Below, one piece after another: positions 1 to 64,000 of a stretch of 64,000 nt of DNA. The stretch is taken from IMG/VR virus record IMGVR_UViG_3300037418_000840; one strand, given 5' to 3'. Each line of letters starts with the position of its first letter. Positions within the stretch are counted from its first letter, which is position 1. This DNA is from a virus. Its lineage: Duplodnaviria; Caudoviricetes. A program made the position numbers and the translations under genes. The notes beneath the pieces were generated by a model. The model was not told where the DNA came from. It worked only from the letters and a program-made list of their open reading frames with translations, and searched no databases.

Positions 1-65
1 AGTTGCGGTTCGGCGCCACAGCCGCCGTCGACGGCTGCAGGATTTGCAAGAGCAGGAGTGCTCAT
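1..65 (-). CDS. hypothetical protein, 5' part only (runs off window)
   Basis: ATG at 65 preceded by GAGGA; open to window edge (MSTPALANP...). Confidence 0.45.
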   Translation of the reverse strand, partial: MSTPALANPAAVDGGCGAEPQ

Positions 66-101
66 AGGTTCCTCATTGATTAGAGACCGGGTCTCGTAGC
101 T

Positions 102-239
102 TTAGACGAAGAGATGAATCAGGGCCATGATCTTGGCCGGGAGCGGATCGCTGCCCGTTGCCAACACGGCCATAGCGGCAAAGACGGCACCAATCGCACA
201 TGCACCAACGAAGCCGAGTTGATTACGAATCGCATTCAT
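102..239 (-). CDS. small hydrophobic protein (45 aa)
   Basis: Read manually: AAGGAG RBS, MNAIRNQLGFVGACAIGAVFAAMAVLA..., TAA at 102-104; below ORF-track cutoff. Confidence 0.55.
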   Translation of the reverse strand: MNAIRNQLGFVGACAIGAVFAAMAVLATGSDPLPAKIMALIHLFV

Positions 240-280
240 GATTAGACTCCTTGAGTCGAAACTTGGTTTTAAGACGACAA

Positions 281-301
281 GGGGGAACCCGAAGGTTCCC
301 C
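281..301 (-). terminator. Rho-independent terminator-like hairpin
   Basis: GGGGAACC/GGTTCCCC stem with a UUCG-containing loop on minus strand, just after stop at 312. Confidence 0.6.
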
Positions 302-311
302 GACTGCTAAC

Positions 312-707
312 TTACTTTTGAATTATGGACAGGCCGAAGGTGCGGCCCGAACCCCAGAGCATGAGTCCCCTGGATCCTATAACGAACAAGGTGAAACGGT
401 CCATGCCATCGGTGTTCGCTGCTAGGATGACCCCATCATTTGCCGTCGTGTACGACAAGAGACGAAGGAACGCATCGCCGTAAGACCCGCGAAGTATGAG
501 CTCGATCGCCCGCCCTCCGAACTCTTCATGAGACGAATCGTATTCAGAGGACACTGGGGTCAACCCCAGATCACGAGCAAACGCGATTCCGGCCTTCATC
601 AGGAAGAGATGCTCGCGCTCTTCGCGCTCTTCCTCGCGGATCAAGGACTCCACGTAAGCGCGGCGGCCGCGCATCTGGTTTTTGGTTGCCGTACTACTGT
701 TTGCCAT
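312..707 (-). CDS. hypothetical protein
   Basis: Start trimmed to MANSST (707), preceded by CTACCGAAAGG motif and promoter at 762. Confidence 0.75.
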   Translation of the reverse strand: MANSSTATKNQMRGRRAYVESLIREEEREEREHLFLMKAGIAFARDLGLTPVSSEYDSSHEEFGGRAIELILRGSYGDAFLRLLSYTTANDGVILAANTDGMDRFTLFVIGSRGLMLWGSGRTFGLSIIQK

Positions 708-761
708 AGCTAACCCTTTCGGTAGGTTGCGTGGTTGATGGATGCGCTTTGGGCGCACCTT

Positions 762-814
762 ATTATACCACACAGCGCAAACGCGCAAGGACCGACTGTT
801 GCGTAAAAACAACA
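762..814 (-). promoter_or_regulatory. sigma70-like promoter with upstream TGTTG-N8-CAACA palindrome
   Basis: Minus strand TGG-TATAAT (762-767), TTGCGC (783-788), palindrome 797-814. Confidence 0.75.
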
Positions 815-842
815 CTCAAACGGGTCCGTAGACCAAGACTCC

Positions 843-1238
843 CTAGCCAAATTTTCGCTTACGAGCTCGTTTGGCAGGAGCCATGATCATGGTGTCGGAA
901 CGCGTCAGGTTGCGTGCAAACTCACACGCCAGGAGCCATCCACTAACGATAGGGGCGAAGCGGGCGATAGGCGACGCCAGATCGTCAGCGAAGTGCGGGT
1001 CGATCCTACTATCAGCCGTCTTCTCGAGTTCTGCAAACGATGTGAACCCGCGATAGACCATGATCTTGCGGCCTTCGAAGTTCTTCGCGTCAGGGTACTC
1101 GACTTCAACCACAAGGACGGGGAACTGGCCGGTGTACAGTTCCTCACGGATCAGCCTGTAATTCGCTGGATCAGGTGCCGAGTTGGGCACTGCGTAGGGG
1201 CTGCTAGTGCAATTCTTGATTGGTGAGAGACCCATCAC
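843..1238 (-). CDS. phage hypothetical protein
   Basis: 131-aa ORF overlapping upstream stop; YPD..NFEGRKI..DPHF..SPIARF pattern recalled from other phage hypotheticals. Confidence 0.7.
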   Translation of the reverse strand: MMGLSPIKNCTSSPYAVPNSAPDPANYRLIREELYTGQFPVLVVEVEYPDAKNFEGRKIMVYRGFTSFAELEKTADSRIDPHFADDLASPIARFAPIVSGWLLACEFARNLTRSDTMIMAPAKRARKRKFG

Positions 1239-1759
1239 GGCTCCTGTTTGAGATGGTCAACATCGTAGACATAGCGAGCACCACCGTGACGAGGTGACGC
1301 CGATAGCCACGGGCCGATGTTGGCAAATGTTTGAAAGCGTTCTTCGTTTCGATTGTCGACCTGACCCAAGGGCACGCGTCCAGGCAACGAGTCAATGTCA
1401 CAATGGGCAAGCACCCAGCAAAGTCCACGCTCGGTCAACTGATAGACAGGCGACGCGTATTCTTGTGGAGGACCTCCTCGTATCGAGTAGCTGACGGGTG
1501 TCCGCCGCACTATCGTTAGATAACCCCGATGGGCCGCCATACGAACGCACAGTGAGACGTTGGTTCCCCGTCGTTCACGGCCAGTCCAGATGTGGCTGAA
1601 CGTAATTGGGGCCACTCGTATAAGATCGCGTGACTGAAGACCGCGTTCACTGTACGAAACGTTTCCTCTATACGCAGGATAGTAGACAAAGGCGGCCAAC
1701 ACCACACGAAGACGGACATCAGTATCCGGACCGACGACGGGGTTCGCGCGTCTACCCAT
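1235..1759 (-). CDS. hypothetical protein
   Basis: 174-aa ORF coupled to neighbours. Confidence 0.6.
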
Positions 1760-2480
1760 GTTGGCCTCCGTTGGAGAAGTAGAAGGACATGGCGTTCATC
1801 ATGTTGTCTTTGTTCAGTTCGGGAGCACACGCGTAGTCTTTCGCCAGATCCAAAGCCTTTTCATGAACTGCGATATCGGACAGGGCTACCGTGTGTAGCT
1901 TGTGCAACTGCTTGACCTTGTCACGCATCGTAAGGGCAAGCGGCGATTCCTCGAACGAGAAGCCAGTCTTGTGTTTGAAACGACGAAGCATGCTCTCGTA
2001 GCGAGAGATCTCCCGCTGCCAATCGGTGCGCATCCTGCGAATGTTCTCGATACCGCGCCGCAGATTTTCCTTGACGTCGACCACTGGATCATACATGTCT
2101 ATGTGGATTGGTATCTCTTCTGCCTTGGCCACTTCGTTGATCACTGACATGAAAACGGTGTGTACCAAGTCTTCAGCCATTCCATCGATCTCAGTTTGAG
2201 CCGGCTGTCGCGTCCCCGTCTTGTCGTAGTACTCGCGCTTGAACTTGTCGCTCAAATGCTCGTACGCCTCCTTGATCCGTTTAAACTTCTCGGCCGCGTC
2301 AGGATCACGACATTGATCTGGATGGTACTTCATGGCCGCAGCACGATACGCCTTCTTGATCTGCGCAGGTGTAGCCGTGCTGTCAATGCCGAGAATTGCG
2401 TACAGGTCCTCGGAAGTCGGATCTGGATCCAGATCAGGTTTAACCTCCGACAAAGCACTTACGCGAACGATGTTTCCCAC
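1752..2480 (-). CDS. J-domain (DnaJ-like, class C) co-chaperone
   Basis: [48 protein letters not shown]: J-domain with HPD motif, then helical C-terminus. Confidence 0.9.
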
Positions 2481-2591
2481 GAGGGATTCCCCTTCGATGA
2501 TTAAGGACCGTCTGGTCCTGGCTTATGTGGAAGTAGGGGACCATCCGTCTGGAAGGCCCCCTACTGGAATATCTGTTATGACTTCAATGCT

Positions 2592-2601
2592 TATTTACTG
2601 C
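2592..2601 (-). promoter_or_regulatory. GTAAATA-type putative phage promoter
   Basis: Minus strand GCAGTAAATA upstream of the J-domain gene; one of about 14 copies. Confidence 0.55.
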
Positions 2602-2701
2602 TCAAGGAATGTGTGGTGCTATGGTAGTCCAGTACCATACTGAAAATGAGCCTAGGATCAAAAGCGTTGCACACCAGCAAATGAAGTTCCTCATGATGAT
2701 C

Positions 2702-3313
2702 TCACCACTTCATCCACGGACCGCGTGGAAAGCGCTCACTGAAGGGTGACCAGCTATCAGGCTTAGGGTCAACGAATCGCCATTCAAGGCTAAACGGCGT
2801 CTTGTCGTAGCTTTCATAGACGCATATCCGCGCAGCGTCTTCGTCTTCGGCACGCACTGCCGCACAGACAGTGCTTCCGTTCTCGGTAGTCCCTGAGTAC
2901 CACCAAGGACTGTGGAGTTCAAACGTGCCGTGGCCCTTGGTCTGCACCCACGAAATCCAGAAGGCTTTCAAGCCACTAGAGAAGTCCTCGACCGCCGCAG
3001 TGAACACCATATCACGGAAGTCAACAGGGACCTTCACGTTGTGGACCGCCACGTAATGACTGAAGCCCGAAGGCCATACGAATCCACGATGCGTGAACTC
3101 AGCACAGCCGTTGCCCTGACCACAGATACGACACCGGGAGATCCCACGATAGCGTTCTGCCTTGTTCAGGCGTTCAAGGTTGACTTCTACGCGACGAAGT
3201 GAGGCCAGGAACGGACCCTGACCTTCTTCAGGGGTGTCCTGCGCCACGGGCATTGGCAGATCAGGCTCGGTCGTCGACCGCCAGAAACCTACTCGTTGTG
3301 GTTTGTCCATCAC
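2702..3313 (-). CDS. hypothetical protein, possibly metal-binding N-terminal domain
   Basis: YRG.S.CRIC..NG..EF..FVWP.G..HYV..HNV pattern. Confidence 0.7.
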   Translation of the reverse strand: MMDKPQRVGFWRSTTEPDLPMPVAQDTPEEGQGPFLASLRRVEVNLERLNKAERYRGISRCRICGQGNGCAEFTHRGFVWPSGFSHYVAVHNVKVPVDFRDMVFTAAVEDFSSGLKAFWISWVQTKGHGTFELHSPWWYSGTTENGSTVCAAVRAEDEDAARICVYESYDKTPFSLEWRFVDPKPDSWSPFSERFPRGPWMKW

Positions 3314-3825
3314 GTACCTCGCTTGATGATTTTACCGTCGATGATCTTGTCGCCCCAATCCAAGCCGATCTTGTGACCATCCACGTACTCGTTATAGTTG
3401 GGGTAGATCGCGTGCTTAACGTCGATCATATAGGTTGCAAAGTCGTGACGTCTTTCACCAAAACGGCGAACGATACGATGCGTCCCATCGATCAACAGGT
3501 GGTGCATTGTTGCCGTTCCTGCACCGTAGACCAAGACCATTGCAGGATCGTGTTCCCAACTCTCCTTGGGTAGGTCACGCACGCGATTAACGTCGATCAC
3601 ACGATCGGTCAACAGTTTGCCGATCACGTCAGAAATGCGAACATGCTCAACAGGTGCCAACGACGGATTGGCCTTAGCCCAGGTGCGCATGGCCGTCACG
3701 TCGAAAACTGTGACTGGACCATCATCAGGGTAGTAAGTGAAGCACTCGTGGAGTGCTCCGCTGTCGGCATTACGTTGAACCAACGCCATGATCTGACTCT
3801 TGGTCAGTTGATTATCGTTGCTCAT
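3310..3825 (-). CDS. ParB/sulfiredoxin-like domain protein
   Basis: LLIDGTHRI matches the ParB/Srx DGxHR motif; start trimmed to MSND. Confidence 0.5.
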   Translation of the reverse strand: MSNDNQLTKSQIMALVQRNADSGALHECFTYYPDDGPVTVFDVTAMRTWAKANPSLAPVEHVRISDVIGKLLTDRVIDVNRVRDLPKESWEHDPAMVLVYGAGTATMHHLLIDGTHRIVRRFGERRHDFATYMIDVKHAIYPNYNEYVDGHKIGLDWGDKIIDGKIIKRGT

Positions 3826-3830
3826 GATGC

Positions 3831-4685
3831 CTACCAGGAAAGTCCGTATTGAGCCAGACCAGTTGTGATGAGACCAATCAAATCGTCGTTCTGCTCCGGA
3901 AGCTTGGGTTCCGTCCAGCCTCCAACGGCCCCACGTTCTTTGGCTCGGACAGCCAGGGTCTTCATCGACCATTCGATGTACGAATTGAGGACCGGACTCG
4001 CCGGACAATCCTCGAGCTCTTCACCAGCCTTCTTGCGCTGTAAGAGGTCTTCGATTGCGACCCGCACTTCGGGTGCGACTGGTGACGAGGCCAGCAGAGT
4101 CTCGAAGTTCATCGTAGGCATTGTCCCGTGGTCCAATACGTGGGTCGCACACAGGATGGGTCGTAACACGTACAGATACTTCTTGTAGCGAACCCGCTCA
4201 CCTTGTAGGTAGTCGCGAATATTGTTCTGGGCCATACTCACGTAGTTGCCGAACAGCGCGTGTTCAGACCAACGGGCGCGGCTCACGCTGATCAGCTGTT
4301 CGACCCATTGGTCAACCGTCTTGTACGTGATCGGCGACTGAAGCCATTCGTGCAGCGCTGGATTGCTGCGTTGGACTAACGACACAGCCTTAACCAAGTC
4401 CCAGCCGTGGAAGTCCAACACGTCCTTGGTTTCGGGATTGGTTACGAAGTGCGTGACCGAGTCCATGGAATTCGGATCGCCTTTACGGAGGAAGGGTGAA
4501 CTGATGTACCACATTTGGGGCTTGACGTAGATGAAGCGCACGTCGTAGTCGCTGTCCGTCGACGGGAAGCCCCACATACGGGATCCTGATTCGACAGCGA
4601 ATAGGACCGTCAGCTGGCGTTCTTTTTCCAGGACGCGCAGTTGGTCCTGGATAGCTTTTGTGTTGAGTTTGGTGCGATCGTCCAT
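3831..4685 (-). CDS. RlaP/YcgL-type nucleotidyltransferase (Pol-beta superfamily)
   Basis: AVESGSRMWGFPSTDSDYDVRFIY, GWDL.KA..L...SNP...EWL.SP, KKYLYVLRP; start trimmed to MDDRTK. Confidence 0.85.
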   Translation of the reverse strand: MDDRTKLNTKAIQDQLRVLEKERQLTVLFAVESGSRMWGFPSTDSDYDVRFIYVKPQMWYISSPFLRKGDPNSMDSVTHFVTNPETKDVLDFHGWDLVKAVSLVQRSNPALHEWLQSPITYKTVDQWVEQLISVSRARWSEHALFGNYVSMAQNNIRDYLQGERVRYKKYLYVLRPILCATHVLDHGTMPTMNFETLLASSPVAPEVRVAIEDLLQRKKAGEELEDCPASPVLNSYIEWSMKTLAVRAKERGAVGGWTEPKLPEQNDDLIGLITTGLAQYGLSW

Positions 4686-4692
4686 TTTAGCC

Positions 4693-5175
4693 TTAGCCTC
4701 GTAGTTCGTCGTAACTCTTATCGGAGAGACGGATGAGTCCGGCCATCTGCGCAGCCGGGCCTGAGAAATGTGGATTGCGGCGTTCGAAGTCAAGGATAGC
4801 ACTAAACAGTTGATCGAACGCCTGCACATACTTGTCGGTCTTCGGCCATTCTTGGCCCTTGTACGTTTGACGCAGCATCTTTGCCAGCGGGTTGAAAGCA
4901 CCAACGGCCATCACGTAATCCATGTGATTCTGGATCATGACCGTAGGTCCTGCTGAGTCCACGTTCTGCCCCTGACGCACAAGCTTCCTGCAGAAGTCTA
5001 TGAACTCACCTTCACCGAAGGTGACGAAGCCAAGGATTCCGGCATCAGGATCGGTGTCGACCACTGTGCCGTAGTCCTCGGCCAAGTCCAGTAGGTCTTC
5101 GTCTGAGAAGCCAAACGCATCTGGTGTCGACGCCGGCTCTTTGCTGGACCCAAGGGCGTAGCCTCGGCGTTCCAT
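4693..5175 (-). CDS. hypothetical protein
   Basis: Start trimmed to MERRGY to avoid overlap with upstream gene. Confidence 0.65.
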   Translation of the reverse strand: MERRGYALGSSKEPASTPDAFGFSDEDLLDLAEDYGTVVDTDPDAGILGFVTFGEGEFIDFCRKLVRQGQNVDSAGPTVMIQNHMDYVMAVGAFNPLAKMLRQTYKGQEWPKTDKYVQAFDQLFSAILDFERRNPHFSGPAAQMAGLIRLSDKSYDELRG

Positions 5176-5182
5176 GTCTTCT

Positions 5183-5503
5183 TCAAGAGAAGTAATAATG
5201 GGTGGTGACATTGTGCACGACATTGTGAATGTTGGGATTGGTGAACTTGAGGTCCGATACACAGATACAGGCGGCCCCAAGCTCGATGAGTGGTGTCTGC
5301 TGACCTCCAAAGGTATGACTCAGCAGGTCTAGAATTTCTGCAATGACCGACAAGGTCACCGGCTTGTTGTCTTTCAAATCAATGACAGCCGTGGCCCGAT
5401 ATTGACCACTGACTTGCTGCACGAATGCTCGGCGCACGGCGTCAATTTGGGTCAGACGGGACTCGACTAGTCGAAGATGAGCTTTCGGATATTCCATAGG
5501 CAA
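5183..5503 (-). CDS. hypothetical protein
   Basis: 106-aa ORF, GGAGG upstream. Confidence 0.65.
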   Translation of the reverse strand: MPMEYPKAHLRLVESRLTQIDAVRRAFVQQVSGQYRATAVIDLKDNKPVTLSVIAEILDLLSHTFGGQQTPLIELGAACICVSDLKFTNPNIHNVVHNVTTHYYFS

Positions 5504-5554
5504 CCTCCTGGAGGAGGAACGTCTGTAGTAGCCCGTCCCTCGGAATTGGGTACG

Positions 5555-6784
5555 TCAGGACACTTCCTCATTACGACGGAGCTCCATTCGCCCTTCGTCA
5601 ACAAGAGTGAATTGGTTGAGCGTCGAACTATTGCCTGGACCACCGTGTCGACGAACCGCGTCTTCGACGGTCGACGCTAACGCATTGACCCCAAACATCT
5701 CGGACACGTTGAGGTCCACGGCCTTCAGCATGTGGAACATGTGAAAGATGAGACGCGGGTCACTCACATTGAGAGTCAGATGATAGCCGGGCGGCTCCTT
5801 GTCATTGGCTTGACTAAGCATAAAGCCCTTGACCTTTGCTCGCTCAGGTAACTGGTGGTCGACCATCAACGACACCGTCTTCTGATACGGATCTTCCCCA
5901 CACGTGAGAGCCAGGGCCAGGCTAAGCCCACGACCACTCTTCGGCTTGTACCACGGAAAGATTTGGATTGACAGGCCAGCCGCTTGATACAAGGTGGTTA
6001 ACGACTTATCCGAAGCCCGACCAAGCCAGTCGCAGCGTGCTTGCTTGTCTTCGTCAGACAGCGTCGTCTCATTGAACACAGGATGTTCCGCCGCGCGACG
6101 TGCACGCTCGGCGGGCGATCGGGCCACACTTTTCTGTTCGCTATCCTCGTCGTCATCATCATCGTCATCGTCATCTGCCTCTTCTTCGTCTTCTTCGTAT
6201 CGACTACGGCGCGGTGCTTGTCGTTTGGTGGGCACACCGGTTCGGAACCGAATCGGATCGCTTTGTGCCCAGAGCATGCGCAGCACTGCTCTCTTCAGAT
6301 TCGTATCGATGGTGTCGCTTACGTTTTCCAGCACGTAGTAGATGAACGCAAAGCGATCGCCGAAAACTTGATGTTGGAACAACTCGTTCCACAACGAGTG
6401 GTTGAAACGCATTGACCTGTAATGATTGAACCAGTCGATCACTTGCTGGTCGGTCGTGCATTTGAAGTACGATGCAAAGGCTTCGTGCACGATCGTGGGC
6501 TGGTCGCTGACTTCAATTCCAAAGTCGTTGAGGAACGTGTTGAACTTACCTCGTATGACACTGGACAGATGGTAGTCGTAGAACTTCTGGTACTCGACCG
6601 GATCGAAGAACGCACCATTGGACAGTGCCCAGGTGCAGTCGTCGGGATCACCGAGCAAAGGTATCACATAGAGTGGTATGCGCACGTCCTTCATGTCGTT
6701 ATGAGTGGAAAAGAACGAGACCATGCGGGTGTAGCCGGGGATGCATGCCTTGATTTCTTTCAAGGTTGCCAACGTCGTGTACAT
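5555..6784 (-). CDS. hypothetical protein with internal acidic tract
   Basis: Long ORF; GAGAGG RBS before MYTTL; EEDEEEADDDDDDDDDEDSE tract. Confidence 0.8.
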   Translation of the reverse strand: MYTTLATLKEIKACIPGYTRMVSFFSTHNDMKDVRIPLYVIPLLGDPDDCTWALSNGAFFDPVEYQKFYDYHLSSVIRGKFNTFLNDFGIEVSDQPTIVHEAFASYFKCTTDQQVIDWFNHYRSMRFNHSLWNELFQHQVFGDRFAFIYYVLENVSDTIDTNLKRAVLRMLWAQSDPIRFRTGVPTKRQAPRRSRYEEDEEEADDDDDDDDDEDSEQKSVARSPAERARRAAEHPVFNETTLSDEDKQARCDWLGRASDKSLTTLYQAAGLSIQIFPWYKPKSGRGLSLALALTCGEDPYQKTVSLMVDHQLPERAKVKGFMLSQANDKEPPGYHLTLNVSDPRLIFHMFHMLKAVDLNVSEMFGVNALASTVEDAVRRHGGPGNSSTLNQFTLVDEGRMELRRNEEVS

Positions 6785-6867
6785 TCGAACCTCTCTTTTT
6801 GGTGTAGGTAGAAACACGAAAGGCGAGACCATTCGGCCTCGCCCCAAGATGAACTACGTTTTGTCGT

Positions 6868-7587
6868 TTAGCCGCCGAACACGGCGTTGATGTCGATGGA
6901 TCCGGACTTCACTGCCTTTAGCGCAGCAAGGAAGCCTACGAACTTGCCTTGTGTACGATCATTGGCATAGCGCACGGCCCCTGTTCTTGCGTTGGTCGAC
7001 GTCGAATTGTCTGCGTCGGGAAACGCGAGCTCGAATGCGGCGCGAGCACGAGCTTCGACTTCTGCCTCGTTGATCGAACCCGAGTCTTCCGTTTCCGCGA
7101 CGTCGACCGTTGTCGGTGCCAATGCCGCACTGGCGCTGGCCGTAGCCGGCGTCGCTTGTTCCTGCGCCGGTTGAGCCTGCGACTGCCGCTCGAGCGTAAT
7201 CCCTTGATGCCACTTGATCGGCTGACCGAAGACTGCCGACAGGTCAGCATCGACAGCGGTCAGCACTTCGCTGAGCACTGCCGTCTTTGAGCGCGAAGTC
7301 AATTCCGACGGATGATGTTTCTTCACCGCGCTGACGACGGCGGCCGCCGTCGCGTGATTGGCGACCCCGACGGCAAACAGATGCTGGGTTCCCGATTTCA
7401 GATGGACCGACGGTGTCCCGGCGACCCAATGAACGTCTTCCGCGCCGTTCGAGAGGCCTACGGCAGCAATCGGGAAGTACCAGTCGTCCTTCCAATTCGG
7501 ATTGATCTTCTTCAGATTGTTTGCCACTTGGGACACACGCGATTGCATGGCCGACGAGTCACGGAGAGCACGGATGCTGGTCAACAT
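6868..7587 (-). CDS. hypothetical protein
   Basis: 239-aa ORF, GAGGA RBS, GTAAATG motif at 7631-7640 upstream. Confidence 0.8.
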   Translation of the reverse strand: MLTSIRALRDSSAMQSRVSQVANNLKKINPNWKDDWYFPIAAVGLSNGAEDVHWVAGTPSVHLKSGTQHLFAVGVANHATAAAVVSAVKKHHPSELTSRSKTAVLSEVLTAVDADLSAVFGQPIKWHQGITLERQSQAQPAQEQATPATASASAALAPTTVDVAETEDSGSINEAEVEARARAAFELAFPDADNSTSTNARTGAVRYANDRTQGKFVGFLAALKAVKSGSIDINAVFGG

Positions 7588-7660
7588 AATTAGTTCCTCA
7601 GGTTGGTTGATGATACTGCACTACACACTTCATTTACTACTGAACGATGCTCAGCCTAAA

Positions 7661-8248
7661 CTAGCGCCGAACAAGACTGCGAAACCAATTCTTGACGCGT
7701 GTCGAGGGCGAGGGCTGCTCTGCAGCTTCGTCTTCTGACGGCGAAGTCAACTGCGTGAGCAACGCGTCGAGATCGAACGCCTGACGTTTCACATATGTAA
7801 GAGACTCGATATCGAGATCGGGTCGATAGTGCCGAAGCTGATCAACTACCTCGTCAAGATGACGCTCTCTCTGAGCGCCTCTTGAATATCGGTCGTTGAT
7901 GGCAGTCAACTTCTCGACCCGGTCGAGATACCATTGGTCGGGCATTGACCGATAGGCTTGGGCCATCAACGATCGATACATCTCTGTATCGCCGTTTCGC
8001 TGATAGCCGTTGGCCTTCCAACGTAAGACTTGAAAGGGTCCCATTTTCTGAACCGATGTGATGTTCTTGGGCAAGTTGAACACTGATTGACCGTCGAAAG
8101 ACTCACCCATGAGAGTGTCACCAATGCGGACCACCGTCATTGCGGCGCGTACACAGAGCTTACGCTCGTTTCTGAACCCGATCCAATAGCTGGAGCCGGG
8201 CTCCAACTGCGTTAGATCCACGCAGGTATCCATGATCTTATTTTCCAT
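7661..8248 (-). CDS. hypothetical protein
   Basis: 195-aa ORF with GAGGA RBS. Confidence 0.75.
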   Translation of the reverse strand: MENKIMDTCVDLTQLEPGSSYWIGFRNERKLCVRAAMTVVRIGDTLMGESFDGQSVFNLPKNITSVQKMGPFQVLRWKANGYQRNGDTEMYRSLMAQAYRSMPDQWYLDRVEKLTAINDRYSRGAQRERHLDEVVDQLRHYRPDLDIESLTYVKRQAFDLDALLTQLTSPSEDEAAEQPSPSTRVKNWFRSLVRR

Positions 8249-8257
8249 GTTAATCCT

Positions 8258-8674
8258 CTAACGTGAAGCTAAGGCTCGGCGTCGGCGCGCTATTTCAGCA
8301 GGAAGCGCCGATTCATGAACTGTTATGTTCAGACCCAACTCCTTCTGATAAGACCGTAAGAAATCGCCGAGAGCCGAATCGAAGACTACGCCGCGCCCAA
8401 TCGACGGGCTTCCAGGAAGGTTCTTAGGATCTACAACAAAGATCGCCCCCTCCTTACGGATCTCAACGTCGATAGGAAACACGGAGGACAAGTCTGGGTG
8501 TTGCCGGGTGATCAGACTGCGGATGGTGTCCATCGTCTTGTCGAATGTCGCCTGATACTTCTCGGGTGCCGACGCAGCCTCGGTCGACCACGATAGCGCA
8601 AACAGGCACAGGTCAGTCATGATGGATCGCGCCAGCTTGTCTACCTTCTCTTGGGTGTGCTTGTCCAGTTCCAT
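8258..8674 (-). CDS. hypothetical protein
   Basis: 138-aa ORF tiling with neighbours. Confidence 0.7.
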   Translation of the reverse strand: MELDKHTQEKVDKLARSIMTDLCLFALSWSTEAASAPEKYQATFDKTMDTIRSLITRQHPDLSSVFPIDVEIRKEGAIFVVDPKNLPGSPSIGRGVVFDSALGDFLRSYQKELGLNITVHESALPAEIARRRRALASR

Positions 8675-8675
8675 G

Positions 8676-8918
8676 TCATTCCTTTGGAAGGCGTTCGATA
8701 AATCCCGCGCGGGCCGCAGTGGCCCCGCCGGTCACCTGACGAAGAAGAACCCGTTCGGCTTCAGTCCATTGACTGTAGGGCTTGGTCACTAGATTCAGTG
8801 CTAGGGCCTTGCCCAAAGCTTCGCCGACCCAAGCGAGGGTCTCCGAGGTGAGCTTGTCCTTGAGCTGACGCTCGGCCTCAAGCAATTCTCGGAAGCGCAC
8901 GATCGAAATGTTAGGCAT
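8676..8918 (-). CDS. hypothetical protein
   Basis: 80-aa ORF abutting neighbours. Confidence 0.65.
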   Translation of the reverse strand: MPNISIVRFRELLEAERQLKDKLTSETLAWVGEALGKALALNLVTKPYSQWTEAERVLLRQVTGGATAARAGFIERLPKE

Positions 8919-9293
8919 CTAGGCCCTCGTCTGCCAGTAGTTGATATTGGGCACCGTCTTGCGATAGCCGATGACTTCGTAGAAGGCCCACACGCTTTCG
9001 TGCTTGGTCCTCGGCGCCAGGGCACATGGTCCTTGATCAGGGTCAAAGGCTCGGGCCTCGAACGTCATATGGTGTTTGAAATCCTGCTCATCCTTAACGC
9101 TGAACCAGCGGCTCCGAACCAGGACATGCTTGTTCCTGTAGGCCCCGGCGACGAAGTCTACATTCTTCTGACGGAAAGCCTCGATGCTCACTGTCTGACG
9201 ATAGAATCCAGGTTCCCGCACGTCAGGAACTGAGATCTCGTGAATCTTGAGCGGCGTGCTTCCTTCGTACTCAATGGCATAGAAGGTTCGCAT
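8919..9293 (-). CDS. hypothetical protein
   Basis: 124-aa ORF, AAGGAG RBS. Confidence 0.7.
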   Translation of the reverse strand: MRTFYAIEYEGSTPLKIHEISVPDVREPGFYRQTVSIEAFRQKNVDFVAGAYRNKHVLVRSRWFSVKDEQDFKHHMTFEARAFDPDQGPCALAPRTKHESVWAFYEVIGYRKTVPNINYWQTRA

Positions 9294-9302
9294 ATGAACT
9301 CC

Positions 9303-9581
9303 TTAGTTACAGGCGACTACGTGACTCTGTCTATCAAGTTCAACCGAAGCCGTGGACGAGTTGTATCCGGGATTGAACACCACGTAGGTCACTCCCTTGT
9401 AGCACACTTCTGCTACGTCCTCGATGCGGGACTTGGCTGTGTTCGGCCCTGTGATTATCTGAGCACCGACGCGGGTCGCTGACGTCGCCGAATTGTAGTG
9501 TGCGGTGCCACCAATGGCAAGCCCAAGTCCAACAGCGAGGACCAACATGATGGCCACTATGAATGGTACATTTCCGTTCAT
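9303..9581 (-). CDS. small membrane-anchored protein
   Basis: N-terminal hydrophobic helix, C-terminal CYKGVTY...VVAC Cys pair. Confidence 0.7.
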   Translation of the reverse strand: MNGNVPFIVAIMLVLAVGLGLAIGGTAHYNSATSATRVGAQIITGPNTAKSRIEDVAEVCYKGVTYVVFNPGYNSSTASVELDRQSHVVACN

Positions 9582-9599
9582 GCGAAGTCCTTGATGTCG

Positions 9600-10019
9600 T
9601 TAGTCAGGAGCTGAGACCCCAGACTGGAACGTGTAAGACAGGTTCCCCGAATGAGATCCGTACATGCCTAGCTGCACTTTGGACCACGCTTCTCGCTCGG
9701 CCGTAGTCAATGGCCGGGCCAGTTCAAAGGGCACCATCACGTTGAAGAGCCCAAGCCCTTCAACGAACATGCCCCACAGGTAGTCCACGCCATCGATGGT
9801 CCCACGATGACTCGCATGAAAAAGCTCCCAGTCATGGTCGTCTATGCGTTCCAGATGAGCCGAGTGAATGCCACCCAGATACGACATCAACTTATGACAA
9901 GCACCACGGACCGCGTAGTGCTCAACGTGCTTCTGGATCTCCGGACGATACACTAACTTGTCCATGTTGAGCATCGGATCAATCCACGGGAAGCGCTGGA
10001 CGAACTCGTCTTCGTTCAT
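9600..10019 (-). CDS. hypothetical protein
   Basis: 139-aa ORF, AGGAG RBS. Confidence 0.75.
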   Translation of the reverse strand: MNEDEFVQRFPWIDPMLNMDKLVYRPEIQKHVEHYAVRGACHKLMSYLGGIHSAHLERIDDHDWELFHASHRGTIDGVDYLWGMFVEGLGLFNVMVPFELARPLTTAEREAWSKVQLGMYGSHSGNLSYTFQSGVSAPD

Positions 10020-10034
10020 AATGACTCCTAGTTG

Positions 10035-10406
10035 TTAGTGAGTGTGCCAGCCAGGGAACACCGAGTCCATAATCTCAGCATAGTCAGCGAAGTCGACTAC
10101 ACAGCGAGCATCATTCTCCTGCTGGATAGGAGACATCAGGCACACGAATCCGTGCTGGACAACGAAGAACTTGTCGATCGGCGTTTCGAATGCGATGGAC
10201 AGTCGATAGGGATCGGCCGGCTGCTCTTGCCGTTCGGCAACGACATAGCCGTACAGGCCGCAGACGCCACGTTTTGTGGACGGAGGATTATCGTGCATGA
10301 ACAGGTAGTCGACACGAGTTCCGAGAAGGGACCCTGGACTGGCGACCCCACGCAGATCGATAATCTGCTGCTCGGTCAGAATCTTGGCACGCATTTCGAT
10401 GCTCAT
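10035..10406 (-). CDS. hypothetical protein
   Basis: 123-aa ORF coupled to ligase stop (ATGA overlap). Confidence 0.7.
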   Translation of the reverse strand: MSIEMRAKILTEQQIIDLRGVASPGSLLGTRVDYLFMHDNPPSTKRGVCGLYGYVVAERQEQPADPYRLSIAFETPIDKFFVVQHGFVCLMSPIQQENDARCVVDFADYAEIMDSVFPGWHTH

Positions 10407-12406
10407 AACGGAATCCTATACTTGCGGCAGAAATCCGGCCAATGCATCGCCTTGGATCCCGCCTTGTTGATCTTGTCCATGAACTTGGCACCCTTGCGCC
10501 ACAGTAGGACATCCATCTTTGGACCGTAGGACACAACCTCGCCGCCGTAGCGAACGATCGTAGCCTCTTGCTCGGTATCACGATACGATGTGAACGCAAC
10601 GTGAACACCGGTCAGCGGGCCAGTGATTGACCGCTTCTTAGCAGGAAGATCCCCGTTGACTTTGAGATACTTGGCGATAGGCTTGTACCAACGACGGAAC
10701 TGAAGGACGCCATCGTATATGATGTCGGCCGTCTTTTCACTGAAACCCTTGATCTGGGTCACCGTCGGTACGATACGCTCGGCCTTCATGTTGCAGAGGT
10801 CACGCATAGACAAGCCAGCGGCTTCCAACTGCTCGAGCTTGCGGCGGCCCATGCCACCGCGTTCGAAGCACCCGCTGGCAACCATCAGTTTCTTCAAAGG
10901 GATGGTCTTCGACAACACGTCGTGCAACGACTTGACCATGTTGTAGGCTTCGCCCTCACCGAAACCTGCGTCGACGAATCGCTGTTGGAAATCAACGATA
11001 GCCCGGGAACCTCTCACGGTCGTCTTCATAAAGAGACCTTTGCCTCTCACCACCTTTTCCTTGACTACAGGAGGAGTCATAGTGGCTACGGGTACGAAGG
11101 CGTGCGTCGTCGTGAATCCAGCGTCGTACAGTTTGGACAAGCGCTTCAATGCGAGTTGCTCGATCCCCAGGCTGGTCATGAAGTGATGGATGCCACGGAG
11201 CTCCGTCTGCTTGTCGTGATCCAGCATGTAGAAGAATCGGCCTCGGATTTCGTATGGACCCGGAGGCGGCACAAACTTTGCCTTCTTCACAACACCAACG
11301 ATCTTGGGGATGACGCCACCGCTGCGTAACACCTTGACCACCGCACCGGGACCTATTCCACGCTCCATCAGCCATGCGGGATTATGGGCTGTCGCGTTTG
11401 TAACTGTGACACCGTCCATCTTGGTTGGCGGGATCGTAATCTTGGGTTGCCAACGCTTGAGTCGTGTTTTCTGCCAGACGAAAGACTTGACCACGACCTG
11501 GTCAGCCCCCTCCTCGTCGTTGAACTTGAAGGCAACGAGCTCCTTGGGGCGATCGTTGTTCGCATAGTTGAGAACGAATCCCGAATCGGCCAAGACCAAG
11601 CCGTCCATCTCATAGACGCTAGTCTTGCGTTCAGCGTCCAACACGGCAGACAGAGTGTCTGCCGTTATGGTCGAAGGCCGGACCAAATCGTGGGCCACCA
11701 CGTTGAATCCCCATTTGCGGGCATGGTGCAGACCGCTGGCAAGCGAGTAGCCATAAACCCCGAGGACCACGAGATCGATATCTGACAGTGCCGGATGTTC
11801 CTCCTTGCGGTTGAACACACCATTGACCCCATTGCGGATATTGTCCCAACCGAGCTTGGCCCCTGCCGCCTTCTTGGTCCATTTGGCCTTGAAGGTCTTC
11901 AACTTCATCAAGCCTTCAAGGCGAAACACTACCTGCGTGGATTCCGCAGGAATCGTGGCCGGAATGAGCTTGCGTCGCAGAAGCCATGGAATGAAGAACG
12001 AGATGTCACCACCCAGAAGGCCATCACCTCGCGTGATCAACCGTGTGGGCTTTAATCGCTTGGACCGGCCCTCGTATACGAGTTGTAGACTGGTCCCGTC
12101 CAGCTTGTGCATGCGGATCCATGAAGTGATCCGACGTGCCCACGGCTTGCGCACCAACTTGGGCACGCCTTCGGGATAGAACTTATCGAGCGACGGCATT
12201 GGCTTGACCAACTCGACTTCAGTCTTCTTGTCAGCAACACGGGTCCCAGTCGCACGCAGTGGCTTCCACTTCGGATCAGCCTCACGGATCTCATCCTCGA
12301 GACGATCGAACTTGGCATCCGACATGATCGGTTGCTCGTTGTAGTAGGCGGCGCGCGCCCGCTCATACAACGCCTTCTTTTCGGCAAGCGTCTTTGCAGT
12401 TGCCAT
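10403..12406 (-). CDS. ligA: NAD-dependent DNA ligase
   Basis: Domain Ia (AYY..IMSDAKFDRL), motif I KLDG, TRGDG, DGLV, OB-fold GGVIPKI, HhH repeats, C-terminal BRCT-like region. Confidence 0.92.
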   Translation of the reverse strand: MATAKTLAEKKALYERARAAYYNEQPIMSDAKFDRLEDEIREADPKWKPLRATGTRVADKKTEVELVKPMPSLDKFYPEGVPKLVRKPWARRITSWIRMHKLDGTSLQLVYEGRSKRLKPTRLITRGDGLLGGDISFFIPWLLRRKLIPATIPAESTQVVFRLEGLMKLKTFKAKWTKKAAGAKLGWDNIRNGVNGVFNRKEEHPALSDIDLVVLGVYGYSLASGLHHARKWGFNVVAHDLVRPSTITADTLSAVLDAERKTSVYEMDGLVLADSGFVLNYANNDRPKELVAFKFNDEEGADQVVVKSFVWQKTRLKRWQPKITIPPTKMDGVTVTNATAHNPAWLMERGIGPGAVVKVLRSGGVIPKIVGVVKKAKFVPPPGPYEIRGRFFYMLDHDKQTELRGIHHFMTSLGIEQLALKRLSKLYDAGFTTTHAFVPVATMTPPVVKEKVVRGKGLFMKTTVRGSRAIVDFQQRFVDAGFGEGEAYNMVKSLHDVLSKTIPLKKLMVASGCFERGGMGRRKLEQLEAAGLSMRDLCNMKAERIVPTVTQIKGFSEKTADIIYDGVLQFRRWYKPIAKYLKVNGDLPAKKRSITGPLTGVHVAFTSYRDTEQEATIVRYGGEVVSYGPKMDVLLWRKGAKFMDKINKAGSKAMHWPDFCRKYRIPL

Positions 12407-12407
12407 C

Positions 12408-12551
12408 TTAGGTGCTCCATCGCGGGGCCGTCATTGGTGTTGACGACGGCTTTTCTACGCTGATTGTCAGCTCAGTTGGTGACATGAGATACAGGGCGAG
12501 ACCGAGAAGTGCGGTCACCGCCAAGATAATCTTCCACTTGAGGTCTTTCAT
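12408..12551 (-). CDS. small membrane protein (47 aa)
   Basis: Read manually: MKDLKWKIILAVTALLGLALYLM..., fills the gap exactly. Confidence 0.55.
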   Translation of the reverse strand: MKDLKWKIILAVTALLGLALYLMSPTELTISVEKPSSTPMTAPRWST

Positions 12552-12772
12552 TGGTCACCGACCACCTCTGTGAGCTCGACTTCGAGCATGAAGCGGGCTT
12601 CCTCTTCAGAGAGGCCCTCTTGCATCATGAAGCCTACAAGTTGGGCATCATAGCGACCGTCTCGTACAGCAGGGGCTACCTCACCATAAAGGAGCATGAG
12701 TTTGCCAACTGCGATGAGCAGGGCCGCGCGTTGCTTGATGATCTCGGGCGGGACCGTAACTTTGGTGTTCAT
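12548..12772 (-). CDS. hypothetical protein
   Basis: 74-aa ORF with AGGGA upstream. Confidence 0.65.
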   Translation of the reverse strand: MNTKVTVPPEIIKQRAALLIAVGKLMLLYGEVAPAVRDGRYDAQLVGFMMQEGLSEEEARFMLEVELTEVVGDQ

Positions 12773-12809
12773 GGCAATTCCCTATTTTCGTATGCGTGAA
12801 AGTGCGAAA

Positions 12810-12831
12810 GGGGAAGCACGAAGGCTTCCCC
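12810..12831 (-). terminator. Rho-independent terminator-like hairpin
   Basis: GGGGAAGC/GCTTCCCC stem followed by TTT on minus strand after stop at 12845. Confidence 0.6.
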
Positions 12832-12844
12832 AAGAATTCCTGCC

Positions 12845-13639
12845 TTACTTCTCGATGCGGATACCGAACTTGTCGGTGATGAGGCGATGGATGCTGTCCG
12901 TGCCATTGACGTACGTCAGATTCTGGCCGCGTAGCCCATCGAGATTGCCCTTACACCACTTGGTCTTGAACGTGAAGTCCATGGTGTCCATCGTGTTCTT
13001 AACCCGCTTCAGCCCCTCGTCCCCGTCGAGGAAGAAGAAGTGGACGTGACCCTGGTACGTTTTCTCCAACGAATTGCGTTGCGCACCTTGGAGGCCAAGG
13101 ACCAGAATCTTAGGCAAGCGCTTGGCCGGCTGTGACGCCGTGACTTCGGAGACAGGGGTCGGTTGCGAAAGAGCCGGGTCAGGCGGGAGCATACCGGGCA
13201 GACGGCGATCGAGTACCGCGTTGATCTCCTCACGCATGAGGCGACGCTGCGTCTCGGGGTCCATCATGTGGACAATTCGCTTCATGAACTCGCCCATGAT
13301 CTCGGCTGTCGTGAACTTATCGAGCGACAGATTTGTCTGGAACTGCTGCACTACATCGTGTTCGATCTTGGGGCTGACGACGGGTTGAATGGCCGCACGT
13401 TTCGGCGCTGCGCGGTGGCCCTTGGCCACGAGCTCACGCCAGATCGGCTGGACGAAATCTGCTTGCTGCATCTGGGTCAACTCTCGCCAATCAGCGGGGT
13501 CCACCAGTTCACGCATTGCCACACGGATCGCTTCCAGATCGGTGTCTGCCCAATTCGAATCGGTCTTAATTTCGAAGGCGCGCACTGCGATTGCGTGCTT
13601 GACATCCGACTTCCAGAAGATGCGACGTTGTTTCGGCAT
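12845..13639 (-). CDS. hypothetical protein
   Basis: 264-aa ORF, CTATCGAAAGGA before start, first gene after promoter at 13723. Confidence 0.8.
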   Translation of the reverse strand: MPKQRRIFWKSDVKHAIAVRAFEIKTDSNWADTDLEAIRVAMRELVDPADWRELTQMQQADFVQPIWRELVAKGHRAAPKRAAIQPVVSPKIEHDVVQQFQTNLSLDKFTTAEIMGEFMKRIVHMMDPETQRRLMREEINAVLDRRLPGMLPPDPALSQPTPVSEVTASQPAKRLPKILVLGLQGAQRNSLEKTYQGHVHFFFLDGDEGLKRVKNTMDTMDFTFKTKWCKGNLDGLRGQNLTYVNGTDSIHRLITDKFGIRIEK

Positions 13640-13722
13640 GATGATTAGTCCTTTCGATAGACGGGTAAGTTTTGAGGCCCTTCACGGTCCGGCCTCGATT
13701 GAGTGGGCGTCGCCCACGCCCT

Positions 13723-13775
13723 ATTATACCATGTGCGGGCGGCGCGCAAGTTACGAGTGTTGCGTTTATACAACA
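13723..13775 (-). promoter_or_regulatory. sigma70-like promoter with TGTTG-N8-CAACA palindrome
   Basis: TGG-TATAAT 13723-13728, TTGCGC 13744-13749, palindrome 13758-13775. Confidence 0.75.
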
Positions 13776-14107
13776 GTGGGTGGCGCGTCGGCTGCGACGG
13801 TTAGGGCGCGAAATTCGTCCTCGGTTATAGGGAGTGCCAACGCATCGCCCTGACGGTTGAACGTCATCGGCACACGTTCACCAGCACGAATCGACGCATA
13901 CGCGAGATGCTCAGGTGCCAGGATGATGCCCGACACCCAGGTAGGTCCTAGGACCGGTCGCGTAGGCGCATCGATCTGATGAACTTCGATCACAATGGCA
14001 CCAACGAAGTTGAGACTCAGGATGATTGCCCGATCGCCACGTTTCAGTGAATCGATCCGGACTTGACGGCCTTGACCTTTGTGAAAAGCTTCCAGGATAG
14101 GCAGCAT
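13766..14107 (-). CDS. hypothetical protein
   Basis: 113-aa ORF. Confidence 0.6.
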   Translation of the reverse strand: MLPILEAFHKGQGRQVRIDSLKRGDRAIILSLNFVGAIVIEVHQIDAPTRPVLGPTWVSGIILAPEHLAYASIRAGERVPMTFNRQGDALALPITEDEFRALTVAADAPPTVV

Positions 14108-14199
14108 GGTCTTCTCGCTTGCTATGAAAAAGCGGGAGGACCTTGGCCCTCCCCGTAAAGCTGACGCGCCGCACGCAGGCAGCGCGTCAGCGCCACAAC

Positions 14200-14436
14200 T
14201 TAGATCTTGCGATTGGCCCTCACGTAGTTAGCGACATCATTGATGGTCGAGAACTTCTCGGCTTCTTCATCAGGGATCTCCATACCGAACTCGTCTTCGA
14301 ACATCATGACGAGCTCGACCGTGTCGAGGCTATCGGCCCCGAGATCATCCACGAACTTGGTTTCCGGGGTGATCTGATCACTCAAACCCAGGTGTTCGGC
14401 CGTCAGCTTGATTACGCGTTCCAGAATGTTGTCCAT
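14200..14436 (-). CDS. acpP: acyl carrier protein (type II FAS AcpP-like)
   Basis: [30 protein letters not shown] with phosphopantetheine-accepting Ser; 78 aa, acidic. Confidence 0.95.
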
Positions 14437-14475
14437 CAGCGGTCCTCTATGTTGGTTGGGGTCAATACTGCTTTC

Positions 14476-14485
14476 TATTTACTGC
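14476..14485 (-). promoter_or_regulatory. GTAAATA-type putative phage promoter
   Basis: GCAGTAAATA 40 bp upstream of the ACP start. Confidence 0.55.
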
Positions 14486-14491
14486 CCCATT

Positions 14492-14683
14492 TCAGTCGTG
14501 GCCGTGTACCGAATTGCGTTGAATCAGGTCGAAGGCACGCGCAGCCCCGCACGAAAAGGCGATCGTATGCTCGATTCCCCTGTGATGACATGTCTTGTTG
14601 GTGACGAACGGACACCGGTCTTTGAACGGACATTCGGTCCGGGCCGGAATCTTCCCGTTGATGAGGAGTGTCATTTGTCCCAT
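14492..14683 (-). CDS. small Cys-rich hypothetical protein
   Basis: CPF..RCPF....CHH.......SC. Confidence 0.6.
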   Translation of the reverse strand: MGQMTLLINGKIPARTECPFKDRCPFVTNKTCHHRGIEHTIAFSCGAARAFDLIQRNSVHGHD

Positions 14684-14684
14684 A

Positions 14685-14948
14685 TCAGAACCCGTAGGCG
14701 GTTTTCATGTCAGTGGGCGACATGTGCTGTTCGCTGGGCAATCCGCTGTCCATCTGGGCGATGACGATTCGTCCTGTATGAAGGTTCGTCAACAGGTTAT
14801 CCCATTCGACATGGATCCAGGACGGACGGATGTCACCACGTCCGACACGGAAACGCCACGTCAGGCGATCGACGTTGAGCTTGGCCGTCTGCGTTTCTTC
14901 GATCTGCTGCAGAACGAACGCGGCTTGTGCTTGAGTCAAGAGGCTCAT
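14685..14948 (-). CDS. hypothetical protein
   Basis: 87-aa ORF with GGAG RBS. Confidence 0.65.
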   Translation of the reverse strand: MSLLTQAQAAFVLQQIEETQTAKLNVDRLTWRFRVGRGDIRPSWIHVEWDNLLTNLHTGRIVIAQMDSGLPSEQHMSPTDMKTAYGF

Positions 14949-14960
14949 GTTGATCTCCGA

Positions 14961-15632
14961 TTACTGATCATCGCTTTCGGGAATGGTTCCATTTTCAGCT
15001 ACTTCGGGATCACGCCATTCGCCATGACCGATCAACTCGCGTTCGGTCTGGCTCATTTTGCGCAGGACCGCGTCACGACGACGAATCTTCTCTTCTTGCT
15101 CCCGTCGATAGGCTATCACGCGCTCGAGCGCCTCTTTGATATGCTTGAACTCCCATTCCTCACTTCGGAGGGAGAGCCAATGCTCACCTTCCTCAAGGCG
15201 ATCTTCGCCCGGCGTATAGATCTCGAACCGAACAGCGGGGCACCCCATATTCTCCTCGAGCAACGTCGTGTGGTCTTTGTAATCAGGGATGAAATGAGTG
15301 CTGACTCGCGTTCCGTGGGCCTTCGATCGAGACAAAAGGCTGGCGATGGTCATCAAGTCAAAGATGCGGATCTTCTTGGCATCAGCCTCCTTGGACGTCA
15401 ACTCCTTGACAACCTTGCCTGCAACGGCCGCCGACTTCTTGGTCTTAGACCTAATTGCGTCAGCCAACGTGACGGGGACTGCGCCGATCCGATCGGGGTG
15501 TAAGCCAATGGTCGACTTGGTCTTACGTTTCGTGACCGAGGTCTTCGGAGGCGGTTCCACATAGGGACCAACTGCGCGGCGGCTGATCGTCGGGTCCATC
15601 GAGGAAACTTTGCTCTTCTTCGTCTTTGCCAT
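14961..15632 (-). CDS. hypothetical protein, basic N-terminus
   Basis: Start trimmed to MAKTKK (AAGGTG RBS). Confidence 0.75.
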   Translation of the reverse strand: MAKTKKSKVSSMDPTISRRAVGPYVEPPPKTSVTKRKTKSTIGLHPDRIGAVPVTLADAIRSKTKKSAAVAGKVVKELTSKEADAKKIRIFDLMTIASLLSRSKAHGTRVSTHFIPDYKDHTTLLEENMGCPAVRFEIYTPGEDRLEEGEHWLSLRSEEWEFKHIKEALERVIAYRREQEEKIRRRDAVLRKMSQTERELIGHGEWRDPEVAENGTIPESDDQ

Positions 15633-15640
15633 TTTGCACC

Positions 15641-15835
15641 TTACAGATTCAGATACGACATCATCAGTTGATGGAAGACCACCATATCGCACGTCGGTTC
15701 GTATGGGGACGGCGAATAGGCGGCGGTCAAACTTAGGGCTGCGTGCGCGAACTCGGGACTGATTCCGGTCTGCTTGAGGTACTGACCTGCGATGAACAGT
15801 TCAGTTAGCTCATAGATGTTGCGTGGCGTGTTCAT
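15641..15835 (-). CDS. hypothetical protein
   Basis: 64-aa ORF with GAGGA upstream. Confidence 0.55.
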   Translation of the reverse strand: MNTPRNIYELTELFIAGQYLKQTGISPEFAHAALSLTAAYSPSPYEPTCDMVVFHQLMMSYLNL

Positions 15836-16097
15836 CGGTTGGGATCCTCACCGGAGGGCGATTGTAGAACTGGACGCGCTTGATTCGCGGATCAAACGGC
15901 CACCGTGCGCCCTCGGGCTTGAGACAAGCCCCAACGTAGACAATGACCGGCCGCCCACGATGGACCAAGGGCTCTTTGCAGATCTCCTCACACCAGAACT
16001 CCGGTCGGCGCGAGGCCATTCGGCGAAGTTGAAACAGGACGACGCGAATGCGTGCTACCAGAATTGTCAGGGTCTCCATGCGTCTCATGCTTTTCAT
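15810..16097 (-). CDS. hypothetical protein
   Basis: 95-aa ORF coupled to upstream stop. Confidence 0.55.
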   Translation of the reverse strand: MKSMRRMETLTILVARIRVVLFQLRRMASRRPEFWCEEICKEPLVHRGRPVIVYVGACLKPEGARWPFDPRIKRVQFYNRPPVRIPTDEHATQHL

Positions 16098-17023
16098 TTT
16101 TCGATATCAAATGGACTGATTCCAAATCCCGAGAGGGTAAACTTACGCACACGTTCTCCCAGGTCTTCGTCTACAAAGCGGATTGCGTATGGTGTGCCCG
16201 AACCACCAAACGTGTCGAACGGATTGTGACCCATGCACATTCCATGGGCAGACCCTTCCTTCAAGGCATCGATGATTTGATCCTTGTTCCATTTGAAGAG
16301 CCCGCCCTCCAGGGGATTCCGAACCTCGACGGTGCGCCCAAGGAGTTTTGCCAGTTCGGCCTCCTCACGCAAGTCCTTGAACTGGATAGGTTCCTTGTTG
16401 TACCACTTGTAGACCAATCCGCGTTCGGCCAATGCCAAACTACTCTGCCGTAGGTACTGGAGACCACGACTACGGCCCATGCTGTCGTACAAGCGTACAC
16501 CATATGAGGGGTCTTTGTCGAAGTCCTCCCACTGATACTGGATCGTCTGGACGATGCCGTATGCCCCGCCGTCCGTAACGCCAGAACGCCACAGTAGATG
16601 AACACGATCCTGTTCCCAGAACAGGGTTGGCGGTAGGTCACCGACGCGGACTGTATTGAGCAGCCGGTCCTTGATCTCATTGTATGAATCAAGGTTCTTC
16701 TTGAGAACGGGTTGCACCCATTCCACGTCCTGACGACGTTGTGCTTCTTGCAGATCGGCTAAGACCAACGAGTAGTCATCTCCATCGGTGGTCTCACCGG
16801 TTTCCCACTGGACAACACAGGTCCCATCGATCTCGTAGACGCCATGTGTGTCCGCACGATAGCCAATGCGTTCACGGTAACGGAGGACCCGCGTCTTGCT
16901 GAGGACCTTTCCGCGCACACCGTCGGCAGGTCCCGGACGACCCCAGCTACGGGCCTCGGGGTCCATCTTCATAATGACTTCGTCACCAGGACGAAAGAGT
17001 TCGGACATCATAGTGTTTCTCAC
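16094..17023 (-). CDS. hypothetical protein with SH3-like segments
   Basis: 309-aa ORF; FRPGDEV and FWEQDRV beta-rich starts; start may be a few codons later. Confidence 0.8.
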   Translation of the reverse strand: MRNTMMSELFRPGDEVIMKMDPEARSWGRPGPADGVRGKVLSKTRVLRYRERIGYRADTHGVYEIDGTCVVQWETGETTDGDDYSLVLADLQEAQRRQDVEWVQPVLKKNLDSYNEIKDRLLNTVRVGDLPPTLFWEQDRVHLLWRSGVTDGGAYGIVQTIQYQWEDFDKDPSYGVRLYDSMGRSRGLQYLRQSSLALAERGLVYKWYNKEPIQFKDLREEAELAKLLGRTVEVRNPLEGGLFKWNKDQIIDALKEGSAHGMCMGHNPFDTFGGSGTPYAIRFVDEDLGERVRKFTLSGFGISPFDIEK

Positions 17024-17073
17024 TGTAAGATTAGGAGTTGAACGACGCTACGCTTTGCGTTGTCTAATAAGAC

Positions 17074-17556
17074 CTAGACCACTTGATGGTTGGCGACCTG
17101 CATGTTCGGGTAAGACTTGGCATAGCCGTTCAGCCATTCCGGCCCCACCTTGCGCTTACTGGTTTTGAACTCAGTGGGCATTTCGTTCTCGTCGAGATCC
17201 GACTTAGAGAAGGCGACAAGATAGCCACGACGAGCCGCGTCTCTCATCTTGAGCAGCATCTGCGCACGACAGAAAAGGAAGGCCACGAAGCTTTCACTGC
17301 TGAAGAAGCCGAAGGGGCCGGCGTTGTTCGCCCACTTGAGCAGCGCTTCGCGCTCGCCGCTATCGACGTTGGGGAAGAAAGTGACTGCCATACCAGTCGG
17401 GTCCAGCACGTTGTCGCCCTTAGCTTCTGCGATCTTGCGCGTACCCCGATAAAGGTTGGCGACCCAACTGCCATCGGCAGCGATCACCATCTTGTTCATG
17501 CTGTATTCGCCACAGATGGCACGGAAGCGTGCTATGACGTCGATTTCGTTCTTCAT
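17074..17556 (-). CDS. hypothetical protein
   Basis: Start trimmed to MKNEID after CTATCGAAAGGA. Confidence 0.75.
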   Translation of the reverse strand: MKNEIDVIARFRAICGEYSMNKMVIAADGSWVANLYRGTRKIAEAKGDNVLDPTGMAVTFFPNVDSGEREALLKWANNAGPFGFFSSESFVAFLFCRAQMLLKMRDAARRGYLVAFSKSDLDENEMPTEFKTSKRKVGPEWLNGYAKSYPNMQVANHQVV

Positions 17557-17603
17557 GTTCGTGTCCTTTCGATAGACAGAGATGGTTCGAGGCACAGCCT
17601 AGT

Positions 17604-18191
17604 CTAGCTGTGCATCAGCTGCAACAGATTGGCCGATCGCTTAGTCGGAGCTACCTTGAAGCCCGCCAACTTGCGTTGTCCGATGATCCGGGTGTAACAC
17701 GCGGCCACCAAATCGTAGCGTTCGGCACTGAGATGCCGAAGTAGGTCAGGATTCAGTATGAACAGACGATGGGCCTCCGCGAAGTCTTCCTGCCAGCAGG
17801 AACGCGCATAACTGGTCACTGCGTGACGACGATCGTTGGCAAACAGATCACGTTGAAGCTGGATCAGCGTTCGCGCCCGAAGTTCATAGAGCTTGAACTG
17901 GACGAGGTGCCCGATCTCATGGGCAAGAACACCAGTAGGACTCATGTCGGATTTGCCGCACGGCGCCGAGTAGGGACTTGCCGCACGGAACTTGACCGTT
18001 CCCTTTGCCGATAGATGAACATGACCCTGCGGTGTGGCATAGCCACGACTACCGTCGTTGATCACTGGGTCTATCACCAGACGGTTGAACCCAACTGCTT
18101 TATGGAAATCAGAATTGAGGAGTACCGCCGGAGCATTGTCCAGGATGGACTGGCGGCAGAGTTCATAGTTCTCGACAGGAGAGCGAGCCAT
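17604..18191 (-). CDS. zincin-like Zn metallopeptidase
   Basis: VLAHEIGH (HExxH) plus downstream TSYA....EDFAE third-ligand motif. Confidence 0.7.
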   Translation of the reverse strand: MARSPVENYELCRQSILDNAPAVLLNSDFHKAVGFNRLVIDPVINDGSRGYATPQGHVHLSAKGTVKFRAASPYSAPCGKSDMSPTGVLAHEIGHLVQFKLYELRARTLIQLQRDLFANDRRHAVTSYARSCWQEDFAEAHRLFILNPDLLRHLSAERYDLVAACYTRIIGQRKLAGFKVAPTKRSANLLQLMHS

Positions 18192-18230
18192 GATTGGGAT
18201 TGTCCTTTCGATAGACAGAGAAATCGTTGG

Positions 18231-18581
18231 TCAAACAGCGCCCAGGGCTTCGAACAGATCGTTCAGGATCTCGTTGATCGAACCCGGTATCGTGTAGACT
18301 TCTTCGCCGTCGGTCATGGCGATCATGAGTTCGCCAGTGACATCATCGGCATCACCGCTGCTGATGTCTTCACCGCAGCAGATGGTGCGCAGACCTTGCT
18401 CATCGAAGTCGGCAAGCCATGCTTCGACCGTGTCAAGCCGATCGACTTCGCCTTTGGCCTGCAAATCATTGACCACGAGGTCATACGACGGTTGCACGAC
18501 GTCGAGACCAAAGCCCGTGTCCACGGCCATGAGGGCCAGACATTGCATGATCTTGGGATGTTTCGCTTGTTGCTCGTTCAT
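18231..18581 (-). CDS. acidic hypothetical protein
   Basis: Start trimmed to MNEQQ after CTATCGAAAGG. Confidence 0.7.
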   Translation of the reverse strand: MNEQQAKHPKIMQCLALMAVDTGFGLDVVQPSYDLVVNDLQAKGEVDRLDTVEAWLADFDEQGLRTICCGEDISSGDADDVTGELMIAMTDGEEVYTIPGSINEILNDLFEALGAV

Positions 18582-18657
18582 AGCAGTCACCCTTTCGATA
18601 GGTGGTTGATTAGAGGCCCCGGAGGGCCTCACGCTGATTTGGCTTAGTAGCCAAAGT

Positions 18658-19080
18658 TCAAACGAAGAAGCCGATGCTCAGATCGTCTGGCTTCTGAATT
18701 CCGTGGCTTACACCTTCCGTCTCGTACCACTTCAACAGTTCCGTCATTGCTGTGTGTACCGCTTCACGAGTGAAGTACATGACGGGCTGTACCATGTCGT
18801 CCTGGGTCTTAACCCACTTCGGCGCGAAGATCAAGCCGTGCATATGGAACCCAGCGAAGAACTCCGACTTGGCGAACGGCGTTTGATCATTACCGCTCAC
18901 AATGAAAAACGGTCGCACGCTTTGGTATCGCGCTTCGAGCTCAGCATGCGGGAACTTGCGTCGTTCTTCGGCCCTACGAGCTAGACGCTCTTCCTCGACA
19001 CAGTTCGGGCACTGCCGATCATACGCATACTTGTGTTTCATGCAGTAGCCGGAGGTCTTGCTAGGAATCTTGCGTGTCAT
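18658..19080 (-). CDS. hypothetical protein with N-terminal Cys/His cluster
   Basis: YCMKH....QCPNC; start trimmed to MTRKIP. Confidence 0.7.
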   Translation of the reverse strand: MTRKIPSKTSGYCMKHKYAYDRQCPNCVEEERLARRAEERRKFPHAELEARYQSVRPFFIVSGNDQTPFAKSEFFAGFHMHGLIFAPKWVKTQDDMVQPVMYFTREAVHTAMTELLKWYETEGVSHGIQKPDDLSIGFFV

Positions 19081-19114
19081 GTCTTGTACCTTTTCGATAG
19101 GTAGATGTACCAAA

Positions 19115-19132
19115 AGGAGCCCGAAGGCTCCT
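19115..19132 (-). terminator. Rho-independent terminator
   Basis: AGGAGCC-TTCG-GGCTCCT then TTTT on minus strand. Confidence 0.7.
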
Positions 19133-19142
19133 CACGATGCTG

Positions 19143-19430
19143 TTACTCGGCTTTGTCGACAGTATAGCCCTCAAGGTGCATATCGAGCATGCCGACGATG
19201 CGAACGACTTGTGTATGTACGGCCGTCGCACATGCGAACCAGCCGTCATTGTCCCAGTGCAGCGTCTCGAGCGTCCGCTCCCCCTTGTATGATTTCGGGT
19301 GAAGTCCAATCGCTACGATAAGCGCGATCTCGTTGGGTGCGTCGTTCCATGTAAGCTCGACCCACTGCCCTACTTTAAGATCTGCTACGTTGACACCGTG
19401 CTTGTTGATGCGGAAGTCAGGCTTTGCCAT
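19143..19430 (-). CDS. small SH3-like hypothetical protein
   Basis: LKVGQWVELTW...; start trimmed to MAKPDF after CTACCGAAAGG. Confidence 0.7.
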   Translation of the reverse strand: MAKPDFRINKHGVNVADLKVGQWVELTWNDAPNEIALIVAIGLHPKSYKGERTLETLHWDNDGWFACATAVHTQVVRIVGMLDMHLEGYTVDKAE

Positions 19431-19537
19431 TGTGTAACCCTTTCGGTAGGTTAGGAAACGCAAGGCATGCCGCGCGTGCGGCCCTTGGCCGGTACTTTGG
19501 CCCTTGGCTTGTTCTACGTGCGGCACGCCCGCACCTT

Positions 19538-19590
19538 ATTATACCACGCACGGCCTTCGTGCAAGGACTGACTGTTGTAGAAAAACAACA
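19538..19590 (-). promoter_or_regulatory. sigma70-like promoter with TGTTG-N8-CAACA palindrome
   Basis: TGG-TATAAT 19538-19543, TTGCAC 19559-19564, palindrome 19573-19590; near-identical to the 785-823 segment. Confidence 0.75.
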
Positions 19591-19603
19591 CCCAAACGGA
19601 TCC

Positions 19604-19789
19604 TCACTCCCCTCGCTTTCGCTTCAAGAGCGGTCGCAAGAGGAATCCGCTCTCGTCATCGTCCATGACGGCGTCATGTCGAGCACCAACGCGGCAGCAC
19701 GAGACAGTCACTAGCGCGATCAGTGCAACCCCTAGTCCCACGAGCAAGCTATAGAACAGCATTGTGGACCTCCCCAGGTCACAGATCAT
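19604..19789 (-). CDS. small membrane protein
   Basis: Hydrophobic N-terminal helix; true start probably MLFYSL. Confidence 0.5.
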   Translation of the reverse strand: MICDLGRSTMLFYSLLVGLGVALIALVTVSCCRVGARHDAVMDDDESGFLLRPLLKRKRGE

Positions 19790-20093
19790 ATCCGCGTTTC
19801 ACAAGCGTGAGCGCGTCGACTACTTCTTCTTTTGTAAGGTCTCGAGCCGCAAGATCGTAGCACGCCAGCGCGTGTTCCACATGCTTGAGGACCCTTCGTG
19901 CCACCTCCTTTTCTACTTGATCTAGTGGCTTGTCCTTCAGTGTGAGCACAACCTCGCCATCCATTGACAAGCTCATGACTTGAAGCTCAAACTTCTGGGC
20001 CGAACTGAACCCTGTATCGGTGGGACAGTTGTAGCTGAACACTTGATGCCGGCCCCGTGACTGTCCACACTTCTTACAAATCAAAATGCTCAT
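19779..20093 (-). CDS. hypothetical protein with CxxC
   Basis: ICKKCG...H....NCP. Confidence 0.65.
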   Translation of the reverse strand: MSILICKKCGQSRGRHQVFSYNCPTDTGFSSAQKFELQVMSLSMDGEVVLTLKDKPLDQVEKEVARRVLKHVEHALACYDLAARDLTKEEVVDALTLVKRGYDL

Positions 20094-20129
20094 GGTCTCT
20101 CGTGCTGCTAAGTTATGGCCTGCTTTCCA

Positions 20130-20342
20130 TCAGTCACCACGTGGATAGCATTCGGCTGTGCGGGTGATCACCATAGGAATAGCTGTATGGCCGTCATCAA
20201 CACTTCGCTGAAAGCGCATGGTGCGTGCTACTGATTCACAGTGCTGAGGTGACTCGTACACAGCGTCGAGCGTTGACTGCTGAATAGATGAGTGGCCGTT
20301 GTGTGCTACGATCATGGTCGTAACTAGGATAGCGAAGTTCAT
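20130..20342 (-). CDS. small exported hypothetical protein
   Basis: Hydrophobic N-terminus, Cys pair (QHCE...AECY). Confidence 0.6.
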   Translation of the reverse strand: MNFAILVTTMIVAHNGHSSIQQSTLDAVYESPQHCESVARTMRFQRSVDDGHTAIPMVITRTAECYPRGD

Positions 20343-20986
20343 CAGTCAGCCTTCCCATGATGGTCGATCGAGGTCCGGCCTTCCATGTAGGCTTCCACCT
20401 TCTCGTAAGAGAAGGGACCGTAGCGGCCCATGATCTTGGGTCCGTTGTCCCAACCGACGTCGAGGATGCGTTTGTCGTGCAAGTTTGCACGCTCGTAATT
20501 GAAGTTGCCGTGTGAATGGCCGTGCAAGTGCCACGACTTGTGGTGACCGTTGTTCCATTCGGCAATCGGATGATGGTCCAGGACGATGCGGTGACCGTTG
20601 AGCTTGATCTCCGTACGATGCTCGACCACCGATTCGAACAGGTCCGATGACGCATAGAAGTCGAACAGCGTTCGGTCGTGGTTGCCGCACACGAGATGCT
20701 TGTGAACGCAGTTGATCTGCGAGATCCAGTAGCCTGCCATCCATTGATTGGCGCCGAAGTACACGTCGCCCAGGATGTACAGCTGATCACGCTCGGCCAC
20801 GTAGTAGTTCAGCGTGTCGATCACCCACTTGTTGTGTTCGTCGCTAGTTGCCGGGCCTGTGGCACCTGCCGCGCGGTGGAATTCACTTGCTTGCCATTGT
20901 CGTTGGAGATAGGCCCCGCGTTCGGTGTATTCGAGGATGCCCTCATGGTTGAGATGCAGGTCACTCGTAAACCAAGTTTGACTCAT
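20342..20986 (-). CDS. calcineurin-like metallophosphoesterase
   Basis: TSDLHLNH, ILGDV, GNHD, DHHP, LHGHSH motifs; start trimmed to MSQTWF. Confidence 0.9.
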   Translation of the reverse strand: MSQTWFTSDLHLNHEGILEYTERGAYLQRQWQASEFHRAAGATGPATSDEHNKWVIDTLNYYVAERDQLYILGDVYFGANQWMAGYWISQINCVHKHLVCGNHDRTLFDFYASSDLFESVVEHRTEIKLNGHRIVLDHHPIAEWNNGHHKSWHLHGHSHGNFNYERANLHDKRILDVGWDNGPKIMGRYGPFSYEKVEAYMEGRTSIDHHGKAD

Positions 20987-21177
20987 CGTTGATTCACCAA
21001 AAGAACGAGTCCAGCATACAGCAGCCAGACCACGAAGTTGCAAAACACGGCACGAACGGCCGCGACCGGCATTCCCGCACGATATCGGGTGCGGACCATG
21101 CTCAGAAGCTCAATCGTTGCGATGAACACAAGGATGAGCAACAGCGGCATGATCGATTTGACTTGTAGGATGGTCAT
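20983..21177 (-). CDS. small two-helix membrane protein
   Basis: Two hydrophobic segments. Confidence 0.6.
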   Translation of the reverse strand: MTILQVKSIMPLLLILVFIATIELLSMVRTRYRAGMPVAAVRAVFCNFVVWLLYAGLVLLVNQR

Positions 21178-21228
21178 GGTCTTCTCGCGTGCTATACGGT
21201 AGGCCCCAAGATAGGGCCGAGCCGCATC

Positions 21229-21708
21229 TTAGATGGTGGAACGCGGCATCGTGGTTGAACCTGAAGCGTCCGGGTCACCTTCACGCGCGTAACCATCGAC
21301 TACGGCCGTTGTGCGGTTCTCGCTAGTGTTGTGAAACGAACCATCCGGACGTGTCCCACCACCGAAGCCCTGAACCATGTTGCGTACCATGTTCGGCGCG
21401 AAGACGATCTTCATCGCTTGTTCGAAGGTCGCAGCACGCGCATCGGATACGGCGCGTGCCATTTCTACCGTATGAATCTGGGACTCGCGTCCGATCACAG
21501 CCTTCTCACGAGCATCAATCGCATCGACTAGCGCACGCTGTTCACGCACCTTGTTCTCGAGATGCAGTTTCGTTTCTTTCAAGTCGGCGACCTCTTGATT
21601 GCGTCGTTCGAGTTGGCGTTCGAGCTCCACCGCCTTGTCTTTCAATTGCCGGACAGCTTCCAGCGCGTCCAGGCTGAAGGTCTTCGATGCAACGAGATCA
21701 TCGATCAA
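21229..21708 (-). CDS. coiled-coil hypothetical protein
   Basis: Heptad-rich ORF; start uncertain (TTG at 21708, out-of-frame ATG with RBS at 21739). Confidence 0.65.
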   Translation of the reverse strand: MIDDLVASKTFSLDALEAVRQLKDKAVELERQLERRNQEVADLKETKLHLENKVREQRALVDAIDAREKAVIGRESQIHTVEMARAVSDARAATFEQAMKIVFAPNMVRNMVQGFGGGTRPDGSFHNTSENRTTAVVDGYAREGDPDASGSTTMPRSTI

Positions 21709-21817
21709 GGTGGTGAGTTTGCGAGTTGACGGTGCTCATATTCGGGTCCTTATATGGTAAGAGGGCGGCCCCCTTCATGGGTTCCGCCCTCTATTTACCA
21801 CAGACCGCAGGACTTGT

Positions 21818-22507
21818 TTAGACGTTCGGTCCCAATAGAGCCGAGCTCGCCTTCTTGAGCGCGCCACGAACAGCAACGATGCCGTTGGCCTTGATCGCGT
21901 CCTTGACCAACTTGGTGAGGGCCGTCAAGTCTTTCTTGGCTTGCTCAGCCTTGAGCTTGGCCTTAGTTGCCACGTCGGCAGCAGCCTTCAGCTTTGCCGT
22001 CGTCTCGAGATGGTATTCGAGCTCGTACTTGGTGATCAGACCAAGCTTCTCCAACGCACGGACTAACGTCTCGTTGCCCGCGTCATATGGCATGGCAGTA
22101 CGTGCTGTTCGCGGCACACGGATGCTCGGACCGTAGGCGAAGACGCGAGCCTTACGCAAATCGATCGAGCCCTGACCGAAGTTCGTGCCGAACACCTGAT
22201 GATCGACAACTGCGACACGCATTGACTTCACATACGACGCGTCTTCCGTGTCGAAGACCAGAATGAAGTTGACGATCATCCTTGTGGCCGTTCCCTTGGC
22301 CGTCGTAGGCTTGCGCATCACCACACAGGGACGGGTGTTCTCGATACCCTTGCGCGACGAGAGGCCGGGCTTCTGTGTTTGGATCGAGGGCTTGCGTTCG
22401 GCCACTTCGACCTTGGTTTCGACTTTAGTCTCGACCTTGGGTTGCGGCTTCTTAGCCGCCGGCTTGAACGCCGATTTGAGAAGCGTCGTCGGTACGGGTG
22501 TGGACAT
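21818..22507 (-). CDS. Lys/Ala-rich hypothetical protein
   Basis: GGAGGA RBS before MSTPVP; basic N- and C-termini. Confidence 0.8.
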   Translation of the reverse strand: MSTPVPTTLLKSAFKPAAKKPQPKVETKVETKVEVAERKPSIQTQKPGLSSRKGIENTRPCVVMRKPTTAKGTATRMIVNFILVFDTEDASYVKSMRVAVVDHQVFGTNFGQGSIDLRKARVFAYGPSIRVPRTARTAMPYDAGNETLVRALEKLGLITKYELEYHLETTAKLKAAADVATKAKLKAEQAKKDLTALTKLVKDAIKANGIVAVRGALKKASSALLGPNV

Positions 22508-22515
22508 GAATCCTC

Positions 22516-22767
22516 CTAGTTGTTGTCCAGAATTCTGTAACTGACAATCTGCGTCTCCGGATGGTAGCCTGTATGTGCCCATCCGAAGGTTTGAGCAGGT
22601 CCTTTGTGGACTTGTCCGTTACGGAACACTACTTCGACGAGAGTCCGGTCGTCGATTCCGGAAGGGAACGGACTGTCGATCGACTGACAGCCGTCCCAGT
22701 TGGTGAACAGATCATCCATCGTTTCGAACGGAGAAAAAGATCTGGGTGTCAAACGGTATCGCCGCAC
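22516..22767 (-). CDS. hypothetical protein
   Basis: WDG...P.....VEVVFRNG.......FGWAH...IVSYR phage pattern; start uncertain. Confidence 0.6.
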   Translation of the reverse strand: MRRYRLTPRSFSPFETMDDLFTNWDGCQSIDSPFPSGIDDRTLVEVVFRNGQVHKGPAQTFGWAHTGYHPETQIVSYRILDNN

Positions 22768-22993
22768 CCAACGAACACTTGGAACCTAGTTTGGACATCA
22801 GTTCCCACAGCTGGACGTGCCAGTAACCTTCTTCATCGAGCACGAAAGCAGGAACATTGGGGAGGATGACGCCCTTCCTACGAACTCGCGCTAGGTTAGC
22901 CGCGTGCTGCTCGTTTAGAAAGGTGCGGCCCTCCTCGGTGAGTTTGACCTTCACCGTCTCGTTCACGTTGAACGGCAGCCAGATCTTCTCCAT
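22712..22993 (-). CDS. hypothetical protein
   Basis: FNVNETVKVKLTEEG...QLWELM..LG phage pattern. Confidence 0.7.
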   Translation of the reverse strand: MEKIWLPFNVNETVKVKLTEEGRTFLNEQHAANLARVRRKGVILPNVPAFVLDEEGYWHVQLWELMSKLGSKCSLGAAIPFDTQIFFSVRNDG

Positions 22994-22995
22994 AG

Positions 22996-24132
22996 TTACC
23001 TCGCAGGGATCACAAGTCGCTGACCAACAAGGATCAGGTTCGGGTTCGGCAAGTTGTTGCGCTGCTGGATGTCGCGATAACGCTGACCCGATCCTAGCTG
23101 CGAAGCGGCGACGCTATTCAGCGTATCGCCCTGCCGCACCGTGTACGTGTGCTCGCCAGACGACGCGGCTGTGGTCACCACCTGATTGCTGATGAAATAC
23201 TTGCGCAGCAAATCCAGATAGGCCGGGCTGTTCTTCACCTTGGCGATTGCCGAGTTCAAATAGATGAGCAACGACTGGTCACTGGCACGGACACCAATCT
23301 TGTACGAGATGGACGAGCCATCCAGCTTGGTAATCGCGAATCGCAGATCAGAGCCCTCGATCGACTTGACCGCAAATGGATAGTCGTAGATGAAGCAGTC
23401 CACCGTGTGGTTGTCCACTGCCTTGGCGATAAACTGATCGTCAGCATCGGACACCTGGACAAACGTAGTGGTCGGAAACTTACGGGCGACATAAGCCTTG
23501 ACATCGGGATCGCCTTGCAGGATGCCACAAGTACGGCCCTGAAGGTCAGCCGCCGAATGAATCGGTGATCCTTGCTGGACGATCAGAGCGTAGCCGAAGT
23601 CGTCGATGTAGGGCACACTGTAGACGACGCCGGCCGGCACGTTATCCGCAAACGTAAGGCCGTCCATCGCCACGTCAACCGTATGACCTGTCCCGTCGTT
23701 GACCAATAGCTGACGTGGGACATCAGCATAGGTGCTGACTTCGTGATGCGTGTCGATTGTCACTGCCCCGTTCTTTGCGAATTCAGGCTGGGCGAACAGT
23801 AGGTGTGCGAACTCGACGTTGAAACCGTGGGGCACGCCGTTGGCTTCGCCGTAGAATGGCTCGCTCGGATTCTCCACAGAGATGCGAACCACGCGGTTCT
23901 GCAAGATGGACTGCAAACCATCGGCTACCGGCTGGACCTGAGGTATCGCCTGTGGACTTGCTGTCGCCGGCTGTGTCGCGGTCATCGATTGGGGTCCCTG
24001 CATTGTCGCAGCGGCCACGACTTGATCGTGCTGAGTCGCAGCGTAGTGCTTATATCCGTAAAGTCCCCCGATGGCGGCCCCGGCAACAACCATGAGACCG
24101 ACAAACTTCTTGAATCGCTTCGTGAACGACAT
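22996..24132 (-). CDS. membrane-anchored amino-acid-type solute-binding protein (SBP family 3) fused to C-terminal LysM
   Basis: N-terminal TM anchor; PF....G..HGFNVE.A, YSVPY, I.SAADL.G...G...G, VD....D, Y.IGVR...L....N.AI; LysM YTVRQGDTL...NNL.NPNLI.VGQRLVIP. Confidence 0.9.
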   Translation of the reverse strand: MSFTKRFKKFVGLMVVAGAAIGGLYGYKHYAATQHDQVVAAATMQGPQSMTATQPATASPQAIPQVQPVADGLQSILQNRVVRISVENPSEPFYGEANGVPHGFNVEFAHLLFAQPEFAKNGAVTIDTHHEVSTYADVPRQLLVNDGTGHTVDVAMDGLTFADNVPAGVVYSVPYIDDFGYALIVQQGSPIHSAADLQGRTCGILQGDPDVKAYVARKFPTTTFVQVSDADDQFIAKAVDNHTVDCFIYDYPFAVKSIEGSDLRFAITKLDGSSISYKIGVRASDQSLLIYLNSAIAKVKNSPAYLDLLRKYFISNQVVTTAASSGEHTYTVRQGDTLNSVAASQLGSGQRYRDIQQRNNLPNPNLILVGQRLVIPAR

Positions 24133-24143
24133 GATCGCTCCTG

Positions 24144-25121
24144 TTATTTTCTGATCAGATAATTGACGTCGGTGGCCGTGGTCGAAACCTTGGCCGGAAT
24201 CTTCGGTGCGACTTGCACCACGCTGAGATCACGCGTGTTCAGGTCTTCGAGTAGACGCATGCCCTTCTCGGTGTACACTGCGTTCTGTAGATCGACGCTG
24301 TCGATGAACTTCTGACTGTCAGTCATGAAGGACTCGATCTCACCAATCTTGGCAGCGTAGTCTTGGGCCAAGAAAGCAAAAGCATCGGCCTGCAACAGAT
24401 CGCTTGCGTCACTACCCTTGAAGGCCGCGCGTACCGTCTGCCATGCGTTAGACGCCGCAGTAGCAGCACGGTACTCTTCTTCGGACACATTGATCTCGAA
24501 ATCGATGTTGCTGTGGATAGTCTCCAGCGCCTTTTGGGCCTTGCACAACTGCTCGTAGAACGTGCTGACCATAGTGTACGATTTGGTCGTACGATTGATG
24601 GCTTCTTCGAGACGACCGATCTTCATCGCTTCGTTGGCGACATCCTCTTGGGTGCGGCCGTGTCTGACCATCACGTTGATGCCTGCCTGAATGTCAGCCA
24701 TCTGACGCTTGAACTTCTCGATCGAGGCATTCAACACGGAGACAGATCGTTTGACATCGAGCCGGCTCTTGTCCACGGTCTTGACGCGGGTCGCCGCTAC
24801 CTCCTGCGTCTCACGCAAGACACCGACCGGATCGTACTTGATGATCTGGTAGGTCAGTGCGCGCATCAGCAACTTGTAGATGAGCCACGCCCGATTGCGA
24901 AACGTGTTGTCAAGGACAAACACCCACAGAAGGAGGGCTGTCAATATGATGAAGCCCACGGCATAGAACGTGTTCTCGGCCAGATTGGCGATATAGGGCA
25001 TGAGTTTGTACGCCCCGTAGCCGATACCGCCAAGGATACCAAAGCCCACGATCATGCCAGTCGTTCCTTCCTTCGTGTCCCAGAAGGATTGGATCTTCCG
25101 CTTAACGAGCTCATTGGGCAT
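24144..25121 (-). CDS. two-TM inner-membrane protein with long coiled coil (PspA/ESCRT-III-like, tentative)
   Basis: Two adjacent hydrophobic helices then about 230 aa helical coiled coil; start trimmed to MPNELV (GGGAGG RBS). Confidence 0.8.
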   Translation of the reverse strand: MPNELVKRKIQSFWDTKEGTTGMIVGFGILGGIGYGAYKLMPYIANLAENTFYAVGFIILTALLLWVFVLDNTFRNRAWLIYKLLMRALTYQIIKYDPVGVLRETQEVAATRVKTVDKSRLDVKRSVSVLNASIEKFKRQMADIQAGINVMVRHGRTQEDVANEAMKIGRLEEAINRTTKSYTMVSTFYEQLCKAQKALETIHSNIDFEINVSEEEYRAATAASNAWQTVRAAFKGSDASDLLQADAFAFLAQDYAAKIGEIESFMTDSQKFIDSVDLQNAVYTEKGMRLLEDLNTRDLSVVQVAPKIPAKVSTTATDVNYLIRK

Positions 25122-25788
25122 TGCTGCCTCCCAGATGCTTTTGAACCAGTCCTGCGATGTTGGTGTAACGAGCTTCCAGGCTTTCGATGATGCCCGCAAA
25201 GTCGATAGCCGCCTTCTTGGCACTGATGGTCTTCAAACGGCTTTCTTCGAGAAGCGCGTCCTTGCGTTTGGACAGTTCACCAAGCTGACGCGTCAGCTCA
25301 TCCGCCTGCTGTTGAAGCTTCTCCACCTCGACGCCGATCGCCTGAACTTCCTCTTCAGCAGCGTGAACGACTGTCTGCTGGAACTTGTCGTTCTCGCGCT
25401 GGAGCACCGACTTGTGGACCGCCAGGGCATCGACCAAGTCCTTGCTCGATACGCTGCCCGACGCGGCCTGTGCGGCTTTGAACCGCATACCTTCTTCCGG
25501 GATCACGGTCTTCATGCTGTCGAGCGTGGTCTCGAAGGCGGCAAACGGGGCAAACTCGGGTGCGGCTCGAATCATGTCGTCGAGAGCCTTGGTCACCGAC
25601 AGCACGTCGAGCGCCATCTCTGGCGAATTATCCGGCGACACGAGTGGCGGCGCGCTGTCGCCTGCCGTTGCGGCTACCGCAGCAACTGACGACACGGGTT
25701 TCCGTGTGGACGAGGCTTGTTGCTGCTCGTCTTTGTCCTCTTCGAGGATGCCCAAGGTTTGGCCTAAGCCTTTGATTTTGCTGAACAT
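25111..25788 (-). CDS. cytoplasmic coiled-coil protein
   Basis: 225 aa; disordered N-terminus, C-terminal heptads; stop overlaps next start. Confidence 0.8.
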   Translation of the reverse strand: MFSKIKGLGQTLGILEEDKDEQQQASSTRKPVSSVAAVAATAGDSAPPLVSPDNSPEMALDVLSVTKALDDMIRAAPEFAPFAAFETTLDSMKTVIPEEGMRFKAAQAASGSVSSKDLVDALAVHKSVLQRENDKFQQTVVHAAEEEVQAIGVEVEKLQQQADELTRQLGELSKRKDALLEESRLKTISAKKAAIDFAGIIESLEARYTNIAGLVQKHLGGSNAQ

Positions 25789-25830
25789 AGATCGTCCTTC
25801 GCGCTTAAGAGAAGCGAAGTTGAAAAGAAA

Positions 25831-25857
25831 GGGGCCATCACCTAATGGTGTGGCCCC
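25831..25857 (-). terminator. Rho-independent terminator
   Basis: GGGGCCA/TGGCCCC stem followed by TTTCTTTT on minus strand. Confidence 0.65.
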
Positions 25858-25860
25858 GAC

Positions 25861-25870
25861 TATTTACTAC
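25861..25870 (-). promoter_or_regulatory. GTAAATA-type putative phage promoter
   Basis: GTAGTAAATA upstream of the three-gene SBP-LysM module. Confidence 0.55.
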
Positions 25871-25884
25871 GTGAGATGTTTCGC

Positions 25885-26439
25885 CTACGACCAATCGCTA
25901 GACGAACAGGAATTGCCGTAGTCGATGGACGAACTCGAATCGAAAGACGATGAGCTCGAGCTGAAATCTGGAGTCGACGACGAACCACAGTCCAAGGTCG
26001 GCGGACTTGATTCGGGAGTCGGCGCGGACTCGTAGGAACTCGAGGCCGAACTCGCTGAGAAGAGTTCGTTCGACGGGTTCAGTGGGCTAATAGGACTCGT
26101 AAGTCCCATCGGATTCAGCGGGTTCGTCAGATCGTTGGCCCACAGACGACGACGCCGCTCTTCCTCTTCTTCCTGGAAGAGGCGAGTGGTCCGCGACTGC
26201 TCATTGTAGGCGGCAAGTGCTGACCTTCCAACGCCGACGGGATTGGGTTTCATTTCACTACCACGGCGCGCGCCGCCCGGCCTCAGATTATCAGAATCGA
26301 GTAACATGGAAACCGTTGATCCCGATGATCGAGTCACTGTCGGAGCTTCCGTCTTATACGGAGCACCTTCTGTTGACTTGGCTCCCGCCTGCCGTGTACG
26401 ACGACCACGACCAAACAGACTTGCAATGAACTTAAACAT
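25885..26439 (-). CDS. Ser-rich low-complexity hypothetical protein
   Basis: Start trimmed to MFKFIA; C-terminal poly-Ser tail. Confidence 0.7.
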   Translation of the reverse strand: MFKFIASLFGRGRRTRQAGAKSTEGAPYKTEAPTVTRSSGSTVSMLLDSDNLRPGGARRGSEMKPNPVGVGRSALAAYNEQSRTTRLFQEEEEERRRRLWANDLTNPLNPMGLTSPISPLNPSNELFSASSASSSYESAPTPESSPPTLDCGSSSTPDFSSSSSSFDSSSSIDYGNSCSSSDWS

Positions 26440-26665
26440 TTTGGTCCTCCCAATCAAGAGCATCATACTTGCCAGTCAGCACGGAGAAAGCCAATTTCAC
26501 TCGGGTAATTAGATTACCGATGAGTCCCTTGTCATAGGCAAGACCACGAGCCGGAATCCATTCACGAGACTCAACTCGACCAGTTGGACTTCTCGTTATC
26601 TTTTCCGTTTTACTCGAAGCCCACCGGGCTCCGTACCGGGCTTTGTATAGACTTGGAATGCTCAT
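26432..26665 (-). CDS. hypothetical protein
   Basis: Start trimmed to MSIPSL (GAGGA RBS); WIPARG...A..V.TGK.DAL.W. Confidence 0.65.
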   Translation of the reverse strand: MSIPSLYKARYGARWASSKTEKITRSPTGRVESREWIPARGLAYDKGLIGNLITRVKLAFSVLTGKYDALDWEDQNV

Positions 26666-26666
26666 G

Positions 26667-27014
26667 CTAGTCCTCGAAGTGAGTCTTGTGATAGTTGACG
26701 CAGAAGGTGATACCCTTCTCGAACGTAATCTCTTCACGATCGCGAGGTATATCGACGTGACAGCTGTTCTGTACCGGACCGATGGCCAGACGATTCTCGA
26801 TTAGATTAATCGAGTATCGGGCTGGTATCCATACCATGATCATCCGGAAACGATAGAAACTATGGACGTGGGCGTCCTTGCCAAATACTTCTACGTCCAC
26901 ATAGTAGTCACGGACTTCACTCTGAGCTGGCCGCGTCACCTTCCCTTTGACCGTGTAGCCAAGGACTTCGCATTCAAAGGGACGGACATCATCAGATGTA
27001 GGCATGCGGGCCAC
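26667..27014 (-). CDS. hypothetical protein
   Basis: 115-aa ORF tiling. Confidence 0.6.
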   Translation of the reverse strand: MARMPTSDDVRPFECEVLGYTVKGKVTRPAQSEVRDYYVDVEVFGKDAHVHSFYRFRMIMVWIPARYSINLIENRLAIGPVQNSCHVDIPRDREEITFEKGITFCVNYHKTHFED

Positions 27015-27017
27015 CCT

Positions 27018-27650
27018 CTATGAAAGACCACGATTGAGCTTGGCGGCCTTGCGCTGACGTTTGGCCTCAGCACGATCGCGGCGTTCACGTTCGGCATCCG
27101 AAGTCTTAAATGCTTCCTTGGCTTCTTCAGGAGTCAACGTGCGTGGCTCCAACGCAGCGAACGGATTGAGCGGGTCGAAGGATCCAAACGGGCCACCTGC
27201 TATACCTAACGATGCGGCCAGCATAGCTGTGACCAGTTGGCTGACATGAGGCTTCGCCGGCACGTATTGGTCATCGCTCTCGACAGGATCAGGCCCGTTG
27301 ACTTCATCGATGATTTCCACCCCTTGGTCCTCCAGTATTTTGCGGCTCATTGTGGTCTTCCCACTACGAAGTCCCTGGCTGCTTAGGACAAACATTTTGT
27401 TCGGCGTCGTGGCCTTGGCAGCGGCCTGCCGTCGAGCCTCAGCGTTCAGCGCGCGCAATGTTTGTTCATCGTCCTGGATAGCCGCACAGGAATCGATGAC
27501 AATCTTGGGCGCAGACGAATCGAATGCGGCGGCCACCCAGCGATCAGGGTTGATGTCGACCATCAAGCGTCCAGTGGGGCTCTGCTCCATCAGCAACTTC
27601 ACTGCTTCCTGATGGGGAAGCAATGGAAATCCATACTTCTCTTCGGCCAT
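27018..27650 (-). CDS. hypothetical protein
   Basis: 210-aa ORF, GAGGA RBS; isolated GLRSGKTT. Confidence 0.75.
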   Translation of the reverse strand: MAEEKYGFPLLPHQEAVKLLMEQSPTGRLMVDINPDRWVAAAFDSSAPKIVIDSCAAIQDDEQTLRALNAEARRQAAAKATTPNKMFVLSSQGLRSGKTTMSRKILEDQGVEIIDEVNGPDPVESDDQYVPAKPHVSQLVTAMLAASLGIAGGPFGSFDPLNPFAALEPRTLTPEEAKEAFKTSDAERERRDRAEAKRQRKAAKLNRGLS

Positions 27651-27659
27651 GATCGTTCC

Positions 27660-28139
27660 TCAGAGGAGTTGAATTGTAGGCATTTCGCCGACCAGTACCG
27701 GATTCTTGTCCGATGAACTGTAGCGGGCGACGCGAGCACGTAGCTGAGCCGCTGAATCGGCGGCCAACAGATAGGTACAAGACAAGCCACAATGGACCTG
27801 GACCCGCCATCCATAGAGAGCTTGCGCTTGGTTGTATAGAATCAGCACGCGGGAGTAATCGGGATTAGAATGCTGAACCCATTCCAGATGTTCCTCGAAC
27901 TCCGCGTTGTTGGTTGGTATCCGTATACAGAGATCGTCACGATTGGTACGATCGAGCTCGTCACGGATCCGTGTACGAATGTCTTTGGCTTCTGCCAAAT
28001 CAGCAGCCAGAACAACGTGTGGCATCTTGTGGTGAGTGACCACAAAGTTGACAACCAGCATCTGAAGCTGAACACTCCGAAGATGCAGACGCATTGGTAG
28101 TGGCGTCTCCTCAGTCATAACCGAAACAGTGTCGCTCAT
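27660..28139 (-). CDS. hypothetical protein
   Basis: 159-aa ORF. Confidence 0.65.
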   Translation of the reverse strand: MSDTVSVMTEETPLPMRLHLRSVQLQMLVVNFVVTHHKMPHVVLAADLAEAKDIRTRIRDELDRTNRDDLCIRIPTNNAEFEEHLEWVQHSNPDYSRVLILYNQAQALYGWRVQVHCGLSCTYLLAADSAAQLRARVARYSSSDKNPVLVGEMPTIQLL

Positions 28140-28166
28140 TACAGACCTCTCAAGAAGATTTAGAGT

Positions 28167-28520
28167 TCAAAGAACGACGTCCGAGCCGCCGGGCACATGC
28201 TGGCGCAGCGCTTCAAGTGCTGTCTCAAAGAGACGCTCCGGACTACTTTCTTTGTGAATGAAGATCTCGAGCGAGGCGAGGCGGACCCGATCTTCGTCGA
28301 AGACCGACAGGAGACGCGTATGCCATTCGCCTTTCTCGAAGAACATGGTGAACTTGTACTTCGTATCATGGAGCGTGGCCTTCACGGTATAGCGCACGCC
28401 TTGAAACGTCAAGCTATCGGGACTATAGACACCAGCGAGATACTGCGTGACTGTCCCCCTTACTTCTTCGCCAAAGATCTCACAGCAGAACTCACGAACT
28501 TCAGGTTTTTGGATATTCAT
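28167..28520 (-). CDS. hypothetical protein
   Basis: 117-aa ORF, GGAGAG RBS. Confidence 0.7.
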   Translation of the reverse strand: MNIQKPEVREFCCEIFGEEVRGTVTQYLAGVYSPDSLTFQGVRYTVKATLHDTKYKFTMFFEKGEWHTRLLSVFDEDRVRLASLEIFIHKESSPERLFETALEALRQHVPGGSDVVL

Positions 28521-28575
28521 TTTGACTCTCCCTTGAAAGGGACCGGATACGTGTCTGTACCCGGCGCGCCTCCGG

Positions 28576-28788
28576 TTACAGGCCGAGTTGTTGTTCGATG
28601 AGCGCTCGTGCGTCGGGTGTCAGCTGCGACAAAGCGACGAGCTTGTCAAGGCCAGCCTTGACATCAGCTACGTAGATCAGCGGTCCGTCATCCTTTTCAA
28701 CTGTAGAATTCTGGATCGGATCACCGTCTACGTCGACTCCGAAATTTCGGAGCTTATGGCGTTTGATCTTCAACGACGTTGTGTTCAC
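28576..28788 (-). CDS. hypothetical protein
   Basis: 70-aa ORF coupled to upstream stop. Confidence 0.6.
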   Translation of the reverse strand: MNTTSLKIKRHKLRNFGVDVDGDPIQNSTVEKDDGPLIYVADVKAGLDKLVALSQLTPDARALIEQQLGL

Positions 28789-29231
28789 TGCTCGGCCTCG
28801 GTGTTGACGTTGATCACGTCACCTTCATCATGGTCGCCTGCTTCACTGTCGGTCGGAAACGGCCAGCCGGCGACCGCCACATTTTCGACCTTGTCACCTT
28901 CGGTGGCGTTCGGGGTCGGTGCGGCCTCGGCCTCGACTTTGGGCGTAGTTGCCGCCGTGACTAGCGTCTGTACTTCGCTCGGCGACAAATAGAGTTCGAT
29001 GCTGAGGCCGCGTACACCCAAGAACTTGCCGAGATCGTGCACCGCTCGCTGCAGGATTGCGAACTGGACTTCCGTGCGATCCGCGTTGCGATCGGGAATC
29101 AATTCGTTCAGTTCGTTGGCTGCGTTTTTGATCTCGGTCATCGACGAGGCGTAATCGATGTCGCCCAGCACTTGCTTTTCGGCCGTGGACAACGGATTGA
29201 CTTCGAACAGACGCTTTGCGCTATGGACCAT
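28785..29231 (-). CDS. hypothetical protein
   Basis: 148-aa ORF downstream of GTAAATG motif at 29296-29305. Confidence 0.75.
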   Translation of the reverse strand: MVHSAKRLFEVNPLSTAEKQVLGDIDYASSMTEIKNAANELNELIPDRNADRTEVQFAILQRAVHDLGKFLGVRGLSIELYLSPSEVQTLVTAATTPKVEAEAAPTPNATEGDKVENVAVAGWPFPTDSEAGDHDEGDVINVNTEAEQ

Positions 29232-29323
29232 AGAATCTCCGTAGGTTGGTCGATTTGTTGTTGAATGCGGTCAAGGGGTGGCCTAGGCCACCCCTCATTT
29301 ACTGCGCGAGAACAGGCGACTGG

Positions 29324-29656
29324 TTAGTCTTCCTCGTCCTCATCTTCTTCGTCGGTGTCCTCGTCTTCGTCACGCGCTGCGGTTTCCGTATGGAGGACTT
29401 CATCCACCGGCTCGTAGCGCATGAGCGCAGGCCACAGCATGTCGCCGCCGGAGCAGTCAGGATCGAACAGCATGTAGCCGGGTCCCGGCTTGTTTTCCTC
29501 GACGATCGATTCAGCTTTGATCGATGCCTCGGATACGATGGACGGTTCGGAACCTGTTGCCCACTCGCCTTCGATGCGAGTCCCGTCGTCTAACACAACG
29601 ACAAGACGGAATTCGTTGTCACCAAATCGCTCACGGTCTTCTTTGATGAACTTCAT
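29324..29656 (-). CDS. acidic hypothetical protein
   Basis: Start trimmed to MKFIKE (GAGGTG RBS). Confidence 0.7.
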   Translation of the reverse strand: MKFIKEDRERFGDNEFRLVVVLDDGTRIEGEWATGSEPSIVSEASIKAESIVEENKPGPGYMLFDPDCSGGDMLWPALMRYEPVDEVLHTETAARDEDEDTDEEDEDEED

Positions 29657-29667
29657 AGACACCTCTC

Positions 29668-29976
29668 TCAATAGGTAGGGAACTTCCAGCGAACCGGCCA
29701 CGTAGGCCGTAGCTGTTTGAATTGCTCAGGGGTCAGGGGCTTGCCAGCGATACCAGTGTCAATCCAACTACGAATCCGCGATTCCATGGACGCACGGTAT
29801 GCGGACTGGTGATGCTTGGCTTTCAATACTTCAAAGACAGTAATCGCTTCGTCTGTCGTACAACTACGCATGACCCTCAGATACTGGTCAAGTGACAAAC
29901 CGAACCGAGCAGCGAACTCGGCTTGGCGCTCTCGCAGAGCGCGTAACGACTGCTCTTCAGTAACGACTGCTGACAT
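29668..29976 (-). CDS. hypothetical protein
   Basis: Start trimmed to MSAVVT. Confidence 0.65.
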   Translation of the reverse strand: MSAVVTEEQSLRALRERQAEFAARFGLSLDQYLRVMRSCTTDEAITVFEVLKAKHHQSAYRASMESRIRSWIDTGIAGKPLTPEQFKQLRPTWPVRWKFPTY

Positions 29977-29996
29977 AGCAAGCCCCCGATGTTGAC

Positions 29997-30989
29997 TCAC
30001 GACAAATGAGATTTCAACTTCACGAACAGGTCATCTACTTGTTTATCTGTGAACCCGAAGTACTTCTTCGCCTTGCGAATGTATCGCGAATAGGCCATTC
30101 CGTCGATCACCGCAGAGTTGTCGTCACGCAAGAATTCAGAGAACCCCTGATCGAAGTGACCGGCGCAGCACAGCAAGAATCGCTGCACGTCTTCACGCAT
30201 ATTCTTGGACAGCTTTACCAACGTCTCTAGGCTATCCCGTGCGTGGGCAAGGTAGCCTTCTGGTGCTTTCACATTCACCAGTTGAGTGTCGTCTGCAACG
30301 CGACGGGACTGATAGTCTCCGTTCTGGTCGACGAACAGACGTTGGCGGCCGGGGCTAGTGTGATAGGTAATCAGTGACTGCCCGGTATTGTGGATAGCAG
30401 ATTTCGCTACGTTCTCCATGTGGAGCAACGACTCGAACCGTGGGTACGTGTGGTGGATGGCCCTCATAGCCGCGTACGTCAGGTCCGACTCAAGCTCAGC
30501 ACGATCTACGCCGAAACTGCGAATCAGGAAGGTCATCTTCTTGCTTATGAACTTCCCGATGTACTGCCCGAGGTTGTCACCATGAACAATACCCTCGATC
30601 AAGCCGTCGTAGTCTTCGAGCGAGAAAGCCTCGAATTTCATCGGCAGATGTTTGAGATTGAGGCGCGACAGAAACTCCTCGTCACGCTTCTTCACGATGA
30701 ACTTACCTCGCACTTCCTTGGTGATACCAAACGCCACCGGATCCGGTTCCGGCCCACGTCCTCGGCGATATTTGTAGAAGGCCCATGCGTAGAGCTTGCA
30801 GTTCTTCAACACATAGCCGTCCGAACGTAGGAATTGGAGAACGCGTTCGCTGACTTCGCGCTCGTCCACTAGACGAATGAACTCCTTTTGGTCAATACGG
30901 TGAAACAAGTAGGCGAACGCCGCACCCCCGACAAACGCCATCTCCGAGTCAGAAAGACCGAACATCTTCTGCAACGATAGTTGTGACAC
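29997..30989 (-). CDS. putative sigma-70-like transcription factor
   Basis: AELESDL...AMRAI...YPRF.......AKSAI.N resembles sigma region 2; 330 aa; helical C-terminus could be region 4. Confidence 0.45.
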   Translation of the reverse strand: MSQLSLQKMFGLSDSEMAFVGGAAFAYLFHRIDQKEFIRLVDEREVSERVLQFLRSDGYVLKNCKLYAWAFYKYRRGRGPEPDPVAFGITKEVRGKFIVKKRDEEFLSRLNLKHLPMKFEAFSLEDYDGLIEGIVHGDNLGQYIGKFISKKMTFLIRSFGVDRAELESDLTYAAMRAIHHTYPRFESLLHMENVAKSAIHNTGQSLITYHTSPGRQRLFVDQNGDYQSRRVADDTQLVNVKAPEGYLAHARDSLETLVKLSKNMREDVQRFLLCCAGHFDQGFSEFLRDDNSAVIDGMAYSRYIRKAKKYFGFTDKQVDDLFVKLKSHLS

Positions 30990-31034
30990 GGTTCATCCCT
31001 TCTTAGCTTCGTTGTGTCCCTGGCTGGTCGCCGT

Positions 31035-31709
31035 TCACATGTTGAACGACAGGCCATCCGCCTTCTTGCGCTTGGCTTTGCGCTCTTCCTTCGAGTACCA
31101 CGCCGACGGTACACTGTCGATCGTAGGCGGCTCGTAGTCGTCGATGACCGAAGCACGTTTGATCACGCGATTCGACGGATCGAAGACTTTGTTTTCTTGG
31201 CGAAGGCGCTGACGCTTGGTCTTCCACTGCGAAGGCGTCAGCAGGTCCTCGCTTTCTGGAGCGAGGAACGAAACGAACGAAGATCCCCGGGTCTTCGTGT
31301 CAGGAGAACCAGACAACATCAGTTCACCACTGGATGTATAGCCCAAGACATAGGCCGCCAGATAGTTGCTGACATAGTCTTTTCCTACTTTGAAGTACAG
31401 CTTGTCCCCGAATTCGAATTTCCTCTTCTTGGACGAACTGAGCAACGCTCGGAAAATACGTCGCTCTGCGGGCGTGTACGACTTGTAGATCGCCGCGACC
31501 TGAACGAGAAGATCGCTATTCTTTACGATCTTCGTTACGTCAGGAGTGAAACACTTAGGAGCCAAGCCGGTCGCCGTGACGCCCTCTTCACGGCAAGGCC
31601 GCTGCCTTGTCGCATGCGCATGATGCTTGAAGTGAAGGCACTCTCCGCACTTGTATGCGTCCTTCAACGATTTCGCGCTTGCGTTTCCGAGAACTTCTTT
31701 CTTGAGCAT
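31035..31709 (-). CDS. hypothetical protein with Cys/His cluster
   Basis: KCGECLHF......PC......CF; first gene after promoter at 31820. Confidence 0.75.
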   Translation of the reverse strand: MLKKEVLGNASAKSLKDAYKCGECLHFKHHAHATRQRPCREEGVTATGLAPKCFTPDVTKIVKNSDLLVQVAAIYKSYTPAERRIFRALLSSSKKRKFEFGDKLYFKVGKDYVSNYLAAYVLGYTSSGELMLSGSPDTKTRGSSFVSFLAPESEDLLTPSQWKTKRQRLRQENKVFDPSNRVIKRASVIDDYEPPTIDSVPSAWYSKEERKAKRKKADGLSFNM

Positions 31710-31819
31710 TTTTGTCTGTGAATCTAGATATGGTCCTCTACATCTGATCCTGAAGGGTGGTCTCCTGGGACAGGATCAGGTCCAGTGTGCGTTCCTACCG
31801 GTATAGGGTACGCACCCCT

Positions 31820-31848
31820 ATTGTACCATGCGCCGGACCGCATGGCAA
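31820..31848 (-). promoter_or_regulatory. sigma70-like promoter without palindrome
   Basis: TTGCCA-N17-TACAAT preceded by TGG. Confidence 0.65.
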
Positions 31849-31854
31849 CTGGAC

Positions 31855-32229
31855 TTAGGGCGTTCGGAACCTGCCCCCATTTCCTGCGGGGCTGTTGCCG
31901 GGGACGCGGCCGGTCAAGTCAAGACCGCTAATGCTCGACGTGTAATCACGTTCGAGTCGCTCGGGTACCTCTCGGGGAGTGAGGATATGCGACAGATGGA
32001 TACTAACTTCCGGAAGCTTGGGGAGCTTGTTCGCCATCGACAAGAAGGGCACCAGGGCGATGACGGGTCCTGCGGATGGATTTTCGGGGTGCATCATCAG
32101 GACAAGCTCGACGGGATCGAGGAGAGTAATCGATGCCCCGTCTTTTTCTTTTACACGCCCGACGACGTTCTGTCCACTGATAAGATGGAACATAGCGACT
32201 GAACCGGGGGTGACCTGCGTGATGTCCAT
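31855..32229 (-). CDS. small beta-barrel (Sm/SH3-like) phage protein
   Basis: LISGQNVVG....ITLLDPV...LVPF....I..SHI....Y..ISG.DL pattern like conserved large-myophage proteins. Confidence 0.65.
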   Translation of the reverse strand: MDITQVTPGSVAMFHLISGQNVVGRVKEKDGASITLLDPVELVLMMHPENPSAGPVIALVPFLSMANKLPKLPEVSIHLSHILTPREVPERLERDYTSSISGLDLTGRVPGNSPAGNGGRFRTP

Positions 32230-32264
32230 TTGAATGGTCCTATTGGGGAGAAGGTTGACGAATG

Positions 32265-32735
32265 CTACTCAGTGAAGTGCTTTGCATAGAGGGCGCGAAG
32301 CGCAAGGTCCACAATGGACTCCCGACTCTTCAGTGTCGGGTACACACGTTTGAGTCTGTCGAACATCAACTGCTGGTCGTTCGACAGGCCCATGATCAGC
32401 ATGATCTTTCGATTGGGATCATTCTTGACCAATTCAAAAGCGTTGTACGCTTGGATGGCGAGCCACATAACACGCTGCGTCGTCTCCGGCGTTTCGCCGA
32501 TCAGCAGATCGTGGTAGGGTCGCTTCCGTTTTGACGAGAGGCGAAGCGCAATCTTGTGCAGGATTGCATGATGACGATCGCATATAGTGACCGTCGGTCC
32601 ATCTGCGCCACCGGCTTTCCGGGGTATGATGTGATGGACTTCTTTGTTGGCAGGTCCTGGGGGGTTTGAATCCGTGAATCGGTCGTGGCATACCCAACAG
32701 TGAGGGAGCACGATTGACTTGATCACGGTTTCCAC
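32265..32735 (-). CDS. HNH endonuclease-domain protein
   Basis: CWVC...EVHHIIPRKAGG.....TICDRHH..LH. Confidence 0.8.
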   Translation of the reverse strand: METVIKSIVLPHCWVCHDRFTDSNPPGPANKEVHHIIPRKAGGADGPTVTICDRHHAILHKIALRLSSKRKRPYHDLLIGETPETTQRVMWLAIQAYNAFELVKNDPNRKIMLIMGLSNDQQLMFDRLKRVYPTLKSRESIVDLALRALYAKHFTE

Positions 32736-32893
32736 GATGAGCTCCTGGACAAGCGATTGAATTCTGGGAGTGCTGTGTGCGTCAGCAGAAGATCGACGCG
32801 AAGAACTACAGGACAGCCCTTTCGTTAGGCTATGACATCAGTATTACTACAGTGGGTGGAAATCGGTGACCCGGAGGCCACCGGCGCTACCAT

Positions 32894-33463
32894 TTATTTA
32901 CGCACGTTCCGCGGGTCCATCCAATGGACCAAACCGGGTTCAGCCTTGGATCGACTGCCAGACTTGTCGGCAACCATCGTCGCGTAGTAGTCGGCTTGCG
33001 GGATTGCGTGGAACTCTTGTTGCACGATGAACTCACCTTCGAAGAGAAGAGGGTGATCTTCGGTAGTCGCCAACGTGTTGGACACGCTGTTGACGAAGGC
33101 GCGCAGCGATGGATATCGCGGAGGCATGTGTGTCTTGACGATCATGTGCGGGAAGTAGTGATCGCCATAGAACGCGGATGGGGCACCACGCATCCGCACG
33201 TCATGCGCGCGCTCGACTAACGGTTGACAGTCGAGTGGCAGTATGAGCGCACTCGATTGCGAAGCAGTGTCGAAGTACTCTTTCATCGTTCCTGCATGAG
33301 CACGATATAGCCGTGCTGGCTCGGGCTCCATCTCGTACTGCGACGAGTTGATCTCGACGTAGCACTTGGTGAGATCGAGATCGAACGGGCATCCACCGAA
33401 GACTCGTGACAGATAGGCCAGCGTGTCAGTCGACGGCAGGACCAGTAGTTGATTGATCAGCAT
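32894..33463 (-). CDS. hypothetical protein
   Basis: Start trimmed to MLINQL (GAGG RBS). Confidence 0.7.
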   Translation of the reverse strand: MLINQLLVLPSTDTLAYLSRVFGGCPFDLDLTKCYVEINSSQYEMEPEPARLYRAHAGTMKEYFDTASQSSALILPLDCQPLVERAHDVRMRGAPSAFYGDHYFPHMIVKTHMPPRYPSLRAFVNSVSNTLATTEDHPLLFEGEFIVQQEFHAIPQADYYATMVADKSGSRSKAEPGLVHWMDPRNVRK

Positions 33464-33683
33464 CTTGAACCTCAGCCCACGTTTTGTGTATGAAACCGCT
33501 ATATCCGACCCACTTGAATAGTTCACGGTGATCGTGTTGGTCGTACGAGAATCCACGAAGGACGCTGATTGCCTGCTTACGGGTCAAGCCGTGCTGACCG
33601 GCCCACAAATCTACTTGAGTGAGCCACGTCTGGCGACGTTGTTCTTCGTAGTCCTCTGGAGACATAACTTTCGTTTCAGCCAT
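33426..33683 (-). CDS. hypothetical protein
   Basis: Start trimmed to MAETKV, coupled to upstream stop. Confidence 0.55.
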   Translation of the reverse strand: MAETKVMSPEDYEEQRRQTWLTQVDLWAGQHGLTRKQAISVLRGFSYDQHDHRELFKWVGYSGFIHKTWAEVQDADQSTTGPAVD

Positions 33684-33685
33684 GA

Positions 33686-34699
33686 TCAGAAGGCGAAGCC
33701 CCATTGCTTAACGTTGATAGCCCGACCGGGGAACGCGTTCTTGAGCAGCGAGGCCTCACGCTCAGGCATGAGCCAGAACCAGGCCCCACCGCCACCGCCA
33801 TAAGGCCGATCGACCACGAACGTGAGCTTGATCTTCTGCTGACGCTCGATCAACTTCTTGACGCGATCGGCAGCTTCCAGCCATTTCTCACGCGGGATTT
33901 CTTTTCCCTGCTCGCGCTGTCCCTTGTTGAGCTTGATCAACTCTTTCGGGTTGATGCCCAACACCAGCTGATTGTGGATCACCGCATAGCCGCCGACGCT
34001 ATCGGCCTTGAATCCGGATTGCGAGAGGGCTTCCGTATTGAGGAACCCCTTGCTCGGGATCACAACGATAGGCACACGTGCGATGGCGAACGCCTTGTCC
34101 TTGATGACGGGCAGTGCCTTACCTTCTTTCTTCGTCTGCTCCAGGATTTGCTCGATCTCATCACCGTTCTGGAACAAGGGATCGCTCGATCCACCTTCGA
34201 CTTCTTGCTTGTGCGCTTGAAGCTTGACTCGTGTCGAGTCGATCGCCGATTGGACTTCGGTCACCGCGTTCGTACACGAAAGAATGGCCAGACTTTTCTT
34301 GGTCACGGCTGCGCCAACGAACACGCCTTCACGCAACGACGTGAGCTCGTTGAGCGCGGCACGCAGTGCCTTCGACACTCCGATAGGAGGTCGGTCTTCG
34401 ATGATGGCCTTGATCTTCTTGCGTGCGGCAGTCAGCCGCTTGAGGCGCGTCTGCTCGTCCAGCGAATACAGGTCGGACAGACGGACCACAATCTTGTTGA
34501 GATTGGCCTTCAGTTCCTTGAGGGCCGCGATGCGCGCCTCCATCTTCATCTGGACAGTCGCGTCGTCGGGTCCTTTCTTGGACCCCATCTGCAGAATTGG
34601 AATCAGCTTGGTGAGCTGAGATTGATTCTTCGCGGTCAATCCGCGACGAGCTTGCATACGGTCGAAGTTCGAGTCCACGACCCGCATAGCGTTCTTCAT
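33686..34699 (-). CDS. basic coiled-coil hypothetical protein
   Basis: 337-aa ORF, GGAG RBS. Confidence 0.8.
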   Translation of the reverse strand: MKNAMRVVDSNFDRMQARRGLTAKNQSQLTKLIPILQMGSKKGPDDATVQMKMEARIAALKELKANLNKIVVRLSDLYSLDEQTRLKRLTAARKKIKAIIEDRPPIGVSKALRAALNELTSLREGVFVGAAVTKKSLAILSCTNAVTEVQSAIDSTRVKLQAHKQEVEGGSSDPLFQNGDEIEQILEQTKKEGKALPVIKDKAFAIARVPIVVIPSKGFLNTEALSQSGFKADSVGGYAVIHNQLVLGINPKELIKLNKGQREQGKEIPREKWLEAADRVKKLIERQQKIKLTFVVDRPYGGGGGAWFWLMPEREASLLKNAFPGRAINVKQWGFAF

Positions 34700-34762
34700 T
34701 CGGTTCTCCGTTTGTGTGACTTGTTGGAATCAAATTCACACGGACGTGGCCGGAAAAGCACA

Positions 34763-34794
34763 GAAGGGAATCCACCTTCTGATGGATTCCCTTC
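34763..34794 (-). terminator. terminator-like hairpin
   Basis: 12-bp stem GAAGGGAATCCA/TGGATTCCCTTC followed by TGTGCTTTT. Confidence 0.6.
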
Positions 34795-34821
34795 ATGATC
34801 AACTACATTGTGCGCCGATGC

Positions 34822-35253
34822 TTACAGGAGGAAGTCGTTCTTCTTCGACTTCTTCGCAGCCGGACCGGCCTTCTCGCCCTTCACCTTCTTGACGACCTTC
34901 GTCGGCTTGGCCGCTGCCTTGCCCGCTTTTGCCTTGACACCGGCCTTCGCCTTGGGACCAGCCTTCTTGGCGGCGACCTTCTTCGTGCGACGAGCGGCCG
35001 GAGCGGCGTCTTCGTCTTCGTCTTCGGCGGCCTTCGCGCGAGCCGGACGAGCCTTGCCGTTGACCTTCGCGTTCTTCGCTGCGCCACGAGCCGGACCCGC
35101 CTTCTTCGCACCGGCACCAGCCTTTCCGCCTTCGAGGCGAGCCTTCAGGCGTTCGTTCTGCGTCGTGAGTTGCTTGACTTGACGCGTGAGTTTGCCGATC
35201 ACTTGAGCGACTTGACGAGCTTGTGCGACGTGGTTGACTTGTTGCGTTGCCAT
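34822..35253 (-). CDS. histone H1/HU-like Lys/Ala-rich protein with N-terminal coiled coil
   Basis: Start trimmed to MATQQV; AKK/PAK repeats; GTAAATA at 35349-35358. Confidence 0.75.
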   Translation of the reverse strand: MATQQVNHVAQARQVAQVIGKLTRQVKQLTTQNERLKARLEGGKAGAGAKKAGPARGAAKNAKVNGKARPARAKAAEDEDEDAAPAARRTKKVAAKKAGPKAKAGVKAKAGKAAAKPTKVVKKVKGEKAGPAAKKSKKNDFLL

Positions 35254-35487
35254 GATGATTCCTTGTGAAAGAAGGGTTTTAGACTTTGGATGAGTGCGTG
35301 TGATTCGATCTTTTCTGGTTGGAATCTCACCACAACATGCACGCACCATATTTACACTAACGAGTGGAACTTCAAATTGGCGATTGGGGAACTGCGTCGC
35401 CAACTTTCAGCACTGCTGCGAGAGCGCGCTCCCTGTTCCCCGGTTACGTTGCTGCATACTACAATTGGGGAACGCGCTCAGACCGCT

Positions 35488-37332
35488 TTACTGCTTTGCG
35501 CTGACCGGCAATCCCGGATATGGAACTACACGATCAGATTTCTTGAAGCGCTGGATTGACGACGCAGCGATCTTCGTTGCGGGAGTTGCCAGCATGGCGA
35601 ACGGTTCGTCAGCCGAGCCGTTGATCACCACCGGAATCCCATTCGACTTCGACACCTTGACGAACGTTCGATCTTTGGCTATGAATCCAGCAAAGATGTT
35701 GATGTCCTCGAACGGAATCTTCCGCGTCTTCTTGGCGGCTGCTCGTCCGGCTTTGCGACCTTCGCGTTCCTGCTCGTCTGCAGATTGGACCAGCGTCAAC
35801 TCATCCTGATGAACTTCATGCGGTTGAGCTTCGACAGGAGTGCCAACGAATTGGACACCATACACACCATCGGTTTTCGTCTGCGTCACGATGACACCAC
35901 GACCATGAGTCGGATGCTCGACTTGATCACCCTTCTTGAACTTCGGACGCGGTGCCGCCTTGACAAGCTTCAGTTCATCTTGATGAATCTCATCACCTTC
36001 GTACTGACTAGCGTCGTCACCCTCAGCAAGATCGAAGTTGACTTCGAATACGCCCTCGGTCTTGGTTGGGCCGCATACCAAACCTTGACCATGTGCAGGA
36101 TGCATGACCAGATCATTGGTCGCAAATTTCGGTTCGGTTCCCTTCTTCAACTTCGCTTTCCGCGCAGCGATCAGCTTGAGGTTGCTCACATGCTTTGCCT
36201 GCGGCAATTCACCGGCGTCATCGAATCGAACATCCACATATGTATTGCCTTCGGCTCCAGAGTGCCCGACGATGGTGCCCTTCCTACGTTCGCCGTTGAG
36301 TTCTTGGACTTCGGCACCAATCTTGTACTTCTTCGCAATCTTGGCGTAGCTCTTGTGTTGCTCGGCCGCGGTCCCGATCTTCGATTCGTTCGGCGACGAC
36401 CACAAGACCAGGTCGCGAATCTTGATCGTTTCGTGGCCCTTGCCTTCGATCGCAACGTCTACCTCGTCATCACGAATGTCGCCGACCCAACCGATGAGCT
36501 TGCTGGGCTTGGACGCACGAGCAACCCAGACCAGGGTCTCCTCTTTGGCATTACGAGCGGTGGTCCACGCGTGTCTGATGTGATCGGCCGCGCTCGGCTT
36601 GCGATACAGCATCAGTTCGTGCAAAGGATAGGTGGCAGTCACCTCCTCGTCTCCTACGTACGCGACTTTGACGCCGCCCGTGTTTGGGATTTCCATCACA
36701 CGACCACGCAGAGGGATGATCGGAACGCCGACGTCGGCCACGCGATCGCCGACGCGGATGGCACGCGCGGGCTTATGCTTCTTGACCAGGACCAACCGCG
36801 ATTCCTCGTAGACGTTGAAGAACGGATCACGGCCCACACGATACATCTGAGTACCGAGGGGTCCGGACACGCCGTCGCCGACGAATGTATAGACGACAGG
36901 TGCCGGCGCATATCTCTTCTGCCCCTTCTCCGCCTTCAGTGTGTTCAGTGTGACGAGATCACCAACTGCGAACTTCGGCTTCGCCACTGAAACCTTCTTC
37001 CATCCGTCGATGGACACCATGTTGCTCTTCTGGCCATTGGTGAATTCGATGTTCATCGTGCCATCACTGTTCCACGACTTGACTGTTGCTTGAGGCACGT
37101 CACCAAAACCGAGTCCCTGATGGTGGATGAGAGCACCGACTGCGAATTTATGCTTCGCATCTTTCCCGCGAAGCGCTTCCTTCGTAGTGTTGAACCCTTG
37201 AGAGGAGGTTCCAACTACACGCTTGTCCAACTTCTTCGCGGAAGACTTGGAGGACTTCTTTGCCGAAGCCGTGTTCTTGACGTTCTTGGTGGTCTTGACC
37301 GACTTGCGTGCGTTCTTAGCTGCGTTTGCCAT
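35488..37332 (-). CDS. tandem SH3/KOW/Tudor-like repeat protein
   Basis: Repeats starting KFAVGA, KFAVGD, IRVGDRV, KYKIGAEV, KFATNDLV.HP.HG.G, KFKKGDQV.HP.HG.G, RFKKSDRV; start trimmed to MANAAK. Confidence 0.8.
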   Translation of the reverse strand: MANAAKNARKSVKTTKNVKNTASAKKSSKSSAKKLDKRVVGTSSQGFNTTKEALRGKDAKHKFAVGALIHHQGLGFGDVPQATVKSWNSDGTMNIEFTNGQKSNMVSIDGWKKVSVAKPKFAVGDLVTLNTLKAEKGQKRYAPAPVVYTFVGDGVSGPLGTQMYRVGRDPFFNVYEESRLVLVKKHKPARAIRVGDRVADVGVPIIPLRGRVMEIPNTGGVKVAYVGDEEVTATYPLHELMLYRKPSAADHIRHAWTTARNAKEETLVWVARASKPSKLIGWVGDIRDDEVDVAIEGKGHETIKIRDLVLWSSPNESKIGTAAEQHKSYAKIAKKYKIGAEVQELNGERRKGTIVGHSGAEGNTYVDVRFDDAGELPQAKHVSNLKLIAARKAKLKKGTEPKFATNDLVMHPAHGQGLVCGPTKTEGVFEVNFDLAEGDDASQYEGDEIHQDELKLVKAAPRPKFKKGDQVEHPTHGRGVIVTQTKTDGVYGVQFVGTPVEAQPHEVHQDELTLVQSADEQEREGRKAGRAAAKKTRKIPFEDINIFAGFIAKDRTFVKVSKSNGIPVVINGSADEPFAMLATPATKIAASSIQRFKKSDRVVPYPGLPVSAKQ

Positions 37333-37418
37333 TCTGGTTTCCTCAATGGAAAAATGCCGGACGTTAAGAGGGGAGCCCGGCAAGCCCCTGTGGACAACCG
37401 CGCGAGCGCGGTTTAGCC

Positions 37419-37480
37419 ATTATACCACGCGGGCGCGCACCCTACAACCCGAGATTGCCGAGTGTTGTGTTTTTACAACA
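37419..37480 (-). promoter_or_regulatory. sigma70-like promoter with TGTTG-N8-CAACA palindrome
   Basis: TTGTAG-N17-TATAAT (37419-37447), palindrome 37463-37480. Confidence 0.7.
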
Positions 37481-37518
37481 CCCGGTTAGGTCACGAAATG
37501 GGGCGCACACGGACGCGT

Positions 37519-39027
37519 TTACACCATCTTCAGCTTCTTGGTTTCGACGTCGTGCTTGAACTTGCGGTCCTTGGTCACTGCATCCATGATAGCTGACAGA
37601 TCAGTAGCAATCTTGGCGCGCGGCCGTTTGGCCCACGACTCCAATTGCTTGAGGAACTGCTGTTGTTCCTTGAGCTTGGTCTTCAACGCGTCCTGATCCA
37701 ACTTCGACAACTGGCGGACACGCAGTTCCAGGATTTGTCGCGCTTGTTCCTCGGTGATCTTCAGTGCTTTGACCAAATACGCATCGGCGTCTTTGGCGCG
37801 CAATGCCTTGAAGATCACGTCCAACTTATCGCAGGCGAAGATCAGCAGTTTGGAATACGCGATTGCCGCCTCTTGCTTGCGCTTGCGATAGGCAAGACTG
37901 CGAAGCTCTAGTTGGACACGCTCACGCAACCACGCGATGATTAGATCGGGGACCGACATGGCCTCGACCTTGTTCTCGTAGGTCGTGCGTCCGTCTTCGA
38001 CTTTGGCGCTGCGTCGAGTGACGTTGATCTTGAAGGCCACCGATTGCTGAGTCAGCCGCTGAATGCGCTTGACCCATGCTTGGTACTGCGGGAGATTGTA
38101 GGCAGGCCGGCACACGATGGTCAGTGTTGAACTGCCCTTCGTGTTCTCGCAGCGCAGCGTCTCCTTCATCGCTCGGACCTTCTCGATGAATTTCTGCAAG
38201 TTGGTGCCCTGAGGCCAGTCCGCGATGACGATCCGCTTCTTGTCGGGCTCCATCTGGATGTCGGACTCAAACTTGACGTTGGCCTCCGAATCAGTGAACA
38301 TCCGCAACCACTGCGCGCGGTTCTCCGGCGTGTTGATGAGCGTGCCACCCCACTTATGAGCGTACTTCAGAGTACGTGCGAAGTCCTTGGACGTCAACTT
38401 CTCGCCCTTGAGCAATCGCGTCAGCACTTCGATCAGAGATTCGGCAGTGAAGGCCGGTAACTTGCCAGTGATGCCGACACCAACCCCTTCGTTGGCCGTC
38501 ATCAGCACGTAGGGCAATTGAGCCGGAAGCGTAACCGGCTCGATCTCCTTGTCGTCGAAGTTCGGTACGAACGACGTGACCTCTTTGTTGAAGTAGTCAC
38601 TGTCGAAGAACGTGTAGCCGAAGTTGGACAACCGAGCGTTGGTGTACCGATAGGCTGCGGCCCCGTCGGTCATGTTCCCCCAATTCCCCTTGCCGATCAG
38701 AACTGGCGTCGGCATATGGTTCATGGTGATCATGGCACCATAGACGGACGAGTCGCCGTGCGGGTGATACTTGCCGAGTGCATCACCAACGGTACGTGCG
38801 GCCTTGACGAACTCGTTGCGCGTGTGCTGCGCCATCGCCCACATGATACGCCGTTGAACCGGCTTTAGCCCATCGAAGATGTCAGGTAGCGCCCGCTCCT
38901 CGTTGGTCTCGGTCGCATACTTCTTCATGTTGCGCAAGCCGAAGTCGCGGAGGGCTTCCTTCACGACTTGCTTGTCGGCCGTGGGCACCAGTCCCCCGAC
39001 GGTCTTTGCCTTCTTTCTTGTTGCCAT
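37519..39027 (-). CDS. gyrA: type IIA topoisomerase subunit A (GyrA/ParC-like, no CTD)
   Basis: RALPDIFDGLKPVQRRI, YHPHGDSSVY, GNWG, AAAYRYT with catalytic Tyr; 502 aa. Confidence 0.92.
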   Translation of the reverse strand: MATRKKAKTVGGLVPTADKQVVKEALRDFGLRNMKKYATETNEERALPDIFDGLKPVQRRIMWAMAQHTRNEFVKAARTVGDALGKYHPHGDSSVYGAMITMNHMPTPVLIGKGNWGNMTDGAAAYRYTNARLSNFGYTFFDSDYFNKEVTSFVPNFDDKEIEPVTLPAQLPYVLMTANEGVGVGITGKLPAFTAESLIEVLTRLLKGEKLTSKDFARTLKYAHKWGGTLINTPENRAQWLRMFTDSEANVKFESDIQMEPDKKRIVIADWPQGTNLQKFIEKVRAMKETLRCENTKGSSTLTIVCRPAYNLPQYQAWVKRIQRLTQQSVAFKINVTRRSAKVEDGRTTYENKVEAMSVPDLIIAWLRERVQLELRSLAYRKRKQEAAIAYSKLLIFACDKLDVIFKALRAKDADAYLVKALKITEEQARQILELRVRQLSKLDQDALKTKLKEQQQFLKQLESWAKRPRAKIATDLSAIMDAVTKDRKFKHDVETKKLKMV

Positions 39028-39029
39028 GT

Positions 39030-41732
39030 TCAGGCCTCAATGTTACGGACACGTCGCTTCGTGGCAGCGACTTCCCTGATCGCATCAGACAGCGGACCAA
39101 GTCTCGAGATGTTGCGCTTCTTCTCAGCGACTTTGGACGCTACCTTCTTGGTCTCTGTGGTTCGTGTGCTAACTTTCCGCGCAGGAACCTTCTTGGCAGC
39201 TACCCGGCCTTTCTTTTTACTGCCCTCGCCGTCGTCCTCCTCTTCGCCACCGACAGCGTTCTCCGGGAGACCGAAGGCTTTGCGGCGATACTGCACGTCC
39301 TCGTTCATCAGACGGACAAAGTCCACGTGGTCATCTTGCTCCAACGCCTTGATCTGAATCAGACGACGGGTCTGCGGATCCATCGCCATGATGCGCATCA
39401 GACTGGCGTCAAGCTCACCCCAACCCTTGACGTGGTTGATGGTGGTCGATGCCGGAGCCTTGAGCTTCTTCAGCTTGGCTTGGACCTCGGACAGCGTGGA
39501 CCCGGTGACCAGTGATTCCTTGTACTCGGCGTAGAACTCTGGGCTATCCGCCACGTAGACCATGCCACGTTCGAACAGGCCGGGCACATGCTTGTAGATC
39601 AAGGACAGACACAGACTGTTGATGTGACAGTTACTGGATACGACACCTGACGGCAAAACGAAGTGATGGTAGCGCGGGACCGTCAGACAGTAGACGGGCA
39701 CCGGTTGATCCAACTGCTGGATCCGCATCTTCGATACGGGGGCAAAGCCCAGACGCGTGCGATAATCACACGATGACCGGTCCTTGGTCCCACTAGCCGC
39801 CGGACAGTACACTCGGTCCCCAACCTTCAGGTCCTTGGCCTTGACGTACACCAGATCGTCACTGCCCGGGAATTCCGTCGTGTCCCGACCGTACATAGCT
39901 TCGGTCTTAAGACAGACCCAACGATGTTCCAGGCTCACCTTGTATTTGGCCTTGCCCAAGTCAAGAGCCACCAACTGATCGACGTTGCGTTCGAGGCGCG
40001 CCGTCGCATCGGCCCAGATCTCCTTGCCGTCGTGGAACACGGGCACACGGAACTGTTGATCCAACAGTTCGTCAATTCGAGTGGGGCTCATTTCGTGCCA
40101 GGACACGCCGTCCATGCTGCGTTGCTGCATGATGCGGATCTTCGTCTCACCAATGAACGGGCCGTCCGGGTCCGGGTCAGCCAGCAGGATGAGCTTGCCC
40201 ATCGTCAGTTTGGAGTACGCGTCGGCGGCCTTCGGATCAAAGCCCATCGCCGCCAAGATGTAGATGATTTCATCCGACGACGTGGCCGTACCCTTCGGGT
40301 CCTTGAGCGCGTTCTTGATCTTCCCCTTCAGCGGGAGGATCGCCTGATACGGGAACCGTGCTTCTTTGGCCGTGCCACCCGCCGAGTCACCTTCGACCAG
40401 GAACAGTTCGCGATCGCTGATCTTGACTCGGGGATCGAACGATGCGTACTTGGCAGGCAGACCACCGCGTTTCACCGCGTTGAGCTTGGACGCCGCAGCC
40501 TTACTGATCGTGAACTTGTTCTTCAGTTCAGCGATCTTGGTGGCCTTGTCGCAAATGCGCTGCGCCATCGCCTTGTTCTCTTTGAAGAACTTGGTCGTGG
40601 CCGCCACCAGCTTCTTGCGCAGGTCGGTGCCCATCCGCTCGTCCGAGAGATAGACCTTGTCCTGCGAGTTGAACTTCGCCTTGTGTAATTTGGCGTTGAC
40701 GATACCGACCAGACCCTCTTTCAGATCAGCGGCAGAGAACGCCAGTATGTCTTTCTTCTTGACCTTGCGTGTCTTGATGAACGGCCGCAGACCATCGTAC
40801 AGTGCAGCGATCACCGAGTCGACGTGTTTACCACCCTTGCTGTTGTGGCTGCCGTTGGTGAACCCGCGCAGATCGCACTCGGTGTAGCCGGAGAAGGCAA
40901 CTACCACGTCACAAGCGTTGGGATCTCCGTGTTCCGACTTGTATTCGAACATCACGCGCTCGGCACCTACACCAAACTTCTCGAGTCGCTTATGCACGTA
41001 CTCGACAACACCGGTCTTCGACAGGAACTGGCGCTTACCCTTCGGCGTCGAGATCAGAATGGCGACGCCGGGATTGAAGTACGACATGATCTCCGCCCAC
41101 TCGACTGCCAGTTGGCCTGGGAACTTGTCGGTGCTGAAGATCGACAGATCGGGTTTGACATGGATCAGCGTCCCACGCTTCGCCACCTGACCGTTCGGTC
41201 CCTTCGGAGCCTTACACTTGGCAACCGGAGTGACGAGCTTGCCCTTCTTGAAGCCGACGGTGTACCATTGGCCTTCGTAGCAAGTCCACACCGTGAAGAA
41301 TTCGGCAGTCGCATTCGTGCCCTTGGCACCGATACCGTGAGTCCCGATCGAGACTTCGTACGCCGTGTTGTCGTACTTGCCCGACGTGTGTAGCGCACCG
41401 AACACCGACTGCATGGTCGGCATCTTGTTCACCACGTCCTTGCCGTTGACATGGATCGTGGTCTTGGTGATACCCTGCGGAATCCCGTGGCCCGCGTCTT
41501 GTACCCAGAAACTGCCATCCTTGTCTACGTGGAGAAGGACTGCCGTGTTGCGACCGGCTAGAGCTTCGTCCAGGCCGTTGTCAAGCAGTTCCTTGACCAC
41601 CATCCATAGACCGTAGCTGTCCGTGCCCCCGATGTACTGACTGGCGTTACGCCGGACGCTGTCAGGAAAGACCAGCGTCTTGATGTTCGCGGCCGTATAG
41701 TTGACCTTGGCCTTAGTCGATTTGGTTGCCAT
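39030..41732 (-). CDS. gyrB: type IIA topoisomerase subunit B (GyrB/ParE-like), intein-containing
   Basis: ELLDNGLDE, DAGHGIP, LHTSGK, GTHGIG, EGDSAGG, PLKGK, DPDPDG, KGWGE. Confidence 0.93.
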   Translation of the reverse strand: MATKSTKAKVNYTAANIKTLVFPDSVRRNASQYIGGTDSYGLWMVVKELLDNGLDEALAGRNTAVLLHVDKDGSFWVQDAGHGIPQGITKTTIHVNGKDVVNKMPTMQSVFGALHTSGKYDNTAYEVSIGTHGIGAKGTNATAEFFTVWTCYEGQWYTVGFKKGKLVTPVAKCKAPKGPNGQVAKRGTLIHVKPDLSIFSTDKFPGQLAVEWAEIMSYFNPGVAILISTPKGKRQFLSKTGVVEYVHKRLEKFGVGAERVMFEYKSEHGDPNACDVVVAFSGYTECDLRGFTNGSHNSKGGKHVDSVIAALYDGLRPFIKTRKVKKKDILAFSAADLKEGLVGIVNAKLHKAKFNSQDKVYLSDERMGTDLRKKLVAATTKFFKENKAMAQRICDKATKIAELKNKFTISKAAASKLNAVKRGGLPAKYASFDPRVKISDRELFLVEGDSAGGTAKEARFPYQAILPLKGKIKNALKDPKGTATSSDEIIYILAAMGFDPKAADAYSKLTMGKLILLADPDPDGPFIGETKIRIMQQRSMDGVSWHEMSPTRIDELLDQQFRVPVFHDGKEIWADATARLERNVDQLVALDLGKAKYKVSLEHRWVCLKTEAMYGRDTTEFPGSDDLVYVKAKDLKVGDRVYCPAASGTKDRSSCDYRTRLGFAPVSKMRIQQLDQPVPVYCLTVPRYHHFVLPSGVVSSNCHINSLCLSLIYKHVPGLFERGMVYVADSPEFYAEYKESLVTGSTLSEVQAKLKKLKAPASTTINHVKGWGELDASLMRIMAMDPQTRRLIQIKALEQDDHVDFVRLMNEDVQYRRKAFGLPENAVGGEEEDDGEGSKKKGRVAAKKVPARKVSTRTTETKKVASKVAEKKRNISRLGPLSDAIREVAATKRRVRNIEA
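39630..40160 (-). mobile_element. 177-aa mini-intein with class 3 signature and Pro1, in GyrB Toprim
   Basis: In-frame insert between DPDPDG and CHI; starts PFIGET, block B SLEHRW, block F VYCLTV...HHF, ends GVVSSN before Cys+1; no endonuclease domain. Confidence 0.88.
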
Positions 41733-41734
41733 CC

Positions 41735-42598
41735 TTAGTCCGGAAGGTTGTCGAAGTTATGGGGATCCATCGCCGGAACGTTCATCAACGAAGTGATCAA
41801 CGGCAAGACCGACGATATTTCAGTGTAAGTACATTTACCACTATGGGCGGGAGTCCACTTCCCACCCTGGGCGATCTCCACCAAGTAATGGACATAGCCG
41901 ATCTTGTGATGGAGGTCGCCGAATACTTCGATCACACGATCTTCGCCGGTCTCCCGATCCTTCTGGATGGTGACCGTCTTGTCACGATAGGACTTACCGT
42001 GATAGTTGTCGAACGACAGGGTGAACCGGGTACGGCCGAGCTTGAGTTGGACTGGTTTCAGGTCCTCGGCAGCTTCTTCGAGAACAACGACCGGCAGCTT
42101 GTTCACGTCGTGCCAATACTCGACATTGAGTTTGACACGGCCGTTCTTCTCGCTGTAGTCGAATGTTGAGGAAAAGCCCCAACGACTGAAGAACTTCTCG
42201 AGCAGGTCTTGCAAGATGGGAATCGCTTCGGTCGCAGCTTTGTGCGCCTCGGGCTTGAGCGACTCGAACTTCATGGTTCGACCGCCGATGCTGCACCGAC
42301 AGTGCAGCTTCTTGTTCCACGAGACGCCGATCTTTTCAAAGAACGGATCCATGATCTCGTCCTTGAACTTGACCTCAAGTGCGCGGATGCCGTGCTTCTT
42401 GGTGATGAGCGCGACAGTAGGGAGGAAGTCTTGATGGATGCGCGTCAGTGGCACCCCCGCATCCTTGAGTGCCAAGTACGAATCGGCATCCACGGGAATG
42501 AACCACTGTTTGATACGCGTAAGACGAATGAGGACCTTGTCGGCCTTCGCCTTTTTCTTGTTGGGTGAGGATTTCGGTGCCTCGGTATCTTTGCTCAC
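41735..42598 (-). CDS. hypothetical protein
   Basis: 287-aa ORF abutting gyrB start. Confidence 0.8.
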   Translation of the reverse strand: MSKDTEAPKSSPNKKKAKADKVLIRLTRIKQWFIPVDADSYLALKDAGVPLTRIHQDFLPTVALITKKHGIRALEVKFKDEIMDPFFEKIGVSWNKKLHCRCSIGGRTMKFESLKPEAHKAATEAIPILQDLLEKFFSRWGFSSTFDYSEKNGRVKLNVEYWHDVNKLPVVVLEEAAEDLKPVQLKLGRTRFTLSFDNYHGKSYRDKTVTIQKDRETGEDRVIEVFGDLHHKIGYVHYLVEIAQGGKWTPAHSGKCTYTEISSVLPLITSLMNVPAMDPHNFDNLPD

Positions 42599-42912
42599 TT
42601 GCTAATCTCCGGTGGAGTTTCCAATGCTGTGTAGAAGCGCTCACGGAACGCTTCGGTCTCTTTGGCTACCAAAGCCATGACGCGTGCTTCTTTCTCTGCG
42701 TCACGCTTCTGTCGTGCCCTTCGCACTTGCTCGGCAAGACGATAGGCTCGGCCCACGACTACTATCTGAACGCCACGCGCAGGACAGTACCGATTGCCCT
42801 TGCTGAAGTGACAGTTGACGAACGCCGTCTTCTCAGCAGGGTCCAGATGCTGGCACTTCTTGCACTTGGTCGAGTACAAAGCTAGGTAATCTCGATTGTC
42901 ACGCTTGGACAT
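42595..42912 (-). CDS. Cys-containing hypothetical protein
   Basis: KCKKCQH...NCHF....YCP. Confidence 0.7.
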   Translation of the reverse strand: MSKRDNRDYLALYSTKCKKCQHLDPAEKTAFVNCHFSKGNRYCPARGVQIVVVGRAYRLAEQVRRARQKRDAEKEARVMALVAKETEAFRERFYTALETPPEISK

Positions 42913-43033
42913 CGAGGCCCTCCTAAGATAAAAGCAGAGATAGGGCCAGAACCTTCATCTGGCTCTGGCCCCATCCGAGTCAACTACAGGGCGATCCCCT
43001 TAACTGACGGGGACGCCCGCCGCCGTCGTTGGA

Positions 43034-43948
43034 TTAGAACAGGACTTCGTCGTCGTCCGACTCTTCGTCGTCTTCGTCTTCGTCCTCGTCTTCTTCCTCT
43101 TCCTCTTCTTCGTCTTCTTCGACCTTGCGCTTACCCTTCTTGCCCTTGGCCGGCTTGCCCTTGCCCTTGCCGCGACGGGGAGCTTCTTCCTCTTCTTCTT
43201 CCTCCTCGTCTTCCTCTTCCTCTTCCTCCTCTTCTTCGTCTTCGTCGTCTTCGTCCTCGTCTTCCTCGGACTCGTCGTCTTCCTCTTCTTCGTCCTCGTC
43301 CTCGTCGTCCTCGGACTCGTCGTCCTCTTCCTCTTCGTCTTCGTCGTCTTCCGACTCTTCTTCGTCCTCGTCTTCCTCGGACTCGTCGTCTTCCGACTCC
43401 ACCGCATCACCGGCGCTGCCAGCCGACACCAGGACCGATGCCGGGTCGAGGGCGATGACCGGGCCGTTCTCCGTGATGTAGATGACCACACCCTTCTGCT
43501 CCGTCACTTCCTGGACGGTGCCCACGGGGATCAGCACCTCGTGGTAGATGGTCTCGCCGACGACGGCCTTGACCTTTTGACGCGGAATGATTTCGCCGTT
43601 GATGCCGAAGTACGCAGCGGGAGTCGGCTTCTTGTCCGTGTCGGCACGCGTCGTCGTCACGATACGGAGGAACACCATCGAGCCGGCGGCAGTGGACTTC
43701 GCTTTCGGCGTTGCCTTGGCTTTGGCGGTCTTGCCGCGCGCAGGCTTCTTCGCGGTCTTCGCAGCGACGGCAGCCTTCTTCTTGGCGGCGAGCGCCGCGC
43801 GCTTCTTCGCAGCGAGGGCCTCGGCCTTCTTCGCGTTCGCAGCGGCTGCGCCACGAGCGCCAGCGCGTTTCGCTGCTACCTTCTTGGCGACGGGTTTCTT
43901 CGCTGCGACACCTTTCTTCGCGCCTGCCTTCTTCGTGGAGATTGCCAT
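43034..43948 (-). CDS. tripartite protein: Lys/Ala-rich N-terminus, small folded core, very long Asp/Glu tail
   Basis: Direct from translation; GTAAATA motif at 44036-44045. Confidence 0.85.
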   Translation of the reverse strand: MAISTKKAGAKKGVAAKKPVAKKVAAKRAGARGAAAANAKKAEALAAKKRAALAAKKKAAVAAKTAKKPARGKTAKAKATPKAKSTAAGSMVFLRIVTTTRADTDKKPTPAAYFGINGEIIPRQKVKAVVGETIYHEVLIPVGTVQEVTEQKGVVIYITENGPVIALDPASVLVSAGSAGDAVESEDDESEEDEDEEESEDDEDEEEEDDESEDDEDEDEEEEDDESEEDEDEDDEDEEEEEEEEEDEEEEEEEEAPRRGKGKGKPAKGKKGKRKVEEDEEEEEEEDEDEDEDDEESDDDEVLF

Positions 43949-44035
43949 CTTTCGATCCTTGTTGAGAAATGTGGTTGTGATACGTTAGCTAACGCTCGAT
44001 GTTTGGGACGGCCATCGTGCAGTGCCGTTACTACC

Positions 44036-44045
44036 TATTTACTGC
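44036..44045 (-). promoter_or_regulatory. GTAAATA-type putative phage promoter
   Basis: GCAGTAAATA upstream of 43948. Confidence 0.55.
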
Positions 44046-44081
44046 GGGTCCTGAACTACGTCCGGAAACGTGGCCCGGCGG

Positions 44082-44136
44082 AGTTTAGCACAGGCACGCC
44101 TGGAACGCAAATATCAGTGTTGTTTTTGCGCAACAC
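44082..44136 (-). promoter_or_regulatory. sigma70-like promoter with GTGTTG-N8-CAACAC palindrome
   Basis: TTGCGT (44105-44110)-N17-TAAACT (44082-44087) with TG extension; palindrome 44117-44136. Confidence 0.6.
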
Positions 44137-44151
44137 CGATGCGCCGGATCC

Positions 44152-44937
44152 TTACTCCTCGTCAGCCTCGACTTTGCGGCCGCGTGTGCGCTTCGGCGGC
44201 TGGAGCACGTTCTTGAACGCCGGAGGCAAGATCTTCGCTGCGCGCGAAATGGCGCGGAACACCGGATCCTTGTTGTCCAGCATCATGAGCTTGAGGTTGC
44301 CCGTCTTGGCCGACTTGACGACTTGATAGATCTTGCGACGGACGACCGAAATCGAACCATCGTTCTTGCGCTTGTTGACGCGCAACACAACACGGAACTG
44401 CGTGAGAGCCGGCAGACGATGGGCCGTACGGAACACGAGTCGTTGGCGCTTCTCACCGCTGGCTTCGTGCTTATAGGTTTCCGTGGCATTGCGTGCCTTG
44501 ACGTCGGCCGGGAACTTCTTCTCGGCGTTCGAGCGATACAAGACAGCCGACAGACGACCCTGGATGCCGAGCACCGTCGGCACGTCGTAACCCGACATGT
44601 CGAACTTCTTGCGCTCGTCGATGTTGGTCGGATCGTCGAACGGATACGTGCCGTTGACGCGAACTGCCTTGAACTGCGAACCGATCAGGCCATCCTTCTC
44701 GGTCTTGAACGAGACCTCGACGTTGTGGGGTTTGAAATCGGCCGGAGCTTCGTAAGTCGGCAGGGGCTTGCGCGCCGGACGTGCGGCCACTCGCTTACCC
44801 GTTTTGGCCGGGAACTTGCCCTTGACCGCCGGACCCTTCTTTGCGGGGACCGCTTTTGTCTTGGCTCCAACTCGGGTGGATTTCTTGGAAGCTGGCGCTT
44901 CCTTCGCGGTCGTCTTGACCTTTTTCTTGATTGCCAT
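44152..44937 (-). CDS. basic hypothetical protein, probably nucleic-acid binding
   Basis: Lys-rich N-terminus, 261 aa, GGAG RBS. Confidence 0.8.
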   Translation of the reverse strand: MAIKKKVKTTAKEAPASKKSTRVGAKTKAVPAKKGPAVKGKFPAKTGKRVAARPARKPLPTYEAPADFKPHNVEVSFKTEKDGLIGSQFKAVRVNGTYPFDDPTNIDERKKFDMSGYDVPTVLGIQGRLSAVLYRSNAEKKFPADVKARNATETYKHEASGEKRQRLVFRTAHRLPALTQFRVVLRVNKRKNDGSISVVRRKIYQVVKSAKTGNLKLMMLDNKDPVFRAISRAAKILPPAFKNVLQPPKRTRGRKVEADEE

Positions 44938-45673
44938 GCTCTGCTCCAGTAGGAGAAGGGTTTAAGGGATCGTGCTTTGTTTGAATCCACATCAATTCCC
45001 GGGTGAGCACGATCACCAGTTCTTTGATGCGCATGTGAGCCTCGTGCCGAGCATTGAGCGCACGTCCTGTCATGACAAGGCGGGCTATCCCGAATTCCGG
45101 CGTTGATTGAAGCAATCGCAGGCTCACTTGCGGTCGCTCAATTTCTTGGCGCAGGTAATCACGCGCTTCCTGCGAACAACGCCAGAAGACATTGTCCTTG
45201 GTCAGCGATATGAAGAGCTCCTGCAAAAACGTCAAGTCCCGTAGGTGGTACGCAGCATTTACCAGCTGGAACAGCGTTGTGTCGCCGCCCATCCGATCGG
45301 GGTGAACGAGGCTAACAACTTGCCGGTAGGCTGAGGACACGAACTGGGACTGCGCGTTATACAATTGCTCGGTCCCGAACGAGACGTAGCCAGCGGCCGT
45401 AACTGCGTCAACTGCTTGAGTGACTGGCGTTCCTTTCGTCGAAAGACGGATCTCACGACGAAGACGAACCACCGTCTCTGCTTCTTTGTACTCGCTGAAC
45501 AAACGATTGACTACGTCGAGGACTTGCCGATACAGCTTAAAGTAGCGAGCGCGAGCCAAGGTCACCTGCTTGAGCAGCAGCTGATACTCGAACAAACGCC
45601 CCAGATCGACGCGAGCTTGTGCGTACAGAGCAAGCTCAGTCGCGCTTTTGTCCTTCTTGGACGAAGACTGCAT
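44795..45673 (-). CDS. protein with internal J-domain
   Basis: AYRQVVSLVHPDRMGGDTTLFQLVNAAY; start trimmed to MQSSSK; 3' end overlaps next gene by 143 nt. Confidence 0.7.
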   Translation of the reverse strand: MQSSSKKDKSATELALYAQARVDLGRLFEYQLLLKQVTLARARYFKLYRQVLDVVNRLFSEYKEAETVVRLRREIRLSTKGTPVTQAVDAVTAAGYVSFGTEQLYNAQSQFVSSAYRQVVSLVHPDRMGGDTTLFQLVNAAYHLRDLTFLQELFISLTKDNVFWRCSQEARDYLRQEIERPQVSLRLLQSTPEFGIARLVMTGRALNARHEAHMRIKELVIVLTRELMWIQTKHDPLNPSPTGAEHGNQEKGQDDREGSASFQEIHPSWSQDKSGPRKEGSGGQGQVPGQNG

Positions 45674-45700
45674 AATAGTGCTCCGATAGTTCATCGTCCT

Positions 45701-46054
45701 TCATACCGGATGCTCATCCGAACCTCCGTCTGCGTCAACAGGCGCGCAGTCGGGGTCACCGTAGGCTCCACGGCCTGTCGGTTGAATGGCGGTCACGCGT
45801 ATGACGTTGTCCCCCGCTTCGGGCTTCGAGTTGAGGAAGACGAACATGCCGATACGGCGACTCTTGGTGAGAGACACCCACTTTTTGAAGTGGGCATTCC
45901 ATCGCGAGGCGATAATCCATTTCTCAGCGTCCTCATCGTAGGTGATGCGGCACACGTAGTTCACGCCGTCGGCAGACAACGTGACATCTTCGGGCTGGAA
46001 ATGAATTACTGTCCCCACGACTGGAATCATGCTTCGCTGAGCTTTGATTGTCAT
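45701..46054 (-). CDS. hypothetical protein
   Basis: Start trimmed to MTIKAQ; GTAAATA at 46106-46115. Confidence 0.6.
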   Translation of the reverse strand: MTIKAQRSMIPVVGTVIHFQPEDVTLSADGVNYVCRITYDEDAEKWIIASRWNAHFKKWVSLTKSRRIGMFVFLNSKPEAGDNVIRVTAIQPTGRGAYGDPDCAPVDADGGSDEHPV

Positions 46055-46146
46055 GGCTGAGGTGAATCGAAGTTGATGGTTAAACTCGATCGAGATACAC
46101 TGCATTATTTACCCTCCCTGAGCAAAATGCCTGTCGATCGAACCGG

Positions 46147-46533
46147 TTAGCTTACCGTCGCGTAGGGCTTGCTCGCGTGCGGGTCTCGCATATGGATCAA
46201 AGTACCGCCACTTTCTCCTCGGAGCTTGCGCCCGAAGTCCTCCATTTCTGCCGCAGATCTGGCGATCGGTGCGATGGTCGGCATGTTGTCCCGCACCCAG
46301 TCCAGAGCCTCGGTCATGTTCTTGAACGACTCAATGGCCGGACGCTTCGACACTTCCTCGCCGAACTCGTCGTAGGTACGAATGAACTTGGTCTTAGACC
46401 GAAGGGCGGCCCACGATTTCTGGCCGGGATTCCGAATGACGATGATCCAGTGCGGAGCGTAATACTCGATAGCAACCTCGGTCGTCTTCGTCGACTTGCT
46501 TCCGGCAAGCAGCTTCAGCGGGTTGAACGTCAT
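46147..46533 (-). CDS. hypothetical protein
   Basis: 128-aa ORF, GAGGA RBS. Confidence 0.75.
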   Translation of the reverse strand: MTFNPLKLLAGSKSTKTTEVAIEYYAPHWIIVIRNPGQKSWAALRSKTKFIRTYDEFGEEVSKRPAIESFKNMTEALDWVRDNMPTIAPIARSAAEMEDFGRKLRGESGGTLIHMRDPHASKPYATVS

Positions 46534-46544
46534 GACGTTGTTCC

Positions 46545-46727
46545 TCAGATAGAAAAGAGTTTCGAAAGTGCGAAGGTCACGAACATAACCTGAATGACCA
46601 TCGAGATGGTGGCAAAGGTCTTGGTCGGACGGTCCGGTAACTGTGGATACACCTGGAAGTCGATAAAGAAACGAAACGACTCCCAGACGATGATAGCGAT
46701 CAGAAACGCGTAAGGGACTCGAATCAT
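46545..46727 (-). CDS. small two-TM membrane protein
   Basis: Two hydrophobic helices; coupled to upstream stop. Confidence 0.6.
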   Translation of the reverse strand: MIRVPYAFLIAIIVWESFRFFIDFQVYPQLPDRPTKTFATISMVIQVMFVTFALSKLFSI

Positions 46728-47191
46728 GAACGACGTCCGAACTTAGCGGTCAAGTCGGCCAGCGCCTGAGGACTAGCCTTCACGTGCTGCTGGAGCGTGG
46801 TCACAGACCGATCTGAGGCCATGACTTGAATCCGGCCACCCAGGGTTCCGTCGTCGACGAAGGCGATGGGTGTCGCCGTCTTGCGCGCGGACAGAAGACG
46901 AAGACGCTGATCTTGACGCCCAGCCTCATCGTATTCGGCGCGCCATTTGCGAATGATCGAAATCGCGGACCGCAGTTTCTTGATGGCGAAATCGGTACGT
47001 GTCACGTCGAGGCGATACCAGCCACGACCGCGATAGTAGAGACGAACGCCGTTCGGGAAACCGATGTTCTTGTGGTAGTCGGGGGTTTTCATCCACCAGC
47101 GCAGATTATCCCATTCTTGACGATTGAGACGAACTGCGACCGTTGCCGTGTCATCGCGACGGAGGTTGGACGTAAAGATGAACTTCTTCAT
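46724..47191 (-). CDS. hypothetical protein
   Basis: Start trimmed to MKKFIF after CTACCGAAAAGG. Confidence 0.75.
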   Translation of the reverse strand: MKKFIFTSNLRRDDTATVAVRLNRQEWDNLRWWMKTPDYHKNIGFPNGVRLYYRGRGWYRLDVTRTDFAIKKLRSAISIIRKWRAEYDEAGRQDQRLRLLSARKTATPIAFVDDGTLGGRIQVMASDRSVTTLQQHVKASPQALADLTAKFGRRS

Positions 47192-47257
47192 GGAGACTCC
47201 TTTTCGGTAGGAGAAGATAACAGGAACTGCACACACTACACTGTCTATTTACTGCAG

Positions 47258-47770
47258 TCAGCAGAGTGCTAAAACCGAGTCCAAAACACGAGATGGATAA
47301 TCGTAGCACGCCGCCTTATAATTCTTGTAAAGAATAATAGTCAGATTCGGATCATCCTCCTCCGTCTCATGGACAACGGCGAGGAATCCTCCATTGTCTA
47401 ATCCGTAGAGGGCGTCCAAGTCACCGTTGGTCACACCGGTTACGAAAGCGTCCTCATCGTCACGAACACGAATACCATCCGTCTTCGTGAGTTCTTCATC
47501 GTCTTCGAAGTGTCGCCATTGATTCATGATCTTCATGAATTTCTGAGACGAGATGTTCTTGACTTCGATCCGAAGAATGCGAGCCGCGTTGAGACCACCA
47601 TCCTTAAGCGGAGGAGCCGTTTCAGACGCCCGAACGTCGACACGAAGAACGCGCTTCTTGGCTTTCTTGAGACCCAGCGCCTTGAAGAACTTGATCACGC
47701 GTTTGACCAACAGTGGACCCGCATCTTCATAGTCCTCACAGATGTCGTCGAACATTTTACGCTTTTTCAT
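47258..47770 (-). CDS. hypothetical protein
   Basis: Start trimmed to MKKRKM. Confidence 0.7.
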   Translation of the reverse strand: MKKRKMFDDICEDYEDAGPLLVKRVIKFFKALGLKKAKKRVLRVDVRASETAPPLKDGGLNAARILRIEVKNISSQKFMKIMNQWRHFEDDEELTKTDGIRVRDDEDAFVTGVTNGDLDALYGLDNGGFLAVVHETEEDDPNLTIILYKNYKAACYDYPSRVLDSVLALC

Positions 47771-48179
47771 GGCCGGCCTTCTTGGATTTGGTTGACGAAG
47801 CCGTCTTCTTGGCACGAGGGACCTTGCGCAAATAACGCTGGAGCTCAAGATCAAGGAACTTTCCGTAGTTCTCTTTCAGATCGGCCACCACTTCCTGAAT
47901 CGACGACCGATACTCGGAAACGAAAACATCACGCTGTGGGCAGAAGGAACGTATGCATCCGCCGAACACAACATCAAGCTTTTCGTCCAGGTCGTGATGG
48001 ATGATAAACGACACGTCTTCGGTGCGGAAGATCAGGGCACCACCCTCCTCGTCGTGCTCGACGTAGCGTGAGTGTGCGGCGGCAAAAGCGGCAATAGCGT
48101 TCGCGCCGTCACGAACTTCGAGGGGCAATTCCATGAACTCGGCGAGGTCATTGGCATGACTGAGTTTCAGTTGAGACAT
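47757..48179 (-). CDS. hypothetical protein
   Basis: 140-aa ORF, GAGGT RBS. Confidence 0.75.
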   Translation of the reverse strand: MSQLKLSHANDLAEFMELPLEVRDGANAIAAFAAAHSRYVEHDEEGGALIFRTEDVSFIIHHDLDEKLDVVFGGCIRSFCPQRDVFVSEYRSSIQEVVADLKENYGKFLDLELQRYLRKVPRAKKTASSTKSKKAGHEKA

Positions 48180-48187
48180 GATCTACC

Positions 48188-48619
48188 TCAGAGAGAAAGT
48201 TCTGCTACGAAGTGAAGTCCGAATTGGCCCTTCGAGAAGTCAATGGATCGACTGAGAAGTTCAGCGTCGAGAGCCGCTCGTAGCGTGCCCAAACCGCCAA
48301 CAATTTCTTCCAAATGTTTGCTGGTCAACGAGGCACGCGCCGAGTGATAGTCATGCTGCGATTTGACCGATGTCCCGATGAAGATCGTTTCGGTGGTGTC
48401 GCGTGTCCAGCCCGTGATTCGGACTTGGAAGATCCCTAACTTGTCCTCGTCGTCGACGAGTCGTGTACTCGACTCGAGCCACATGGGCTTTCCGCACTCG
48501 GGACAGAAGTTGGCGCGCTGTTCACTGTGACCGCAGCCACGATCACGAAGCTTTTGATAAAGCTCCGATCCAGGAATCTTGTATCCGACCATGATTACTG
48601 ATGTAAGACTTGCGCTCAT
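48188..48619 (-). CDS. zinc-ribbon-containing hypothetical protein
   Basis: CGH.....NFCPECGK. Confidence 0.75.
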   Translation of the reverse strand: MSASLTSVIMVGYKIPGSELYQKLRDRGCGHSEQRANFCPECGKPMWLESSTRLVDDEDKLGIFQVRITGWTRDTTETIFIGTSVKSQHDYHSARASLTSKHLEEIVGGLGTLRAALDAELLSRSIDFSKGQFGLHFVAELSL

Positions 48620-48653
48620 GATTGAGCTCCTCTACGTGAATGAATGATAAATG

Positions 48654-48950
48654 TCACTGGAAGTGACGGCCTCGCATGTAGACCTCGACACGAGCGCGTG
48701 CCGGATAGTGGACGGCCGCCCTTGCTTCGGCTTCACGCTCCTGTTCACGCTTGTGATACGCGCGAAGCCCGAGGTAGAAGCCAACAACAATCGAAAGGAG
48801 GGCCGACAGCACGAAGATGAGGATCGCGGCCAGCGCCTGAGCCGTGTTCTTTGACGTACCAAGCAAGAGGCACGCAGCGCCAACGCTTATCAACAGCCCG
48901 TAGAAGATGGTGCGCATCATGATGCGAAACGGCGAATTAGGGTTCTTCAT
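48654..48950 (-). CDS. two-TM membrane protein
   Basis: Start trimmed to MKNPNS; two hydrophobic helices. Confidence 0.7.
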   Translation of the reverse strand: MKNPNSPFRIMMRTIFYGLLISVGAACLLLGTSKNTAQALAAILIFVLSALLSIVVGFYLGLRAYHKREQEREAEARAAVHYPARARVEVYMRGRHFQ

Positions 48951-49150
48951 TGTGGTCTCGGATACTTGTTGTCCAACCATTGTTGAAATGCTACACGCGA
49001 CTGACGACGGCTCGGGGCGCTGATAACGTGTGTCTTGTACACGCCATGATGGTCAGACTCCCGGATCTCGTACAGATCACAGTCTAGCGGATACAGTTCG
49101 ATCAAGTGATCAGGGGCAATGCGCCTGAGCTTGATCCGGCGACAATCCAT
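48947..49150 (-). CDS. hypothetical protein
   Basis: 67-aa ORF, GGAGG RBS. Confidence 0.6.
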   Translation of the reverse strand: MDCRRIKLRRIAPDHLIELYPLDCDLYEIRESDHHGVYKTHVISAPSRRQSRVAFQQWLDNKYPRPQ

Positions 49151-49161
49151 ACTGTCCTCCT

Positions 49162-49773
49162 TCAGTATGCATCGACATTTACTACCTTCGCAGGCTTACG
49201 ATCAAAGGGTGGAGCATTAGGATCCCAAGTGATGTCAGCTATCAAGTAATGATCACGGTCATCGCTATCGCTATCCTGCCATAGGCGAATGGGAGACACG
49301 AGGAAGCCCAGACCCTCTAATCGCTGGACGACCAAGACAGCGACACCCATCGCCCAGGTGTAGCCTACTTCATCCTCAGGAGCTAAGGTGTCGTCCGTGG
49401 TCTCAACTTTGCCGAGATTCACATTGGCAAGAAGCTGCCGGGTCGGCGCCGTGCTAACAATCAGCCGCTTGATTTCGGTCAAGCGATGATTGGCTTCGCG
49501 TTCGACCTTGTCCATTACCTTGAGACAATACATGGAACGCGCGCTGTCGGCCGTCAATTCGACAACCGGATCAGTCATCGACTTGTTCCACCATCGCATG
49601 TAGGGTTTGACCCAGAGACGAGCAGCACCTATCGTGAACCCAGCGACGATTAGCGCCGCAAAGAACGGTGGTACATTGTAGATGTACAGTCCCCGAAGGA
49701 TCAGGATCAGGATCGGCAGGATGCCGAGGGCGGCCACAAGTGCAGCCAGGAGCGGACGTTTATTGTTGTTCAT
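49162..49773 (-). CDS. membrane protein with cytoplasmic domain
   Basis: Start trimmed to MNNNKR (GAGGA RBS); two N-terminal TM helices. Confidence 0.75.
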   Translation of the reverse strand: MNNNKRPLLAALVAALGILPILILILRGLYIYNVPPFFAALIVAGFTIGAARLWVKPYMRWWNKSMTDPVVELTADSARSMYCLKVMDKVEREANHRLTEIKRLIVSTAPTRQLLANVNLGKVETTDDTLAPEDEVGYTWAMGVAVLVVQRLEGLGFLVSPIRLWQDSDSDDRDHYLIADITWDPNAPPFDRKPAKVVNVDAY

Positions 49774-49781
49774 GTCGATCC

Positions 49782-50111
49782 TCACTCGGCAACGTAGGAG
49801 ATGCGTGTCGTGTACCACTCCGACCGCTTCAAGGGTACGCGCTTGCCTTGCCGAGCGTAGAAGCGGCGGACTGCGTCGTCATTCACGTCCTCGCGTTCGT
49901 GATGGACCCATTCGAGTTGTTGGAGGTAGCCATCGTCGCCATTGAACTGGAACGATTCGCCACGGGAAGTTTTGAAGAGGAGAGTTTGCAGAGCCTGCTT
50001 CTCAGCCTTGAGGGTTCGAGCCTCATGGCGGAGTTTACGGAGTTTGCGATTGACTTCGCGCAAGGCATTAGCCTGATCCGTCGGCTTCTTTGCGGAGATG
50101 AACTTCGTCAT
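49782..50111 (-). CDS. hypothetical protein
   Basis: CTACCGAAAGGA before start. Confidence 0.75.
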   Translation of the reverse strand: MTKFISAKKPTDQANALREVNRKLRKLRHEARTLKAEKQALQTLLFKTSRGESFQFNGDDGYLQQLEWVHHEREDVNDDAVRRFYARQGKRVPLKRSEWYTTRISYVAE

Positions 50112-50146
50112 GATGATGTCCTTTCGGTAGACAGTGAAATCAGGTA

Positions 50147-50458
50147 CTACAGAGCAGTCCAGCCTTTAATGTTTCGCCGGGACTTCGCTCGTTGAGCGTT
50201 ACGTGTGGCGAGGGCATCGAGTGACACGTCCTCGCGCATAGAGCGAACGACTTGACGCGCTTCGGCCCACGCCGCGGTTGAATCAATGACTGACCAGCAG
50301 AGTGAATGGTCTGCACCACCGCTCTCATACTGATCAACTGCTTCGGGTGAAGGGAAGACCATCCACTCGGTGGAATACTGGCCCTTGAAACGGATGCAGA
50401 CGGCATTGGGCATTACTTGCTTCACCACTTCCCGTGCCGACAGCGGTTTGTTACCCAT
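50147..50458 (-). CDS. hypothetical protein
   Basis: 103-aa ORF, GAGG RBS. Confidence 0.7.
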   Translation of the reverse strand: MGNKPLSAREVVKQVMPNAVCIRFKGQYSTEWMVFPSPEAVDQYESGGADHSLCWSVIDSTAAWAEARQVVRSMREDVSLDALATRNAQRAKSRRNIKGWTAL

Positions 50459-50477
50459 CTTGGCCTCACATGAGAAA

Positions 50478-50503
50478 GGGAGAGCCCCAAGGAGGACTCT
50501 CCC
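50478..50503 (-). terminator. terminator-like hairpin
   Basis: GGGAGAG/CTCTCCC stem followed by TTT on minus strand. Confidence 0.55.
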
Positions 50504-50537
50504 AAAACCCTAGTTGTCGCTAGCGAACCGCGCCTTG

Positions 50538-50861
50538 TTAGTTGAGGTGCTCGATCGTCGAGTGACGATCACCTTTCCAAACCGCGCCGAGAAAGTCGGT
50601 CTTGGTGACGGACAGGTGTTTCATGGCCGTATGCTGGACTAGGGCCAGTTCACGGGGCGATTCGGCTTCACGGACCTGCTTCGCATACGATTGATAGCAG
50701 GCAACGGCGTACGAATGGAGACGCCGCCGCGAGATACGCTTCGTAATGCGACCGCGACGCAGGAGCCGATCTTGTTGAGCGCGGAAATGCGCTTCGATGG
50801 TCTCCGGCGTAACGAGATGGAGCAGTTCACGGGCCGTGATTGCGACTTTGAGTTTCTTCAT
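50538..50861 (-). CDS. basic hypothetical protein
   Basis: 107-aa Arg/Lys-rich ORF. Confidence 0.7.
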   Translation of the reverse strand: MKKLKVAITARELLHLVTPETIEAHFRAQQDRLLRRGRITKRISRRRLHSYAVACYQSYAKQVREAESPRELALVQHTAMKHLSVTKTDFLGAVWKGDRHSTIEHLN

Positions 50862-50946
50862 GATGAGACACTCCGAAGATAGTCATTAGACAAAAGGAGA
50901 AGGGGTTTATAAAGGTTCGCGACAGCTAGGGGTTGAAACAAACTGC

Positions 50947-51492
50947 TTAACGGAAAATGTAGGCACCGTCCACGTAGGCCACGGGCTGACCCGCAGGGCG
51001 ATCATCGGGTGGCTCCGGCGGTCCTTCGACCTCGGGTCCCATGCACTCTTCTTGAGTCTGCACCTGGACCGGACCGTAGTCCTCGGGCTCTTCGTCGTCA
51101 TACGAATCGTCGTATCGCGGGTTGCAATCGCTGCTGTGATCATCCTCATCACCAGCAGAGAAGGCATCGTACATCCGCTTACGACAAGCGGCGCACCGAT
51201 AATACAGAGGGCCAGCCATTCCCTCATCAGGATCGCGCACGGGCCGCACGTCTTTCTGCTCGGTGTTGCATCCTTCGCAGAACTGTAGGGTCTCCCTTTC
51301 CTCGGCAAGAGCCTTCTTGTGCTCGTCGTAGCATTCGCTACACATGTCGTGTAGTTCAGCACCGAACGAATCGGTCTCACCTTGAACACGATGCGTAGCC
51401 GGACGATCAGGGTGATCATCGCACATGATGCCTTCGGGCACTTTGTGTACCGCACCCGGAAGGGTGGAGCACGGGCCTACGGAGTCAGCCAT
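50947..51492 (-). CDS. zinc-finger hypothetical protein
   Basis: CDDH...CSEC...CEGC...CAAC; start trimmed to MADSVG after CTACCGAAAGGA. Confidence 0.75.
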   Translation of the reverse strand: MADSVGPCSTLPGAVHKVPEGIMCDDHPDRPATHRVQGETDSFGAELHDMCSECYDEHKKALAEERETLQFCEGCNTEQKDVRPVRDPDEGMAGPLYYRCAACRKRMYDAFSAGDEDDHSSDCNPRYDDSYDDEEPEDYGPVQVQTQEECMGPEVEGPPEPPDDRPAGQPVAYVDGAYIFR

Positions 51493-51527
51493 TGTTTGAA
51501 TCTCCTTTCGGTAGAGAGAGCCTACGT

Positions 51528-51833
51528 TCAGCACATGAGGTCATAGCCCACGTCACCAGGACGGGGCTGCCAGAATGGGGCACGACGGGGCGGCGAATGC
51601 CCAACGATCTTGACCGCGACCACGAGTCCATAGTAGGTGGTCCCGACCTGCGTCGGATCAAACGCACCTTGGCCCGTCGCCATCATACCTTCGACGCTGC
51701 GACCTGCGTAGGTCACGCATCCGCATCCGTTGTAGTTGACGAGCGTCACATACGCGGCGCGGACTTCTTCCCCACGCTTGCCACGCGAGGTGATCTCGAG
51801 CAGATCACCCGGCTTGAAATCTTCGAGTTTCAT
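51528..51833 (-). CDS. small SH3-like hypothetical protein
   Basis: Start trimmed to MKLEDFKPGDLLEI. Confidence 0.7.
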   Translation of the reverse strand: MKLEDFKPGDLLEITSRGKRGEEVRAAYVTLVNYNGCGCVTYAGRSVEGMMATGQGAFDPTQVGTTYYGLVVAVKIVGHSPPRRAPFWQPRPGDVGYDLMC

Positions 51834-51843
51834 GGCTGATCCC

Positions 51844-52155
51844 TTAGTGCAGATCGCCGAAATTCCACGTGCTGAACAGCGCACGCAGTTCCGAGTACGA
51901 CGTGACTACGGCCCAGGCTTGAACGCCCTTCTTGGTAGCGATCCGCACCTTGAAGGCACCGAGTTCGTAGTCACACACCAAACTAGCGCGAAACTTACCT
52001 TGACCGCGGATTTCGATCGAGTCTCGAAACACTCGATCGTTCTCTTCGTTTACCATTGATACGCGGATGGCCCGTTTGACGCGGATGCCGGCCTCGTGCA
52101 ACGATTGGGCAAAGACGGCGGTCGACTTACGGACGTTGGAAGCGATGGTCAACAT
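51844..52155 (-). CDS. hypothetical protein
   Basis: Start trimmed to MLTIAS after CTACCGAAAGG. Confidence 0.75.
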   Translation of the reverse strand: MLTIASNVRKSTAVFAQSLHEAGIRVKRAIRVSMVNEENDRVFRDSIEIRGQGKFRASLVCDYELGAFKVRIATKKGVQAWAVVTSYSELRALFSTWNFGDLH

Positions 52156-52241
52156 GATGGATCCCTTTCGGTAGGATAGGAAACAGAAACGACGAGAGCG
52201 ACCCGAAGGCCGCTCGATTGCGAAACGAAACAAACGAAACG

Positions 52242-52556
52242 TTAGTGCGCCAGTTCGATACCGAACTCGTTGCTGAGAACGCGCTCGAACTGCTTGAACG
52301 ACTTGACGACGCGCGAACCGCAGTTCTGCACTTCATCGCCCGACACCGTGAGACCGGTGATGCGCATCGTGCGCGCGTCGCGATCGACGTCGACGACGAG
52401 GAGGTCACGACGCTTTCCTGTGCGATTGGCGATGATCTCGAAGCGCGGACCCGACGCAGAACGAAACGCAGGAGTCACCTTGAGTTTCGTCGACTTGCGG
52501 ATCGCATCGGCGAAGGCGTTGACTTTCGGAGCGGAGATGGCTTTGGCGTTGAACAT
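52242..52556 (-). CDS. hypothetical protein
   Basis: First gene after promoter at 52645; CCACCGAAAAGG before start. Confidence 0.75.
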   Translation of the reverse strand: MFNAKAISAPKVNAFADAIRKSTKLKVTPAFRSASGPRFEIIANRTGKRRDLLVVDVDRDARTMRITGLTVSGDEVQNCGSRVVKSFKQFERVLSNEFGIELAH

Positions 52557-52644
52557 GGCGTTACCTTTTCGGTGGGTTAGTTAAACAGTAGGGGCGGGCC
52601 GCGTTGCGCACGCTGCGCTTTGCATCTACTCCCGTCCACGCCTT

Positions 52645-52698
52645 ATTGTACCACGGGCCGCCGGCGACCGCAATACCCCCTTGTTGCAGAAACGCAAC
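52645..52698 (-). promoter_or_regulatory. sigma70-like promoter with GTTG-N8-CAAC palindrome
   Basis: TTGCGG (52668-52673)-N17-TACAAT (52645-52650); palindrome 52683-52698. Confidence 0.7.
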
Positions 52699-52791
52699 GC
52701 TGCGCCCAGGGGTGGAGATTCAGCATATCAATGAAAAGGCCCGCACGGGGATCCTTATGTGCAGGACTGGAGTCCTGTACGTCCAAAACAA

Positions 52792-52823
52792 AGGGACGGG
52801 TCCCTAAACAAGGACCCGTCCCT
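52792..52823 (-). terminator. strong Rho-independent terminator
   Basis: 12-bp perfect stem AGGGACGGGTCC/GGACCCGTCCCT followed by TTGTTTT on minus strand. Confidence 0.75.
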
Positions 52824-53048
52824 CTGTGTGCGGTAACGCACTAAGCGTCTCAACTCGTAGACTACGGGCCAAGGACTAGGTCAGACAGCGATCTCTCCCC
52901 GATTCAATGATCAGCATGAGACTGGCCTCTGATTGCCTCCTTGAAAACCATCGCGTCTTGTGTTGTCTGCAATCCGGCGGATGCAGAACTTCAGGTCAGT
53001 CAAAGTAGCGCGCATCGTGTATGCACCATCTGCCAACAGGCGACTCGG

Positions 53049-53324
53049 CTACGACGCGTTACGTGGAGTGAAAGTGGCCCGAATCATCGGTCCGGTCAAA
53101 GGACCACAATCGAGAGGCTTTCCGTGTCCGATCCACGGAGCCTTCCCCGATCGGGGACCTAATACGCGAACAGATCTAACCGACAATGAGTCGCGCACCC
53201 ATGTCGGGGACCGATGATCGTATCGTCGTAGACAAGACCATGAAGATGGCAACCACCAAAGGTTGTGCATCCACTTGAGAATTGTCCACCAACGACGGGC
53301 CGCTCCGAAGAGCGAACCAAACAT
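53049..53324 (-). CDS. Trp-rich hypothetical protein
   Basis: AAGGA RBS before MFGSLF; short and atypical. Confidence 0.4.
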   Translation of the reverse strand: MFGSLFGAARRWWTILKWMHNLWWLPSSWSCLRRYDHRSPTWVRDSLSVRSVRVLGPRSGKAPWIGHGKPLDCGPLTGPMIRATFTPRNAS

Positions 53325-53335
53325 AGAGTCCTTGT

Positions 53336-53548
53336 CTATCGTTCGACTGGCGTTTTGGGCTTGATCGTAACCTCCACCCAATTCGCCATGTCGGTCAATG
53401 CGTCCAGGAAACGCTGAGGCAAATCTACTGGACCCTCAGCAATTGTCTTGAGGCGGTCGAGTGTCAGCAAGAATTCCTTAGCATCGGCCTTGCGTTCGGC
53501 GCGTTGCTTGTTTGCTTCGAACTCGTACGCACTATCATAGTGTCCCAC
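53336..53548 (-). CDS. hypothetical protein
   Basis: 70-aa ORF, GAGGAG RBS. Confidence 0.7.
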   Translation of the reverse strand: MGHYDSAYEFEANKQRAERKADAKEFLLTLDRLKTIAEGPVDLPQRFLDALTDMANWVEVTIKPKTPVER

Positions 53549-53584
53549 GTGACTCTCCTCAGCGCTTCCGTTGTCGACTGTTGA

Positions 53585-54085
53585 TCAGACGACGATGTTG
53601 TCGATCAGGAACTGTACACGAAGTGCCGCGCGGTCCACCTCGTTGACCGCGCTGTTGATCGAGTTGACGGTCGAGCTTGCTTGACTCGAGTAGTCCGGCA
53701 CTCGCGATGGCGATCCTTCCGCCTTTTCGTTGTCGGTGTCATCGAACAGTCGGCGCGGCAGATGGGGCTCCATCTTGTTGTTCAGGTCAACCAGCAACGA
53801 ATGCAGATCGCTGATTGCTTGATTGAGGGTCGTCGTCGCAGCTTCGACTTGCGACTGCTCGGGCAATGTGCCGATCACGCGTTTCGTCTGCATGGGTCCT
53901 TCATCGTCCTGGACCAACTTGGTCGAAGGCGCGAGTTCGAGGCGAACCATCGACGCGAGATCGGACAACGAGACCGGGCAACCGTCGACGAGAACTTGTG
54001 GCGGCAACTTGGCCTTGAGCGACGACGCCGCTTGACGGCCTGGAACACGCTTCGCCTGCGACTTGCTTGCGCTGATACTGGACAT
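53585..54085 (-). CDS. hypothetical protein
   Basis: 166-aa ORF, AGGAGA RBS. Confidence 0.75.
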   Translation of the reverse strand: MSSISASKSQAKRVPGRQAASSLKAKLPPQVLVDGCPVSLSDLASMVRLELAPSTKLVQDDEGPMQTKRVIGTLPEQSQVEAATTTLNQAISDLHSLLVDLNNKMEPHLPRRLFDDTDNEKAEGSPSRVPDYSSQASSTVNSINSAVNEVDRAALRVQFLIDNIVV

Positions 54086-54176
54086 GGTCTCTCCTTTGGA
54101 TAGTGCTCATTGGGTATTGGGAACCTCTAGAGCGGTTAGAACGTCTAGAACGTAACCGGAATGCCGACCCGTCGTG

Positions 54177-54929
54177 TTAGACGAGAAGCGGCTTTTTCTT
54201 GCGCTTCAACTCAACAAGTTTCTCCTTGATGGCCCGCACCGTTTCGGGATGCTTGTGCAGGTTGTCACGGAGGTGACGCAGTTCCTTACGCGAGAACTTG
54301 CCGCGCGTACGGATCGCATTGAGGGCCGCCATGTCGGTGCCGTTGCGGATCTTGTCCACGAACATGATGAACGACGGCTTGAACCCATCGTCGGTTTCCT
54401 CGACACCGGCCTTTGCCAGCTTCGCCACGTTGTCCACTTCGTCCGGACCGTACATATCGACCTTGAGGTCGTTGCTGTCGTCGTCATCGTCGTCCTTGAC
54501 GGGACGGCCGTGCTCGTCAGCGATGTACATGTCGACGTTCGATTGGGCGATGGTGCGTGCGGCACCAGCCTTGCGCACGTGACGCTCGGTATCATCGAGG
54601 CGTGCTTGTTCTTCACGCGCACCCGGACGCGCTTGAATTTCTTTGGCGGCTTCCGGTGTGATGATGGTCAGCACGCCACTTGCAACTGCGGTACGGAACT
54701 GCGAGGACTGGAGCAGACGCTCACGGCCAAACATCGCGGCCGCGTCTTGCGGCAACCATGTTTCTTTGATGACCAACGCGTCGGCGTCGCGGCCGTGAAG
54801 GCCCGGGATCGCCATAACGATCTCGGCCGACGTATCGAGTTTCGACGTTGCAACGCTGTTCAAGATCCACACGGGACCACGTGGACCCTGCTCTTCGAGA
54901 TCAGCGATGGTAAGCGTTTTGATTCCCAT
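54177..54929 (-). CDS. hypothetical protein sharing a domain with 57868-59052
   Basis: 250-aa ORF, GGAG RBS, GTAAATA at 55035-55044. Confidence 0.8.
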   Translation of the reverse strand: MGIKTLTIADLEEQGPRGPVWILNSVATSKLDTSAEIVMAIPGLHGRDADALVIKETWLPQDAAAMFGRERLLQSSQFRTAVASGVLTIITPEAAKEIQARPGAREEQARLDDTERHVRKAGAARTIAQSNVDMYIADEHGRPVKDDDDDDSNDLKVDMYGPDEVDNVAKLAKAGVEETDDGFKPSFIMFVDKIRNGTDMAALNAIRTRGKFSRKELRHLRDNLHKHPETVRAIKEKLVELKRKKKPLLV

Positions 54930-55040
54930 GATGTTGCTCCAAAATATGATTCAAGATAAACTACATGCTTGCGATGTGGGAATTGGGTTGCATGTGATGA
55001 GGGGCACGTCTAACGCATGCCCTCTACGCAAAACTATTTA

Positions 55041-55388
55041 CTACACGACAATGATAATCTCCGCCAGATCACGAAGCTCATCGTCAACACGAATAAACGG
55101 CGCGACTCTCAGTACGCCCCCTGCAGATTGTACGCGCGCATTCCAATTAGCGTAAGTTGCGTAGTAGGTGGCTTTTTCGTTTTTAAGAAACTCGCTGACC
55201 GCAGTTTTGAACACGTCCTCATATGGCACGTTATTGATCAGAGCTACTATGTGGCGTATCACTGAACGGACTGTACGATCAGTAGCCATGACTCCGACTA
55301 CGTTACCTTCTTCGGCAAGACTTATGGCCTTCCGTAGTCGACGTTCGAGTCGCTCCAAGTCTATCTGCATGGGCGTCATTGTGGTCAT
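55041..55388 (-). CDS. hypothetical protein
   Basis: 115-aa ORF coupled to upstream stop. Confidence 0.65.
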   Translation of the reverse strand: MTTMTPMQIDLERLERRLRKAISLAEEGNVVGVMATDRTVRSVIRHIVALINNVPYEDVFKTAVSEFLKNEKATYYATYANWNARVQSAGGVLRVAPFIRVDDELRDLAEIIIVV

Positions 55389-55687
55389 GACGTGATATCC
55401 TTGCGAATGTTGTGCAAGACTGTGCTCTTCAAGAGACTGAGCAGCGGTCCTTCGATCGGCGGCAGGCCCACGCGCTTCGCATAGTCGTTGGCCGAGAATT
55501 CGTGTTGACCCGTCTTCTCGTTGTAGGTGCCGAACGTGTCACTGTACATGCAACGTCCGTGGATGCGATGCTTCCACATACACGAACCCTTGGGCAACGG
55601 ACACGACTGAACGACCAACTGCTTCTGAATCACAACACAGTAGGTTCCGCGTTGCGATGTCGTTGGGTCTTCAACTACGTTGCTCAT
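55385..55687 (-). CDS. hypothetical protein with Cys cluster
   Basis: Start trimmed to MSNVVE (GGAGGA RBS); YC..CP....CMW...C. Confidence 0.7.
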   Translation of the reverse strand: MSNVVEDPTTSQRGTYCVVIQKQLVVQSCPLPKGSCMWKHRIHGRCMYSDTFGTYNEKTGQHEFSANDYAKRVGLPPIEGPLLSLLKSTVLHNIRKDITS

Positions 55688-56214
55688 CGTGTGATCCTCC
55701 AATAAAGAGCATCGATAGCCCGTCGATCGTTGGCCCACATTTGATCAGGGAGATGACACATGTGATGCCACGAAAGACTGTAGCACTTGTCGGGCTCCAT
55801 GTTGCGCTCCGTGCCGCGATCCTTAAACTGGATCGCATAGTAGAGCATGAGATATGGATCCCCGTTGGGCTGCACGTCGTGGGCAATCCATAGGGGTTCC
55901 ATCTTGTGAGGCAGTAGTTCAAGGCCGAGCTCCTCTCGGACCTCGCGAAGGGCCGCATCCACAGGATTGGGTTCTTCGATCTTGCCCCCGGTCAAGACAT
56001 GAAGTCCGTGTCCGAAGTCTTTGCGACGATGTTGAAGCAGCACGTCGAATCCATTGTAGAGGGCGACGGCGACTCCCACGTGATGGCGAGGCTCATCCTG
56101 TTCCGTTATCTGGGTCGCACGCGCGCGATTCCACACAAGCTGATGATCATGCCATGCACTGCTGTTGGGCTGGACGTGAAGATCGTCCATCAGTTGTTCA
56201 AACTTGGTCATCAT
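55684..56214 (-). CDS. Nudix hydrolase (MutT-like)
   Basis: GGKIE...PVDAALREVREELG Nudix box; N.EP.KC..L.W; start trimmed to MMTKFE. Confidence 0.88.
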   Translation of the reverse strand: MMTKFEQLMDDLHVQPNSSAWHDHQLVWNRARATQITEQDEPRHHVGVAVALYNGFDVLLQHRRKDFGHGLHVLTGGKIEEPNPVDAALREVREELGLELLPHKMEPLWIAHDVQPNGDPYLMLYYAIQFKDRGTERNMEPDKCYSLSWHHMCHLPDQMWANDRRAIDALYWRITR

Positions 56215-56218
56215 AACC

Positions 56219-56602
56219 TCAAGGTAGGACGATGACTCGGCGCGCAGGATAACCACGCTCCTTGTCTTGGTCGTATCCAGCGCGATCGGTGCGGCTCCAC
56301 AGCGTCCCAGAGTCGGTGTATGCGGATTCGTAGTGCAGTTCGCACTTTTCCAAATCAACGGGTTCGTCATCATCACTGATGTATGACCAAGCAACTAGAC
56401 GATGGTCGTCCGGTGCGTAGTAGACGCCGTCGTCTCGAAGCCAACCGACGTTACCTCCGGCCCCGTACACAAGACATCCAGTTACGATCGTACCGTTCGC
56501 TAGCTTGAGATTGACTTGGACATCAACTGGCGGCCACACCGGTTTTGTGGACGTCCACTTACTCAACTTGTTCACGTGTCTCTCCAAGGACTTGACCATC
56601 AT
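56219..56602 (-). CDS. hypothetical protein
   Basis: 127-aa ORF tiling. Confidence 0.65.
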   Translation of the reverse strand: MMVKSLERHVNKLSKWTSTKPVWPPVDVQVNLKLANGTIVTGCLVYGAGGNVGWLRDDGVYYAPDDHRLVAWSYISDDDEPVDLEKCELHYESAYTDSGTLWSRTDRAGYDQDKERGYPARRVIVLP

Positions 56603-56825
56603 AAACCACGCCGAGAAATTCGGCCCATGTATGAGCTTCGCTCAGCGCATTGGCACGAACTGTAGTCTTCATTGGATATATGATTCCCTGTTCGTCAAAG
56701 ATCTTTGACTTGGCCGGTCTCTGCGATAGGTTGGTTAGCTTGACCCACCACGAAGGACCACATGATTCGCGCATGAGTGCCACTTCGACTTTGAAGTGCG
56801 GGACTTGAAGTGCTGGGATGGTCAT
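56559..56825 (-). CDS. hypothetical protein
   Basis: Start trimmed to MTIPAL, ATGA-coupled to nuclease stop. Confidence 0.6.
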   Translation of the reverse strand: MTIPALQVPHFKVEVALMRESCGPSWWVKLTNLSQRPAKSKIFDEQGIIYPMKTTVRANALSEAHTWAEFLGVVYDGQVLGETREQVE

Positions 56826-57868
56826 GCGGCCCTCTTGTAGCGTTGACGTGGATCTTGCACAGAGTTGATGATACGACGACGGATGGACCTCACGCGCTTG
56901 CGCATCTGTTCCTCGACATCCAGCGACGCAATCCATTCACGGAAGAAATCATCGGTACGAATCACAAGCTGAGTTCCTTCCTTGATGTCTTCGGTCAGGA
57001 CTGCAGCAAGATCGGCTTTGGTCTTAAAGTTCTTCAGTACCACAATGTTCTTGCGGTGAGCGTAATCTTCGGCAGACACGTCACACCCGTCCTGGATAAC
57101 GAGCTTCACCAGATCAGTTCTGCGCGTCGGTATGTTTGCCAAGTCATCGCGCGTCTGTAGAACGACCGTGTGCAACTTGTACTTCGGATCGTTCTTAATG
57201 AGACGCACGTCGTGTTCGTCCGGCGAATCGAAGGTCACGTGTGCGAAATACTTGGGCAGCTTCTCACCAAAGTTGCTCTGGTAGAGAGTGCCCATGAACG
57301 TCGTGTTCCGTACACGATGCGCGGTATGTAGGTGACCGCCCAAAGCCACGGCCTTGGACTTGCTGAGTTGCTCGTCCTTGTTGATGCGACCACTATCACC
57401 TTGCGAACCGTAGACCTCGTTGTGAAACAGGTTGAGGGCCGTAACGTCAAACGACGTGTGTGGATAGGGCAGGATACGCAACGGTGTCCCATCGATTTCG
57501 ATGGTCTTCGGCTTGGTGAAGAACTTGACGTGGCGGCCGCGATAGATACGGGCCAGCAACTGGAGCGAATGACCAGCCGATGCGTCCTCACCGTACATGT
57601 CGTGATTCCCCAAGAAGACGAGGAACTTCCGATCCGTGTAAGCGTCAAAGAAATCGACCAACGACATCATTGCCTCGTACGACATGCGGGGTCCGTCACA
57701 CACGTCGCCCATCAAAGCTATGGTCTCCACGTCTTTGCGCCGCGCATAGTCGGCAGCTTTTCCTAGCTCTCCAATGACAAACAGGTCCGGGTCCTCGATG
57801 TACTTTGCGAGGCCACCCGAACCTGTACTGTCCGTGAGATGCAGGTCACCAACAGTAACCAAGTCCAT
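56822..57868 (-). CDS. Mre11/SbcD/T4 gp47-like recombination nuclease
   Basis: VGDLHL, MGDVCD, LGNHD, FHNEV.G, GGHLH, G.L.Q.NFGE motifs and helical C-terminus. Confidence 0.85.
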   Translation of the reverse strand: MDLVTVGDLHLTDSTGSGGLAKYIEDPDLFVIGELGKAADYARRKDVETIALMGDVCDGPRMSYEAMMSLVDFFDAYTDRKFLVFLGNHDMYGEDASAGHSLQLLARIYRGRHVKFFTKPKTIEIDGTPLRILPYPHTSFDVTALNLFHNEVYGSQGDSGRINKDEQLSKSKAVALGGHLHTAHRVRNTTFMGTLYQSNFGEKLPKYFAHVTFDSPDEHDVRLIKNDPKYKLHTVVLQTRDDLANIPTRRTDLVKLVIQDGCDVSAEDYAHRKNIVVLKNFKTKADLAAVLTEDIKEGTQLVIRTDDFFREWIASLDVEEQMRKRVRSIRRRIINSVQDPRQRYKRAA

Positions 57869-59052
57869 CAGTCACCCTTCTCATCAGGATACATCAAGTC
57901 GTAGGGGTTTACGATCTCGACCTTCGATTCAGCGATTGTACGCGGAGCACCCACGGTCCTGATCTTTGCTTCGAAGTCTTCGAGTCGTTTAACTTCCGCT
58001 GCGACTTTCGCTTTATCGGCCAGGAGCTTGCGCGCGTAGCTCGGGCTCACGATCGTCAGTGACTTTGACGCAATCGCACGTTGGAAGGTATCCGACGAGA
58101 AGATCGCCAGCCGATCAACGTTGGGGACGCAGTGTGGGATCCACGTTGTCTTGAGGTGGAACAACCGTTCACGATCGCTAGCTTCGTAGACAAACAGTAC
58201 GTCGCTACGGCGGCCAACCGGCGATTCTTCTGTGGTGTTGATGACCCACACTTCGTCACGAAGAAGAGCCTCGTCAAGGGACAGACCGCGCTTAGGCACG
58301 AACCAGTCTTCGAGGCGCACCATCGTACGAGTCCACCACGATGGACGTTCGACCTTACGCAGTAGCTCCGCGTTCTTCCTCTTGAGGGACTTGATCTCCC
58401 GTTCAAGATAATGAACTTGATTTTTGGACTGCTCGTAGTTTTCCCTGAGTGCGGTGTATGACAGACCAGTTTGCTCTTCGCATTCGAGATCGGCCAAGAA
58501 CTGGTCGACGTCGATCCCAGCGGCGGCCATCCACATACGCAACGGGATACTGATTCGATCGTTTTCGGCCTTACCCTCGACCACCGACGCGGTATCCCGG
58601 ACCTCGTGAGGCAAGACATAGACTGCAGTCATGGCCGATGGGTCAGCCACACACGACTCATGGTAGAGATCGACCTTGGTTCCACGTTCTTCGGCCACGG
58701 TGTCGGGCTCGTTGGGTGTGGACAAGCGCTCCAATGCTTGATGATCGATGTAGCCGACGTGTAGCAGTTCGATTTCGACCGGCTGGTCTTCACCGTTCTG
58801 TGCACCGAATTCATCACGCTTGCGCAAGATCTCAGCGATCTGCTCGGCGTTGAGTTTGGGCATCATCACCGGCTCAGCCACCTTGGTTCCAGGAATAGCC
58901 CAACGAAGGAGAAGGTCCGACTGCTCGACCGTTTGTCGATCTTCGTTGACTTTGGGTTCCGGCGACGGAGGCGGTGCCGCAGGACGTTCGGTACGGATGG
59001 GGCGACGCGGTCGCTTCTTCTTCTTCGGCTTGCTACTATCTTGTTCGTTCAT
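57868..59052 (-). CDS. hypothetical protein with coiled coil and C-terminal domain paralogous to 54177-54929
   Basis: 394-aa ORF, GGAG RBS, GTAAATA at 59133-59142. Confidence 0.8.
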   Translation of the reverse strand: MNEQDSSKPKKKKRPRRPIRTERPAAPPPSPEPKVNEDRQTVEQSDLLLRWAIPGTKVAEPVMMPKLNAEQIAEILRKRDEFGAQNGEDQPVEIELLHVGYIDHQALERLSTPNEPDTVAEERGTKVDLYHESCVADPSAMTAVYVLPHEVRDTASVVEGKAENDRISIPLRMWMAAAGIDVDQFLADLECEEQTGLSYTALRENYEQSKNQVHYLEREIKSLKRKNAELLRKVERPSWWTRTMVRLEDWFVPKRGLSLDEALLRDEVWVINTTEESPVGRRSDVLFVYEASDRERLFHLKTTWIPHCVPNVDRLAIFSSDTFQRAIASKSLTIVSPSYARKLLADKAKVAAEVKRLEDFEAKIRTVGAPRTIAESKVEIVNPYDLMYPDEKGD

Positions 59053-59135
59053 AAGGTACTCCAGTTAGGAGTGGGAAACGGGTTCCAACTAGGGGCCAAT
59101 CTCTTAATGGAATGAGGCCCGGCGCTGTGCCATAT

Positions 59136-59891
59136 TTACGCTCCGTTCTGGACTGCGTCGAGCGCGGCCAAGACCCAGAAGCGATCAGCAGCCAGTGGGA
59201 ACTTGACGTCAGCCCGCAAGACGAAGCGCGGTACGTGGAGCAACTCACGTACCCTGATTTCCTCAACCCATTCGGTAAGCGGCCGGTTGAAGACTCGACC
59301 GTGGATGTTTCGGTACACTACTTCGCAGTGACCATCGGCTTCGCATTGAGATAGGGTGATCACCTTGTAGTAGTCACCCGCCTTATAATGGGCAAAGACT
59401 TGACCGGGCTGAATCTTGTGGTCGACGTACTGGTAGTCGAATGATGGGTCGTCCATCGACAGGTAGCGTTCGAGAGGGATGGGCATTAGCTTCTCCTTGA
59501 GTGGTTGACTTTTGGCTTGGGCTTGAGCTTGTCGTGCTTTGGTGATTATATGATTGAGGACCGGCCACAGGTCAGGATGGACCAGGAAGTACGGCTTCTG
59601 CCCAGCGAATTGAGATGCGCCTGTTGGCCTTACGTCAGTGATCTTGGATGGATCGATGAGGTAGAGACTTGGCTTGCGCTCCATTCCATGTTCGGCGTTG
59701 AGCCGGCGTTGTTGTCGATCGTGGTACATCACGGTGTGCCACCAACGCTTTCGGTGCTGGACCTTGGGACCTATGACTCGGGTAGCGAGTACCGATTGAT
59801 GGACATGAATCGTTGTCAGATCAACATCTTGGTTTCGACGCAAACATTCGTGACCGATCAGGTCGATAACTTCCAGTTCTTGGTCTGTCAT
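59136..59891 (-). CDS. DUF1653-domain fusion protein
   Basis: C-terminal G....HYK.G.YY.V...........VVYR......F.RP..EW.E.....PRF; start trimmed to MTDQEL. Confidence 0.75.
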   Translation of the reverse strand: MTDQELEVIDLIGHECLRRNQDVDLTTIHVHQSVLATRVIGPKVQHRKRWWHTVMYHDRQQRRLNAEHGMERKPSLYLIDPSKITDVRPTGASQFAGQKPYFLVHPDLWPVLNHIITKARQAQAQAKSQPLKEKLMPIPLERYLSMDDPSFDYQYVDHKIQPGQVFAHYKAGDYYKVITLSQCEADGHCEVVYRNIHGRVFNRPLTEWVEEIRVRELLHVPRFVLRADVKFPLAADRFWVLAALDAVQNGA

Positions 59892-61744
59892 GAGGGCACC
59901 TTCTTGGTTGACCACTTCTTCTGTTCATCACGCTCTTTGATCAGAGCTTGAATGCTCGATTCCAATTCTTGAATCCGCGCTTCGTTACCTGCTTTCTTGG
60001 CAGTGGACCGCATACTTCGAAGTGAGTTGAGCTGGCTTGCTATTGGATCACTCCGAATCTTCTGCCACTCTTTTCGTTTGGCCGCCGCCCGACGTTCCTT
60101 TTTGGTCCCGTTAAGCGCGGCCTCCTCGGCTCGACTCAAGTTAGTTGTCCACGTGACATAGTTCCCGAGTTTCTTGGTGATGTCACGACGTATGATTGGT
60201 GCATGATTCATCTGACGAGCGATCGATTCAGCCATCTTCATGGTGGATACGATGGCCAACATCTTCTCATCGCTATCGTGGTTTCGTATGTTACCGCGCC
60301 CAATACACTGGACAGCCTTGTCGATCACGTAGTCCTCATCAGCATCGTATTCTGGTATGATAGCGTTCAGAATCGTAGATGTCTGTGGAGTCGGGTTGAC
60401 CGCTGCCAGGAAGACCACGAGGTTGCTACTCTGATACCCGTTGTTTCCTTCAGCCTTACCTAAGCTGACTTTCGTGAACAATCGCTTGCTGGTCGATACG
60501 TCTTCGTCGTTCTTGTTGAGGAACAACAATCCTTTGTGCGGTTGCCCATACTTGGAGAACCATTGGCGAGCCAGTCGTTCGGCGGTCCGTAGCTGCCAGT
60601 CGAGGATACTGGTCTGCGCGCGAAGCTCACCAAACTTGATCACGAGCTTTCGATGATTGTCCTTGAGTATGCCTGCGTTGAATACGGGGTCTTTCAGATG
60701 CGCAACGACATCGCGCATGTCACCAGTTGCAATTCCAAGTTCGTTCTTCGTTTTGGTCAGGGCCAACACGTTTTTCTTTGGTAACACAACTCCTGAGCTG
60801 AGTTGATATTTGGAGGGTACTCCAGTATCAGCTAACAGCGGTACGAGTTCAAGTTTAGACTGACGCTCACCGATGGCATCCAATGCCATACCGTATCCCT
60901 GATCCAGATACGTGTTCATGAAGGGACGAGTCACATTTTGGAGGATGATGTTCTCGCTACGGAACAAGTGGTACATCTGGCTACGCTCAAAGGCCGCCGA
61001 AAGAATATGGACATCTTTGAATCCAACGAACGGATGACTCGGTAGCATAATCTGTAGCATGACCTTGCCATTTGTGACCGCATAGACACGGAGTCGAACC
61101 GGACCCGCCCCACTCGAAAGGCTAGTGTGTAACATGTCTAACTTCTTGAATTCACGAGCGCTGTGCTTAGTGGAGATCAGATGACGCTTTTGGTTTTCGG
61201 GCACTGCACGCGCGACGAGCTCGTTGATTCCGGCATAGTCTTTGAGTGGACGAACGACGAACAGCGCATTGAACAAGTCCTTGACTCCAGGCTCGTCCAT
61301 GCGAAGTGTCTGTTGAACTACCCACTTGCGACTCTCATCGAATATAACCCGTGTCTGTCCAAACTTCTTATGACGTTTCAGTTTGAGAAACGTTGCGTGG
61401 GTCAAGAATAGGATGGATCCATGAACGAAGGGCTCGATGTCCAACTTCGAATCGTGACGTCCGTTCAACAGAGCATAAACTTGATGTTCGGTACGATCAC
61501 GGCCCATAGTCTGTTCGGAGCCACGAACGGCGCGAATGAACGAATGTAGCTTTCGTGGTAGTCGTTCGTGCAGTCCAGCAATAGTCTGTCTCAATAAATC
61601 GAGAGTTGGTGCCACGTAGAAGATGTAGCCAACCGGATCACCGGAGGCACCAGACTTGACGTGACGACGCATGAGTTCGAGGCACGCTCGAGTCTTGCCT
61701 GTTCCGGGAGGTGCGTCAACATAATTGACAACGAGGTCTTTCAT
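59888..61744 (-). CDS. superfamily 2 helicase-like ATPase, possible origin-binding or replication protein
   Basis: Motif I DAPPGTGKT, Ia YVAPTLDL, Ib LTHATF, II IFDE, VI QCIGRGNIR; basic C-terminal tail. Confidence 0.75.
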   Translation of the reverse strand: MKDLVVNYVDAPPGTGKTRACLELMRRHVKSGASGDPVGYIFYVAPTLDLLRQTIAGLHERLPRKLHSFIRAVRGSEQTMGRDRTEHQVYALLNGRHDSKLDIEPFVHGSILFLTHATFLKLKRHKKFGQTRVIFDESRKWVVQQTLRMDEPGVKDLFNALFVVRPLKDYAGINELVARAVPENQKRHLISTKHSAREFKKLDMLHTSLSSGAGPVRLRVYAVTNGKVMLQIMLPSHPFVGFKDVHILSAAFERSQMYHLFRSENIILQNVTRPFMNTYLDQGYGMALDAIGERQSKLELVPLLADTGVPSKYQLSSGVVLPKKNVLALTKTKNELGIATGDMRDVVAHLKDPVFNAGILKDNHRKLVIKFGELRAQTSILDWQLRTAERLARQWFSKYGQPHKGLLFLNKNDEDVSTSKRLFTKVSLGKAEGNNGYQSSNLVVFLAAVNPTPQTSTILNAIIPEYDADEDYVIDKAVQCIGRGNIRNHDSDEKMLAIVSTMKMAESIARQMNHAPIIRRDITKKLGNYVTWTTNLSRAEEAALNGTKKERRAAAKRKEWQKIRSDPIASQLNSLRSMRSTAKKAGNEARIQELESSIQALIKERDEQKKWSTKKVPS

Positions 61745-61772
61745 ACGAAATCCTTAGCTCACTGACATCCTC

Positions 61773-61782
61773 TATTTACGCA
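61773..61782 (-). promoter_or_regulatory. GTAAATA-type putative phage promoter
   Basis: TGCGTAAATA 29 bp upstream of helicase start. Confidence 0.55.
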
Positions 61783-62229
61783 CCTGTTAATTGTTGCTCG
61801 CCCTTACTATATGTAAAGGGGTCACGACTGTTAAGTTGGTCAGTGTCTACAAAGGGTGCGTCTACGATTTATATAAGCAAGCATACCCCTTAACTTGCAA
61901 GCAAGAAAAAGGACACAGCGCAAGGTTCATCCCAATTCATCCTCTAAATAACAAATCAAAACACGCAGGCCGAAGGCCGAAGTGTTTTGCTATCCCACGG
62001 AGCGCAGCGGAGGGGGATTACAGACAACCCAGAACGCGCGCATTGTGCGCTTGGTCAGCATAGGTCGCCGCGCCTGACGGCTTGCGACCAAAGCACTCGC
62101 CGCCTAGCGGCGGGCTCGTGTTGATTTTGATTGAGGAACCAGCGATTGACACCCGGCCCTCAGGTTGATCCTCTCCTTGACCCGACATGCCAACAGGTTA
62201 CAGCGTTTTCGCTTATCAATCGTAGGCCC

Positions 62230-62236
62230 GTAAATA
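62230..62236 (+). promoter_or_regulatory. GTAAATA-type putative phage promoter, plus strand
   Basis: GTAAATA on + strand 22 bp before ATG at 62259; orientation follows the strand switch. Confidence 0.6.
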
Positions 62237-62258
62237 TCAACGTTAGACGGAGGTCCAA

Positions 62259-62618
62259 ATGGCAAGCGCACGGAACATGCCCAATCCTTTGATCGACCCA
62301 GTGAAACCGCAGAACACGCGTGAACTACGCGAGCAGGTGGCGCGCGCCGCCCGCCTCGACGAAGCAGTTGCTGCATCGTCAGGCGCTGGCTATGCCGTGA
62401 TCAACACGCAGCCGACAGGACCCGACGTGATTCCGGAACCGACGGTGAAGAACATCTCAATCAGTCCCGGACAGAAGTTGGCGCTCCCCTTCGATGAAGT
62501 GACGCCGCCTCAAGTTAGTGCTTCGTCGTGGTCGATCGATGGTCAGCGCGAGCATCAGTCAGCCAGCGCTGAGTTCAATCCAAGCGATGCGAATTCGTTC
62601 TATGGCCTGAAGGGCTAG
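62259..62618 (+). CDS. hypothetical protein
   Basis: GGAGGT RBS, 119 aa. Confidence 0.75.
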   Translation: MASARNMPNPLIDPVKPQNTRELREQVARAARLDEAVAASSGAGYAVINTQPTGPDVIPEPTVKNISISPGQKLALPFDEVTPPQVSASSWSIDGQREHQSASAEFNPSDANSFYGLKG

Positions 62619-62626
62619 TCAAGGAG

Positions 62627-62905
62627 TTGACCATGAGTAAGAGCAGCAAGAACAAACGTGCTTCGTTGAAGACCGCCGAAGTCAAAGACGACACGAAAGA
62701 AATCGACGTGATGGCCATCGTCGAAGAACAGCAACGTCGCAGCGATCTCCAGCGACGTGGGCTCTCCAGCCAAGGACAACCGGACAACGGAGCGCCGGTG
62801 GTCAGCAATGGCGAACGCGAAGCGCTGGCAACACAAAACAGTCAGCGCGGATACTACAACCTCCCGGAAGATATGCTTCCCAACTCCAGCAAGGACGAAG
62901 ACTAA
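62627..62905 (+). CDS. hypothetical protein (disordered)
   Basis: AAGGAG RBS; TAATG overlap with next gene. Confidence 0.7.
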   Translation: MTMSKSSKNKRASLKTAEVKDDTKEIDVMAIVEEQQRRSDLQRRGLSSQGQPDNGAPVVSNGEREALATQNSQRGYYNLPEDMLPNSSKDED

Positions 62906-63942
62906 TGGACGACCTGAACGAAGTCAAGAAACAGATGGCTACCCTTCAATCTCAAATCGATCGCATGACGAACGCGAAGCGCAGCGACGAGGCAGCGACT
63001 GCAGCGCCTGCGGTCAAGGCCCACCGCATTATCCACGTGCGAGTCGCCGGCAGTCCCACGATCGACGTGTTGAAACAGGTGGCTGACATCTTCAATCGTG
63101 CGATCGCTTCCAACACCGACGTGGTGGTCCCCACCAACCTCCAAGTCGATGCTCGAGTCCTGGCCGTCGATCCTCAGAATCCGATTCAAGGACTTGTCGT
63201 CAAAGCCGTGGCCGACATCGGATCGGTCATCGGTGCGGCCTACGCAGCTTATGCCGCACTTCCGCCCAAGAAGGCATTGTCGTGGACCGAACTCCCGGCT
63301 CGTCATCAAGAAGCGTTCGCCGAGGACGTGCTCAACTACCTGAGCTTCAACGACGTGAGTCCGGCTTGGGAAGATCGTGCTTCGGTCACAACGGCAGTCA
63401 TCGATGCATTGCGTCCCTTGTTGCCCGAAGCTGATCCGCACCCCATGCCTGTCGACGTGGCACTGGCCGAAGTCGTTTCGGGTGGCGAAACGTTCATGCA
63501 GTGGGAGACGCGTGATCTGCGTGAGCTCAAGGTCAACGACATCTTCCGTGCAACTGGATCGACCGAGCCGGTGTACATCGTACGTCGTGCGCCCTACACA
63601 AACTATGTGGCAGCCGAAGGGGCAGTCACGTCGGTCAAGGCCGATCCTCTGGACGAGACGCAGTGGCCGCGTCATCCGGATCTGCCGCCCGAAGACCGGG
63701 TGGACGCAGCCGAAGTCAAGAGCGCGGCGAACGAGCCGTCGGCCGAGGAACTACATGCGGCTGGCGTTGCTCGTGCCGAAGCAGAAGGCGATGCAGAGGT
63801 AGATCATCCGGAGACCGAAGTCGTGTGCTACACAAATCCGGCCGATGACAGCCGTCCTGTGTCTATTCTTGACGGCGATCGTTCGAGCGTCGGATTGGAC
63901 ACTGGTCATCCGCACGATCAGCGTGGCTGGCAACCCGACTGA
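62905..63942 (+). CDS. hypothetical protein
   Basis: 345-aa ORF with phage-like codon usage. Confidence 0.8.
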   Translation: MDDLNEVKKQMATLQSQIDRMTNAKRSDEAATAAPAVKAHRIIHVRVAGSPTIDVLKQVADIFNRAIASNTDVVVPTNLQVDARVLAVDPQNPIQGLVVKAVADIGSVIGAAYAAYAALPPKKALSWTELPARHQEAFAEDVLNYLSFNDVSPAWEDRASVTTAVIDALRPLLPEADPHPMPVDVALAEVVSGGETFMQWETRDLRELKVNDIFRATGSTEPVYIVRRAPYTNYVAAEGAVTSVKADPLDETQWPRHPDLPPEDRVDAAEVKSAANEPSAEELHAAGVARAEAEGDAEVDHPETEVVCYTNPADDSRPVSILDGDRSSVGLDTGHPHDQRGWQPD

Positions 63943-64000
63943 TGTATATCAAGCCTGATTGGGTTAACGGAGGGTTCGAAGGCGCTGGATCAATTCTACT
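63942..64000 (+). CDS. hypothetical protein, 5' fragment
   Basis: TGATG coupling; MYIKPDWVNGGFEGAGSIL... open to window end. Confidence 0.45.
   Translation, partial: MYIKPDWVNGGFEGAGSIL

Follow-up and report, generated by a model that had tools for sequence, protein, structure and literature searches.

A proline-1 mini-intein with a class 3-type signature in the Toprim DxDxDG motif of a phage GyrB-like protein

The gene for the GyrB/ParE-like subunit in phage record IMGVR_UViG_3300037418_000840, of which we analysed a window of 64,000 nucleotides, is interrupted by a HINT-fold intein whose boundaries are exactly residues 525 and 701 of the precursor. The insert is predicted to splice, and class 3 chemistry, in which a block F cysteine replaces the N-terminal residue as the first nucleophile, is the best reading of its splicing pathway and probably the correct one. 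It is a known kind of intein and not a new mechanism; what is new is an unannotated family of such inteins at an undescribed insertion site.

The precursor contains the Pfam domains DNA_gyraseB, Toprim and DNA_gyraseB_C and matches gyrB-type NCBIfam models at E 1e-103, and at residues 526-527 both the Pfam match to Toprim and the matches to the NCBIfam gyrB models are interrupted (Table 1). The GyrA/ParC-like protein encoded by the adjoining gene is the partner of the predicted spliced GyrB-like product, and BcepSaruman and phiRSL1 have their topoisomerase genes in this order too. An intein domain was sought in ten larger open reading frames of the window and none was found. Base composition, with a GC content of 0.578 in the intein and 0.576 in the exteins, gives no sign of recent intein invasion.

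Table 1. Coordinates within the window of the topoisomerase genes and of the parts of the intein-bearing precursor.
Feature	Position	Strand	Remarks
GyrB/ParE-like large subunit precursor gene, phage type IIA topoisomerase	39030..41732	-	900 aa + stop; ORF translation, Pfam, NCBIfam
N-extein, aa 1-524	40161..41732	-	ends in Toprim motif LLADPDPDG, Gly at -1
Mini-intein, 177 aa (aa 525-701)	39630..40160	-	HINT fold, without endonuclease
Pro1 codon CCG (aa 525), non-nucleophilic first intein residue	40158..40160	-	
Block B core His603-Arg-Trp605 (B:10 to B:12)	39918..39926	-	Ser600 = B:7
Cys682 (intein residue 158), block F:4, proposed first nucleophile	39687..39689	-	VPVYCLTV
Block G end: Ser699 (G:5), Ser700 (G:6, replacing His), Asn701 (G:7)	39630..39638	-	
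Cys702 (+1), first residue of the C-extein	39627..39629	-	replaces Ser of canonical DxDxDG-S-HI
C-extein, aa 702-900 + stop	39030..39629	-	CHINSL..., GyrB C-terminal domain, acidic/basic tail
GyrA/ParC-like small subunit, 502 aa, adjoining gene	37519..39027	-	Pfam DNA_topoisoIV E 1.6e-73

The initial annotation described an in-frame insert without a homing endonuclease, whose removal restores the Toprim motif, and each of these points was borne out. The insert translates without a stop from PFIGET to GVVSSN between ...LLADPDPDG and CHINSL..., and all of the residues that had been singled out (Pro1, SLEHRW, VYCLTV, Ser699, Ser700, Asn701 and Cys702) are present in the translation. When the precursor was aligned with five intein-free homologues (P0072, P0077, P0096, P0098 and P0089), the gap corresponded exactly to residues 525-701, and in these proteins DPDPDG joins straight to [C/S/R]HINSL. 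An AF2 model of the insert (pLDDT 93.9) adopts the HINT fold; with only 177 residues, and with the splicing fold covering the full length, no endonuclease is present. Foldseek with this model returned 51 PDB matches at E<=1e-3, all of which are inteins, BIL or hedgehog domains, and with VIA-align over 50 solved inteins matched at Z 14-17, the top Z being 17.1 over 141 residues (rmsd 2.2 Å). At the profile level, the C-terminal intein model TIGR01443 of NCBIfam scored 22.7-24.8 bits, above its cut-off of 15.6, while Pfam PF14890 (Intein_splicing) scored 24.4 bits, below its gathering cut-off of 35.8. A profile built from the family described below matched 38 PDB sequences at E<=1, almost all of them intein or intein-like (BIL) chains; the best was the Pho RadA intein (class 1; E 6.9e-11), and no solved class 3 intein was among them.

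About 96 inteins occupy the same site, all in phage GyrB-like proteins, and those for which contig data are available lie on viral contigs of 170-263 kb, the family being restricted to GyrB of jumbo phages. Residues were counted in 91 same-site mini-inteins, which share 26-69% identity. Every one of the 91 has His B:10, Cys F:4, the terminal Asn and the Gly at -1, and position 1 is Pro in 88, encoded by CCG, CCC or CCA at different loci. At block position G:5, 86 have Ser and three have Thr, such that a hydroxyl is kept in 89; G:6 is Ser, Ala, Gly or Lys, also in 89; and B:12 is occupied by Trp 48 times, by Phe 42 times and by Leu once. The +1 residue is Cys in 88 of the 91 intein-bearing proteins and Ser in the other three, whereas eleven different residues (C/S/K/Y/L/R/W/H/N/A/Q) are found at this position in intein-free alleles. 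Codons for the catalytic residues differ synonymously among loci (TGT and TGC for Cys F:4, both TCN and AGY for Ser). Because some residues are invariant while their codons vary synonymously, and because +1 is so variable where the intein is absent, the intein residues appear to be under selection for splicing.

Position 1 carries Pro525 and not Cys, Ser or Thr, as in class 3 inteins, and Pro1 excludes class 1. The class 3 assignment made in the initial annotation stands for three hallmarks, Pro1, Trp B:12 and Cys F:4, the last being the class 3 nucleophile at a position where standard inteins commonly have Asp (PMC2807308). G:5 is Ser699, where the published class 3 triplet WCT has Thr, although the hydroxyl group is retained. 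For the mechanism, which in class 3 inteins is defined by an obligate branched intermediate at block F, we argue from the signature. The proposed class 3 catalytic triad consists of His B:10, Cys F:4 and a hydroxyl residue at G:5 (PMC7664689). In addition, the penultimate His is absent (Ser700), and +1 is Cys702, where Ser or Thr is typical of class 3 inteins (PMC5222942); this feature is typical and not obligatory, since the Burkholderia vietnamiensis Bvi IcmO intein has Cys+1 and experiments have shown it to be class 3.

Comparison with characterized inteins gives a similar picture. As the initial annotation stated, the class 3 prototype, the mycobacteriophage Bethlehem 'DnaB' intein (MP-Be DnaB), begins with Pro1 (PMC2807308). 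We located it in gp11 of AY500153 (L004:7680-8702); the annotated DnaB-like helicase region was also considered as its site, and the intein is absent there. Both inteins are of phage origin and share P-x-x-x-x-T, SxxHxW, VPV[K/Y]C and [T/S]-x-N, with SLEHRW in register with SASHGW and VPVYC with VPVKC (Cys320) of Bethlehem. They differ in size (341 residues with an endonuclease domain in Bethlehem, 177 without one here), in the residues at +1, G:5 and G:6 (Thr, Thr and His compared with Cys, Ser and Ser) and in host protein, since Bethlehem gp11 is a 903-residue protein annotated as hypothetical, is not a topoisomerase and is interrupted after Gln-1. Alignment of the family profile with the Bethlehem intein by hhalign covered 16 block B columns at a probability below 1%, which is not significant. 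Bvi IcmO is a class 3 mini-intein that, like the present one, lacks an N-terminal nucleophile and has Cys+1; its host, a plasmid-encoded IcmO, is a different protein. The HINT fold is common to the model and to the solved class 3 inteins Msm DnaBi1 (6bs8), MchDnaB-1 (6rix/6riy) and AceL NrdHF (6zgq), which match it at Z 14.3-14.8 and rmsd 2.0-2.6 Å. These solved inteins carry a Cys-His-Thr triad, class 3 inteins generally having Thr at G:5 and Ser or Thr at +1 (Ser in Msm DnaBi1, compared with Cys here). Residues 7..183 of the model, from Pro1 to Asn, match 6bs8, 6rix and 6zgq from their first residue to their last, and many class 1 inteins align with the model in the same way. Structure comparison does not separate the intein classes: the scores of the solved class 3 inteins do not exceed those of class 1 inteins, of which Ssp DnaB matches the model at Z 17.1.

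We propose that the insert is a functional mini-intein that has been present in the phage GyrB-like gene for a long time, between Gly524 and Cys702 of the Toprim metal-binding motif DxDxDG↓[S/C]HI (arrows mark junctions). As the intein starts with Pro, the usual N-terminal thioester could not form. Instead, Cys682, activated by His603 (B:10) together with Trp605 (B:12) and Ser699 (G:5), would attack the Gly524-Pro525 bond to give an N-extein thioester branch; trans-thioesterification would then move the N-extein onto Cys702, cyclization of Asn701 would free the intein, and an S-to-N shift would yield ...DPDPDG-CHINSL.... Both splicing and the order of the nucleophiles are predictions. Since DxDxD is contiguous only after splicing, active topoisomerase, assembled with the GyrA-like subunit, would need the intein to be removed.

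The initial annotation went further and suggested that the block F cysteine could make splicing responsive to redox state or metals, and one may imagine that the F:4/+1 cysteine pair delays maturation of the topoisomerase during infection. There is precedent in the class 3 intein Msm DnaBi1, in which H2O2 drives the F:4 residue Cys118 into a disulfide and splicing is paused (PMC6195587), and the present family has a cysteine at each of the two catalytic nucleophile positions, almost without exception. However, the partner of Cys118 in Msm DnaBi1, Cys48, has no conserved equivalent in the family, and the three non-catalytic cysteines of the present copy each recur in no more than 11-23 of the 91 mini-inteins, which indicates that there is no dedicated partner cysteine. 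Moreover, any cysteine-dependent intein is sensitive to oxidants and Zn in vitro, so sensitivity alone would show no biological role. We regard such a switch as unlikely, and redox or metal gating as speculation, with Msm DnaBi1 as its precedent.

[quoted passage not shown] The usual Ser or Thr at +1 of class 3 inteins (PMC5222942) is in keeping with it, as is the persistence of Cys F:4 in relatives that begin with Cys1, which means that the presence of this cysteine is not linked to loss of the N-terminal nucleophile. Direct attack by +1 is known only in class 2 (KlbA) inteins (PMC5222942), however, and in the present family Cys F:4 and His B:10 are invariant and Ser or Thr is retained at G:5 (89/91). 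In Bvi IcmO, which is class 3 with Cys+1, Cys F:4 could not be replaced by Cys+1. Furthermore, three family members have Ser+1 together with Pro1 or Cys1, and attack of Ser on an amide is improbable. A single clade (SH-aLRT 98) of same-site inteins, both HNH-bearing and mini, contains Pro1 forms interspersed with Cys1 forms, all of them with Cys F:4, and residue 1 therefore appears dispensable as a nucleophile. Together, these data favor Cys F:4 over Cys702 as the first nucleophile, and we consider the direct route quite improbable.

An interpretation of the insert as a HINT domain that has decayed or been exapted, no longer splices and is kept as an insertion domain or only cleaves is very hard to reconcile with the data: the missing penultimate His, the initial Pro and the Pfam Intein_splicing score below the gathering cut-off would fit, but the insert breaks the catalytic DxDxD loop, which is intact in intein-free relatives, deeply diverged family members keep Asn, Cys+1, His B:10 and Cys F:4 while the codons differ synonymously, active phage inteins commonly have a penultimate residue other than His (PMC5050341), and the Bethlehem intein splices efficiently with Pro1 (PMC2807308).

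The insertion site is distinct from the one after EGDSAGG, where the initial annotation placed the Synechocystis GyrB intein; class 1 inteins hold EGDSAGG↓ in relatives of the same protein; the published Ssp GyrB junction, GG↓...HN↓SAG (PMC2794532), is consistent with that site, and its end, ...VHN↓S, differs from SSN↓C here. Relatives carry inteins at EGDSAGG↓ and also at SIG↓THGIG in the ATPase domain, sometimes alongside the DG↓C intein, and in the phage relatives examined the inteins at these other two sites have Cys1 and Thr or Ser at +1. The suggestion that the DG↓C site may be new proved correct in so far as it is undescribed: a literature search that covered few subscription papers returned nothing relevant on the phiRSL1 or BcepSauron GyrB intein or on any GyrB intein at DxDxDG. 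However, the same intein is present, unannotated, in GyrB of phiRSL1 and BcepSaruman/Sauron and in about 95 metagenomic proteins. The inteins of phiRSL1 (Ralstonia) and of BcepSaruman and BcepSauron (Burkholderia) are homologous to the present one, lie at the identical site, are 44-47% identical and share with it Pro1, VYCLTV and S[S/A]N↓C; they have Phe at B:12, where the present intein has Trp, and their records say only 'type IIA topoisomerase', with no intein marked. The gene had no match by Megablast among 50,697 phage records, and relatives were found at the protein level only. In genomes representing 185,579 species of bacteria and archaea, a scan for this family's own junction patterns, which other inteins at the same cellular GyrB site would escape, detected no relative.

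Class 3 inteins are rare. Their known hosts in 2010 were helicase-type ATPases and terminases (PMC2807308), and later papers added class 3 inteins in IcmO, NrdHF and RecB. To these the present data add about 96 inteins of one family, located in the catalytic metal-binding loop of a type IIA topoisomerase, and they call for corrected annotation of phiRSL1, BcepSaruman and BcepSauron, three reference phage genomes. They also provide many natural class 3-type signatures with Cys+1, of which one was known in the literature of 2016, and the Pro1 and Cys1 variants, some of them with an HNH endonuclease and others lacking it, are material for studying class 3 evolution. Compact inteins that lack an endonuclease and have an unusual junction tolerance (Gly-1/Pro1) may be of use in protein engineering.

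It is a possibility that the pair of cysteines at F:4 and +1 constitutes a redox-timed switch for topoisomerase maturation in jumbo phages. A further idea, which we put forward tentatively and consider doubtful, is that splicing through the block F cysteine arose in the GyrB DG↓C family, in which Cys1 and Pro1 forms, some of them bearing HNH endonucleases, interconvert within one clade, independently of the DnaB/TerL class 3 lineage. Engineering work has judged a transition from class 1 to class 3 improbable (PMC7664689). If the origin was indeed independent, the Cys1 and Pro1 forms would bridge class 1 and class 3 chemistry as natural intermediates.

The 900-aa GyrB-like ORF matched the NCBIfam gyrB/parE models (best E 1e-103), and every GyrB model broke at residues 526-527. 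Alignment with five intein-free homologues, in which DPDPDG is followed directly by [C/S/R]HINSL, left a gap of exactly residues 525-701, the same insert that the initial annotation had delimited, and all of the residues listed there were found in the translation. The GyrA-like partner has one Pfam DNA_topoisoIV match, spanning residues 45-468 of only 502 aa, and Pfam detected no C-terminal DNA-wrapping domain in it; presumably, a partner this small and lacking a wrapping domain places the enzyme closer to topo IV or T4-type topoisomerase II than to a supercoiling gyrase. A screen of large ORFs revealed no intein domain in four other ORFs of the window, counted among its replication and repair genes and included in the table.

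Coordinates of features in the window and in phage phiRSL1 (sequence L002)
Feature	Coordinates	Strand	Details
GyrB-like ORF, 900 aa	39030-41732	-	HATPase_c, DNA_gyraseB, Toprim, DNA_gyraseB_C
Intein, 177 residues, PFIGET to GVVSSN	39630-40160	-	between LLADPDPDG and CHINSL (translation)
Empty intein site at Thr131	about 41340-41342
Empty intein site at Thr454	about 40371-40373
GyrA/ParC-like gene, 502 aa	37519-39027	-	directly after gyrB-like gene; PF00521, E 1.6e-73
NAD-dependent DNA ligase-like protein	10403-12406	-
SBP_bac_3-LysM fusion	22996-24132	-
Metallophosphoesterase	56822-57868	-
DEAD/ResIII helicase	59888-61744	-
phiRSL1 extra genes by gyrB (ORF332; ORF334)	L002:1887-2429 and L002:5086-5439

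The insert scored 22.7-24.8 bits against NCBIfam intein_Cterm (TIGR01443; cut-off 15.6) and matched Pfam Intein_splicing with an E of 2.7e-5, under the gathering score. A structure predicted for residues 519-707 from a 91-homologue alignment (mean pLDDT 93.9, pTM 0.89) has the HINT-type fold whose absence, according to the initial annotation, would argue against an intein: Foldseek returned 51 PDB matches at E<=1e-3, each an intein, bacterial intein-like or hedgehog domain, and VIA-align gave Z scores of 14-17 against more than 50 inteins (e.g. Ssp DnaB, Z 17.1, 141 residues, rmsd 2.2 Å). In many VIA-align alignments, including those with the class 3 inteins Msm DnaBi1 (6bs8), MchDnaB-1 (6rix) and AceL NrdHF (6zgq), model residues 7..183 (Pro525-Asn701) paired with the first to last residues of the solved intein, which independently confirms the boundaries. 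Judged by its profile matches and predicted fold, the insert is an intein.

Pro1 is incapable of an N-S acyl shift, and class 1 is therefore excluded for the window intein. Class 3 inteins are defined by the lack of an N-terminal nucleophile, by Trp B:12, Thr G:5 and Cys F:4, the last being the obligate first nucleophile, and usually by Ser/Thr at +1 (PMC2807308, PMC5222942); the proposed catalytic triad consists of His B:10, Cys F:4 and the G:5 hydroxyl (PMC7664689). The class 3 type initially assigned is supported by the non-nucleophilic residue 1, Trp B:12 and Cys F:4, but the signature departs from the definition in having Ser for Thr at G:5 and Cys at +1, and the penultimate His is also absent. 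Active phage inteins often have a penultimate residue other than His (PMC5050341). [quoted passage not shown]

Residues at splicing positions in 91 mini-inteins (26-69% identity to the window copy; -1 and +1, flanking extein residues)
Position	Residues
-1	Gly 91
1	Pro 88, Cys 3
B:7	Ser 41, Asp 29, Thr 16, Ala 5
B:10	His 91
B:12	Trp 48, Phe 42, Leu 1
F:4	Cys 91
G:5	Ser 86, Thr 3, Cys 2
G:6	Ser 56, Ala 14, Gly 14, Lys 5, His 2
G:7	Asn 91
+1	Cys 88, Ser 3

We reconstructed the phylogeny of all 96 same-site inteins by maximum likelihood; the tree is unrooted and so does not give the direction of Pro1/Cys1 change. Four Cys1 inteins formed a clade (support 95) nested in a larger one (support 98), in which Pro1 HNH-bearing inteins are also found; Cys1 and Pro1 relatives are near-alike around the N-terminus (e.g. 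CWSANTKVLLCDGT vs PLDANTKVLLCDGT), and Cys F:4 is kept in all Cys1 and Pro1 members of the larger clade. A nucleophile and Pro thus alternate at residue 1 while the element persists, as would be expected if Cys F:4 makes the first attack. The window intein probably uses class 3 chemistry, with class membership resting on signature and on neither homology nor experiment. A class 2-like route, in which the Cys found at +1 in most members attacks directly, is unlikely. Two members, P0073 and P0078, form a divergent Pro1 subgroup on a very long branch (208-215 aa, ending ...FLCHN↓C, where ↓ marks the junction), with Cys at G:5 and, alone in the family, a penultimate His (G:6).

Among 16 loci with DNA, codons varied synonymously at Pro1, Cys F:4, Asn and Cys+1, and both serine codon families were used at Ser G:5; in intein-free homologues, +1 is C, S, K, Y, L, R, W, H, N, A or Q. 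Selection therefore holds the catalytic set only where the intein is present, a pattern that would be expected of an element that must splice, and it is very improbable that the insert is a non-splicing relic. Several intein-free homologues (P0072, P0084, P0088, P0090, P0095, P0096 (Burkholderia phage BCSR5)) have Cys at +1 (DPDPDG-CHINSL), the other intein-free alleles having ten different residues there; these cysteines may mark places where an intein was precisely lost, or may offer sites ready for homing.

The class 3 prototype, in gp11 of phage Bethlehem (AY500153), begins with Pro1 (PMC2807308), so the precedent cited initially was correct. The Bethlehem and window inteins are in register at the N-terminus (P-L-x-x-x-T vs P-F-x-x-x-T), block B (SASHGW vs SLEHRW), block F (VPVKC vs VPVYC) and the C-terminal junction (LTHN↓T vs VSSN↓C). 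The hhalign match between the family profile and the Bethlehem intein was non-significant; searched against the PDB, the profile retrieved class 1 inteins first (Pho RadA, 6.9e-11) and no solved class 3 intein at E<=1, and VIA-align fold scores did not separate the two classes. The DnaB/TerL class 3 lineage may be related to this family by descent, or it may not be.

The phage GyrB family has two or more additional intein sites. Relatives of the window GyrB-like protein (P0008, P0012, P0030, P0050, P0059, P0080, P0088, P0092-P0094, P0127, P0131 and P0150) carry class 1 inteins at SIG↓THGIG (ATPase domain) and EGDSAGG↓T, with Cys1, Thr/Ser at +1, lengths of 142-494 aa and, in some, HNH. A single protein can contain as many as three inteins, and P0127 has all three sites filled; both extra sites are empty in the window gene. 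The engineered Ssp GyrB junction, GG↓...VHN↓SAG (PMC2794532), agrees with the EGDSAGG↓ site and is consistent with the location given in the initial annotation. The part of the literature covered contained no description of an intein at DxDxDG↓[S/C]HI, nor of one in the GyrB of phiRSL1 or BcepSaruman, and this GyrB site is apparently undescribed. The suggestion of a new site holds in that sense, but the same intein is already present, unannotated, in known phages: among phage genomes, tblastn detected it in the GyrB of just three, Ralstonia phage phiRSL1 and the Burkholderia phages BcepSaruman and BcepSauron, at 44-47% identity, and their records carry no intein annotation. In phiRSL1, a free-standing HNH-AP2 endonuclease gene (ORF332) lies immediately upstream of the intein-bearing gyrB and a small ORF334 lies between gyrB and gyrA, arrangements seen neither in the window nor in BcepSaruman.

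Searches of large protein collections yielded ~96 proteins that have an intein at the same site, GyrB-like in every match whose host protein was checked, and IMG/VR contained 14 such loci on contigs of 57-263 kb, mostly 170-263 kb. Scanning representative genomes of 185,579 prokaryotic species with only the junction patterns of this DG-C intein family gave zero relatives. The family is sizeable, and all members found come from phages, for the most part jumbo phages. As initially noted, the window intein has no homing endonuclease, and its 177 aa leave no room for one; five same-site inteins of 418-458 aa contain an HNH_3-type insertion (three above the Pfam cut-off), and the mini-inteins therefore share their site with relatives that carry an endonuclease. 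The GC content of the window intein equals that of its exteins (0.578 vs 0.576), indicating long residence.

The Toprim DxDxD loop, which in type IIA topoisomerases binds catalytic Mg2+, is split by the insert, and active enzyme should therefore require splicing. Redox or metal gating of that splicing, as proposed initially, is a speculation with a real precedent in Msm DnaBi1, where H2O2 causes Cys118 at F:4 to form a disulfide and splicing pauses (PMC6195587). The only conserved cysteines in the family are the two catalytic ones; each of the three others in the window copy is retained by just 11-23 of the 91 members. The element belongs to a known kind, and its predicted mechanism goes with a signature that is slightly unusual in its Cys+1, its Ser at G:5 and its lack of a penultimate His. 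It is a real Pro1 mini-intein of class 3 type, occupies a GyrB site that is apparently undescribed, and is also present, though unannotated, in three reference phages.
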